Below the pieces are notes generated by a model. It had not been told where the DNA came from. It saw only the letters and a program-made list of their open reading frames with translations, and ran no database searches. A stretch of DNA of 63,075 nt, the filler included, from Choristocarpus tenellus KU-1152 (taxonomy: Eukaryota; Protista; Phaeophyceae), in assembly GCA_964200185.2 (NCBI GenBank). It is 11 parts of 11 records of this genome, joined end to end, with 100 filler letters (N's around TTAATTAATTAA, not from the genome) between each part and the next. Parts side by side here need not be neighbours in the genome. Positions count along the whole stretch, not along the records: positions 33,061 to 41,517 come from CAXNAD020004686.1; 10 more parts are not named here. One strand, given 5' to 3'. Below are positions 1-63,075 of the stretch, piece after piece. Numbering within the stretch: the stretch's first letter is position 1; each line of letters begins with the position of its first letter. The position numbers and the translations under genes were made by a program.

Positions 1-108
1 GATATTGACATCTCCTAACAAACATGATAGCCAAAATAACATCAAATTGCAACGTTGAATTTTGGTCCACGAATGGACGCGGCTCTACCCTCTAAGATAC
101 TTTGACTC
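1..108. mobile_element. MITE family A, partial copy (one terminus)
   Basis: Matches one half of the 258-bp family A element and ends in the TIR CCCTCTAAGATACTTTGACTC; truncated by the window start. Confidence 0.85.
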
Positions 109-855
109 TCACCAGTCCATATGATTGTGCTAATAAACCCAGTGAATTCCACAGCTCTTATCCGCGACTTTTTTTAGCCTTCAAGAGGCCTGATACAAGA
201 AGTCCTTACCTCCATGCGCCCACTAGATCTTGAATGACACCCTGAGGTTGTCCATTTTGAGTGTCCGGAAGTGGGTCGAAGAAATAGGTAGTCAACACGA
301 TTGCATACAATTTCCAACTCAATAAGGACATGATTGTATTATTGTAACGGGAGTGATGGATCTGAACAGGTTGGTAAAGAGTCATATTGCAAACAAACAA
401 AATATATTTCTGGGTGTAAGGCATGGAAACAAAGTAAATATCCCCGAGGAAAATTCACCCGGTCAGTGGTGGTATAGTGTGCAAGGAGCGCAATATTATC
501 ATAAACAATCCTTCAGCATACCATTTGTTGGATTCTGCTATTATGAAGATATGACATAGCTCGCGATCTTCGTGTGATTCAGGGTGTGACCCAGGTGACA
601 ATTGTATAATGTTTAACACCACTCTCTCAAAGGAGTATCGATATTATTTTTTTCATTAATATCATCACTTATCATCATTCTCATTTTTTTGTTTTGCTAA
701 TTAGAAGTATTGTGAAACACCTTCTCCTTCCCTTTCACCCTCAGTCCAACCACTTCACCATATGTGACTATTATTGAAGATGGTTGGACCTGGATGTAGT
801 TTGATTTATTCTCCAAAACTGGCATGCCCCTGGCATCGTCCGCCTTCATTAGTTT

Positions 856-1033
856 GGCTCAACGTATCTGGGGGGGGGGGGTGTCTACACCAGGGTATCC
901 ATTCGGGCCCTGACCAGGAAAAGTGCACTTACATTGTCCATCCGATGCCTGCAACCAAATCACCCTAAAGTCGCGACATGGAAAAATGGGCCCCAAATGG
1001 ACAGCTGCCTCCACCCCCCAGATACTTTGAGCC
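856..1033. mobile_element. MITE family B, full copy (178 bp)
   Basis: TIRs GGCTCAACGTATCTGGGG / CCCCAGATACTTTGAGCC; flanked by ttt/ttt (3-bp TSD); interior matches the other B copies. Confidence 0.9.
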
Positions 1034-1499
1034 TTTAGAAATATTTGCTGACTAATTTGAAATCCGAATTTACTACAGCTACATTCTACGTTAATCTTGA
1101 TAGTCGCCTTCTGCTACTACAGGTAGGCACAGACCCCATATCCCTTTCCTTCAGGTGTTGAGCACCATAGCTGGCGGCTAGTTGATGGAGTTTCCCTTCC
1201 TCCTCTTTTCCCGCTGGAGGCACAGACCCACTTCCTTGTTCCTCTCTCCTTCTCCTGATGGTGGTGCTGGTGCTGGAGTACGGTGACTCCAAGCTGGCAA
1301 ATACTTCCCTTCGGGTTTGTCCAGCGCTCTCTGCTCCTTTTTCTCCGGGTTGCTTCTGGGTCACATACAGTGAACGGAGGGTAGGGACCCATTGAACATT
1401 TCAATGCCTCTAGCCTCTGGCATAGGCTAAAACGGAGAGGTCTTCCATATGGTGTTTGCTGCAAGTCATTTAGTGGGTGGCAGGGGGGCTGAGGGTTTT

Positions 1500-1610
1500 A
1501 GTAAGAAGGGGGCAGTTAAGGCACACCCTGCGATATTTTGTGTCAGTCACTGCACAAATAGTAATTTCCAGGCGTATCATGCGGTTTAAGCTGTAGACAC
1601 CGGCGGGTCG
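1500..1610. repeat. Diverged fragment of the arm of the foldback-like element at 50203-51122
   Basis: gcgtatcatgcggtttaagctgtagacacc resembles acggttcatgcgttttaagctggagtcacc (about 50276) and the reverse complement of about 51016-51046. Confidence 0.5.
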
Positions 1611-2052
1611 GTGGGCTAGACTGGGCTTGACTGACTTGTGTGTCTCTCCTGTTATTTCTATACCCCCTTCACATTGCGATGCCAGTCTAGGGGTAGTTTA
1701 AGCAATTTCAGTTAAGTTTGATACATACTACGTAGCACTAATTATTATTATTAGTTTTTTTTTTCTTTTTCATCAAATACATTACCGTACCTTTTGTTTG
1801 GTGTATTGAAAGGACTTTCCTGTAAGACATGCAGAGTATTGTGGTGGTGTTTGTTGTATTACTTACTCGTTTTATTCCTTACTGTTTGTTCTATTACCTC
1901 TGCAACTATGTACAAAGTGTCTGTGGACATAATGAAAAAGAAAATACGATAATAGGCAAACGGACTTTGCAACCTATTAACACCTACGTCTATAGGATGA
2001 TTTAATTCCTCCACTACATACTTGGAGTACTTATTACTATATAATCATAGTC

Positions 2053-2202
2053 AAATTTTTCTTAGCGAGTGTACGCATAGTGATGGTTATTCTAAAACAT
2101 GTTTTTCGAGATAAGTTAGCGAAAAGGAGTATGTATCACACAACTCGCTAAAATGATGGCGTCTTAGAGTACATCGATGGATATAATCCGAGACAGATTG
2201 TC
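2053..2202. repeat. Old dispersed repeat, copy 1 (copy 2 at about 5396-5540)
   Basis: Shared blocks ttagcgagtgta, atggtt, aaaacat, ttcgagat, ttagagtac and cagattgt occur in the same order and spacing in both copies. Confidence 0.6.
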
Positions 2203-2783
2203 TATAAAAAACACTTCTAAGGACTGAAATGTGTTATGAATAGTGGTAGTTCTGACTTTGCATTGTTGTTACAATCTGATTTTTTGTGTGAATTGTTCCT
2301 TCGAGAGTTGACAAAGCCACTTTTTCCATCTATGATAAGTGCTATTTTCTTACGTATTTTTTAATAGTTTTGTTTTATACATATCGTAACATTATTTTTT
2401 TTAGCATCCATGTACTTGCTTGCTTACAAAACACATGCTTAAGCGTTTCCTGAGTGCAATGGCACGCAGTCGCACTGCTCTCTTCCTCAATCTTCCCTTC
2501 GGACGGCCACCGTGGTTCTCCCTTCTTCGTCTGCCGTAACCAGACTTCCCCACAGACTTCGTCACTGTACCACCTAGTGATGGACTTGCCGCTCTCTTCC
2601 TGCTTTCTCGAGGCGGCAGAGACTGTGGAGAAGCATGCTCCGCATCAGTTGAAGATCCAATCACGTTTTTATGGTAATGCTTTCAATGCATCTTCTCTCA
2701 GTGTCAGTGTCGCAGTCCCGTGATCCATTTCACGATTTGATTATGCTGCTGCGTCACACTACTCGCACTTTCTCGTCACCTAA

Positions 2784-2957
2784 GGCGCATAGTATCTGGG
2801 GGGGGTGACGGCTGTCCATTTGGGGTCAGTTTTTTCCTGTCGCGATTTTTGTGTGATTTGGCTGCATACGTTGGATGTAATGTAAGTGCACTTTTCCTGG
2901 TTATGGGTCAAATGGACACCCTGGTGTAGACCCTTCCCCCCTCAGATACTTTGGGTC
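2784..2957. mobile_element. MITE family B, full copy (reverse orientation)
   Basis: GGCGCATAGTATCTGGGG ... CTCAGATACTTTGGGTC; taa/taa TSD. Confidence 0.9.
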
Positions 2958-5395
2958 TAACACCGCACTGAGCGTCACACGATACTTGCTTTTCTGTCGC
3001 CTCTCGACAGAGAAGGTGCCGAGGGTAGATCCAGGGGGCAGAGTGGCCTCAGCGGCTCTCCTTGTCTCACTGTCGTAGTTTATGTTACTGTGTAAGTCAC
3101 ATGTGTGTGTGCTCACAGAAAGTCTGCAAAAGGCGTTAAAAAGATGTCCAGAAATCTGGATTTTTTGGGGGGGATCGCCACACCAGGCAAACTTGGGCAG
3201 CCACGTACCCCGGACCAGGTTTTCACAAGGAGTTCAGTCAACCACTTCAATTTTGTCCGTTTTGAAGTCGTGACCTTCAAAATTGCGCCGGAGATATTCC
3301 CCCGCTTTTTTCCATGCTTTGATCCGGACATAGCTCCCGTTTCACAAAGCCTGGACATTCTTGGATACAAGCCTTCAAAACCTCTTGTCATACCCTTTTA
3401 TTTGATATATATATTGTTGTATAACTGTTGTGGCGTTTGTGAAAAAAACTGCGATTGCCACAGAGGGCGAAACTACTGGTACCACCTTGACACATATCCA
3501 AAATGTCGTAAGGCATAATAATATATAAATATATATAATACTGCATTTGAGGTGATTCAAAAAGGTGGTATAATCTTACTTCTTAAGAATGATTGATATA
3601 TTGGAGCATTATATTCTTCCGAGACCTGCTTCCTCCATGATGTCGAAAAAAAAAATCAGATCTCAAATCAGAAACGAATAGCCCCCCAAAATGGTACTGT
3701 ATGCACATATTCGTTACTTCTGAAAGGAAATACTTCTGGACCATGTATGAAACATCGTGTTTAAGATCTTAGCCATCACTCCATCTTCTATCCGATCCCC
3801 CCGAAAAGCCATCATGAACAACGAAGCGATTTCAGAAATCTCTGTTCAGGTTCGGAATATTTGAAATTTATGATCAAGTAAATTGTCAACATTCTTCCAC
3901 AAATTCTGTACTACTTATCACTGTCACAACTAGAACAAAACACTAATGAGAATAGAATGTACAACACATATCATATAAACTTAATTCCTAAACTCAGCAA
4001 ACTCAGATTAAATATTGTTCAAGAATTAGTGTTAGGTACAAACAGAACAGTGGTGTCAAGTGGGTTATGATGTGAAATTTGGTTGGAGGGTGGGATCATT
4101 TGGTTTGTGTTATTATTCTTGAATTGGGACAAGACCTTCATATACACCATTTTTTATTTTTCTACGCATTATGTAGTTGACATAGTCACGTTACTATACA
4201 CACTCAATCACTGTATCTTTTGTAAGTTTCCAAATACTATCTTGTTCCACTAACGGTAATGTTACTCGTTCCATTCATGGCTTGGTGGTTGATTGGTGGG
4301 TTTACTTATATCAGATTCTGTACTATGAATTGTGAATGGTCTGGTGTCAGGTTGAAAAATGCCTGCCAGGTGAGGGAGCTTGACTGACGCAATAGCGGCA
4401 TCCCGTACTCATGTATGGGGTTTTGTGGTGTGTACTACTACACACACATAAGATCCTGTTACCGGTCTTCAATTCTTCTGTGCAGTATCCCTGCAGTATC
4501 ACTACCATTATGAGTATCAGCATCGGTATTAGGTATGCTAAGGTGACGCCGCCCTTCTTACATACATCAATTAACCGATTTATTTTGACACGATCTTGAC
4601 ATTGACCAAAATTAATAGAACCAAATTAGGTTCAACTTTCTAAAGAAGAACCTAAAAAGAGTGAGGGTCACACAATTTGGAGATTGTTTTTGGTTGTAGA
4701 TCCAACTATAACATAATAATATATATCAAATTACTGGTTACTACATATTATACAAAGAGTTAAAGTCTTACATCTTTATTACGAATGGATGGCGAATGAA
4801 AGTTATTGGTAGGTGTGGAGAAGTGTGATGGATGATACCTAAAAAGGCCTCGCATGTTATGGAAACCCCCCTTTTGTCTTTCTGAAATACTATTGGTTCT
4901 TTTCCAGTCTTCTATTGAATGAACCTGTTTTGTTCGGTTTCTTCATCTCACGCGCGTGCGTACATAAAATACGCGCGTAAGTATGAGTCTCGCGCGTCTG
5001 GAAGCATAGTCAAGTATGCTGAAAACTTTGTACGCATATTCGTAGGAATGAAAGGGTAACTCACTTTTTTTACATCGAATACTACAACAAATATTATGAA
5101 CAGATGATATTATCTTTACAGGCATATTATAGGGGTTATGTAAGAAAAATAAGTTATACGAAGGGGAGGGAGATGGCAATGAACAAAATAGGATGAAAAT
5201 GGAGACCAAAGAACAGGAAATACGACCTAAAGAATATAACAAACGCAACAACAGATAGGACTAACATTACAACCTTAATTCTTCCTTCCATATGGCAGTT
5301 GGTGTACAATCCGATGGGCCAATATGACTTCCTGTGACATATTGACACATATGTCTACAATACGACTCTATCCACCAATCCATTACTACTTAGCC

Positions 5396-5540
5396 ATTTT
5401 TTTAGCGAGTGTATACATCGTCATGGTTGACTAAAAACATAACCTTCGAGATTTTTTTTAGTAAACGTGACAATCCGTCTCACTATATAAAATGTTCGTG
5501 TTTTAGAGTACCTAGTAGGATACCAAACGATGCAGATTGT
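5396..5540. repeat. Old dispersed repeat, copy 2
   Basis: Collinear similarity to 2053-2202. Confidence 0.6.
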
Positions 5541-5781
5541 TACATCTACTCACCAATCCCTTTTTCTGAATGTGTATATCGCTAAAATCATATCCTCTTT
5601 CACGACGAATTAGAGTGGTGAGTGGTCACAATGGGTTCCTTGTGTAGACTAGGTCCTGTTGGACATTTCAATGTCCGCAATAGGCTGTCAAGCACAACCC
5701 TAGCACAGGTCAAAATGGAGAGACCTTTCATAGAGTGGTTGACACAATCTGATACGGGAACATGACTTGCTACGATGTATG

Positions 5782-6001
5782 GGCTCAAAGTATCTGGGGT
5801 GGATGAGTGGTGGCTGTTCATTTGGGGTCAACTTTTTCATGTCGCGGTTTTTGGGTGATTTGGTTGCGTATGTCAGATGGATACTGTAAATGCACTTTTC
5901 CTGATTTTGGTCCAAATGGATACCCTGGTGTGGATCCCTCCCCCCCCCCTGTTTTTTTTGGTAGAGGCAACNNNNNNNNNNCCCCCCAGATAGTTTGGGT
6001 C
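5782..6001. mobile_element. MITE family B copy spanning a 10-N gap
   Basis: GGCTCAAAGTATCTGGGG ... CCCCAGATAGTTTGGGTC; atg/atg TSD; gap at 5972-5981 next to the poly-C tract. Confidence 0.85.
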
Positions 6002-6818
6002 ATGGACACCTATGTCGATAATATGATTTCATTCCTCCATTAATTACACAACTTCTCCCTAGCAAATGCACACATCATCGTCGTTGTTAATAATGCCTCT
6101 GAGTACATCCTTCTTATTTTAGCGAGCATGGTAATCAGCTCTTTATGTGTGTGTGATAAGTGTGCAGTATGCCATCCTGGTAATAATGAAGGTCAGCAGT
6201 AGCCTATTATAGTTATTGCATTCCAGAGTCAGGAGTGCTTAGCAGGATTTGTTCTCAACATGGAAATTGTAACAAGTTCTGTCTGGGTAAGTGTAGTTCC
6301 GCCATTAAAGTGTAACTAAACGACTGGGGCATGTAGTGCAGGGACCAAGTACACAAGAGGATATTGTTGCAAGGCACACGCAGGAGAAAGAGGAAGAACA
6401 CCTTCGCCATAAGGTCTTTGTCTTGAGGTACAACAAAATATACCAAGCAAAGACCTCAGTCCCCTGTCAGTCACTTTGGTTGAGTTGAGTAGAGTTTGAG
6501 CGTGCGGTTCCTGTGACTTTCATTACCAATGTATTTGAGTAGTGGTTGGTTGCCATAGTTACCCCCCTCCCCCCCCCTTTGTTCAGGTACACTATGCAGC
6601 ATTCTTCCACAGGAGGAGAGATGCTACTATATGGAGGCGGTTGTACTAAGGAAAAGGCGGAGAGAGGAAGGAAAGGGGCCAGGAAACACAGAGAGTAAAA
6701 GGGAAAAGTATGATCATACTTGAGATTGTTGATGATGTCGCTCGCACTCTACTGAGGTATTCCTTCAAAGCATGTTATTGGAAGTGCAAATGAATGTAGT
6801 AGCATGACTTTATGGCTA

Positions 6819-8529
6819 TCCCTCTGTCCCATAAGTCTGGACCGTTATGTTGTAGCCTCTTTGGGATGACCTCCGATTACAAAACGGACCTTTGCATTGG
6901 ATTCCTTGGAATTTGTTTCATTAAAACATTATTTCTCGCCTTTATTCCACAGCGTCAACCCACCACTCCAGGGCCACTGCGGAGACTGCTTGGTCTACTT
7001 GGACTGGTCCAGTCAACCTGCCCTCCCGCTGCCTTCTCTTGATCTCGGTATGCTCTATATCGAAATCGTCCCCCCCCAGTGCCCATAACATCTGATTGTA
7101 CCTCTTAAACAGACTCTGCCACACCCTCTCGACCGTGTCTGCATCGTATATGTGGAACATGCTTGAAACACCCTCTACAAGTTCATCAACGGTGCTGTAA
7201 TGCTCTACCCAAACCCTGCTCTTCAGAGATGCAAAACCCCTCAAATTATTGATGTTGAGATCCAGCGACTGTGCTGGCTGTGTCATGAGCTTAATGTTCC
7301 ATCCCTCCTCCACCCCTACTGCATTCAGATTCTACACCATGCCCTTGTCCATATGTAGGGTCGCACCGTCCTGCTATATAGAGGCCCCCTTCGATTCCAG
7401 TAATGTTATTTTTTCCTTGATCGCTGGCAAAGCTGTTCAATGTACCACTCCAAGTTCCACTCGGCATCGACAATGATTTCGACCTCGTACTCCTTGTCCT
7501 TCGTGTGCTGCACTATAGTCTGTTGCGCCTCCTCCGTGACGCAAACCCGCCAGATCCTGATCTTGCCGTCGAAATCATCGGAAGGATTCAGGTGTGAAAT
7601 GGCGGAGATGAACATCACTTTGGGAATGTGCCTCTTGAGCTGCACCTTAGTCGAGTCCTCCTTTTCCTCTCCCGCGAACATGCGCGCTACTTCTTGCTCG
7701 TGGATGAAGTAGAACCACGCCTCATTGATGTGAATGGTGTTGAGGCCAGTTCTGTAGGTTTTGGGGTTGAGGGAGATCTGGTCGAGGATGAAATCCCCCC
7801 AATTCTTCTTGTGAGAAAACGAAAGGCTAGGGGTGACACACCACTGAACCTTGATTGCCCCCATGGCTTTGAGCCAGCGATGAAACTTTGAGCTGCTGAC
7901 TGCGAGGCCCACTTCGGTGAGATTGGCGGAAAGTTGGTCGATAGTCAGAGTGCGATTACTGGTATTGACTTCCCGGATCTTTGCTTGTTTCCTTGGAGTA
8001 CAGTCCGACGGCTGTCCAGATTGTGCTTGTGATTCCAAGGAGACGGATTCCCCCCTAACTATTCTTGGACGTGCACCCACACCTGTCTAGGGTGTCTCTC
8101 TTCCACTCCAAACTCTTTCACCAATTTAGACCCACACCCCTCGGGAGGCTCTCACAACCCAGAGGAAGAGCCAATGCGTAATGCAGAGCCAAGTGCTGTC
8201 CGACCTTCCTCGGTCAGCTCACAGTTCTTTCCCCGAGGTGTTGGGCTTTGTGGCGGGGACAATGGACTGTAGGGGCTCGCCATGGGAATTGTGAGAGTGT
8301 TGTACAGCTCCACACTGCAGCAGGAGCATTAAAAAATGATAAGAATATGTCCCATTCTGTGCTCCATTATTTGGGAACCATTTCAGAACAGAATTCTTTG
8401 TATAATTCTTTGAAATTAAGTTTCTAGAAGTAAATATTCCAAGGAATCCAACGCCAAAGTCCGTTTTGAAATCGGAGGCCATCCCGAAGAGGTACAACTT
8501 CACGGCCCACACTTCTGGGATAGAGGGAG
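6819..8529 (-). mobile_element. Full-length decayed Tc1/mariner DNA transposon (plant/oomycete mariner-like, DD39D-type; Stowaway-like termini)
   Basis: About 94-bp imperfect TIRs (6819-6912 vs 8436-8529) starting (C)TCCCTCTGTCCC / GGGATAGAGGGAG; TA at 6817-6818 and 8530-8531; encloses a transposase relic. Confidence 0.9.
6942..8080 (-). pseudogene. Mariner transposase pseudogene
   Basis: Motifs IHINEAWFY (cf. HIDEKWFY), KRHIPKVMFISAI, FDGKIRIW, I*QDGATLH (cf. QQDNA.PH) and QPAQSLDLNINNL (cf. QPPNSPDLNVLDL); in-frame stops, a frameshift near 7400, and first and third catalytic Asp read as Asn. Confidence 0.9.
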
Positions 8530-10306
8530 TACGTCTTACGTACTCCACCAGAGTAGTACCGATAACGGTACTATCAGCGCATACTGTACGATATAGTGTA
8601 CTGTGAGATCAACATTTTATATCAGTCTCCTTTGTTAGACAGCAGAAAGGAGGGAGGGAAGGCACCAGAGGTGGAGTTTTCGCATCCCTTCAACCCAAGA
8701 AACGGGGAGAGTGACGATCAGTGCACTTGTACATGTTTAGGTTCACCGTTCAAAGCGCCCCACCAAAGCAAATCAGGTTCCAAACCATCTTGTGCAATGC
8801 CTTTCAGACCTTCCACGAAGGGGGGTGGGTTCAGCCAACGTTTCTTTTTGTCAACCTTTTCACACACACGTACCTTTTACCACAATAAGCCTGGAAACGG
8901 TAACAAAGCAATCTCAACTCAAAAGCTGTCCCCATTTTTTTCAAACCCTGGTCAGAGTGACCACCTCTCAAAAGGCCCAACAAACAGGGAAGTGGTCAGA
9001 TTACTTTTTGGTGAACCTGTTCAAACATTCTTTATCATTCAAGGTAACCCCAAAAACGAGATGTAATCCTGACCTAAATCGAATATCAAAAACACCTTTT
9101 GATATTCCTATCTAAAATTACTTCTTCCACAAAGTATCCAACAAGGGGGGTCTGCATCCACCTGTGGCGACATGTTACAGTACATACACCCCTTGTCCAC
9201 TCTTCGAACTTAGTTGTACTACTATACATGTACGGATGATGGATGAAGTGCCGAAACAACTCACAAGAAGTAACAATAACGTATATGAGCGGGTGCACAC
9301 ATTTCCTTGTGGTACAATTTACTCGAATGGTCAATCTATTGCCACCAAGAAGAGCGTAATACAAAAGAAAACCACTAAATAAGCAAATTCTAGGGCTCAA
9401 TAATGACATAGGTGCGATCAACTCACACCTCAAAACTTGTTTCCCATTAACAAGACAGAGATGTGAGCAAGGTGCAGCAAGTGTGTTCTTAATCTTTGTT
9501 TTTAAAGCTTCACCATCATTTACACACACCCTTGTCCACTCCATTCAAAATTCTACAGCTCCATTAGGAATAACTATGGGCATGCCATGAAGCTAGGGGG
9601 CAGACAAAGCAATATGCATTTCCTTTCACCCACCATAACAGTGACACAGCGACCTTTGCAGCATCTAGAAACTAAATACAGTGAATGCATACATACAGGT
9701 CAAACCGTAACAACAGCAGGATTAATTAAAATTCTCCTCCCTCCCTACGTACACCTGCAGGTGCAAGCCATCTTGCCAAGGAGGGAGGAGTAAAAATAAA
9801 AAAGTAACACAAAAGATAAAAAAATAATATATGTAATCCTCTGTGATGAGCCCACTAAGCTTGTGGGCGGGACTCTACTGTTGATAAAAGATAAGATAAA
9901 CGAACTCTTGATATAGCCCCAGGTTGCTTTTGGACAATGTACAGTAGCAGGAGAACAAACCCCTCAACAGTATGATAAACACATTACTGTGACTGAAGAC
10001 CGATGATCCATCTGTATGGAAAGAAAAAACTTCAACAGAAAAAAACAGCAGGAAGGCGGATAGAGCCTCATGGGAACAAAACAGAACTGACTGCCCTCAG
10101 CAAGCACCCAAGCGGGGGCAGATACAGGGGTGCAGGGCTTATAAATGCACTCCTGATCCTTCCTCCAGCATCCCAAAACAAAAGGAACAGTAGGGGAGGG
10201 GGGGGGGGGGGGGGGGGGGGCTAAAAAGAGATGAAAAAAAACTCTGAGATGAACTTGAGGTTCTCACACCCCAAACACCTTCACTCGATAAAAACCCAAC
10301 ATACAA

Positions 10307-10406
10307 NNNNNNNNNNNNNNNNNNNNNNNNNNNNNNNNNNNNNNNNNNNNTTAATTAATTAANNNNNNNNNNNNNNNNNNNNNNNNNNNNNNNNNNNNNN
10401 NNNNNN
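10307..10406. other. Artificial contig linker (first of ten)
   Basis: N44-TTAATTAATTAA-N44, giving stops in all six frames. Identical linkers at 14165-14264, 25327-25426, 29340-29439, 32961-33060, 41518-41617, 45242-45341, 48848-48947, 55799-55898 and 59027-59126. Confidence 0.98.
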
Positions 10407-11119
10407 GTTGCATGGAGGTGTTGGATGTGTACTCCACCTGAGGAGCATTTGGTACCATGCCAAGAGTGATCTGTTTCTTTTGTTTGTCATCATGCATCGA
10501 GATATCGGAAATAGATATATCGGGAAATATATCCCAACATTGTGATGAGGTTGAAAGAGATGCATAAACCAGGTATACACGTTAGGGTTCTAGCAAAACC
10601 GTCATCACCTCACCGGAAAGGGGTCTATTTGGGGAAAGGACAAGAGAATGAATACTCCATGTCCACCTAGCAATCTGGAATATCATACACCACCTAGGAG
10701 AGTAGTATAGTACTCGTGAAAGAGTGAGGCTTTTTATACTGCTGAGATACAGATATCATTATACCCTTCCATGATGAACAGACCCGCCCCCCCAGAATAT
10801 GTCTGAAAGCATACAATATACATTATATATTCCCAACTGAGAAGGTGAACCAGAAGAAACAATACCAGAGTTAGTACTAAAAGTTGATAAATAGTAGGGA
10901 GATGGGGGGGGGGGAAGAAGGAACTATATAATATTCCAAGACTACCTCTTTTTCTAATTCACAAAATATTGATCATATTGTTATGGACAAGCAAGCAGTA
11001 ACAAACTCTACTTGGTGGTGTTTCTTACACAATCACCATCCTCTCAAGTAGTATTTGATTGTGATTAACAGGCAGCCTAGAGGTATAGAGGATGGTGATA
11101 CAGGACATTTCTTCACTCT

Positions 11120-11318
11120 TTCAAAATGTTGGTGATACCACTATTGAGGGCTGGTGTGTGGACGGGTTCTGATGGTAATAGATAAAGGGGCATCGGATTT
11201 CAAAATGTTGGTGCAATCAGTATTGACAGCTGGTGTGTAATATACACCAGCTGGTTCTAATGGTAAGAAATATAGGGCATTGAATTTGAAAATATTGGTG
11301 AAACCACTACTGATAGCT
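11120..11318. repeat. Degenerate tandem repeat (about 80-87 bp, about 2.5 copies)
   Basis: Recurrent tt(c/g)aaaat(g/a)ttggtg...gctg and ggttct(g/a)atggtaa blocks. Confidence 0.55.
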
Positions 11319-12606
11319 GCTTCGTACAAGGTCTGAATGCAAATGAAGCATAACAAATGAACACACACATAAACATGTGTATGCTCTTCAGCATTGCCTT
11401 CATTACATTTTAAGATTTGTAGTAAATAGTTAAGTATTGTATTTGTTCAAGACATTAGGATTATTGTTGGTGCACTACTTGAGACTACTGCAGTCTAGTG
11501 ATACTATTTATTCAAAGGAATCCAATGTATTTGACCATGATGATAACAACCAATTCAATAGCTTAGCAACAAAGAGCCTTTAAAGTCACTCAGGAGCATC
11601 TGTGTCATGTCATATTAAACTCTGTGTGCTTTGAGAGAAAGGAAAAACATAAAAATAATGTGCAGTTATGATATTCATGAAATCTCTCTCTCTTGAGGGA
11701 AGCACATATTTTGATCTTTCCACACAGATGACACTCTTCTGACCAAACACAAGAGGGTACTTCAGGAATTGAGTTGGGGCTTGTTTGTTTGCTTTTTCCA
11801 ATTTGTTTATTAATTTTTCAGACTATTTTCAAGAGATTCTACGCTATGATTGAACTACATACACATGATATCCAGCCAACATTCCCTTTTTTCATCATCA
11901 TGCTTGTCAATGTCAGCAATAATACATCAAATGCCCTTGCTGATCTTCCCAACAAGACCTTGTACCAACACGTACTGACTTGACCCCACCTATGTGATAC
12001 AGAAGTGGTTGGGTAAACAAGGGCCATCTAGAATAATCAAAGATTTCAAAAATACAAAAACTACAATGGAGGTGATCACAGTATAGCTGTCATCATGGCA
12101 GGGGGGTAAATCTCTGTACGGCCTAGCTCATTAACACTATTGAACCATATAAAAAAAAAGGTACTCCATACCACCAGAATTGGTGGGGTTACACACACTC
12201 TCCCTTGCTTTGAGGTCAATGGACAGCCTCACCACTGACAACAAAAAGTTGAGAGATAAATAAAAAAAGATTAGACAGATAGAACAACAACACTTGAGTC
12301 CAACCAAAAGACAAGAGCAGCACGCCTGGCCCCTGCCACAACTCCTGCTTGACACCCCCTCACAAATGAATACGGAAAAAATATACTACCACCTCTCTCT
12401 GCACCAGTATTACGTCAAATTACTATAATGCAGACTTCAATTTTAGGTCAAGAGACTTGACACATAAGCCACTTCCCAAATTGCCCCTCCTCCCCCCCCC
12501 CTCCTCCAACCACAACCACACCTATGCTCGCTTCTCTCATCAAGAACAAGAACATCAAAGCTTCATTCCAATCCCCAACAGAGGCGACCGCTCTGACAAG
12601 GAAGAA

Positions 12607-12903
12607 TCCCCTCCCTTCCAGCCCTCCCCTCAAGTAAGCCAAGGCTAACCATCGTAGGACAGGTACAGTCAGTAAGCAGCACAGCAATCACAGCTAGTCA
12701 TCAGAGCAATCTAAGCCCTCACAACAAAGACTCCCCTCCCTTCCAGCCCTCCCCTCAAGGAAGCCAAGGCTAACCATCGTAGGACAGGTGCAGTCAGTAA
12801 GCAGCACAGCAATCACAGCTAGTCATCAGAGCAATCTAAGCCCTCACAACAAAGACTCCCCTCCCTTCCAGCCCTCCCCTCAAGGAAGTCAAGGCTAACC
12901 ATC
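12607..12903. repeat. 125-bp tandem repeat, 2.4 copies, in the 3' UTR of the transporter gene
   Basis: Units start at 12607, 12732 and 12857 and are nearly identical; the last partial unit overlaps the stop codon. Confidence 0.95.
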
Positions 12904-13156
12904 ACACCTCAGTCAAATTTTTCTCACGAGAATTGAGCTTTCGGGAAAGGGGCAATGTCATGCTCTTTCCCTCCCGAAGCAGTGACTCTGTCTCCTCCTT
13001 ATCCATGCTTGTTGAAGACATTGCAATTCCACTCCCTCCACTCCCAGAGGGCGATGGAGGACGTGGCTTGGAATACAAGAAGGTAGAGTAGATCACCATG
13101 AAAGCACCTACCACAAACATTGTGTTGATGGTGAAGTCGAACAGGAAAAAGGATAC
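12902..13156 (-). CDS. Nucleotide-sugar transporter (SLC35A / UDP-Gal / CMP-Sia family), terminal exon only
   Basis: Acceptor AG at 13158-13157, then VSFFLFDFTINTMFVVGAFMVIYSTFLYS, the typical last TM helices of SLC35A, plus a Ser-rich tail and TGA; upstream exons lie off the contig. Confidence 0.8.
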   Translation of the reverse strand, partial: VSFFLFDFTINTMFVVGAFMVIYSTFLYSKPRPPSPSGSGGSGIAMSSTSMDKEETESLLREGKSMTLPLSRKLNSREKNLTEV

Positions 13157-13217
13157 CTTTCAAACAGGAGCGGAGCAGGAACATTTAGTCACAAACACGG
13201 GGGGGTATGGCAGAAGA

Positions 13218-13358
13218 GGTGAGCACTGTGTTTAGTCAATCAGACAGACTGGTGAGCACTGTATTTAGTCAATCAGACACTGGTGAGCACTGTATTTAGT
13301 CAATCAGACACACTGGTGAGCACTGTATTTAGTCAATCAGACACACTGGTGAGCACTG
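13218..13358. repeat. Intronic minisatellite, 31-33-bp unit, about 4.3 copies
   Basis: ggtgagcactgt(g/a)tttagtcaatcagaca(ca/ga)ct repeated head to tail with no unique spacers. Confidence 0.95.
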
Positions 13359-13989
13359 CCTATATACACTACAAATAGAGCGCAATTGCCCACTTGCAGA
13401 GAGTAGCCTCTTTCAAAACAACACATTATCAAAAACTGTCTTTCAAATAGTGAGAAGGGTTGTGTGCAGTAAACTATAGAAATAATAGAACATTTAGTCC
13501 TTCAGGGTTAGGTAGGGGGTCTCGGCATGTGCAGAATAATTTTATTTCCAGGGCGAGACAAAAGCAGAACATATTCTCCTCCGTCTATGAATAATAAAAA
13601 AATATAAAAATTGATAAAAACAAAAAAACAAGGAATATTAAAAAAATAAAACAGAAAAAGGTTCCAAACAGATCACACACACACAATATTAATATTATCT
13701 AGAGTACTACTTACCATTACTATTACTACATATTGTATATAGAACTACTACAAAAAAAGTATAGTCCATTACCAAGACATCTCGATACAACCAATGGAAA
13801 CAGTTACAGACTTCAATTCTGATCTCTCAAGTCTACAAAAAAAAGAGAGGTTCAGGTATTTTTGAAACCAATCTCATCTACTCAAAAGGTTCATTTTCTT
13901 ATTTTCTTGAAAAAAGAGTCACTCCCCCAAGAAAAATCTAATTGTATAGTTTTTTGTTTAAATATACATCATGGATTAGCACAATATAA

Positions 13990-14164
13990 GGGTCAAAGTA
14001 TCTTGGGGGGGGGGGGGTGTCAGCGTCCGTTTTTCACCCTTTTTTCGATTTTCACTTTTTTTTTTGTGTGATTTGGTCACACGGGTCGGATTTGAAATAA
14101 TTTCAGCAAAATAAAGGGTTGTTTGGCCGAAACGGACGCCCCCTCACCAACCACACCCCCCCCC
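13990..14164. mobile_element. MITE family B-like copy, degraded or low quality, at contig end
   Basis: Starts GGGTCAAAGTATCTTGGGG; loosely similar interior; ends in poly-C at the contig break. Confidence 0.65.
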
Positions 14165-14920
14165 NNNNNNNNNNNNNNNNNNNNNNNNNNNNNNNNNNNN
14201 NNNNNNNNTTAATTAATTAANNNNNNNNNNNNNNNNNNNNNNNNNNNNNNNNNNNNNNNNNNNNCCTAAGTCCAGAAAGAACAAAGTGCTAGCACTGAAA
14301 CAAACTCTCCCTGACTTTGAGTTGTGGAGACCAGGACATGCGTATGTTTGCCTACCTCAAACGCAGAGGTTGTCCCCCTGAGGCGCTGCCCAGCACCCCC
14401 TTTCGATTCTTCCATTTGGTCTTCTTTGGCACACTGCCCTCCATGATCAGTAGAGTTGGGAATGGCCGGTGTAGGCATATGGGGTGTGGTTATGACATCT
14501 GCAAGAACGTTTTAGTCCATTCTGGATGTCTATATCCAAATTCTCAAGCACTTGCAACGCTGCAGAAGGCGATTACCTATCATTTTCTACAAAAAGCGTA
14601 AGAGCTAATGGTAATCTGTATGTAGCCACCATGTTGTTTCCATAAAAAAAACTTGCGACATTGAGAGGGCTTGACATAACGCAATGTACATGCAAAAACA
14701 AGGGACTGTAAGATAATGCTAACAATCCTCCTACGGATCCTTTCCCTGCAGTCAGGCATTCAACCTGCTGCATTTATTGTAGCCAGAATGTCTTATATGT
14801 GGGAGTTACAACATCTGCATAAACACCATTGGAACACTCAATCAAGCAGAGTAAAACCACGTCTTGTTTCAAGAGTTTTAACTTCCAGCATCTCAAGAAG
14901 CATAGGGGGTCCAAATCTAC

Positions 14921-15922
14921 CTGCCATCCAAATCCTTCCCCTTGCGTTTGCCCTTGCCGCTCCCTTGTCCCGCCCCAGTATGAGTTTTTGCTCCAGTTTC
15001 CACATCCCCCCCTGTGTTATCTCCTCCACGGATGCCACTCCTGACGGCGGAAGACGCACGTTCCAGAGCCTCTCTTGGCGTGAATGCTGTGGAACCGGTA
15101 AATCGGAATATGATAGGAGCTTCCCCTGCTGCCTGTCGCTGTAGACGGAGAAGTGCTCGAGGCTCACTTGCTGGGGAGCACTGGTGAGTTGACATTTTTA
15201 AGAGGGAGACTCTTGGTAAGTGTTGAAGCATGGTTTCTGCGGGACGTCATGGTGCAGGGTACATGGAGGAACATGTCTGAGAAAATATGCAGCTTGGGTA
15301 CATAGGCAATGTATTGGGATCAAACGAAACGCGCAAGGTTAGCTGAAACTTACTATTTGAGAATAGAAGGGAAGCACAAAATGCGGGTTGACCTAACATC
15401 GCAAGTTAATAACTTAGTACCACAGGCACTAAGGTGTCAACACTTCTCCATTTTGGAACACGATTATGGCCTTACATGGTAAGATGAACTTTCACTTGTG
15501 TGGACAGATTTATGAATCGGAGTATGAGTTCAACGTAGACACTGGAAAACCTACAAGGATGTCGTTTATCAGGTGGCATAATGTTGATGCACATCAATAA
15601 ATGATCGAATGCTGTACAAGTAAGTTACGTTGTAGGACCTCTTTTCCCATATCAGGTAAACAACTTTTCATCAGCAAAATATGGAACAACTTATAGCGAC
15701 GCTAAGTTCCGCAGCCCAACCTATGGTACTTCAGGATTGGCAAACCTGGAAGCTCTTTACCGCAGCCCATGCAACCTCTACCCTTTGCACAGGTGCCTTG
15801 GCATCAATGGCAGTCCATAGTACACGGTGAGAAGTGAACCAGGCCCTCCCAGAAAACTTCTTGTGCACAATGTCTTCAGTGACAACCACCTTCTCCCCAG
15901 GTCCAAGGTTTGGGCCATTCAT
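14921..15922 (-). CDS. Probable TFIIH p62 subunit (GTF2H1/Tfb1), N-terminal PH domain, 3' incomplete
   Basis: Exon 1 15922-15746 and exon 2 15180-14921 (GT-AG, phase 0) give MNGPNL...HKKFSGRAWFTSHRVLWT...VEVAWAAVKSFQ|CSPASEPRALLRLQ...IIFRFTG...PREALE, matching the p62 PH pattern (KK..G.L.....I.W ... Q.SP...K..LQL ... F.F ... R). A possible exon 3 lies near 14434-14356. Confidence 0.65.
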
Positions 15923-16130
15923 TCTCACCTCTCAACAAGGGTATGGTTTTGGACTCTGATGTTTTCACCTCTCAACAAGGGTATGGTTTTGGACTCTGAT
16001 GTTTTCATAGAAGAGTGTTCTGGCACAAATTTAAAGTCTGGCGAGCGAACCGCGCATTCCGCGATATTCATGTTCAACCAACTGATCATGTGAGTTGAGG
16101 CTGTGACCAAGTATAAGAGAGTGAACAGAG
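15923..16130. promoter_or_regulatory. Putative bidirectional promoter/UTR region
   Basis: Only 208 bp separate the divergent ATGs of the p62-like gene and ccdA; function inferred from geometry only. Confidence 0.45.
15925..16007. repeat. Exact 40-bp tandem duplication just upstream of the p62-like ATG
   Basis: tcacctctcaacaagggtatggttttggactctgatgttt at 15925 and 15965. Confidence 0.95.
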
Positions 16131-18016
16131 ATGAAGGCCTCAATCGTCACGTCCTTGCTCATATGCCCCTCATGTTCCTTGAAACTTTCAGGGGGATGGT
16201 TAGGAATGGGAACTACAACAATTTCCTCTTCGAGAATACGATCGACAGCAATCAGCACCTTCGCAGGAAGCTCATCCATGGTATCATTCAACCATGGTTT
16301 GCGCGAGGTGACCAGACGACCTGGGGAAGGTACTTTGGATGGACACTGGCGAAGGCGACATAGATCAGCTATCGATATGTTGGACTCAACTGGACTTTTC
16401 CAGTTGCAACAACAGGCGGGACAGCTGGCCTCTACGGAGGTAGGCTGTGACTGAATCAAAGTTGCAAGGTGACAACTTGGTAGCAGACACACGGGTATTC
16501 ACACAGGCTGTTTTGGACTCCCTCTCCTTTGCTGTGGGTTTTCTTTCTTCGTCTTATCATCCACCCATCCCCATCCCCACCCCCATCCCCACCCCCCACC
16601 CCTGCTCGTCTCTCTCCTTGGAAGTTGACGCATATCAGTCCAGGAAGTGCGGCCATCTTGTACGGAACAGGACTGCTCATGTCCTTCTCCCCCTGCGCAC
16701 TGTCACTGCTCCCACTGACTATGGGATATATTGCCGGGACGGAGGATGAGGATGAAGATGGGGCGTCTGGATTCATTCCATCGGCAGCTTTCGCACTAGG
16801 TAAAGGCCTTGACTAAATTTACTCTGGTTGATACTGAAAAGTATTCATGTAAAATTGTCTGATCTGAAGTCCGCATCTCGAATATTGCATTTGGTCACCA
16901 TCACCACCCCCCCACCTTTATCCAGAGTATTCGTTAGCGTGCAGTTCTCTTGACGTTTCTGAACCTCAACTCGCTCTTGTTGATTACAGGGCTTGCAACC
17001 GTACTTTCTACGCTTGGCCTTTCAGCTACTTTGGCGGGTAGAGTGGTAGGCACGACAGATGGTACCGGACTGAGCGCCACACTTCTTCCGCTAGCTGCAT
17101 CAGCAATTGCGGTGGTGATGGGGTTGAATGTTCTGGAGCTGGTAACATTCAACCTTCCTTCGTTTGAAGGGGGTATAGATGCACTTCTCAAGCTGCCGAG
17201 GACGGCTAGGGCCTTCCTTCTAGGTAAGAATAGTGACAAATACAAAATGGTCACACTGTATGCGCATCCATAGCGCAGCCTCATGCACTACTCTGCTCTC
17301 CACGTTGTATCATACTTGTCATTACTTTCCGCTGTAATGTCTTAGCAGACTGCAGGGTGAAATGACACAAATCGAGATTGTGACAGGACTGAAAGCTCAC
17401 AATCTTCTCTATGCAAAGTAGGTGACAGGACAAATTCAAAATTAGTTTTTCGCTTCGATACTTGCAGGAAGTACAATTTAATCTGCAGACACAACTATAT
17501 GCCTTCAGGATGTCTTACCCACAGTCATGGTGCAGTGGAGTATAATTATCTTCCACTATAACAACCATGATTCTGAATTCATCCCATCAACTTTTTTTTT
17601 AAAGTGCCTTTGCCCAATTCACTTACATCCTTCATTCGCTTACTTCCTCCGCTTCCTTTCTCCTACTGTCATTGCAGAATAGATCACTCCTTGCCCCCCC
17701 TCCTCCCCTGCTCTGCAAAAAACATTGTAAACCAGGGTCATCCTCTGCCCTGGTGGCATCCCCTTGCTGTACCCCAGTGCTTGCCTCCATCCTTGGCTTT
17801 GTGGCCTCCTCCCAGGACCCTCTCCTTGGCCTATGCCTGCTTCTTTCGTACTCTGTTGGATACACCACACCTCTAATGATTGCAGGAACTGCTTCGGGTG
17901 CCCTTTCGAAGTTGATGTCTGCCAAGGGTCTCACCTGGATCACCCCAGCAAGTGGGGCCCTCCTCATCTCGTACGGCACCTACAGTGGCCTTACAGCTCT
18001 GTTTGGTGAAGGATGA
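16131..18016 (+). CDS. ccdA: Cytochrome c biogenesis protein CcdA (DsbD transmembrane family), nuclear-encoded, 332 aa
   Basis: Exons 16131-16439, 16625-16799, 16990-17223 and 17736-18016 (999 nt, all GT-AG, phases consistent); motifs GLLMSFSPCALSLLPL.MGYI and ALVASPCCTPVLASIL; N-terminal extension of about 90 aa. The start codon is less certain than the core. Confidence 0.92.
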
Positions 18017-20182
18017 GAGATTACAGGAGAGGGGAAATGTCACAGGTGTGTGTGACTTTTCAGAGAAATTTGCGAAGGATGCTCTTCCTGAGAGGTGTGT
18101 GTGCCGGAGGAGGGGAACTGAGTTGGTAATAGTAACAACGGTTTTAGGCAAACATGGGTGGAGGGAAAACCTTTTAGATACTCTCTAGCCATGCAGAACA
18201 GCAATATAACTCCACACAAAAAATCGTCTTGACTATTGTGGGGGTCACTTGTATTACACTGCACTCCACCATCCGGTCCTTCTGATGTAACCTCGTGGGG
18301 AAAAACCAGAAATATTTCGAAGTGATGATGCCTGACTTCAGTGGTATACTTGCTGAACGGTCTACCAAGCTGTTTTGTGGTCAATTTTTTTGTTGTTGTT
18401 GACATCATGCAGAAAATACAACTATGGAAAGTTTGCTGAAGAAGTGGAAGTGGGCTGGAAATAGCCCTATCCCTGACCATGAATCAGAGCCGACTGAAGC
18501 GTTGAGAAGAGCAGAAGGTTGATGGGTGGTGAGCTGGCTGATATGTACATGTAGTGAGCACTACGAGATAGTGAAAAGGATGGTATTCTTGTATGCCTTG
18601 ATATGGAATCTGGAAATCTCACTCTTTACCATTTTGAGATGTTCGATTTGGTAGCATGAAGTCAAGTGCATGCCAGCATCACGCCGCATTGATGAAAAGG
18701 AAATGTTGACATGATCTTTGAATCTATGAATCTCAATGAAACAAAATTGCAATGGAGCAAGTGCCTACACAAGCTGAGCTCAGCAAGAGGGGGATAGGTC
18801 TGATGAGAGCTCTCAAGGAGAAGGCAGCACAATGAGCCTGCATGTCGCATAAACCGTGCGCAATTTCATCTTCCACGTGTCTCTACATACTATTAATGCT
18901 GGTAGTACATACTCTAATGAGCACATTGTTTTTTTCATGGACGCATCTACCATGATTCAATTCCAAGAGTACTATTATCAGTAACAGGTTGTGATACATC
19001 TACCTGCTAATACTACTCTTCTATTTTTTTATGTCATACAAAATTGGTATAGTGGCTTTCTATATTCTCGTTCTTCTTTTTCCCTCCGAGACGTAAGCAG
19101 AGTATCTGTGGTGGGCTGCTGAGTAGGCAAGGACTCATCAAGGGTGTGGGAGAGGTGTGTAGTTCGTGCTGATGATACAATGAAGATACCACTGGTGGAA
19201 TAGAGACCATGGGAGGTAGAGCCAGTATAGTACTCAACGACTGGTTAGGCTTTTTGGGCGTTACGTTGACGTGGAATGTGAATCGTGACCTCGTATGCCA
19301 GTGCTGTACCTTTGTACATTGGCGTATAGTGTCTGTGCAGTAAGGGATAGTATCCACAGGTAGTGGAGCTAACATATGATATATACCACCAGTGGAGTAG
19401 GTAATGGTGGTAGATTCAGTGATATATCTACCGACCAATTGTTACGTTCATTGGAACTACAGCAGTTTCCTGGCATGCGTAGATAGCTCAAATGCCTTCA
19501 GGGTTACCTTGTGGGTACAGCCAGTGTGTGCCCTGCCTGGAAGTAAACCTGAGGCCACAATATTTGTGATGGTACACTTCTAATTCCAGCGTTGTACATA
19601 CATTGGTTTTTCATGAAGTGTTAAGCTCATTGGGTCCTCAGCTTATGCCACTGCTCACCCTTAAGAGGCTACCAGTGTCTGCAAAGAAAGACTCCAAACA
19701 CATTATAAAATGCCACATTAAGTAGTTACAGAAATATATCATGAACCGCACACCACAGTTGAGGTTCCTACAGCAGGCAATAGCCTGTGATGATGAATGA
19801 CCATGCCCTTCTTGGTGCCTTTAAAACCTTGGGTTCAAAAGAGCAAGCCTTGCCAGGAAGCTGTATTATTTATGCAACCAGCCTATGTCAAAGTTGAGGC
19901 TGGATGGCACAATACAGCAAAGGGGACAAAATACACTGCTAATTCTTAAGCAGTACTCCTCAACATCCAAAACAGTTACGACACTATGCACATATGTAGG
20001 CAGAACAACAAAGTTACATAACCCCCATCGTGACAGTGTAGATGCCAGAGGAGAGGATCACAGCAATCAAGGTCCGACTTGTTTTTGTTTTGGTTTGAGA
20101 AAGAAATGACCCCCTCAGTGGACTGTTTGCAACCTGTCACAACCACTCCGAGATACATCATTTCCTAATACTGATAGTAGTT

Positions 20183-23100
20183 TTAGAGATCACTTGCTGT
20201 GACTGCACTGGATTGGATGGCGGTTTCATAAGCAGCAATGATGAGAGACTTGATCCTATCCACACCAACGTTGTGTTTGACTTGCGCAAATACAGTGTCT
20301 CCATCTCCACGCATCACCTTGGACTCTCGTCTCATGACCTTCAAAGACCAACAAGGAGGCAAGCTGAGTGGGGATTGTTCTAATGTTTTGCAATACAAAC
20401 TCCTTAATGTGCTTTCCAAGTCTTTTGACCTTTCTATGTTTTTGGCGTGTATTTGTTTGCCCACTAATGAGTTTTGCGCTCACATGGTAGTGTTACGCTA
20501 GTTTGCAGACAAAAGCACCAAACAAAACCCTTCAGATACAGGTTGAGTTGTTAGATTATGCGTAACTAGGCAGTACATAAGATAGTTAAGCAATAGACTT
20601 GTAAACATAGACAATAGTGGTGTACCAAGCATGCCATACTTGTAGAGCGTCTAAGAGTGATACATCAGTGGATCCCTATGGTCATCCCTCTAATTCTGGA
20701 AAATATAAATCACTGTTTCTACAAATTAACAAAAAGAGTTTGGCAACGAGCTTCACCAACAATGCTTGCTTCTGTGTCCTGCGCTCGGCCAGTATTCAAC
20801 AGGGCATAAGAGTCAAGGGCCTTGAGCCTTATGTCACGGGCGGTTGGAGTCACCACTGGTAGAAATGTTACTTGAGAATATCTTGTGCCCTTTGACAGAA
20901 TAAGTGCACTACACATCCCATCTCAAAAATAAAAACAAAATAACAGATGATCATCCCAGGATGACCTTCTCAACGCTGCTGATGTACAACACCAGCAAAG
21001 GAAAGCGTCGTAACACACATCGTCTTCAACAGACACCACAAAGGAGATATCAAAGGATCAAAACTGCTTTTTGTTTCTCGATTTTCTAGTGTACACTCTA
21101 CAGTAGACTTCCTATACAGTTCACACAGCCTTCTGTCTTCACGAGCTCACCTCTAGATCTGCGCCAACCACCTCCGCTAGGTCAGTCTTGTTCACTATGA
21201 GGAGATCCGACTGGGTGATGCCAGGGCCACCCTTCCGAGGCACCTTGTCTCCGCCTGCTACATCTATCACGTATATTATATAGTCTGCCAGCTCCCTGCT
21301 GTAGTTGGCCGCAAGGTTGTCTGGGGACAGGGATTGGTGCCACAAGCAAGTAAGAAGAGCAATGTCATTGATGTACATGCTATGCCTTTCAGCTTATGAA
21401 CAGCTTTATCAAGGAGATGATGCACGGTAAGCGATAGCTATGTAGTCACCTTCAGACAGTCCGGGACAACGTAACACAAAACAAGTGCCATCCATGTACT
21501 TGTTTTTACTTTACCTCAGGGGGGACAAGTCACGCAAGAGAAGGGGTGGAGAAGATGGGACTGCAGAAGTGCTTGTCAACACATCATTGTTCGCGCCATG
21601 TCTCACACCCTTCCCTGCCCTTGTTTGTTTACTCTCTTTCCTCCACTCTCTCCCATACTCTTGCCATTTTTTTCAAAACGAAGTGAAGTATATGTTGCAA
21701 CCTACTCTACTTGTTTCATCTCTGATTCACACCACCTCACACATGCGAAATGACTCGCCTTGGCACACTAGTCCTACACACTGCTTAGATATATTCAGAA
21801 AATAGGGGTTGCCGGTTAAAGTGCAAACCTCTCACCAATTAGGAGCAAGAACAATAGCATTCACGCCATTAACCCAGGACAACATGTATTGCAGACCTGG
21901 ATATGACCTGCCTAGTCTACACACACAATCTTTGAGGGGAAGAACAGACCTACCTCCGCCAGATTCAATTAGTACAATGTCAGCTGTGTGCATGGCTGTC
22001 AGGTTTTCGCAGGCCATGAGGTTAGCACTTATGTCCTCTCGAATTGCAGCATGAGGACAACCCCCAGTCTCTATGGCCATGATCCTTGGGGACAGCAGTC
22101 ACAGCAGGGATGTGAAACAGTAGTTTAAGGCGGATATTGGGGACTGGTTGAGGGGAGAGGTAACAGTGGCTGATCAGAGTATAAAATAAAAAATAACACT
22201 TGCACCAATCAAACACTGTACCAGAATTATCCTTAGTGCTCCAGATACCCAATCCTCAATGATTCCAGTACTTGATTGTTCAATAGAGGAAGAACTACCA
22301 CAGTTCACCAAGCAAATCGATCCCCGAGGGAGGCATACCTTGGCATAGGAGAGGGATCACTGAAGGCTACAGCTAGAACTAAAGACGCTGGGAGAGATCT
22401 GCAGGTTACAGTGGATTGCAATATGCATCTAATTTAACATACACATACCTGCCTTCCTCCAGTGCTGAATGCTTGGTCAGGAATTCCGCATCCTCTCTAG
22501 TGAAAATATCGTTTGTAACCTAGCATTTGCATGGATAAGTGAAAAGTGAGGCAGGATACAAGATATTCGCCAGGGTATCCATGGACATACTTGACAGGTA
22601 ACAAATCAAACAATAATCCCCTTTGGTCACACAAGCAGTTTCTAATTCACCGTCTGAGTTGCATTGTCCCTGCCCAACAACCGAGTCTACTTTAGTATAG
22701 TACATACATACCACTAAATGTTTCCTTACCGCACCAACACTGTAGTTCTCTCGGAGACCCCTGCAGAGCTCCAGCATTAATGCTGTCTTCCTGTGGGAAA
22801 GGAGAGGAAGTTGGAATATCGAGACCACAAGCCAGACTCATTCAGAAGCACCTTGATTAGAGAGGAGACTATGATATCTACCTGTCATATTTCAGGTGTT
22901 GACGTTGAGATCACAACTTGTTGGAAGGTCCTTCAAAGAAATCGCGATAGATCCGCAATGCAAAATGTCTAGACAGAGATCCTCAATTACTTACCCACTC
23001 CCCACAGGTCCACCAATGCCAACGGTAAACGCTCGCTCCCGTAGGTTGCGCGACATGGGAGGGTCGCGATCCTCGAATAATCCTGGATGGTCCATGTGCT

Positions 23101-23275
23101 CATGGGTGTGCCCATGATCCTCACGGTTTGTTCTGTGTTCATGCCCGTGCCAGTGCCCGTGGGCATGACCATGCTCGTGGCCGTGACGTTGCCCGTGCCC
23201 ATGCCCATGCTCGTGGGCATGACCATGCTCGTGGCCGTGTCCGTGAGTATGATCGTGACTCTCCGCATCCGACAT
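20183..23275 (-). CDS. ureG: Urease accessory GTPase UreG with His-rich N-terminus, 289 aa
   Basis: Exons 23275-22995, 22790-22730, 22519-22449, 22084-21954, 21320-21151 and 20338-20183 (870 nt); motifs [76 protein letters not shown]. Confidence 0.97.
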
Positions 23276-24422
23276 CGTCACCTCGTCGTCAGCGCTCTTT
23301 GCACCAACTCTGTGTTGGTACCGAACTATAAAATTCCTTCCATACAACATCAACTTCCCAAATTTCCCAGAGCTGGAGCTTGCTGCTCCAGAGCTTTAGA
23401 AAAAAACAAAAACGAAAAATTGTAGGTGAGACAACAGTGAAGACACAGGGGAAGCAGGTGACTGGGTTGTGGCCCACAGAGAGTCCAACCCAAGGGGAAC
23501 GAGCGCGAACTGAATGTTGATAATAAACCGCAATAGTGAGGGAGATGAACATCGTTCGCCCCATGATTAATAGTAGTTTTCAAACGGCACAGTGAGGACC
23601 GCTTACCATCCTCTCTTGGCGTCACTTTCTTACTTGGGTCCAATTATCCAGTTCACCGGCGTGGCTCAACAAGAGTGCGGTTGCTGCTCCATCCGCATTC
23701 CTCCCCAAGATGAGCTCAAGTGCAGATGAACGGTCCATGTCATAATTGGGGATTCACGAATTCTTTGCGCTTGGGAGCGCCGAACTCGTGGATCCCTGAT
23801 TATGAAGTGTGACTGGTATGAAATACATGTCAAACTCTGAGGGAGGAGGAAATTGCAGTGAGAAGGGATGACTCTTGGTGCCTAAATGGTTTCATAAGGG
23901 AATCTTGTTGTTTGGCTCACTTTTCACCAATGCAATGAAGGCGGGAGTGGAGTTACGATCCGTCTGCTTATGCGTCTTAGTGAGAACAATTCGGACACAC
24001 AAGCAAAGCGAGTGGACAACCAGATGGGACTCAGGTGGCAACCTTTGTGTGACTAGAGTATATGGTTGGTTGTTAGAGAGACATATCCTTCATGTATGTT
24101 CGTATTCATGATTTTTCTCCAAGCTGCTCATACCCATAAAGTTCCCTCCCTTCTGACCTAGTCTACACCCTGTATTTTCATGTTACTTCCAAATATGTTC
24201 TGTTCCACCTGAACTTTTTGTATAGCTCGTACATGATGCCTTGATTTGTTGGACTCAGGAGGATGGACTATTTTTTGCTACCTACACATGAGGCACCATG
24301 CTCAAGCAACTGTGATAATGCCCCTAGAGTTGTGTGTGTCTGGGTAGAATGATGTACAATGTACGAAGTAGGGATCGTAGTTGGGGTAACGGTTTGAACA
24401 TTGATAGTCCAGTAGATCCTAC

Positions 24423-25268
24423 CTGAAACTGAGCTTCTGGCTTCTTTTCCTTTCTATCCCTTTGAGTACGTGCCAGTGTTCCCATTTGCTCATTTTTCAT
24501 CTGCTTCAAACTACGGGCCCCACGCACAGGAAGTTTAGGCACCAAACTGCGAGTGGTACTTCTGCTGCACTATGAATGGAGGTGGTGATGTTATTTGTGA
24601 TTATTAATGTTGACCATGGTGATTTACAGTTCAAATTTAGTATGTATTCAAATTTTTAGTTTCTTCGTTTCAAATGTTGGCACACAATGTAAGAAAGTTC
24701 CTGACTGATGAGGGGCTGGAGGCACAGAAGCTCTTTTCTGTGCCATTTCTCCACCACCTAAAGCATAATCTCCTTTAATACCTCATCCGGACTATTGGTC
24801 ATGTATTGCTTAAGGAAGACTGAAGAATATGTAGACAAGGAGTTGACAGCAAGTAGCGAAGATGCACTTACCATGATTTTGCTACAAACTCTTTTTTAGT
24901 ATGTTGCTCCAAGTTTTTATGGTCGCAAGATTCTTGAGATGTAACTAGAGGAGAGAAGGTACATGCATGCAAGAGAGCACAGAAAACAAACGCAACCGAA
25001 ACAGCCCTGGGTTGCTTTACAATTTCAGAATACGATCGAGAACTATGAAACAGATAATGAATAGTGATGCAACAGCTGTGCTTCTGGACTAGTATTAATA
25101 CCACATCTTAACTCTATCGCACACGATAAGAAAGATGGCATAGGATGCACAGGGGTCCAAACCTGCATACCTCTCAACTAGGTTGACTCTTCTAGAGAAT
25201 TTAGCAGCTGCTGTTACTATGACTGGATTTCTGAAGTCTTCTGGTGGAGCTGCATTCCTTGCATCCTC
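24423..25268 (-). CDS. Candidate exons of an unidentified gene
   Basis: AG/GT-bounded open segments at 25268-25171 (EDARNAAPPEDFRNPVIV...), about 24945-24872, about 24757-24706 and about 24510-24423 (LKQMKNEQ...EAQFQ); I could not reconcile all phases and recognise no homology. Confidence 0.3.
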
Positions 25269-25272
25269 CTAT

Positions 25273-25326
25273 GAGTGAAACTATCTTAGAGGGTACGAAT
25301 TTTTCCCTGTTTGTCCATTTGTGGGG
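25273..25326. mobile_element. MITE family A terminus at contig end
   Basis: GAGTGAAACTATCTTAGAGGGTACGAATTT...GTCCATTTG. Confidence 0.85.
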
Positions 25327-25426
25327 NNNNNNNNNNNNNNNNNNNNNNNNNNNNNNNNNNNNNNNNNNNNTTAATTAATTAANNNNNNNNNNNNNNNNNN
25401 NNNNNNNNNNNNNNNNNNNNNNNNNN

Positions 25427-25588
25427 AAGCCCCAAATGGACAAACAGGACAAAATTCGTACCCTCTAAGATACTTTCACTCATATTGACACTTGCTAACA
25501 AACATGATAGCCAAAATGAATCAAAAACGCAACATTGGATTTTGGACCAAAAACGGATGTGGCCCTACCCTCTTGAATGGTTTGATTC
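25427..25588. mobile_element. Two abutting MITE family A fragments (probably nested)
   Basis: An A terminus (...CCCTCTAAGATACTTTCACTC, ending near 25481) is directly followed by the other half of an older A copy (atattgacacttgctaac...ctaccctcttgaatggtttgattc). Confidence 0.75.
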
Positions 25589-26124
25589 TCTGTAGGTGAC
25601 GCTTGCTGTATCCTCTTCCTTGTACATTTCTTCTTGTCTCCTTAACCAAAAATCATCTGAAAAATGTCAGCAGTTATAGCATAAAATGTAATCAAGAAAT
25701 AGTTGCAAATGTGTGGTGCCGTGTGATGCATATGTCACCATTGCCATGTATACTGGTCGTAAGCGCACAACTGCCATATACCCCAGGAAGCTACTGAAAA
25801 GAGGGGAGTCGCAGGCTATCAAAAACCACGTAATGTCTGTGCACAGAGGTGAGGGGGAGAGCTCAAATGAATGTTACAATAAAAAATCAATATTTTCACA
25901 TTCTCATCTTCTCATAATTGAAAAAACTGGCAAATAATCTTTGAAAGTGAATACAGATCTGCGGTCCATTGCCCACCACTCCTCGAAGGCAATGTGAAGA
26001 GTGCACCTAATTGATAGGAATGCTGTGTGATGATGAGGCAGGAGGGCCTCTGAAAATACAGGGGAGAGAGAACAAGCGTATGCTTGAGACAAAATGCTTT
26101 TTTGGTTGCTTTTTTAGCGGTATG

Positions 26125-26383
26125 GAGTGAAAGTATCTTAGATGGTACGAGTTTTGCCCCGTTTGTCCATTTGAGGCTTGGCTTCCCATGGAGGACTTGT
26201 ATGACATTTTCCTACTCCAAAATGTTTCGAAGTAGGTAAAATGTATACGTCATAAAAAGGTGCGTCCGTAACAAGGATATTGACTCTTCCTAACAAACAG
26301 GATAGCCAAAACTACATCAAAAACGCAACGTTGGATTTGTCCCCTAAATGGACACGACTCTACCCTTTAAGATACTTTGGCTC
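26125..26383. mobile_element. MITE family A, full copy (259 bp)
   Basis: GAGTGAAAGTATCTTAGA ... TAAGATACTTTGGCTC; atg/atg TSD; internal hairpin. Confidence 0.92.
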
Positions 26384-26649
26384 ATGCTCATTGATAACTC
26401 TTGAGTATTTTGAAATGCTCAACTAGATTCCAAGACTTTCTAACCCGTAGAAACTTTTCGAGCATTTCGATATTAGTGAGAGTTACCCATATGTGATGGT
26501 GGGGACTGAGGCAGTTCATATACCCAAGCTAAAGTATTGCGACTCAAGATGTCTGCTCCACAGGCATGTCATGTGTCTTTAGAGAGGAACCGAGTAAAGT
26601 TTGGTGGTGTTCATGTACTGCAAATTGTATCGCAAGACATTCAACAAGT

Positions 26650-26910
26650 GAGTCAAAGTTCCTTAGAGGGTAGAGCCGCATCCATTTGGGGGCCAAAACC
26701 AAATGTTGCGATTTTGACGTAATTTTGGCGATCGTGTTTGTTAGGAAGTGTCAATGTCTTTGCTCCGGACACAACTTTTCAGAACATACGCATTTTACCT
26801 ACTCCGAAATATTTCAGAGTAGGTAAAATGTCATTTAATAAAAACGTGAGAAACCAAGCTTCAAAATGACAAACAGGGCAAAACTCACACCCTTTAATAT
26901 ACTTTCGCTC
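26650..26910. mobile_element. MITE family A, full copy (opposite orientation)
   Basis: GAGTCAAAGTTCCTTAGAGGG ... CCCTTTAATATACTTTCGCTC; flanks agt/aga. Confidence 0.9.
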
Positions 26911-27167
26911 AGACAAGGGAGCTTGCCCGGTCTGATCATGCTTGGCATGATGGTATTGCAAAAGTCTGCAGCTGGAAGTAATTTGGTCCCTCTCGATTTG
27001 TACCTCTTCCTTGCTTTGTGCATGTGACATTGTGGTGTGTCATACCTAGAGGGGGGCATCTGCATCCCCGCCCACATCTATATTTGTGCAGACAATATTC
27101 AGAGCTCGGCTCAAATGTTCACTGAATGTAAAGGTGTGAACATTGCCCACTCCTATCAATTTGTCAG

Positions 27168-28806
27168 GCGAACCACCTGGGATGGAGCATTATGGCGCCT
27201 TCCAATACACAAATGTGCGGAATACGGGACAGTTGCCTGCCTCCGTATCCTGCTTGGGGCCGGTGCTGACCCCCTCGTTGCAGATGTAAGTATTTCCTAA
27301 CAACCAGTTCCCTCACTCTCACATTGACTCTTTGTGGCACTTCTTATTCTGTGCGGAATGGATGCCGTTTTGCTTGCCTCAAAGAGAACAAAAGCGAGTG
27401 TTTTGAAGTACGTTGGTACACATTTTGTGAGTGATTGTTGGTCATCGTCGCCCAGAATAATTAGTGGAAATCCACGGTTGAATCCTCTGTATCATATTGG
27501 AATAATTTTCGTAGAGTACTATAGATTGTCTGGTGTATGCAGGGATCAAAGTATCTGGGAGGGGGGAGGTCTACACCAGGGTGTCCATTTGGGCCCTGAC
27601 CAGGAAAGAGCAGTTACATTATCCCTCCAACGCATGCAATTCAAATCGCCCAAAAATTGCGAAATGGAAAATGGGCCCCAAATGGACAGCCACCACCCCA
27701 CCCCCAGATACTTTGAGCCCAGTTTTGTCTCAAATAGCTGGAGTGATAACATCCCAAAGTGGGTGCATTGTGCTGTATTTTGCCGCCCTTGCCTCTCTGC
27801 ACCCCAGAATCACCAATAAGAAGAGGGAAACTACTGCAAGGAAGATGAAAAAATAGATAATGATAATGTGCATGCTTCTACTCTCAGATTATTATTTTTA
27901 TACAGTAGACTAGTGCACCAAAGTAGTCAGAAGAATCAATGTCTTCTCTGATGCGGCAGACATACTGACACCATGGTGTCCCTCTCTGCGATCACTACAA
28001 GTACAATGCATATTGGAAGGACGTGGCAAGTTCAATATCATCAAAGGATACTTGTATCGACTGTTTGCTGTTGTGAGAAACAAGTCATCTTGTCTTGAAG
28101 GGGGGTGATGTCACGTATTCGAGGCCCATCTGACTGCCTTCTTTAAAGTAATAGTACAGGTGCTTCTAGCACTCTGAAGGTCGAATTTGCAGAGTGAAAG
28201 TATCTTAGAGGGTACGAATTTTGTCCTGTTTGTCCATTTGGGGCTTGGCTTCCCATGGGGTTTTTNNNNNNNNNNTCAAAATCGCAACATTATATTTTGA
28301 CCCCCAAATGGACGCAGCTCTACCCTCTAAGATACTTTGGCTCTGCACTTATGTTGATGGAAGTTTGCCTTCCATCTCGCATACAACCACCGCAGCATGT
28401 TATGGAGGGCTGGCTGCATTTCAGGCATCCGAATGAGGCGCCAAGCAGAAGGTTTTTCGATCCTTGAATGATTAAAATGGCCTAAATTTAGTAGACCTCC
28501 TCTACCATGGGATGACTCTGTGGTAGGATGCTAGCCAGGAGTGAACTGAATGGTCTCACAAAAAAAACAAAACACACACACACATAAACACAAACACACA
28601 CACACACACACACACAACAATACAAAACCCCATTGTTTTGATGCTGGTTATTACTCTTACCTTCATTCCTAATCTCCTTAACAATTCTCGATCCGCCCAC
28701 CTAGAAAATGGGACTCACTCCCATGCACATCGCAGCCTTGAAGGGTCATGTGGAGACCATGCGGATCCTTGCTGAAAATGGTGTCGACATAAATGTTGTG
28801 AACAAG
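27168..28806 (+). CDS. Ankyrin-repeat protein, internal exons
   Basis: Exons 27168-27285 (LPIHKCAEYGTVACLRILLGAGADPLVAD) and 28705-28806 (KMGLTPMHIAALKGHVETMRILAENGVDINVVNK) join in phase 0 into consecutive ankyrin repeats; possible upstream exon at 25787-25848. Confidence 0.85.
27543..27719. mobile_element. MITE family B, full copy, intronic
   Basis: GGATCAAAGTATCTGGG ... CCCAGATACTTTGAGCC; cag/cag TSD. Confidence 0.92.
28192..28343. mobile_element. MITE family A copy with internal assembly gap, intronic
   Basis: Both TIRs intact; tgca/tgca 4-bp TSD; 10 N at 28266-28275. Confidence 0.88.
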
Positions 28807-29184
28807 GTGATGAAGTTGTCGCGAAAGGTATTCCATGCTGTTGCCTGTGTACATGCCATCCTTTGAAGTATATTGTCCAATAGATATGGACTTCCTTACG
28901 GGAATGCATTTTTCTTACCGTATCCATGTTGCTCAGTCAAATGCCTTCCCCACGTTGTGTTTTTGATCATTGCGATTTTTTTCTCCACTGCAACAAAGGA
29001 ACCCACATCACAGGTACTCCTGCTCCATAAATAATTTGAAACAGTAGTTACAAATAGGGTTATGGTTGAATCAACCATATATGACAGTACCACTACTAGA
29101 AAAAATGTTAATCGTGTTTTGGATTAATGGTACCATTGACCTCAGTAATGGCAACATCATGTCGCTTTACTCACGTATGACAAT

Positions 29185-29339
29185 GAGTGAAAGTATCTCA
29201 GAGGGTACGAGTTTTGTCCTGTTTGTCCATTTGGGGCTTGGCTTCCCTCGGCGTTTTTTATGACATTTTCCTACTCCAAAATGTTTTGGAGCAGGTAAAA
29301 TATATATGTTACGAAAAGGTGCGTCCGGAACAAGGATAC
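29185..29339. mobile_element. MITE family A, partial copy at contig end
   Basis: GAGTGAAAGTATCTCAGAGGGTACG followed by family A interior. Confidence 0.88.
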
Positions 29340-29454
29340 NNNNNNNNNNNNNNNNNNNNNNNNNNNNNNNNNNNNNNNNNNNNTTAATTAATTAANNNNN
29401 NNNNNNNNNNNNNNNNNNNNNNNNNNNNNNNNNNNNNNNCTACTCCTGTGCGTC

Positions 29455-29570
29455 TGGGGGGGAGCTAAGGAAGCATCCCAAGAATCCAACAGACCCCTCT
29501 ATGTATATAGTTTTCATTGGTTTCCACCTGACACATCTGCAAAATGTCAGAGGGCATAATAATAAAAATA
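29455..29570. repeat. Fragment related to the foldback-like element at 50203-51122
   Basis: ggagctaaggaagcatcccaagaatccaaca matches the arm; cacatctgcaaaatgtcagagggcataataataa is the reverse complement of its internal subrepeat. Confidence 0.75.
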
Positions 29571-30399
29571 CCAAACGTTGTGTTAACCGTTGAAGTTACA
29601 AGAAGAGGAAGAACGTTATCTCGTTCCCATCTATTCTTTTTGTTTGTGGCATACTTTTTTGGGGGGTTTCTCTGTGTAGAACACAAAGAGGTGAAGCAGT
29701 ATTCACAATATCTCCGTATTCTTCAACAGGAAAATTTCGGGAAAGAGAAAGAAGTCACTGAGGTCAATTCGAAATTGAAGGAAGGTGGGAGGGGGGGAAA
29801 TATGGAACTCACAAAGCACCTTCCACTCGGTTTAGCTGCCGCATTCGCCGCCTTCATCGTGGCTAAGGCTACTACTGCTAATCGCAATCACCTACAGGTA
29901 AAGCTTTGGGTCTGGATCGCGATGTATGAACCTGTTTCTCCCAGATCGAGCAACAGGCGATTGCGGTCCCTAGGACAACTCGGAGTCGACGAGTAAAATC
30001 TGAGTCACGCTGTTTCGGGCCATCAACAATTGTGCGTAGATCTAAGTAAGAGTGACACACATGGCCGTGAAGTATTTTCGTTCACATTTCGTTGCCTAGT
30101 ATCCTCTCTCTCTCTTTCTCTCTCTGCTCCTTCGGCATGAAGAGAGGGGTGTGCACCCACCCACGGTGAGTGTTTATGTTACTGCTTGCTTCGAGTATCT
30201 AGTCAAGAAAGGAGGTTCTCGTTTTGATTTTGCTCAGTTTCTCCGTCCAATCACGTGTTCTCCCTGTTGAAGCCTGATATCTTTAGTAATGGACACTATA
30301 ACAACGATTCAGTTCTTTTGCCACCTCTGTCATGATGACAATTGTGCTGCGGCCAATGGATCAGCCTTTTGCATCCAATGTTTGTTTATCCCTCATCTC

Positions 30400-30656
30400 G
30401 AGTCAAAGTATCTTAGGGGGTAGAACCGCTTCCGTTTGGGGGCTAAAATCCGCTGTTGCGATTTGATGTAATTTCGGCTATCGTGTTTGTTAGGAAGTGT
30501 CAATATCCTTGTTCCAAACAAACCTTTCATAACGTATACATTTTACCTACTACAAAACATTTCAGGGCAGGTAAAATGCCATAGAAAACCCGTGGGAAGC
30601 CAAGCCCCAAACGGACAAACAAGGCAAAACTTTTACCCTCTATGATACTTTCACTC
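30400..30656. mobile_element. MITE family A, full copy
   Basis: GAGTCAAAGTATCTTAGGGGG ... CCCTCTATGATACTTTCACTC; only 2 bp (tc) of flanking duplication. Confidence 0.9.
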
Positions 30657-31402
30657 TCGAGATCCTGTCCTCAGGGCAACGCGTTATTGTTTCTACGACT
30701 CACAGAGTGCCATACGTACTCCTAGAACATAGTGATAGGACCAATGCTTCAGTAAAACATCTCGTACACTCCTTACATCGCCTTTGCATAGGTTGATGTG
30801 AATTTGTTCTCCTTTTCCTTAGTTAGAGTTCACGCTCTGCAGAGGTGGTAAGATATGGTCATGACCTTGCTTCAAGCAGTAGACTTGCTCATACTGGGGT
30901 GCCATTTATCATTCTTCTACTTAGTAAGTGAGGGTCATGGAGCTCGCCTAGCCGACTGTCTCCATGCACACCTAGATACAGGATTAAAACCTTCTTAATA
31001 GTACCACAAGTTTGGAATGGGAACTGATCCACCATTTAAGCAAGAGTATGGTTTGTTATTCGGAGGCTGTCATGGTTGCATCATTGTTAACCTCACAACC
31101 CTCGTCATGGGAAAGCTTGATAACTCACCAAAACCCTTGCTCCAGATGGGATCTAATCCCATAAAGAAGCTTGGGTTTGATCAAAAACATGACACCATGT
31201 TTACTAGAGTGTGGAGATCACTACAAACCATCTGCACCCACTTTGGTCACTTTACTTGGTAAGGAGATCTCAGCAACTGTCCATTTTTCAGGGTAGCACT
31301 CCACTGAGGAGTTGATTCGCCAACTATCGCTTACCCTGTCAGTTAAAGCATATCCTACCCCCTTTGTAACTCCCCATCCCCCTCCGATATGTATTGTGCA
31401 AG

Positions 31403-31774
31403 ACATTCAATGCAGCAACAAAGGAGGCTGCAGCCAAGAGGGAAGAGGCTTCAGCTGCTGCTGCAAGGCATAATGCTAAATTTCTGGCAGAGATGGCTGG
31501 GCTTATGGAACGACTAAAAAGGAGCGGTGCAGAGATGAAGGTGCCCTTACTTCAAATCTTAGGGACCCTTCACGATAGGTTGATTTGTGCTCTTGACACA
31601 AACCTGCTCCCCCTGTATTAAAATCCCCAACAGGTTCTATGTCAAGCACTTGAGGCTTCACCAGGGGACACTGCGGACCACTTGGCTTCCGCAGTAGCAG
31701 GGTGCAAGGGTGAGCTTCAGAACATGGTTTCAGCTCTCCTTCTGCAGATTCACCTTGTGAAGGGCGAGATCAAG
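31403..31774 (+). CDS. Unidentified helical/coiled-coil protein, two internal exons
   Basis: Phase-0 exons 31403-31540 and 31634-31774 with AG/GT ends give TFNAATKEAAAKREEASAAAARHNAKFLAEM...ELQNMVSALLLQIHLVKGEIK; possible first exon near 30138-30165. Confidence 0.55.
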
Positions 31775-32515
31775 GTGTGTTGTGACGTTTTGGACTTCGT
31801 TCCTTTTGAAAAAAGAAACATTCCAAGTTCAGAATGTGAGCCAGGCTCCCAAGGGATCCTGATGAACACTTCATTGAGAGTTGCTTGGAAAGGTGTAGAG
31901 GTTGAAGAGCAAGTGGCCAAAGAAAGAGGACTTACTGCCGCAGTTATCGAACCTTGAGTCAACTACACCACAAATGTATGCAAAGGTCCATCCAAACTGA
32001 AACCTTTGTGTGTCTCCCTCACCACTATTGCCACACGTCATCTTCTAGTACATAACACAAACTCCGTAGTAGTATACTAAGCAGTGCAGTGTTTTCCCGG
32101 ATTTTTCCAGGTTTCTGGTCAGCACTAGTACTCTAAGGGAGCTGTTCCGTGAGTTGTAACTAGGCAGTAGTAATACAGAAATGTAGTGTCAGTTGCAAGG
32201 CAGTGGGGAAACATATGCTGGGGTATTACAATGCATCTACTACTCCTCAAGCAAAGTGCACAATGATCCACTACACGCATCACCACCTAGCCCCAGTCTT
32301 TGCTCTAATTTACTGGTTGCCTTTGACACAATTCCAATTGGAGACAGAGGTTAAAACAAAACTGGACCGGCCGATGCGTATCTGGCAGAGTCAGCCTTAA
32401 GGAAGCTCACCCATTATGTATATGATCACTAAGAAGGTGGCACAAAAGAAAGAAATTAGACCCCTTGAGTCTTTTCAACCCTACTTGGTGGTGTGCCCAA
32501 GGTAAAGGCTCACAT

Positions 32516-32629
32516 AATATTGAAATCTCCTAAAAAACACTATATAGCTAAAATTTCATAAAAAATGGCAACATAGGATTTTGGCCCCCAAATGGACACG
32601 TGGCTCTACCTTTTAAGATACTTTGACTC
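32516..32629. mobile_element. MITE family A, half copy
   Basis: ...gcccccaaatggacacg...TAAGATACTTTGACTC. Confidence 0.8.
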
Positions 32630-32940
32630 TAAACTCCAAGAATCAGAAAAATAGGAGGTCAAGAAATAAAGAGGTGAAGACTATACAATGTTTAGATATT
32701 ACTTTCAAGTCAAGCAAGCCCAAGGACACTCTGTTCCCCTTTTTGTTTCAAATTTGACCCAATGACTTGTGTAAATTTGATTTTGTTGCGTTATCCGGCA
32801 ATACTCAATAATCAATGCAATATCGTGCTGCTTCTGCAATATTGATTTCGTTGAACCCCTTCTTACATCCTGTGTCTGGTGCACACAATGGAGGCAAAGT
32901 ATGCAAGAGGAACTTACCCTATTCGATCGATAGGTAGTTT

Positions 32941-32960
32941 CGATCAGAGTATCTGGGGGG
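32941..32960. mobile_element. MITE family B terminus at contig end
   Basis: CGATCAGAGTATCTGGGGGG followed by the break. Confidence 0.55.
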
Positions 32961-33607
32961 NNNNNNNNNNNNNNNNNNNNNNNNNNNNNNNNNNNNNNNN
33001 NNNNTTAATTAATTAANNNNNNNNNNNNNNNNNNNNNNNNNNNNNNNNNNNNNNNNNNNNGGATTTGGGGCAACTTTTGGGGGTGTTGGGGGTGTTGGGG
33101 GTGGTGTGATGTTGGAATATAGGGCAGTGAGTATATGAAGTCGGCTGTATGGTGGTGTGTTTTGAGGTGTTGAGGTGTACGGCTGAATGATGTATGTCTC
33201 GGTTAGGTTGGTAGAATGATGGCTGTTGACTGACTGGTGGAATAGACAGGCCTGTGTTTGAATGTGTGTTTAAATGTGTGTGTGTGTGTGGCTTTCAAGG
33301 AGAGGGAAGAATAGCCTTGAAGTGTTGCTGTATGACTTGAAAGGGTATGCTCACCTAATCTATATTCTGTGATACTGATTCTGTGATACTGTTTTTGGCT
33401 GTGATACTCGATAGCCATGAAGGGTGCTATATGTATGAAGGGTGCTATATGTAGTTTCTAAATCAACTGTCTGTGTTTGTTGTTAAATTTGTTGTTACAT
33501 TTGTTTTTAAATAAGGATCATTTTTTGTTTTTGTCGTGACACCTTTTGACTGACTCCTCAAGATATTTACATAAGATATTACTTGACTGACTGTAAATAT
33601 CTTGCAG

Positions 33608-36600
33608 GATGAGGACTTTGTGGAGCAGCTATCCAGTCAAATGGATGCCCTCAGGGGTCGGGAGCTGCCTGGTTTCATGTCAGCGCAATCATTCTACATG
33701 TTTATGGCACAATATGTGGAGGCTTGGAGGGACCCTGCTAGGGTTGCAGCCACTGAGGTGTGAGGATTGGGGTGGGTGGAGGAATGGGGATAGTGGATAG
33801 GAAGCACTGTGTTCTTGCCCAGTTTTGAATGACATCAATGTGGAAGAACTCAAGGGAAAATATGCCGTGATGGTTGATGGTCTGCTTCCCTCTTTGTTGG
33901 TGCACCTATCAAATTCTGAGAATCTGCTGGTAGAGGTAATGTCCTCTGATGTCTTTGCATGTTCATCTTTCAATGACATGTGATGCCAATACCAAGGTGA
34001 TGCAATGGTCATGTCTGAGGAGAAAGCACTGAAGAAATTACCCTCTTCTCTGCTCCTCCTCCTCAATCCTTTTTGTGCATATATTGCATTACTGCAATTC
34101 TACTTTCCCTCAGCTGTTTAATCACCTACTATCAGGGATCTCAGGGTGTTCTTGTCTAGACCCTTATCATTGGTATGAATGTGAATTACTTCAATCAACC
34201 TTGCAACTTCTTGTTAACAATATCATTGTTTTGAACTTCTTGTTAACAATATCATTGTTTTGAATCGCCAGGTCTCTTCTGTTCGGGCCTATCCCCAACA
34301 GCAACATACTTGTTGGGATTGGTGGATGTTTTAACTCTTGCTAAGAACAGTTCCTGCCTGTTCCATCAACACTGGGTCTGCCCCTCCTGACCCTAACCCT
34401 AGGTCCTGTCCTGCCCCTTCCCCTCCACCTTGCACCGATGTGACTGTAAGGTGCGTAGCCTAAGCCTTGAGGTGGCTACAAGACTGTTGGATGTGTTGGT
34501 GCTGCAGTACCCGGCCCTCAAGGAGGCGGTGAGGGCTGTGGCAGGTTCTGTAATGGAGGAGGCTTATGAGGGGGCTTTGGAGGAGGTTGATGACCTGCTT
34601 TCCAAGGAGAAAGACCCTTTCACAGTGAGTGATTTGTTCTATATATAGATAGGACTGGAGTAGAACAGATGGGTTTCCGGTATACTCTGTGTACCCAATT
34701 TGTGGACTACTGTTTATTGTTGAAGTTGGGGTTAGATTGAGGTTGGAGTTATGGGTAGAGGTGTTTGGAGGGGTGTGGTTTGGTGTTGGGTCTAAACTGA
34801 CTTGAGCATGTAAGGTAGGTACTAATTGGACTAGTGGTTTGTCTGGAGAGGAGTTTTTGGTTGCTGGGGATTGTGTATGTGTGGGTATTTCATAGGTGTG
34901 GGGGAGATGAATGTAGTTTAGTTTGTTGTGTTAGTGTTGTTGAATTGGGGTAAAAGAGGAGGGGGAAGGGTGTATGGAATGGAGGATGGATGTTGTTTTA
35001 AGTATCACGTGAGATGTCTCAATTCAGTTTGACTTTGCTGCTGCACATCTCAGTTTATTGTACACAAACGCACTTAGCTACATTACTACCAAAGGAGGAT
35101 TCAGACCTTTCCCACTACCTTCTATCCACTGCTGTTGGTTGATGATTCTCACATACCTGGAGCTAGATTATTTAATGAAGTTCTTCAACTAGTCTATATT
35201 TAACCCTAACCCTTCAACTAGTCTGTGACCGTCTTGACCTATGTGTAATTTTGCATACTGATGAGAAATCTGCAGTTGTACATAAAATGATACATGGCAC
35301 ATCTCATGGGTTAGGGTTAGGGTTAGGCTTTGGCAACCTTACCGTGCCCCCTGACTTAGTTGTTTGTCCCTCTGCCTGGTGACACCTTTTTGAGGTTGAA
35401 TTTGGGATATTTTAGGTAGACGTGAGATTTGTATCTTAGCCTTATTTTTGTCTCAGTCATGCTTGTTGGGTTGCAGCTGAAATGGAGAAGTTTCCCCCTA
35501 AATCTCAGGAGGAAAAGTGGTCTACTGTACAGGTTGACTTTTATTTTTTTCTGGCACGGAATGAGAAGTTACAAAAAATAAGAAGTTCCAAGATTTTTAA
35601 TTTTTTGTGTGAACTAGTCGATGTAGAACCCCCCCTCCCCCTTGTTGAACTCATACCCTGATCTCGTCTGCAACACATTTGAAACTACTTATATATATAT
35701 ATTATAGTTACTTTGAGAATGGCACTTTGCAATGTGTTTGTTTTTTATTTGTGTTAGTGGTGATGGAGTTATCCATCCTTGACTCTTTCCCCTTTTGGCA
35801 GATCAATGATTTCCTGGAACAACACATCAACAAGCTTCGCTACGATAGGTTTGAACAGGTGACAGGAAGGCGATGCTGTTGAGTGGGGTATGTATGTTGT
35901 ATGGTGTGTTCTGATGACCACTGTGTGTGTATTTCAAATGGAGAGACTCTTCCAGAGGTAGTCACTTCATGTTCATCTTTTGCACCTTCAAGTTTGCTGG
36001 ATTCATTAGAGTGGTTAGGTGAGGGTTTGTGTGGGGTGAATGTTCCATGCATCCATTGAGCATACAGAAATAGGGTATACCCTGTCCACCATGTTTCGTA
36101 CGTAAGTTTGAAATTTTGAACTAGTGGCAGAGTAGTTCCGCATTGGTATGTAAGGGCTCTTGTGTCTTTGTGATGGGTTCTGAGTATGTGCCTTGGCTTG
36201 GGGACCACCCTTCTTACCAAATGGACAAATGGACAAGTGATACTCACTTCGATACTCACTTTGATACTCACTTCATGTCGGTAGGAAGTTCTACACAAGC
36301 ATCTTGCCTGTCCTTGCCAGTATGTCCAGGGGTGTGTGAGTAGTTTGATACAGAAGTAGTTTTATAACAGGTGATGAAATGGGTTGGTTGCTTAACTTGT
36401 ACCCCATGAACCTGCTGCTGTGGGACCTTCCAAATTCCATTCACAACGTTGCTTTAGCTCTTGCATGTATTCTTTGTTAATAGTTTTGTTGTGCACTATC
36501 CCAGCACTGTTTGCCTTCCCAGCCCTCCATGCTTTCTACTATAATGCTCCATTTTGATTTTTTTATTCTTTGTTTTGATCTTTTACCCATTCCCCATGGT

Positions 36601-39600
36601 GCTGTGGTGTGCCCCATTTCAATATTGTTTGTATTATTAACCCAGGCGGTGCAGCAGTCCTTTGAGAATATCAAAACTGAACCAGAGAGTTGGATAGGTG
36701 CCAAGGAGGAGGCAGGAAGCTTTTTACGTCAGTGGTATCGAACCACTCATGGGGTTAACAGTTTCAGTAATGCAGAGGTGGGGGACCTTACTCTCTTTTC
36801 TTCTATGGCATTGATATTTTTGCTGTATGTGTGTGATGTTGCTTTGTGTATTTTTGCTGTATGTAATGCTGTATCTTTCCCCTCGAGGACTTTGTCCCTT
36901 TTTGTGTATTTTTTTTGTGAGAAGGAATCAATGCTTCCAACCTTTTTGATACACAAAAATAAGATTACAAATACACTCTTTGTGTATACTCTTGTGTATT
37001 TCATACACTGTTTCCATTCAAGTAGGCATGTAGGTGTTTAATAGTATCAAATAGCACAGGCTTCCCCCCCCCACCCCCATGAAAAGAAACCCAACTATGC
37101 TTGACCTTGTGGGAATAGGTGTTGATGATATATTGTCTCTGTGAATTGCTTGACTGCCTTTTTTTCCCTCCTTTTAAAATTTAGGTATGTAGCTCACATT
37201 TTGCAGGTCAGGAGACAGAAAATTAAAAATAGACGAATGAAAACCTGTACAGGTATCCCAAATTTCGCTTTGAGTAGGTTTCATCTGAATCTGGCTGCAT
37301 TTGAGCTCTTGTTTTGTCTCTATTCTTCAATGTGGATAGCCTCAACAGTGGGATGAAAGAATAAGAATAACCTGTCTCAATAAGGGCTGGAAGATACATA
37401 CGTTGTCACTAACAAGCCTCATCATAGGAGAGTAGGCATCCTAAGAGTGGGGGATAGAAGTGAGGGTCTTTCGCTTGGCTTGGTGGGTATGGTGTAATAA
37501 GAGTGGAATTTTTTGAGGAGGTATTTTGTTTGGTCTGCTCTGTGTGTGTGTAAATATGGTTGTTCTTTTTGTTGAGAGCAAACTGTAAATGTGGTTATAC
37601 AATGTTCTCAGGACATGTCGGCAATTCTGGAAGCATACTGGTTGTTGGCGGCGAAGAGATTTGTGGACAATGTGTGCATGACTCTCGATAAGAAGATTAT
37701 GGGAACTTTGGCAAGCCGTATGCAGGGTGAGTCAGAAGGGCAGACAATGATAGCAATGGCATCAGTACTAAATGTTATTTCAATAGTGTTGGTACTAGAT
37801 AGAAATAAATAATAGTATTAGTACTAAATAGAAATACAATGATGGTTGAGTAAATAGTTGACAATGATAGCCAATGAAGACTATGAATGTTGAGAATGAT
37901 AACCTACAATGTTGGTCGGTGAGTGTAATGGTAAGTAATTGTGAACAATGACAGAGGAAGTCAGTGGGGAGAATGGAGAGAGTAAGGAGGAGTGCAGTCG
38001 AGCACCTCAAAAGGGATGGGTGCATGGATGGATTGACGAGGGGGGGAGGGAAGTGTTTGCTTCATTTAAAGTGTTTTCATCTAAAGTGTTTTCTTTTTCT
38101 TCATCTCTGAAATGATTGCCCTCGATAATCTGTAATGATTCTCCTTTCAAGTAGCTTCCAACCCTCTTTTTGTTTTTATACCCAACAAGACTGTCACACA
38201 ACCCACTTTTTAGTTGCTGCCTTGATGATTCAACCAGCTGAGCACTGTAATGTTTATTGGGCTGCGTTCCACTTTGCTTCAATTGTGCACTATTTTTAGG
38301 GTTGTATGTGCTGAGGAGTGGAATGCCTCTAGTGAAGTAGTATCATTTTGACTTGTTTGATTTGTAGATGAACTCTCTAGTGAAGTAGTATCATTTTGAC
38401 TTGTTTGATTTGTAAATGATCTCTCTAGTGAAGTAGGGAGGTAAGTAGGCGTGTTAGTATGCACTTCGGTGTTTTTGTTTAGTTGAAGTATCATCTTTAT
38501 TCTAATTATCTTTTTAATACCATGTGGACTGTTCAGTAATTACCTCTACAGCAGATTTTTACTTGGAGTGATACAAGGTGTCCCTTTCCTTGTTCTTGAC
38601 ATTGCAGTATGCATTCTCCTGAATTTTATTATTATTATTATTATTATTATAATTTTCCACTGTTCCCTTGTTGTTCTCAGAGGAGTGCTATCGATTTGTG
38701 CATGACGATGAGAAATTGGCCAGGTTCTTTCAAGAGGACGCAAAACTGGTTGTGCGTAAGAAAGAGCTTGTTGAGAAGAGAGATCGCCTCAGCAAGGCCA
38801 ATGCTGCCATGGCCAACATACAGGTATCAACACATATTGGCCTCTTTGAATGGGATGTGCATGGACACTGGCTTTGTAGAACACCTTACCGTAAGGGTCA
38901 TGGATCAAAGTTCACATGACATCAAGATTCCAGTTTCTCTTGTGCAGAGTAGGACATGGACTTCACTGGCTTAACTCTTTATTGACGGAATATTATATTA
39001 CATGTTGACAGAATAAGGTATGAGTTGTCTTCTGTGACTGCACGAACTATGTAGTTTCTTTGTGTTACTATTGATGGTACTGATGATAGTACTCTTTCAT
39101 ACCCATGGACCGGAAATTAGTGCTCCGAAAGCAGGGCTGTAACCTATTGATGCATCTCTAAACTACAGTTACCTTAAATGTGCTGTGTGCTGAGGGCAAC
39201 CCTGACTTTATTGCAGTATATCAGAGGCGAACTGTGCTGTGAGGTTTAGATAGACTGTTTGTCTCCTCATGTGATGACTGCTACTTATCCATTTATACCT
39301 TGCTCACTGAAGGATTGAAACACTCCTTATCATTACAACATGAAATACTACAACGTAGTTGTAGAGCTATTGGTAGCTGTATAGTACTGAAACTTCTTAG
39401 CACTGGATACCTACTACCACTAGTGCTAGTGGTATTTACACTTTGTACTCTTAGGACGGAACTTCATGGAAATACTGTGGATTGCAGAGAGTTTACTACT
39501 CATTGCTTGAAGCCATGTTTTGGAAAAATTTAGGTGCTGAAGATAATGTACTCTTCTTTGAACATCCCTTGCACTTGTTGGGAGTGGGTTTTGCCCCCCC

Positions 39601-41045
39601 TTTTGGGTGTGGTGCTGCTTGTTGCCCTGCTATGTAACTGACGAAACCCCCCAGCTGCGGAGTGCCGTTTGATAATGCTAGTTTCACTGTAGCACATTTT
39701 TTGCAGTGTATTTGCACCCATTGTGGATAGGGTTAGGGTTGTGAACATCTTAGTGTCGGTTATATACTAGATAGAGTGAAGTTCTAGATGAATGGGGTTA
39801 ATGGTCCTGATAACGCCTTCGTAGAAGTTGAAAAAAAAGCTCTTGTATAGTCTTGTTGTGTAAAGCATTGTATGCTTCCTTGCACCATTTCCACATGAAC
39901 ATTATTTCACATGATCACTCACAATGCCTCCTTTTCAATCTGCTCTCAAAGGGCACCTGCATTTTTATCCATACTCTTGAAGTCAAGGTGTCAGCAGGGT
40001 TACTTCTAGACTTTCCACACTCTGCATCCACTCCTCCGAATGATGCAACTCAACTCCCCCATGTAACGGACCCTCTCTCAATTTGTCTGACATTTGTTCT
40101 TGTGATTTTGTGCAACCCACTTAATGCACTCAACTTCTCTATCTTATCACTTGTGTGTTTATTGTGTTGGGGTGGGTTAATAACAGGTACGTAGAAGTGG
40201 TACTCAACAGGTTAGGGTGACGGTGACAGCTGGACCAATAGGTCTTGGCCTTAGCTTGGCAGAGGAGAACAACAGATGCGTTGTCAGGGGGTTCAGGCCC
40301 ATGCCAGATGGGCAGAGAAATCCAGGACAGGCAAGCTACAAGGAAAGGGTGATATGCGATCACTTGATGACTGGTCGTGGGTGATTGTATCTGGCTTGTT
40401 TGTGGATTTTGTGAGGTTTGAGTATACTATGCTATTAATGCAGCATTGTATCACATTCTATGTATCACATTGCATGTATCACAGGTTGCTCAAACAGGAT
40501 AGAGGGTTGTGCGCTCATGTGTCTACCCTGACATGTGTGGAGGTTTACATTATGTGGTCAGCAGTTAATTTAGTTAATTTTCTCATGTCTTGATTTTTGA
40601 CTGAATTACTGAATTACTGATTTTTTATGTGTGTGCCTTGGTCATTGTCTAACATTGCCTTTTTTGTGTTTGTTGGTGAATATGATACTTCGTAGTACCA
40701 TAAGATGTTATTACTTTGGTGTCCATTAATTGCTTTACAATATTAGGCAAGGTATGTCCAGTTCTATGTGCCCTCTCACTGTACATGGATCTAGATAATG
40801 TTTGGTCGCTAATGTATGGTCACAAGCCTGTGCCAAGAGACTCACAATCAACTCATTTCCCCTCCCCCCTCACCTTCATCCCAAATGGTCAATTTGTTCT
40901 GGCATTACAGGAGGCGGGTGTACAGCTTGGGGATGTTCTAGAGCAGCTTGATGGCTTGCACTTGGGGTCGTTTCAGGAAGCTATTGAACGCCTGAAGCAG
41001 CGCAGGGGTACTGTAGTGTTGACACTCTTACGAGAAAAGAGTTGA
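33608..41045 (+). CDS. Mx/dynamin-like GTPase, C-terminal half (stalk + GED) with C-terminal PDZ domain; 5' incomplete
   Basis: Exons 33608-33757, 34451-34624, 35802-35858, 36646-36777, 37612-37726, 38681-38823, 40187-40330 and 40911-41045 join in frame. Motifs RGRELPGF and E..PFT.ND (middle domain), AYWLLAAKRFVDNV and R..L...RDRL..A (GED), then VTVTAGPIGLGLSL...VVRGF...NPGQ|EAGVQLGDVLEQLDG...AIERLK...VVLTLLR (PDZ). Confidence 0.88.
34206..34264. repeat. 29-bp tandem duplication (intronic)
   Basis: aacttcttgttaacaatatcattgttttg x2. Confidence 0.9.
38327..38436. repeat. 48-bp tandem repeat, 2.3 copies (intronic)
   Basis: Units start at 38327, 38375 and 38423. Confidence 0.9.
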
Positions 41046-42243
41046 GGAATGGAGGTGCCATGCCAACTGGGAAGATCTTAATTCCCAAAGATCTGTAGAT
41101 GAGGATGGAATCATTGGTGAACTTAATGAAGGGGTTGATAGGCCTGGACAGGGGTGTAGTTCGGATGTAACTGCACTTGATTTACGTGAGGGTCTAGACC
41201 TGTCATTCAGTGAGGCATTATATGGTGTATTAGTTTCCCATTGAACAAGCAAGCAGTGTGGCAGACGAAAAAAAATGTGGGTAATTAAATATGTTTTGAT
41301 GTGTTCAATATGTGAGGTAGTCTCTGCCTTGAAGTGGAATGTGAGTGTTCGTGGGCTGAGCACACATTGAACATTGTTGTTACTCTGATCAAGGACATAG
41401 TGTGTGTATGTCTCTGTATAATTACTCACACACCACTGTACAACTTGGCAGTTTTTTCTCCTCTTCCTCCTAATAACAGGGGATTCGCAAAATTGAGGAT
41501 GGAGCGGGACTATGAGGNNNNNNNNNNNNNNNNNNNNNNNNNNNNNNNNNNNNNNNNNNNNTTAATTAATTAANNNNNNNNNNNNNNNNNNNNNNNNNNN
41601 NNNNNNNNNNNNNNNNNGGGGGGGGGGGCTGATGATGACTAACCCAGGAGAACGTCAATCTCCGTCAACCAAAAAAACCGGCAGGAAGGTACGGCGATAC
41701 CAAAAAAGTAAATTACTGACCTAATAAGGTATACCACAGTACAGTCAATTGATTCAATTCCTTACACCATCATAACATTATCGAGGAGTAAAACCGGCAC
41801 CTAATTTAAATAGCTGATCACACACTGCTCGTAGAGCTACGTGGTGCTACCAACACTGGCTCTTAGCACGAATAAGCATACTCCTCTTCATTAAATCCAT
41901 GCCAAAAGTTGGTGGCAAGCTCAAACATTAAGGGAGTCTTGCTTCTTAGAAAACGAAACGGTGGCAACGGTTGTTGTCCACAGTTTTGTGCGTTAGTGAC
42001 TGGGTATCACATAAATCAAGGCCATCAGTTCACATGTACAATCTGGCTCTCAGATAGACCACTACAGATTAGAGGTGGCAAAAAAAAGCAGGACCCAACC
42101 ATCCTCATCACGCAAAAATTTCACTGACAAGAAATCGCTTTATCATCACCCGTTCTATCTTGACTCAGAAGGGTGAAAAGGGTGAGTGGGCCTCATCAGC
42201 AATCATGCCTGCTTCCAGCACAATAATATCAACACCTCCTCAC

Positions 42244-44341
42244 GTCTCAGTAAGGCCAAACGCCTGATCAAGCATGTCTTCTTCGTCTTCGCTGGCCTCT
42301 TCCAAGCTGTCAAAAACTTCAGGCTCCAATATCACATGGCATGTTGAGCACGCACAAACGCCCTCACAAGCCCCTGGGACCATATCATCCCATTCAGATG
42401 GAGAGACAAACAAGAGTGAGGGAGCACAAGAGAGAAAAGTGCTTATTACTTGAACATTGAACTAAGCATTTGGAGTAGTTTGAAGTGGATATCCTGTGAA
42501 GCACATCAATCTACTTCACACTTTCTAGGGCTTGGTAATTGAGGGTTCATCAATGTTAGGCCACCTGTGGAGGTTAGGGTTAGGGTTAGGGTTAACATGA
42601 GTGCACCTTCGAGTTCAATCCCATGCTTGTGGGCCACCCGCATCAGGTTCATCCCGCACTTGGCTGTGGTTGTCAGGGTGCTGCCCTTGGCACTCTGCCA
42701 AGTCACGTTTACCCTAAAACATAAAAAAAACATATTCATGGGAAGAAAAAATTGTAATAAAAAAAACGGTCGAGGTCTCCAGGCAGAACAGAATAAACAA
42801 ACTGATGTATAACATTTATGTTGGGTTGTTTGACACTGTTCTGTACATAACAATCTGAAGGAAGATATTCTTCAGTCATCTCTTGCGATGAGGACAACCT
42901 GTGGCACAGAAATCGGAATAAACAGTACAACGCTTCAAGTACATACTATTTTCTGTTATGGAGGTGAGATATGCAAAACCCCAAAATGGGAGTAAATAAA
43001 TGCTACATAAGAAAAGAAAGCGATCTCTATAGTGTTCGCAGGGGATAGGGATATGATGTACTAAGAGGTACCAGAGACTACGATAAATTGGTTTGTGGAA
43101 TAGACACATATTGGCATAAAAATAACACACTTAGTAACTACTACACGATTAGGCACCACCATACCCTTCCAAACAACAAAACAGGGTGTTACTAGACTCA
43201 TTTTCTTCAGGCATAGGTGCAAGGACTATGCATGGGAAGGAGAAAGCGTGCTGAATCACAACGGTCCCTACATGAACAAGGCTGTGCTGGAGAATGATGG
43301 TAGCATGACTGAAGTAGCCCTAGTTGAAAGCTAGATGATATTTCAAACAGTATCACAAACTCACGTTTGGGCATTCTCAAATCCTTCTTCGTGGTCCCCA
43401 TGGCAAGCTGTAGTCAAAATGATGGGGAGAAGAGGGGGGTGGGTAGGTGTCAGCTGGTTGGGGGGGGGGAAGACAAGAACATGCCAATGATAGTACACAC
43501 TGCCAGCTTCAATCTTGAAAAAAATGGGAATAAGATATCCTGAAACGAGAATTCAGACATGCCATTCTTGTAGCTATATATTTTTTTCAAAGGCAAGCGT
43601 GATCAGTGCGCGCTGTACTAAGTAGGCAACCCCATTACTTCGTCTAAAAAATAAGCGCGTCGTTAACCACTGTCCTACGGAAGTAGTTTAGAGGATACCT
43701 CAGTCAGGGTAATGCTAATACCCCTGGAGACGAAATCCGCTCCATGTGTTGCCCAATCCGTATGTTCACGCAATCCTCTATCGATCCCTCACATATTTAA
43801 GCACACAATCACCTCCGACCATTGCTGAACAAAAACATGATCACGCCATCTTTCCATCCCATTTCTCTGAATCCCCAGTAAAACATGCAATTTGTCAAGC
43901 CCTTGGCACCAGAAGGTTAATCAATACATCAATAATCACCGACTCAGGGATCAATAATCACCGACTCAGGGATCAATAATCACCGCCACCTGAATGCCAT
44001 TCACTCACAACTTAAACACATGCAGGCTGTTAAGTATTGTATGCCTGTGAGGTGCAGATCACTGCTCGATGTCCTATCCAAGACACATGCCCTCTATGCA
44101 CGTGTCGACCCTATTTGACAACGAATGAATATTACTCACTCTTTCTAGTGTAGGAAATGCCCCTTGACCACCCCTTCAATCGTGCAGTTCCAGACAAGTG
44201 GGTAGTCCATTTGGTGTTGTATCTACTCCACTGACGGTGGTGACCTGCTACTGAACTAGCTCCCCGCCTACAGAAGGAGGCGCCCGGCAACGTTTCTGTC
44301 GCAAGCAACAAGTATCGTGAAATTCCTGTGCCAAACACCAT
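42244..44341 (-). CDS. Mitochondrial adrenodoxin-type 2Fe-2S ferredoxin, last exon(s) missing
   Basis: Exons 44341-44140 (Arg/Ser-rich presequence), 43407-43365, 42713-42607 and 42373-42244 are phase-consistent and give LEGACEGVCACSTCHVIL...EEDMLDQAFGLTET; the SRLGCQ exon was not found on this contig. Confidence 0.92.
43929..43985. repeat. 22-bp tandem repeat, 2.6 copies (intronic)
   Basis: tcaataatcaccgactcaggga at 43929 and 43951, partial at 43973. Confidence 0.9.
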
Positions 44342-44541
44342 CGCAAACGACGCCTTCTTGACCTCTGTATAGGGTAGAGCGAGGTTGGTTCAAGCAACAA
44401 AGAATCAACTTGGAGTTCATGAATATATGGAAGCGTTTCTATGATGTGTTGGAATGTATCCTTGGTTGATCACCCACCTAGCAACCACAGCCAATATTTA
44501 GAGTGACATCTCTTTTCTTTCACCTGGCGTTTGGGGGTGTT

Positions 44542-44930
44542 ATGCACCGAATGCTTGCCTTTCGATGGATTCGCCAGCCTAGTCATGTGAGGTCAAAGGA
44601 GGTGGCTATCCATAATGCTCGTACGATCGTTAGGGGCTTTGCTCCCCCTCCACCCAGGACTTTTCCTGGATGCACCATCAACGACGGACGTGGAGGGACA
44701 AGGTCGATCTCGTCGACACCACCATTGCTTAAGGGTCGAAGAGGTGGATCTTCTGCTCTAATACAGAGAGATAGGCGTGGCAGATCGAAGTCCTCGAAGA
44801 AGAGCAAGGGGGAACGTTTGAAGACAGTAGTGGAGCACAACCTGAAGCTGAAAGAGGAGAGACGGATGGAAGCCGAGGATAAGAGGGATACGGCAATCTT
44901 CGCTGCAATGTCTCCTGAAGAACGAAAAAA
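44542..44930 (+). CDS. First exon of an unidentified, probably mitochondrion-targeted protein
   Basis: MHRMLAFRWIRQPSHVRS...TRSISSTPPLLKGRRG is an Arg-rich, acid-poor presequence with an R-S-I-S-S-T cleavage-like motif, followed by a charged helix; GT donor at 44931. Confidence 0.6.
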
Positions 44931-45341
44931 GTGATTGGCGTAGCAAGCGTATTAGGGCTGAGAGGATAAGTTGGCAAGTGTTCTTGGCGTGTTGGTGGGC
45001 GAGTGGAACGAGGGTTATTCATACCTTACTTGCCACAGATATTTATTTATATATATAATGTATATGCATCCATTGTGTAGATGCGTGCGTTTAAACTTCT
45101 GATAGAGACAAAACATCTGCATCTTCAGAGGTTTCCTAGAAGCCTATAGGGCGAGAAATGCACATGTACCGTTGGTGATCAGTACCACAATCCTCATCCT
45201 TCACTCAACTACCCCCACACCTGGATCCCTCCCTTCAAGGCNNNNNNNNNNNNNNNNNNNNNNNNNNNNNNNNNNNNNNNNNNNNTTAATTAATTAANNN
45301 NNNNNNNNNNNNNNNNNNNNNNNNNNNNNNNNNNNNNNNNN

Positions 45342-45560
45342 GAGACATCCGACTCTGTTTGGCCTATATTACGGCACAGTGGAGCTAGTGGAAGTGGTGT
45401 TTCATCCAACATAAATTCCTCCAACCGTGTTCGGGATAACATATCCGGAATATAGTGTAAACGTCCCGATTTATCTAAAACTGTGAAATCAAAAGCTTGT
45501 AAGGCTAAGGCCCACCTGGTCAACATATTGGAAGTATCTTGAGAAAAAAGGACTTGGCAC
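45342..45560 (-). mobile_element. Ty3/Gypsy LTR retrotransposon RNase H fragment
   Basis: MLTRWALALQAFDFTVLDKSGRLHYIPDMLSR resembles the consensus RLARW.L.LQ.FDF.I.H..G..N..AD.LSR. Confidence 0.8.
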
Positions 45561-45825
45561 CTTTTTGACGCTTTCACATTCGAATCTATTGTAAATTGTA
45601 TGATTGCTTCCGATAACGTTCTGTGCGTGTTGCAATCAACTAATATTAATATAGTCACTGAAATTTCAATATTTATTTTTCAATATCAGTCCAAAACAGA
45701 GATTAAAGCATCAAGCAATGTGCCAAAATAAAAAAAGTAACAGAAATTGTAACCGACGGGATGACTTGAATGACTTCAATGCGATGACCTGCACCATACT
45801 GAGGACATGCATCTTGATTGCAAAT

Positions 45826-45828
<3 letters not shown>

Positions 45829-45869
<41 letters not shown>
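45829..45869. repeat. (AG)20 microsatellite
   Basis: Direct observation. Confidence 0.95.
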
Positions 45870-45871
<2 letters not shown>

Positions 45872-46133
45872 CCAAGAAAAGGTATCTAAAAGAACTGTAC
45901 CAACTCTTGAAGAACTCATATTACCCATTACAGTATATATATGATTATCCCCTCGGACATTTTGCAGATATACCATGGGAAAAACTAATCAAGACTATCC
46001 ACATATCTGACCCATTATCCTAATCAATAGATTGAAGAATCCATGGCAATGTATGACACAACTAGGTTGCTCAGACCACCACTTGACTCTGGTAGTAGGA
46101 AATGGTAGATGTGATTTGGATTTTGTTGCTATC

Positions 46134-48543
46134 ATGATGTCTTTGGGACTCCACTTATTCGCGATTTTTTCCTGCCTCATGCTGTCAGTAGAGAGGGGGT
46201 TGGGTACGTCGTGTTCGACTCCCTCAGACTTCATCGTAGAGGATGCGAATGACGCCAACCTATTGGTTCAAAATTTGATAAACTCGAGTCAACGAAGCTT
46301 TGTGGTGACCTGGCGAGGGTATGTTGTGATTAACCTTACGATTGCCGTTCTTGACGGTGTCAATCTTAGCGTTTGTGGCAGCGATTCAACGTCGGTGATT
46401 GATGGGGGCAACATCCATCAACTCTTTTCTGTGTCTGGGTCTGAATTGCACCTCTTCGGCCTTACTTTGACCAACGGAAATTCCACGGGGTCAGGTGGGG
46501 CAATTAGTGCTTCGGACTCGAATGTGACAGTGGAAAACTGTTCATTCGAGCAAAATCTGGCTAGTGACAATGGTGGATCCATATTCAGTGCATCATCCAG
46601 TATCTCCTTTAGGGGCGAGTCAAGCTGGAGAAATAACCATGCAGGTGAAGAATAGGAAGGCATCTCGATTTTCGAAAACACGAATGCTGCCCCATTTGTT
46701 GACTCTGTTCGTTCTTTTTCAAAGAACAGCACGTAGCACCGGTTCTCATCGTCACGACACTGATTTATCCAGGATCGAAGTTGGACATGATTACCAATAC
46801 TCCACACTTTAAACTCAGTCGCCAAGGTAGTTGGCTGAGGAAGTATATATAGTGGCTAACATTGAACCTTGATGACGCCTTAAGTTTGAAGATTGTGTGT
46901 TGGAACCTGATGTGATTCAGGTATATATACATTTCTTACTTGGATAATGTAGAAGTCGAAGTCGACGGCGCTGGGAGTGAGACGAAGGAAGTATACAACA
47001 ACTGTGAGTTCAGTTGACTGTCGATTATTAATGATGATAAAGTTCTCGATTACCCGAAACACCATGGGCATTAACGCCTATTCAACCACTTGGCAATACT
47101 TGTTCAAAATTGAATATTTGAGCGATTGTACATGATAGTGTCCATGAGGAATTTGTTCACATCTGCTTGGCATTTTCTATGCTAGTTCTGTAATTAATCT
47201 TGCCTGTATTGAGACTGCTCAGAGCTTTCTTTGTTGGTATTTAGAGGGTGAAGGGTAATTGACTCCTAATCATGGTGCCGTGAAACCACTGCAAATTCAT
47301 TCAAGAACCCTCTTAGCAGAACCTGTCCTGGTCCTCACATACCTCCCCATCAAAGAAATGCCAGAAGGATGTTCATGTGGAACATTCTCCCATTGCACAT
47401 TTCTGGTACTGAAGCTGTTGGCGGAAATACAATCCTAGGTATAGAGTGAGAAAATCCTGGAACTTTCATCCAAAACTTGGTCTCTAAAATGAAGGTGCAA
47501 GCCCACTCCAGCACACGTTAAGATCTCTTTCAGTCAACAGATCTCCCTCCCTCACTTTCCAATCTTGTATTTCTACTCCACTTAAATGGTTAACAGTTAA
47601 AGTTGCTCCAAAAACTTCCCATGTAAAAAACTATGTCCTTGCACAGTTGAGCATGGAATGGAACAAGTGTGGATGGACTGTTTTGCTGTTGACTCTATAA
47701 TCCAGAGTTGGTTATCAGAAATCGGTTAGACTTCACCAACTCGACCATTATGACCCCACACCCATGTCAATTCACGCCATCCAAAGCAACATTTGGACTG
47801 AGCCAAAGCAAACGAGAGGTGCCCATTTTTTCGCCGTTTTGCGTTATATGCCAATTTTACAATATTTTGCAATTTTTCAATATTTTGCAATTTATCCATA
47901 TTTCCACAGATGAAATTCTAAGTTTGACTTGGGAGATTTAATTTCTCTATTATTTGAAACTTTTGACACATTTCGGAAAATAACCTATACATATTTGTAA
48001 CCCTCCCAAAAAGATGCACGTATTGAGGGCATCCACAAAATGCAACTATAGATGCCTCTCTTTTACTTTGACTCACTTCCTTCCTCAAAAAAACAAAACA
48101 GATTCGGTGGGGACTTTACACAATGTTTTTGCATGAATTCAAGCAATGAGATGGTCGGAATATGTTAGAAATAATTCTTCAAAGCTATGGTTCAAAGTCT
48201 TAAAAACGTTGCTGATATATTCCTCACCCTTTATCAGTATCAAGTCCCAAGTTATTTCTGAATTCGTAGTCTCCATATTAACGAACTTAGGACAAATTTG
48301 ATCCATTCAGGGACAGATGTCTAAACATTTAATTTCCATGAGAAACTTTACCTACTCCTTATCCTTTTCCACACTCTAGATGAACAGTATCAGGTCTGTT
48401 TCCTAGGATGTAAAGTTACGCTCTCAATTCACTCCTACAACACCATGACATAATTCCAGATGAATATGGAGGTGCGGTCTATGCTCAGGACTCATCAATT
48501 CTCCACTTCAGTGGTGATTCCATTTTTCATGGTAACAGTGCTG
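46134..48543 (+). CDS. Secreted POMP-repeat / adhesin-like beta-helix protein, 3' incomplete
   Basis: Exon 46134-46644 has a signal peptide, VIDGG...QLFSV...L.LTNG, and GGAI/GGSI...F..N.A repeats; exon 48460-48543 (DEYGGAVYAQDSSILHFSGDSIFHGNSA) is joined in phase 1. Confidence 0.85.
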
Positions 48544-48994
48544 GTAAGTCCATACGTTCTTTCTTCTACCTATAGACAGGTATTCTTGCCTAGCAGGGAA
48601 TGAAATTAGAGTCAGTTGCGTATATGTTATCTGTTCTCCATATCAGTGAGTAAGAGACTGTCTCGATGTCAACTGGTGAGCCTTGTTAGACTAATGGCAT
48701 GAATTTTAGCAGTTCAGTGAGTATCTTCAATAAGGTCAAACAATGCACAATTCACTGACCAATGCTGCAAGTCAAACATTGCATAGCAAAATATACACAC
48801 ACGGTAAGAGAAAAGTGCCCAACAAGGTCAAGAGTAGAATCGTTGCTNNNNNNNNNNNNNNNNNNNNNNNNNNNNNNNNNNNNNNNNNNNNTTAATTAAT
48901 TAANNNNNNNNNNNNNNNNNNNNNNNNNNNNNNNNNNNNNNNNNNNNCCGTAGATTGGAGCTATACATCCTGTGGAGGTAAGCTTTCTGGGGCG

Positions 48995-50090
48995 CCTGTA
49001 ACAGTACATGGCCTTCCTGTCCCCCTCATGACCAAAGCAAGATATGCGAGCGCATCCTGGGTCATGACGAAGGCGGCTCTTCACATTCACCATGCCATCC
49101 AACTTATGTGCAGATCAGTACAGTGCCTTCTTGTCTCTCTCATGACCAAAGCAAGTCCCGTGGGGGCACATTCCATGTAACAACACTTGGTCGCAATCAC
49201 ATTCACCATGCCATCAAGTTTATGTGCAAAGAAGAACATGGCCTTCCTGTCCCTCTCATTTCCAAAGCTAGGACGGCAGGCACACTGGGTGATGACACTG
49301 GCGCCTCTTCACATTCACCATGCCATCAAGTTTATGTGCAGAGTAGTACATGGCCTTCCTGTCCCCCTCATTACCAAAGTAAGATGTGTGAGCACATCCT
49401 GTGTGATGGAATGAGTTCTCTTCCACATTTACCATGCCATCAAGTTTATCTCCAGAGCACTACACTGCTTTCCTGTCCCACTATTAATTAAAGCTAGGAT
49501 AGCGGGCACACTCTGGGTGATGGCAACGGGACCTCCTCACATTCTTCATGCCATCTAGCTTGTGTTCAGAGCATTACATGGCCTTCCTGTCCCCCTCATT
49601 ACCAAAGCTGGGATAGCAGGCACACTCTGGGTGATGGCATGAGTTTCCTTTCACATCGAACATGCCATCCACCTTAGGTGCAAAGCAGAGCATGGCCTTC
49701 CCGTCTCTCTCATGACCATAGCTAGAAGAGCAAGCACATCTTGGACCCAAAGTATCTGGGGGAGGGGGGGGGGTCTACACCTGGGTGCCCATTTGGGTCA
49801 AAATAAGGAAAAGTGCGTTTATATTATCCATCGGTCGTATGCAACCAAATCACCAAAAAAACGCGACATGAAAAAAATGACCCCAAATGGATAGCCGTCA
49901 CCCTCCTCCAGATACTTTGACCCCTTAGATGATGATAAGCAGGCCCCTTCACATTTACCATGCCATCCAGCTTATGAGCGGTGCAGTACAGTGCTTTCTT
50001 ACCCCCTCGTAATTAAAGCTAGTACATTGGGCACAGTCTGGGTGATGACAACAGGCCTTCTTCATGTCCACCATACTATCCAGCTTGTGT
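48995..50090 (-). pseudogene. Decayed array of eight 38-aa EsV-1-7 cysteine-rich repeats
   Basis: Period of about 114 bp (catgccatc-like anchors at 49091, 49207, 49319, 49433, 49547, 49661, 49959, 50072) encoding HKLDGMVNVK...C..PGC...(P)SFG.EGDRKA.YC; contains stops, frameshifts and a MITE insertion. Confidence 0.88.
49744..49923. mobile_element. MITE family B inserted in the EsV-1-7 array
   Basis: GACCCAAAGTATCTGGGG ... CCAGATACTTTGACCC; flanks cttg/ctta; it lengthens that repeat unit by 184 bp. Confidence 0.92.
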
Positions 50091-50202
50091 AGTTATAACC
50101 TCAACACCTTCGCAGTGGAAAATTTTGGCGCCTCGGCAAGCAAGCAGAACATTTCCTGGATGAGCTAACTACACATACGATGGGGGAGAGGAACTGGAGG
50201 AT

Positions 50203-51122
50203 ACAGCAGAAAAGGAGCCATCAAATCCCACCTACGCCAGACAGTCTCAGTCACAACACAAGTAGCCATATCTAGACGGTTCATGCGTTTTAAGCTGGAG
50301 TCACCAGGAGATGGGCAAGGAGGAGTTTGTTAGATTCTTGGGATGCTTCCCTAGCTCCTCAGCCTGGGGTGCAGGAATAGGTTTGAGACACAGGAAGGCA
50401 GTAGTAGTACAACATAGATAGTAGTAAAATAACCCTCTGGCATTTTGCAGATGTGTGAGAGGAAAAATCAACAAAATTGATTAATATCTCAGGATAAACC
50501 CCCCAAAATAAGTTGTCATAAATGCGAAAAACTTTCCGTCATGAAGGTGTTGAGTTTGCAGATATTTTATTATTATGCCCACTGACATTTTCCAGATGTG
50601 CAAGGGAAAAAACTAATGAGAACTATTCACATGTCTGATAAATCCCTAAGGAAGTAATAGTTGTCACAAAAGTGAAAAACTGGAGATATCAATTTGACGC
50701 ACAGTAGTAGGAAAGGAACCCCTACCACAGCGCGCGATAAGAAAACAAACAGTAGTGCTTTTATTATTATGCCCTCCAACATTTTCCAGGTGTGTGTGGT
50801 AAAAAACAATGAAAGCTATTAACATGTCAGAAAGATCCCTAAAAAAGTAAAAGTTCTCATAAACGTGAAAAACATTACTCTACTTACTATTTTACTACCA
50901 GGTATGCTGCACCACTAGCTTCCTGTGCCTCCAACCTAGCTTAGTCCTGCACCGAAGGCGAGGAGCTAGGGAAGCATCCCAAGAATCTAACAAGCCCCTC
51001 CTTTCTAATCTCCCTCGTGTCTCCAGCTTACAACGCATGATACGTCTAGAAAGGACTACCTGCGTTGGGACAGAGACATCTATCTGTTGTCGACGGGATT
51101 TGACAGACCCTTTCCTGCTAGT
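50203..51122. mobile_element. Non-coding foldback-like element with about 230-bp inverted arms and three internal direct subrepeats
   Basis: About 50203-50431 aligns to the reverse complement of about 50888-51121 (core ttgttagattcttgggatgcttccctagctcctc is identical); subrepeats start near 50433, 50568 and 50761. Confidence 0.8.
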
Positions 51123-54114
51123 AGTATGTACCAGAAAATATTTATTATTATACCGTCTTCCGTTTTGAATAGGTGTGAGGGAACAAGTTAAACCTGTATT
51201 GCAAGGAACCCTGTAAAGTACCCTCTTCCTGTACATCTGTATCTTATCACCCAAGAAGGTGGACTCAAGGCTGTAGTTTCGCGCACAGCACGTGTACACC
51301 ATTGCGTTAGTAGGACACTATTGGAATGGAAGGTAGATAAGGAGAGAGAGGGTGGAAAGGTATCCATTGTAGTGGTGCTATAGACCGGAAATCGTAGAAT
51401 TGTTGCAGATAGTCGGGTTGAAGGATGTTTGATAGAGTTTCACCAAAAGCCCCGAATTGGGAAGATATTCACCAATGTCGACCCTGCTATTCGGATTCAG
51501 CTCGAAAATGAAGCATTTCCACGTTTCCGTCTCAGCTATAGCTGATCTCGTATGGGAGACGAAGTTGGTGCCGAGATCAAAGCCATGATGGTGAGAAGTT
51601 AATTATACAACAATCACTCTGTGTTGCAATGGTGTTTCTCAATACGGTATTGTTGCCAAGCCAAAGTCAACTGCCAACCTTACAACTCAAACATAGAACA
51701 CGTGATGGACCGCAGAAAGAACTCTCACTCATTTGATTTTCTCATTTTATATACCAAGAATAGTACACCACTCAAACAACCCCCATCAGCTATACCCAGA
51801 AGTTAAATGCAAGATTGGAAATGACTCCGTCGCATATGCAGTCAAATGGCAGAGGCTTTTCCTTTAGGGAGGAATAAAGGAACAACGCAAGAACAAAACT
51901 ACAGCCCCTCTTCCACCTGGTTGCTTCAATCCTCTGATAGGGTACTGGAGGCAGACCATAAGAAATAGGTGGGTTTGCTCTCATATACAAAAGCAAAGTG
52001 TATCGAGTGAGGGGGTGAGGTAGATTGAAACTACAAGATTGGAGATGTGATACAGAGACTATCAGAACAAGGGTGTGCTCTGAGCGTACCTTGGTGTGGG
52101 AGTTACAGTTACAAGTTGACGATGTTGATTCTTTTGTTCGGCGAATTGGAATTGTGGCTAAATCTCTTTGATGAGTGATGCGATGCGGCGACTATCCATC
52201 GTATAGGTGTGTCTTGAACGTACCATGTTGTGGAAGTTAGTGTAATGAATGAAGAGGTCATAGGTTCTCTACTTTCAATACATGTCACATCACTCCTCTG
52301 GTCGTATTGTGGACTCAGATCATAACAATAGTGGGGTAGCCTCCCTTGCCGTGGAAGCAATGTGTACGGAATGAGGATGTGAGGTAGGATACAATTCCGT
52401 GAAGGTTGAAGTTAAAAGATTGATGTATTGGTTTCGGATCGCATGTGGATGTTGAGTTTTGCATAGGCAAATAAGCATATACCTCCACCATGTAGTACCA
52501 GTATTATGGAGTAATGGATTGGGCACACATATGAATTGTATGATTCTGTGAAGGCGTCGTTCACTTAGGCAAGGGTGGTGAAGAGAACCATTGGGCAAGA
52601 CGAACCAAACGAACCAAGATAAACCGTAACCGAGAGGACGAGGTTAAGGTTGGACAAGTGTAAGACTGCAAGGACCTGCAGAAAATCGTCGAGTGATAAG
52701 AATCTTATGAGAGGGGGATCATCACGAAAGTAAAGACGTGACAACAAAGAGAATATTTGGTGTGTGACATCTCTGATTGGAGAGATGTCCGCTACTTGTG
52801 GGATAGGTTTTTTGGAGAGATTCCACTCCTCAATTCTTGATAAGATCCTCCACTGGAATGGGGGATTCCTGACAAGGAACCTCAATTGGTATAACAGTAT
52901 ATATGGTGTACACCAATAACGGCATAGTAACAGAAAAACCTTCTTTCCACGCACTGGGTTGAATATTTGGAAAGGAGGTTGATGTTGTGGTTAGACACTT
53001 CGAGTGAAAATACACTGCATTGCCGAAGTTGTTCTGCGGTGTTGATCTGCGTATGGTATTGATGACGCAGGGTTGTTGAACTTTATTATCTTCAGATGTT
53101 CGATGAAGAATGTAGAGGTTTATTACAGTAGATGAGAAACGACACTCCAGACGTCCAATATTCAACACATATATCATTAGTTCACCTGATGTGCGAGTAG
53201 GGTAGACCTTGGTTTTAAGTTCAGGTGGTACCGAGAGTAAGGAGGATACTAACGCCAAGCGAATGCACTCTCTTAACTACCAAAGCAACTATTTGCATTG
53301 GACACTAGACCCCAAATCAACGATCCTACTACCATTGATCATCTTTCTAGCTTGTACTACGCGAACTGATGTGTGCATAATCTTTCCATAATTATATGTG
53401 ATATGTGAGCATTATATATATATGAAACACCAACCTACATAGACAATTATTTGTCAAGGTCCTTTGACCAATGAAACAAAATTATGCCCATTCCTTAATA
53501 ATTCCCCTACCTCCTCTTGTTGTGATGATGCATTTTGGCGTCAAATCGTAAATCCTCTGACCTCTACCAATGAGGATTGTGGCTGTCGAAAGGCTGTCCC
53601 ACCCAACCTTCAAGGGAAAGACTGGATGGAGGTCCTTGGTAGGACAGAGGGGTGCGTACACACGTACATGCCACTCTCAAGCTTTCAAAGACATGTGCTA
53701 TTTATTGATCTGTAAGGGGTCTCATGGAGTGTATTTGGTCTCTATTCTGCTATGTATCAGATGTGTTTTCTGCAGCTTTTTCATCCACAGCCAACTCTGC
53801 TCTCTCTCTCCTCACGTCAATAGTGAGATCATCACTAAGTTATTGTTGCCTCTAAGGCCTTAGATATGGGCTGAGAAGGTTTTGACACCGGAGGATGGTT
53901 CTGCAGTCTGTTTCTGTATGAACAGTGGGCAAAGATTTGTAAGAGTTCAACAGCCTTCGCACACACAAGCCAAATACCCAAGGCCAACCTTTTGTGATAT
54001 TCTAAGCGGGCCTAGACTCAGAAAGGGCAAGGGCCCCCTCCCATCTTCATTCCTTTTCATTGATACACACCACAAATATTTTCTACTGTCAGGTGACTGC
54101 CAGCATCTCACCAA

Positions 54115-54373
54115 GAGTGATTTATCTCAGAGGGTACGCATTTTACCCTGTTTGTCTGTTTGGGGCTTGGCTTCCCACAGATTTTTTTAATGACATTTTC
54201 CTACTCCAAAAAGTTTTGGAGTAGGAAGATGTGTACGTTAATGAAAAAAAATGTGCAAAATAAGGATATTGACACTTCCTAACAAACATGATAGCCAAAA
54301 TTACATCAAAATCGCAACATTGGATTTTGGCCCCCAAATGGACACGGCTCTTCCCTCTAAGATAATTTGACTC
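54115..54373. mobile_element. MITE family A, full copy
   Basis: GAGTGATTTATCTCAGAGGG ... CCCTCTAAGATAATTTGACTC; caa/caa TSD; perfect internal hairpin TTCCTACTCCAAAA-AG-TTTTGGAGTAGGAA. Confidence 0.92.
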
Positions 54374-54523
54374 CAAATTTTGTATGGATTTAACTCTATT
54401 ATTAGAATTTCTTCACTGATTCCACGTTGGGGGTAATTTTTTCTAGTTTTAGACAAAAAATAATCCATAGCAATCGTTAATTTTAAAAAGTTTTTTCAAA
54501 AAAACTCCCTTTTCGTTCAGAGA

Positions 54524-54859
54524 CTATTTAAGTTTGGAAGGTGGTGTACAAAAATTATCCTTTTGAAATTGCAAATGATCTTCAGATGGATCTATTGAAA
54601 AAACCTTATACCCTAGAAGAGCGAGTTGCTTTGAACATGCACCCCAACCACTTCCTATATCAATAACAACAGTTTTTTTGTGGGCGGGATGCATGTACAG
54701 TACAAGCGGCATGGTCTCAAGAAGGCGCTTTTTGTGATATCATGGGATTGTGGTGCCTTGCTCACTTTGGAAAGAGATAGTCAACATTATTGAGACGAGT
54801 CTCTTCCACATTTCAAGAAGTTGCTTTGTCCATTTTAATCTGTATCCTTCTCCATCATG
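54524..54859 (-). pseudogene. Class I SAM-dependent methyltransferase fragment (FkbM-like), intronless, disrupted
   Basis: VVIDIGSGWGACSKQLALLGYKVFSIDPS (motif I and post-I); the same frame extends upstream through one TGA and downstream through scattered stops. Confidence 0.6.
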
Positions 54860-55695
54860 TTGTTGTTTATTTTTGGATCACATAACCTGTCATTGTTACA
54901 AGCAACAATAGCATTTCCCTTCCCATCTCCCCCCACAGTGCTGCTTTTGCTAGTGAGTTCGACCGCAATGCTGATACGTTTGAGCAATGGAATAATTTCT
55001 GTATGAAGTACCAGCGACAATGCATGACCAGCACGCACACACAAGGCGAAAGGGGAGGTGGCGAATCTGTTGGTGCACATTTCAAACAAAGGATCGGCCG
55101 AGAAGGTTGACATAGGTGCTATTTTGTATTGTGAGATGAACATATGTTGTGGTTGAGAGTGAGGGGGGGATACATTTGATGTGACTATTGCAGTATGGTG
55201 GAAGGAGTGTCGTAGCTTTACTGAGGAATGGAGGTGCATGAAGGGTGTATGACAAGCATTGAGATATTGTCCACGAAACACCCTGAAAGCAAAATGGCCA
55301 ACTCAAAATAGCCTGCATATGTGTTGTTCATTCTATGTCATGCCCACTTTTTGTGTTCCCTGGGTTGATGCAATGGACGGTGACATTTAATGACGTTTAT
55401 AACAAAGGTGTTGAGAAGCATGGAAAGACGTTTTCACTGGAAACTTGGACACTACAGATATTATTCGATGCATGCATATTTCTAACTGTATCTGCTTGCT
55501 TGCCATGTATGTTGTTTGTGGAACATAGATCGGTGATATACCGTATTTGTGTGGGGATGTACTGTCTTTGAAACTATATGCCAAGGACAGCTTCTTCTTA
55601 TCGTATGAAACAGAAGGGTTGTGTCTACATCGCCAAGGCCAAACAAGGGGGTGCCAGACATACAGAGTGCCTGCACACACTCTGTATGCCTAGAT

Positions 55696-55798
55696 GACTC
55701 AAAGAATCTGTGGGGGGGGGGGGGGGGGGCTCCCACCGGGGTTCCTTTTGGGCCCAAAAAGGGAAAAGGAGCAACAACATATACATCCCGGTAGTACA
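55696..55798. mobile_element. MITE family B, partial copy at contig end
   Basis: GACTCAAAGAATCTG, then poly-G and a degraded B interior. Confidence 0.65.
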
Positions 55799-55917
55799 NN
55801 NNNNNNNNNNNNNNNNNNNNNNNNNNNNNNNNNNNNNNNNNNTTAATTAATTAANNNNNNNNNNNNNNNNNNNNNNNNNNNNNNNNNNNNNNNNNNNNCC
55901 CCGCCCAATGTCCTCAC

Positions 55918-58917
55918 TTCATCTCCACAGAGGTCTCCTCCAAGCTGTCAAAGGAAAAAGGGATAGATGGATGGTTGGATGGATGGACGGACATGGTAAC
56001 AACATAATAATAGAAAATAAAAACATACAGTAGTGCAGTAGTATAATAATAATATCCATATTTTATATTTTTTTATTTTTTTTATCAGCAGTAGGAGTGT
56101 ACATTGGTATGAAAAATACTACACCAAGACTAAATACTAGCAAGAACGATAGCAACCCCACTTACGATAAATATCCTTATATATATCTGATAAATATCCT
56201 TACATATCCTTTAAGAATTCTCAGTAACTCTAACCAGTTGAAAACACCTTAACAAAAAAGAAATACCATATGATAAAAAAACCCATTGTGAGAGTACACA
56301 CCAATCCATCCCTCACAACTAAACACAACAATCCATCCCTCACAAATAAACACAACAATCCATCCCTCACAAATAAACACACCAATCCATCATCATCCCC
56401 ACACACCACCATGCACACATCCCACACAAAACCAAAAACATCCTGTCTCTCTCTCCCCCCCACTTCCCCAGATAATCAAAATTCATTGCTCCCGTATATC
56501 CCTAACCCTAACCCTAACCCTTTGTTCAAACAAACCTGGATAATGGAGTTCTCTATGAATGAGTTGTCAAGTGTGTCCGTCAGGTGATGGGTAGCTCCAC
56601 CATCCAGAGAGACCATCCCAAGGCAGTTACATGCCTTGAACTGGGCAACTTTACACCCCTTACCTCGGCAAACCTATTATTATTATTATTATTAATATTG
56701 TTATTATTATCATATTATTGTTGTTATTGTCATTATATTGTTATCATCATCATATGTTAATTTTTCATAACAATTGCTCAAGACTAGGGTTAGGGTTAGG
56801 GTTAGGGATGCACCATTGACATCAACAACAAAGCAGTAGCAGTCAAAAAAGCATCCTGATAATATAGGGTTAGGTTAGGGTCATGCCATTGTTATCAATA
56901 GTATGAAAATCATGCCATGATATGATAACATCTACTATGAAATGTTTAGATCTACCATGACATGTTAATATCTACTATTGTATGCATATATCTACCATAG
57001 TATGTTAATATCTCCGTATCATCCACAAATATGTTAGTACCTTGAACCAGGGTCAAGAGTTTGTTGACATTTCCACAAATTCAGACAACGCAGCAAGCCC
57101 TAACCCTATCTTACATCCCGTACCAGTCTATAGACAAAACGTATCTGATAATAGATTAAATTTGTTACACATCGCAGTACCCTTGAAAGTTCAAATTAAA
57201 GAAACATACTGATAACACATGTGATAACACATGTGATAATAGATTAAATTTGTTACACATCGCAGTACCCTTGAAAGTTCAAATTAAAGAAACATACTGA
57301 TAACATACTGATAACACATGTGATAATAGATTAAATTTGTTACACATCGCAGTACCCTTGAAAGTTCAAATTAAAAAAACATACTGATAACATACTGATA
57401 ACACATGTGATAATAGATTAAATTTGTTACACATCGCAGTACCCTTCAAAGTTCAAATTAAAAAAACATACATGCTCCAGGGTTTGAAACACATGTAATA
57501 CTGATAACATACTGACAACATACTGACAACATATTGACAACATACTACAGTGTCATGTAACGACTCACAACACTGAAAAGTTCAATAATCTATAACATAC
57601 ATGTTATGTCCATATTATGCATGTGTCACAAAAGAAAATGCCTGGCCAAGGCGTGAAAATTAGAGTGAAAGTATCTTTTACTTAGAGTGAAAATATCTTT
57701 TACTTACAGTGTACGAATTTCTCTTCTTATGTTCTTATGGAGCAAGGATATTGGCACTTACTCTCAAGCACGATAGCCAAAAATTAAATGAAAATCTCAA
57801 CATTGGGTTTTGACCCCCAAATGGACACGGCCCTACCCTCTAAGATACTTTGGCTCCTTATATGACACACGTCAGACGCTATCACTATACCACACACCAC
57901 ACCTAGTGCTCAGATTAGGGCAATCATAAAATAAGGCTCTAAGTTTCTAAGTTGTCCAGCACATTTTAAACTAGTATTGTCTTGCCTTACATCCTATTAA
58001 TGCCAACAGACCCCACATAGTCACACTCAAAATCACACTGTACCCTCAGATGACACCATACCCTAAAATGGCATCATCACGATACACCAGGCAGAGAAAT
58101 TTTATTTTTCTTAAATAAAAAAAATGCAACAGAGAAGATACCATCATATATATATATATACATATACCTTGTAAGGTCCTCATCAACAACCTCCTTGAAC
58201 TGAGTAAAAACAGTATCCAGTCCCAAGTAAACCAGGCCTGACAAAAGCAGCAGTCTAAGGCCCATCACAGTCAGACTATCTCACCAACTGGGGAGGTGTA
58301 GTGTCAACACATCCTATTCCGTCAACCATTCCATCTCCAGTATACCCTTGTGCACAAGTGCACTCGTATGACCCAGGGGTGTTCCGACACTTGGCCAGGC
58401 GTGGCGTGCACTTGTGACGGAACTTTGAGAAATTGAAAGAATGCAGGGGAGGGGGGGAGGGGGGGGGGGAAAGAAGAATTGTGACACTCAACAACTACTT
58501 TGGTCATGACCATCACGACATCACACAGGGGCCTCCCTGGTTGATAGTACAAAGGTCAGTGTGGGCAAGAGGATAAAAGGGTGCTGTGCTGGGAGCACAA
58601 GGGGTGTACCTGGATGTGAAGCTCTGGGCACTACAGGGCAATAAGCGGCTCAAAAAGTCCACTGACTTAGGTCCACAACACAAAGAGCTGTACAAACAGT
58701 GAAAGGCCAATTACCCCCCTTCACTCACCCCATACCTGAATTACAACCCTAACCCTAACCCTAACCCTAACCTCTTCGTGTAGACCTTTGTAAGAGCACT
58801 CGTCTACATCCTCGACAAACACCTCCCTCCTCTTGGTAATGCTTTTGATGTGCTTCAAAAGGGGTGTCTCAATGCTGTAGTCCACATAGTATGAACCAGG
58901 AGTCCGGAAATACGACC
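55918..58917 (-). CDS. Extracellular protein with an Ig-like (DUF5011/HYR-like) segment and a calcium-binding EGF domain; internal exons
   Basis: Exons 58917-58772, 58422-58285, 56673-56536 and 55944-55918 join in phase 0: PGSYYVDYS...RREVFVEDVDEC...C.....KCRNTPGSYECTCAQGYTGDG...GCVDTTPPQL|VCRGKGC. Confidence 0.85.
56299..56391. repeat. 27-bp tandem repeat, about 3.4 copies (intronic)
   Basis: ca(c/a)caatccatccctcacaa(c/a)taaaca repeated. Confidence 0.9.
57146..57470. repeat. 87-88-bp tandem repeat, about 3.7 copies (intronic)
   Basis: Units start at 57146, 57234, 57321 and 57408; each contains a nested 11-12-bp tgataaca subrepeat. Confidence 0.95.
57663..57856. mobile_element. MITE family A, internally deleted, with duplicated left end
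   Basis: GAGTGAAA(G/A)TATCTT occurs twice (57663, 57685); right TIR CCCTCTAAGATACTTTGGCTC. Confidence 0.8.
58745..58771 (-). repeat. Interstitial telomere-like (TTAGGG)4 tract beginning at a splice donor
   Basis: Minus strand reads GAG|GTTAGGGTTAGGGTTAGGGTTAGGGTT; similar tracts near 35202, 35308, 42572, 56500 and 56786. Confidence 0.85.
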
Positions 58918-61910
58918 CTGTTGGGAGGGCATCGTGGGATGGGATGGGATTGGGGGGGGGAGGGAGGGGTATACCGTGACAGTGAGAGTGACAGTGACAA
59001 AAGAGTTGGAAGACAATTTTTCCCATNNNNNNNNNNNNNNNNNNNNNNNNNNNNNNNNNNNNNNNNNNNNTTAATTAATTAANNNNNNNNNNNNNNNNNN
59101 NNNNNNNNNNNNNNNNNNNNNNNNNNAAGGTCTGTGTGTGGTGTGTGGGACACTAAACAAGTGAGGGTGTGAGAGTGACCATCTACCACTTGTTTCATGA
59201 ACGGAATCCGATATTTGTCATCCTTGCGGAACTTCATTCTTTCCCTTACACAATGGATCCTTGTCGATTGATATTTGACTGACAATAACCGTTGCTGTGA
59301 TTGGATTGGACAATAGATTTTGAACTTCGCCACCACCTCCAATACAACGGAATCAACCCGTTCCAACAAAGGATTGTTATTTAATATGATATTTATTTGT
59401 TCGATTACTACTCTGATAAAGCCGAGGTCCCTGTTTCGAGACCCCAGGTGAGTGCGCCTGTCGAAATATCAAGCCTTAAATCTTGTACTCAAGGGGGTAA
59501 TCACAATTACCAGACTGCACTCTTCCACCACAGAGGGGGAAACCGAGTTTCACAGGTCTTGGCTCAGCATCCCAAAATCGGTTGAAGTTTAGAACAGTAC
59601 CAAAAACTTAGAGGACAACAGGTGTACACAGAATGAGTGAGCAACGTCACAGAAGGAAGACGGATTACTCAGAATCAGAATCGATCTTCGTTTGGACGAT
59701 CCTTCAAACTGTTTGGCAAAATATTCTCGACCTTATGAGTATGTCCGTTCTTGTGTATTGGTCGATATCGGTAAGTTCAATGACATCGTAGCGTAAATGT
59801 GTATGTATATGCTCTCTATATCCACAAGATGTGTGTCTTCCAGATCCCAAAATGGAGACCTCTGCGTCACACTATTACTACTGAATATACAACTAACTGC
59901 CTTGAATATGGAGTCAGAGTAAAGAGAGGTAGGTAGGTTTCGGTTGATTTTTCATTGCAATTCTGTTTTTCAATATGTTCGAATTCACACTTATTTCTAT
60001 GGATGTTCTAAGTTTTACTTGACAGTGTATATTTCTCCATTGTTTGGAACTGTTCTGAATACTTCAGAAGAGGTTCTATACACATGTGTTTAAAAAGCCG
60101 AAATTTGCATATGTTTGTTAAAATACTCAAAATGAAACATTGCATACCTCTGGTTTTCTTCAAGTCTAAATCCTATGAGACAAATTGATTCCTAATTTCT
60201 GGATAGACTTTGAGACTGTAACAATAGCGTAGTATCAAAATATTTTTTCACACCACAACAAACCAAAATATAAAATATGTTCAAAGAGGAAATGGAATGT
60301 GGTCTTAGACTCTGAAGAATTACGAGGAATAAATACACCACCAATGAAATTGACTTCGTAAGAGGTGTATTATACAAATTTGATTCACGGTTTAGACTTA
60401 GACGCCCTTCCTTCTTGCCATTGCTTCTACCCAATCCACACGTGGGGTAGACGAGTATCCCTAAGACATGTTCGACTTGCTTTCCTCCAAATAACCTCGA
60501 CAACTGACGCTCAGGTCTTAGATCTTATCATCTGATCCTCAGTCATCATACACCACACAACTTTCTCCTATTTCCTTTCCCCTTCTCCTCCTACAGCACT
60601 ATGGGCACCCCTTCGCCCCAAGTACAAACCCCACAGGTTTTACCCAGGCACACACTCCGTTGTTTCTGTTCTCCTGGGGCTGCTGGAGTACTGTGACTAC
60701 TAACATGTGGAGCTACCCCTGCTTGTATACTCCACTGTAAAGCAGCCCCCCCATGTTGCCCACTCCGTCATCACACCCTGCTGTACCCTAGCCTGGTCAT
60801 ATATAGACTGTAATAGCCTGTTATTGTTATTGTCAAGCAATACACAGAAGTACTGAACAAGAGGATTGTCACTCAAATGTACCGTCGCAAGTGATTCATC
60901 TGATCATGTGCAATTCTCGAGACAAGGTACAAACTCTGGTGACAGTGGAGGAACCAGTCGTAGATAGTGCTGCTGATACACTATAGACACCACTGGTGGA
61001 GTAATAGAGGAAAGGCAGAGTCAGATATACTCTTCCGTATAGCAGGAAAAAGGAAACCCAAGAATGAAAAAGAGAGGCGTAACAGCTCAAAGTCCTGCCA
61101 GTATATCAAATTCTTGGCCAATCATTCCCTCGATAATGTTCAAGTAGCTCATAGACTACACAGGTAGAAGTTAGGGCTATGATTAGGGTTATGAGGGAAA
61201 CAAACATAAATTTAAACGCCATATATCACAATTGGCGACACTGGTGAGATTCAAACTCACTTGTGGGAGCAACGCAGATCTTGCATCATCTCTTTGTGTT
61301 TTGGTACCATTATCCACACACACACACACAGAGACAGACAGACAGACAGATATATCTCTCTCTCTATATATATATATATATGAGTTTTTGTTGAACAAAA
61401 ATGAGAATGTTAAATGTCGACAATGTTCAAGACAAGGATTCTTACAACGAGGTTGCACCTCTGTTTGATCCTTGTGTGATTTCAGAAGCAACGACAAGAT
61501 ATTGAAAACTAATTCCTTTGAAAATAGTGGCTCTACACCAAGCAAAAATACCAATATTTTGTATTCTCAACCCATGTTGAATTACCATACTGATTTATCG
61601 GGAGATTTTCGAACTCTTCACACCCGACGCAGACAAATGTTGTAAGGAATGATGACCACCTTCCTGCCAAAGTATACCTTCAAATGATCTTTCTGTAGGA
61701 GATTTACATCAAGGTCTGTTTCCCCACATATGACATCAGCATTGCTTCCTGTTCACGTCAATATCGGGTTGTTGAGTGGAGCTTACCAGCCCCCCCTTAT
61801 TCACTTTCCCTCTTCACTCCTCCTTGAGTAACCTTCTGAGGGATTACTCACATTTTTTCTCTACATTCCCTTCCTCCAGTGGGTCTTCATGCCCTCCTTC
61901 AGTCTGAAGA

Positions 61911-62168
61911 GAGTCAAAGTATCTTAGGGGGTAGAGCCGTGTCCGTTTGGGGATCAGAATCCAATCTTGCGATTTTCATGTAATTTTATCCGTCGTATTT
62001 GTTAGGAAGTGTCAATATCCTTGTTCCGGACACACCTTTTCACAACGTATACATTTTTCCTACTCTAAAAAACATTTCGGAGTAGAAAAATGTAATAAAA
62101 ACTGTGGGAAGTCAAGCCCCAAACTGACGAACAGAGCAAAGCTCGTACCCTCTAAGATACTTTCACTC
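61911..62168. mobile_element. MITE family A, full copy (258 bp)
   Basis: GAGTCAAAGTATCTTAGGGGG ... CCCTCTAAGATACTTTCACTC; aaga/aaga 4-bp TSD. Confidence 0.92.
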
Positions 62169-62986
62169 AAGAATCTATCTGCCTCTTTCCACCTGTTTCA
62201 CAATAGGTCTGTATTATCCAAAATTACTTTCTATTTGAAGAATATGCAGATACCGCCCATGGTATGGGTGAGTGAAGTATCCATCATCAGCTTAATTGTT
62301 GCTTTATCCAAGATATATGTCCGGATGTTGTGCGACTTTATCAATATATAACTTATTCATCTCTTTTCGTTGTCTTTACTCCCAGGAGGGTTCAATCGTT
62401 TCCTTTCCAACGGTCTTTCAGTCATTGCCGAGAGTGGAACATCCACTATGCCGTGGTGTTGAATGATGTATATTCAAGCATACATACTGTTTGATGCAGC
62501 AGCTAAACAGCTGTATTCGACCACAGATTCTGCGATCTCAGCAGGAGTCTCCAATGCCATATTCTCTGCTAATCAGAGTAGACGGTCCTTATTTTGCCCA
62601 GGTATCGCTTGGATGGAGTATATAGAATATCTTGCTGTGATTACCTAGTCCGTGCCCATGCCCTTTTCATGTTGAAGATTTGAACAGACATGGTCATATC
62701 CGATACATCAAAATCGTTAGTCTAGATATGTTGTTATCTCACGCCTGATCAAGGAGAAGTGCCATAGGTTTGGTTCCACCAACCCCATCTTGGTTACAAG
62801 TGTAAACTTACTAGGGACCTACATTAAGAAACATGGTCCGCATGTACCATACGATGCAGATACGTACGTGTGTATTCCTATCACGCCTGACTGTATTCCC
62901 TTATTGAGATATTATCGGTACTCTTACTCAGAGTACTGTGTTTCCTTTTCTTTCTCTGCTCATGTCAATTCGTTCTGTTCACCTCC

Positions 62987-63075
62987 GGGTCAAAGTATCT
63001 TGGGGAGGGGGGGGGTGTTTTATGGGTGGCGGCCATTGAAACCGAAAAAACGTTTTTTTTTAAATGAAGTTAAAA
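62987..63075. mobile_element. MITE terminus (B-like) at window end
   Basis: GGGTCAAAGTATCTTGGGG followed by poly-G. Confidence 0.65.

Follow-up and report, generated by a model that had tools for sequence, protein, structure and literature searches.

A complete PDZ domain follows the GED in an Mx-like dynamin gene of Choristocarpus tenellus. The window, that is, the whole stretch of 63,075 nucleotides that was analysed, carries the eight last exons of this gene on the plus strand between positions 33608 and 41045; these encode the rear stalk, the GED and the PDZ domain, and the exons for the GTPase domain (G domain) lie outside this piece. Exons C to H are present on one spliced mRNA, in which the last GED helix leads through a linker into the PDZ domain. 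The gene belongs to a Dynamin_N-Dynamin_M-GED-PDZ family that is conserved across several ochrophyte classes. Conservation and predicted folds suggest that the PDZ domain most likely acts on the assembling GTPase, by recruiting or regulating it through a predicted conserved C-terminal peptide ligand.

Exon structure and transcript evidence

The outer coordinates of the exons are as predicted, with consensus splice sites (Table 1). Splice phase was 0 at every junction except E/F, and the protein ends 3 residues past the PDZ domain. The same exon order was found in three relatives (Discosporangium, Laminaria and one more), and the Discosporangium model CAM9868270.1 has the same F/G and G/H junctions as the window gene.

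Table 1. Features of the 3' part of the gene, with identities to relatives and corresponding residues of the orthologue P0053
Feature	Position	Strand	Content	Identity in relatives	Residues of P0053
Exon A	33608-33757	+	Stalk; RGRELPGF at 33653-33676; AG acceptor, GT donor	96% (Discosporangium L012 2821-2970)	399-445 (66% identical)
Exon B	34451-34624	+	Stalk helix; canonical splice sites	91% (L012), 86% (L001)	446-503
Exon C	35802-35858	+	Stalk, 19 codons	100% (L001 and L012); no intron between C and D in L001	504-521
Exon D	36646-36777	+	Stalk tip, short L4-like loop; GED region begins	84-89%	540-569
Exon E	37612-37726	+	GED core, AYWLLAAKRFVDNV; ends in phase 1	92-95%	570-607
Exon F	38681-38823	+	Last GED helix; by homology, third helix of the bundle signalling element (BSE)		609-655
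Exon G	40187-40330	+	7-residue linker, then first half of PDZ (strands A-C); GLGL carboxylate-binding loop at 40241-40252	83-94% (three relatives)	674-703
Intron G/H	40331-40910	+	GC-AG; splits the PDZ domain	GC donor also in L001 and L002 (conserved in three species)	
Exon H, coding part	40911-41045	+	Second half of PDZ: helix A, strands D-E, helix B, strand F	86-98%	710-751
Stop codon TGA	41043-41045	+	End of the coding part of exon H		
3' UTR	41046 to at least 41502	+	X2 contig record 16 spans 40907-41502, depth 1057.7		

Run X2 derives from the same organism, and its contigs contained the exon-exon joints 35858^36646, 36777^37612, 37726^38681, 38823^40187 and 40330^40911, with a depth of 998-1656 at the joints versus 5-44 in the introns. 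This run is not recorded as RNA and was taken to be RNA from its depth profile and these joints. The other two runs, X1 and X3, are DNA-like and contained no exon-exon joints, so that a processed copy in the DNA is excluded. The joints 38823^40187 and 40330^40911, both of which had been proposed in the earlier note, were present in spliced contigs. The former (GT..AG) had a depth of 1656; the latter was seen as 40326/40907 with 5 ambiguous letters, and its intron was assigned as GC-AG because GC..AG was the sole recognised splice type among the possible cuts. At 35802, the loose end of an X2 contig was identical to the last 30 letters of exon B, and A/B was the only junction without transcript support.

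Exon G had been reported as missing from the ORF track, and this was confirmed: its ORF (40217-40384) has no more than 55 codons from the first start-type codon on, below the threshold of the ORF list. The shortness of this exon, the length of the F/G intron (1363 bases) and a G/H donor other than GT might suggest that exons G and H are a separate downstream gene or chance ORFs and that the fusion is an artefact of reading, but this is highly improbable: F-G and G-H are joined in the X2 contigs at a depth equal to that of the upstream joints, contradicting the separate gene that the earlier note had named as a possible refutation, and GED and PDZ are found together both in natural single ORFs and in transcripts from MMETSP. 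The GC donor is, moreover, shared by three species, and purifying selection on the PDZ exons is strong.

Relation to Mx proteins and fold of the PDZ domain

The window exons were searched singly against Pfam, and the database orthologues P0009 and P0053 stood in for the whole protein. Matches to Dynamin_M, GED and PDZ had been anticipated; the right families were returned exon by exon, but each single-exon match was below threshold, with Dynamin_M in exon A (E = 0.0015, 18.2 bits, cut-off 28.5), GED in exon F (E = 0.0067, 17 bits, cut-off 21.4, profile positions 52-91 of 92) and PDZ_6 in exon H (E = 1.2e-5, 25.4 bits, just below the cut-off of 27). Exons A to H are colinear and contiguous with P0053, one uninterrupted ORF of 753 amino acids that was found on 16 contigs and that matched Dynamin_N (2e-37), Dynamin_M (1.2e-41), GED (3.7e-4) and PDZ_6 (3.9e-9, 36.6 bits). 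The middle domain or stalk was identified by the in-order, gap-free alignment of exons A to D to P0053 399-569, and the GED by the Discosporangium orthologue, whose identity in exons E-F is 92-95% and whose score of 27.4 bits was above the cut-off. For PDZ_6, P0124 exceeded the cut-off with 38.4 bits, and the brown-algal domains, with 26.4 and 25.4, fell slightly short of 27. A dynamin-type G domain is present in the orthologues, as judged from the Dynamin_N match of P0053, and the motifs GDQSSGKSS, DLPG and TKPD occur in the consensus of alignment A2. In a relative with a 94% identical exon A, the same strand of the contig has an ORF with Dynamin_N 5 kb upstream. The orthologues and this contig suggest that the gene of the window species has the corresponding N-terminal half.

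Comparison of P0053 with the PDB by phmmer gave 247 bits for MxB and 242 for MxA, 167 for the best dynamin chain, 155-158 for human dynamin-1 and -3, 140 for Vps1, 128 for Drp1 and 81 for OPA1. The predicted full-length fold retrieved MxB and MxA at Foldseek ranks 1-4 (MxB 5uot and 4whj, then MxA 5gtm). A Protein Atlas search returned plain Mx/GED clusters only and no large Dynamin-PDZ cluster; the nearest cluster was 'Interferon-induced GTP-binding protein Mx'. By scores and predicted fold, the family is nearer to Mx than to dynamin, Drp1, Vps1 or OPA1. The first reading of the DNA, in which the same mRNA encodes an Mx-type stalk, a GED and then a complete PDZ domain, is thus borne out by the colinearity with P0053, the Mx scores, the X2 joints and the PDZ fold of an orthologue.

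This fold was examined with an AF2 model of the Discosporangium orthologue, which is 94-98% identical to exons G-H. The model had a pLDDT of 86.8 and the canonical strand and helix order (E13-21, E29-34, E37-43, H53-57, E64-68, H76-85 and E89-97), and the 50 best Foldseek matches listed were all PDZ domains, with NHERF1 PDZ1 first (TM 0.71/0.77). A profile of alignment A1 (25 sequences) detected 109 sequences in the PDB with E <= 0.001; all of the 60 that were listed, from 9e-13, bear a PDZ domain. Profile, model and Foldseek matches agree with the earlier claim of a complete PDZ fold with a GLGL loop. In the full-length model, the last helix spans residues 628-661 and a low-confidence linker (658-670) precedes the PDZ domain (674-750). 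Linker length in the family ranges between 7 and 42 residues and is 7 in brown algae, xanthophytes and raphidophytes.

Within A1, G26 and G28 were invariant and the groove residues L29, L31, F76, I80 and L83 were conserved at 92-100%, versus a mean column identity of 44%; helix B positions 1, 5 and 8 are near-invariant Phe, Ile and Leu. PDZ domains often have a basic residue just before the GLGF loop, and such a residue was not conserved in A1. Comparison of the PDZ exons with Discosporangium detected 6.5 non-synonymous differences per 205 sites versus 48.5 synonymous differences per 68 sites. Values of dN/dS were 0.014-0.07 where dS was estimable, and dN was far below a saturated dS. Mean pairwise identity was lower for the PDZ domain (49%) than for the GED (66%) and the G domain (68%).

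Distribution of the family and earlier records

Dynamin_N, Dynamin_M, GED and PDZ were found together in one ORF in pelagophytes, a raphidophyte, a xanthophyte and Chrysoparadoxa, the genera being Chrysophaeum, Aureoumbra, Chrysoparadoxa, Tribonema and Heterosigma, and in MMETSP transcriptomes. Whether databases already held the architecture had been left open in the earlier note. It is deposited in NCBI, UniRef and MMETSP for several ochrophyte classes, and the gene is therefore not unique, but the deposited proteins are unnamed or uncharacterised. The fusion was not described in the literature searched for dynamins with a PDZ domain (algae, diatoms, brown algae), nor did that literature hold infection data on any family member. 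The Mx phylogeny of Langley et al. 2025 (PMC11789081), in which proteins were classified by GTPase domain, has an Mx-like set that apparently represents the same family (e.g., Ectocarpus CBN78192.1, Tribonema KAG5184845.1 'Mx2' and Chrysophaeum CTAYLR_000866). Its tree file lists Tribonema 'Mx2' and CTAYLR_000866 by name, and a Tribonema 'Mx2' protein and CTAYLR_000866 were direct matches in our searches that covered 99% of the GED-PDZ region. As the term 'PDZ' is absent from the text and examined supplements of that study, the appended PDZ domain of this Mx-like family appears to be undescribed.

In public gene models, the conserved GC-AG intron inside the PDZ domain appears to cause a missed or corrupted domain. 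The model of Ectocarpus sp. CCAP 1310/34 ceases to be homologous in the last exon, that of Laminaria digitata contains 7 additional residues, and that of Discosporangium is cut short at the 5' end. Such faults in the models may be the reason that the architecture went unnoticed.

Close homologues that seemed to have no PDZ domain (P0130, P0132-P0134, P0136, P0137, P0139, P0141, P0145 and P0146) were considered as true isoforms, and this was rejected. They hold the first half of the PDZ domain or end soon past the GED in non-homologous sequence, and are read as ORFs that enter introns or contig ends. The C-terminal extensions of the more distant Mx-like paralogues P0074 and P0100 had no Pfam domain.

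Proposed role of the PDZ domain and comparison with known systems

We propose, with moderate confidence, an Mx-like GTPase in which the PDZ domain reads the C terminus of a conserved partner and recruits the polymer or gates its assembly. In this mechanism, which we infer from conservation and the fold, the stalks would polymerise and GTP would drive a conformational change, the G domain, BSE and stalk acting as in Mx proteins and dynamins. The last GED helix would pack back on the G domain, so that the PDZ domain would hang at the G-domain/BSE end, opposite to the stalk-tip loop, which is the target or membrane contact in Mx and dynamin. The near-invariant groove (GLGL, L31 and the Phe, Ile and Leu of helix B) points to binding of a hydrophobic C-terminal tail, and the ligand would be the free C terminus of a partner that is conserved and probably cellular, its last and third-last residues being hydrophobic. 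Binding would then recruit the GTPase polymer to the partner or gate polymer assembly, and the PDZ domain would fill the role of the PH domains or adaptor proteins of other dynamins. Deep conservation and low dN in the PDZ exons fit a conserved ligand of this kind better than a fast host-virus arms race.

An antiviral restriction factor is a rather unlikely alternative, in which the polymer would trap viral components and the PDZ domain, instead of or besides the stalk-tip loop, would read the C-terminal tails of proteins from phaeoviruses or other nucleocytoviruses, which are large DNA viruses. The nearest solved relatives are the antiviral MxB and MxA, and the virus-targeting N-terminal segment of MxB likewise emerges at the BSE end. 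The family is present in giant-virus hosts among the ochrophytes (Ectocarpus, Heterosigma and pelagophytes, e.g., Aureoumbra), and Langley et al. 2025 (PMC11789081) considered that Mx-like lineages, stramenopile ones included, may be anciently antiviral. However, the groove is near-invariant across classes, and the low dN/dS does not suggest an arms race at the surface proposed for recognition. The architecture has also been kept without obvious turnover over deep lineages, and the spliced contigs occur at high depth in the sole RNA-like run, although contig depth is a poor measure of expression. An antiviral role is possible even under such constraint on the PDZ domain. Only very tentatively can this be extended to an evolutionary scenario, in which an early ochrophyte Mx-like GTPase gained a PDZ domain at the BSE end and shortened its stalk-tip loop, and recognition moved to a peptide-tail reader sensing the C termini of giant-virus proteins (e.g., capsid or membrane proteins); the result would be an antiviral polymer that predates interferon and is guided by its PDZ domain, in algal hosts of phaeoviruses and other nucleocytoviruses. 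To our knowledge, algae have no interferon system.

It is also unlikely that the PDZ domain is a built-in regulator, which controls assembly or GTPase activity by binding a segment of its own or a neighbouring subunit, or a phosphoinositide-binding membrane anchor that replaces the PH domain. Some PDZ domains bind phosphoinositides, and the family has no PH domain and a short stalk-tip loop. The basic residues R17, R41, R44, K84 and R96 are conserved, the usual basic residue ahead of the loop is missing, and the 7-residue linker of brown algae, xanthophytes and raphidophytes would hold the PDZ domain beside the BSE and G domain. Against this, a linker of at least 40 residues in some members is unlike a fixed intramolecular contact, and the most conserved residues are those of the hydrophobic peptide groove. 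Family C termini end 2-20 residues past the last strand and are not conserved, which indicates that there is no conserved self-ligand tail.

A PDZ domain that reads the tail of a conserved partner would provide Mx-like proteins outside animals with a defined, assayable recognition module, and its ligand, once identified, would directly reveal the target of an Mx-like polymer. The dynamin scaffold could then carry a targeting module at the G-domain/BSE end instead of the stalk tip. Studies in divergent eukaryotes were called for in the survey of the Mx-like clade by Langley et al. 2025 (PMC11789081).

The algal domain has the same non-permuted topology as canonical PDZ domains (NHERF1 PDZ1 1G9O, Scribble PDZ1 and PSD-95; TM 0.7-0.77, rmsd about 2 A), and its GLGL loop occupies the GLGF position. 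Sequence identity to canonical peptide-binding PDZ domains is only 16-27%, however, and the first residue of helix B is Phe, where class I domains have His. Among the matches listed, the best by sequence profile were bacterial site-2-protease and DegP/DegQ PDZ domains.

Classical dynamin and Drp1/Dnm1/Vps1 belong to the same superfamily and share the self-assembling stalk and GED with the algal family. The targeting module is a PH domain in dynamin, and receptor proteins have this role for Drp1. Unlike classical dynamin, the algal family has no PH domain, proline-rich domain or insert B, and its extra module follows the GED rather than lying inside the stalk tip. The closest comparison is with vertebrate Mx (MxA/Mx1 and MxB/Mx2; PDB 3SZR, 4WHJ and 5UOT), in which the G domain, BSE, four-helix stalk and GED are arranged as in the algal family, the RGRELPGF motif recurs and a PH domain and a proline-rich tail are likewise absent. 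The stalk-tip loop of MxA is long and determines specificity, whereas that of the algal family apparently has about 8-12 residues. Vertebrate Mx ends at the last GED helix, whereas the algal family adds a linker and a PDZ domain.

Gene model and transcript structure

Window 33061-41517, the piece analysed, had a G+C content of 37-53% and lacked a long ORF, carrying a series of short plus-strand ORFs with dynamin-like peptides; the GTPase exons of the gene fall outside it. Eight exons were delimited by AG acceptors, GT donors and one GC donor, and all of the peptides named in the earlier note were found (RGRELPGF, AYWLLAAKRFVDNV, GLGLSL, NPGQ/EAGVQLGD, which is split by the exon G/H junction, and VVLTLLR). 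Exons were searched singly, with natural database orthologues serving as proxies for searches and folds. Per-exon Pfam scans gave weak matches of exon A to Dynamin_M (E 0.0015), exon F to the GTPase effector domain (GED; E 0.0067) and exon H to PDZ_6 (E 1.2e-5), all concordant in domain type. The introns contained short interstitial telomere-like repeats, (TTAGGG)2-3 and the complement (window 34389-34400, 35201-35215, 35301-35330 and 39721-39740), and the E/F intron held a tandemly duplicated unit of ~55 bases (ctctagtgaagtag...gatttgta) and an (ATT)n microsatellite (38310-38430 and 38617-38661).

Exons of the Mx-like gene in the window
Exon	Position	Strand	Content
A	33608-33757	+	stalk, RGRELPGF
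B	34451-34624	+	stalk
C	35802-35858	+	stalk
D	36646-36777	+	tip of the stalk; GED region starts
E	37612-37726	+	GED core; carries one base of split codon
F	38681-38823	+	last GED helix
G	40187-40330	+	linker, then first half of PDZ
H	40911-41045	+	second half of PDZ; stop codon 41043-41045

Three sequencing runs from one study of the same organism, none registered as RNA, were compared over window 35700-41517. Runs X1 and X3 behaved as genomic DNA, with even depth and long contigs that crossed introns without a single joint. The depth of run X2 was 230-1790 in exon-holding bins versus 5-44 in purely intronic bins, and from this profile and its joints X2 was inferred to be RNA. After cut shifts, X2 contigs contained five joints: 35858^36646, 36777^37612, 37726^38681 and 38823^40187, all GT..AG, and 40330^40911, where the cut was ambiguous over 5 letters and, of the placements allowed, only GC..AG is a recognised splice type. 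Both junctions of exon G, singled out in the earlier note for checking, were thus confirmed. A loose contig end before 35802 matched the last 30 letters of exon B, leaving exon A/B as the only junction without direct transcript support. Joint depths were alike along the gene (998-1656), which places the PDZ exons in the main transcript, and a contig at a depth of 1058 carried the 3' UTR to 41502. A processed DNA copy was excluded as the source of the joints, since the joined form was absent from X1 and X3. One X2 contig (38797-40212) spanned the whole F/G intron at a depth of 25, the spliced joint having 1656; a minor share of unspliced precursor would fit these depths, and no alternative exon was seen in this intron in X2. 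At window 41468-41517, depth from ~41472 to the end of the piece was 24914 in X1 (baseline about 19) and 5786 in X3, and many contigs reached 41472-41517 with differing preceding sequence; this segment, just past the 3' UTR, is the edge of a repeat in very high copy number, cut by the end of the piece.

Full architecture and conservation in relatives

Matches from an exhaustive exon A search were mostly exon fragments, along with full-length proteins. P0053, an orthologue of 753 amino acids in one ORF found in many runs, on 16 contigs each about 2.4-2.7 kb long, comprised Dynamin_N (36-213), Dynamin_M (225-499), GED (566-653) and PDZ (682-751). The window exons aligned contiguously on this protein (A ends at 445, B starts at 446, and so on), and this single ORF, together with the X2 joints from exon C to exon H, bore out the proposal that the stalk, GED and PDZ exons form one gene.

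When the ORF surrounding exon H was used in a word search, it matched fragments the size of exons and P0008, a partial protein of Laminaria digitata in which the equivalents of exons F, G and H are already fused. Exon order and strand in genomic contigs from three relatives, L001, L002 (Laminaria) and L012 (Discosporangium mesarthrocarpum) were as in the window, with 83-100% protein identity. The Discosporangium model CAM9868270.1 showed 84-98% identity per exon and F/G and G/H junctions identical to those predicted. The GC donor after exon G was kept in three brown-algal genomes including this one (intron 40331-40910; L001 from 2612; L002 from 1220); in one species, the P0004 ORF runs on from ...NPGQ into V-S-R, which is compatible with a GT donor at that site. 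Public gene models seem to trip over the GC-donor intron inside the PDZ domain. P0008 has 7 extra residues (ASTGSTL). In P0148, the model from Ectocarpus sp. CCAP 1310/34, homology stops after ...NPG, the last exon looks frame-shifted and there is no PDZ match. CAM9868270.1 (226 amino acids, contig CAXNAE020004302.1) begins at exon D and is truncated or split, as clear counterparts of exons A-C, left out of the model, precede it on the same strand (L012 2821-4359). Exons C and D are contiguous in L001 (872-1060) and separated by an intron in Discosporangium and, over 787 bases, in the window, a case of intron gain or loss within the group.

Between the window and its relatives, synonymous sites were saturated and dN was 0.03-0.13. 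For the PDZ exons, 6.5 non-synonymous versus 48.5 synonymous differences separated the window from Discosporangium, and dN/dS was 0.014-0.07 where estimable. Judged by these comparisons, the PDZ exons are genuine coding sequence under strong constraint.

The PDZ domain and its possible role

A profile of 25 family C-termini (A1) matched 109 PDB sequences at E <= 0.001; all 60 of those listed were PDZ-bearing proteins, the matches listed including site-2 protease (9e-13) and DegQ (5e-10), and Scribble and NHERF1 aligned over the full length. An AF2 model of the Discosporangium domain (pLDDT 86.8) had a canonical, non-permuted topology, with NHERF1 PDZ1 (TM 0.71/0.77, rmsd 2.1), PSD-95 and Scribble as top Foldseek matches. 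Profile and model alike thus agreed with the PDZ assignment of the earlier note. Mean column identity in A1 was 44%; G26 and G28 of the GLGL loop and L31 were invariant, and L29, F76, I80 and L83 were conserved at 92-96%. The last three occupy helix B positions 1, 5 and 8, positions that in PDZ domains form the lining of the peptide groove.

The final helix of the GED belongs to the bundle signalling element in Mx proteins and dynamins and runs back to the G domain. The full-length P0053 model agrees with this scheme, having a last helix (628-661), a low-confidence linker and then the PDZ domain, so that the latter would sit at the G-domain end of the polymer on a linker tether of 7 residues in brown algae and as many as 42 elsewhere in the family. 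The stalk-tip loop was short and variable. The conserved hydrophobic groove with Phe at helix B position 1 suggests a ligand C-terminus that is hydrophobic at its last and third-last positions. Most likely, a conserved cellular partner would recruit or gate the GTPase via the PDZ domain: the groove hardly varies, dN/dS is very low, and the architecture has stayed the same across deep lineages. The domain may otherwise be self-regulatory or lipid-binding. An antiviral role, in which the ligands would be viral tails, may also be considered, but the same constraint pattern is a better fit with housekeeping than with an arms race, following the argument of Langley et al. (PMC11789081).

Distribution and affinity to known GTPases

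A search with the GED-PDZ region of P0053 detected the same architecture, for which the earlier note had suggested looking across stramenopiles, in Chrysophaeum taylorii (two proteins), Aureoumbra lagunensis, Chrysoparadoxa australica, Tribonema, Heterosigma akashiwo, MMETSP transcriptomes and environmental assemblies. Close matches seemingly without PDZ had its first half or broke off just past the GED, and were read as ORFs probably cut by introns or contig ends. Given its occurrence across several ochrophyte groups (brown algae, xanthophytes, raphidophytes and pelagophytes all share it), the GED-PDZ fusion is old. The PDZ domain was lacking in P0072, P0074, P0079 and P0100, which are more distant Mx-like paralogues from ochrophytes. 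Two of these, P0074 (Pelagophyceae sp. CCMP2097, KAJ1460259.1) and P0100 (Heterosigma akashiwo), had other long extensions past the GED, one an Ala/Gly-rich tail with GLFG-like repeats and the other of ~260 residues with no Pfam match. These extensions hint that modules have repeatedly been added at the C-terminus of ochrophyte Mx-like GTPases.

Whether the databases already held this architecture had been left undecided: it is deposited in NCBI, UniRef and MMETSP as unnamed or uncharacterised proteins, and no account of a dynamin-PDZ fusion turned up in full-text searches of the open-access literature. The tree file of PMC11789081 contains the names of two direct matches (Tribonema 'Mx2' and Chrysophaeum CTAYLR_000866) and Ectocarpus 'Mx2' CBN78192.1; the term 'PDZ' was absent from the text and supplements searched. 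We regard the architecture as undescribed, with the window gene as one further member.

Comparison of the P0053 sequence with solved chains gave 247 bits for MxB and 242 for MxA, followed by the best dynamin chain (167), human dynamin-1/-3 (155-158), Vps1 (140) and Drp1 (128). MxB and MxA were also the first structural matches of its AF2 model (pLDDT 81.7), the nearest Atlas cluster was chordate Mx and, by domain scan, the PH and proline-rich domains of dynamin were both absent. The designation 'Mx-like' is therefore supported by similarity of sequence, model fold and cluster.
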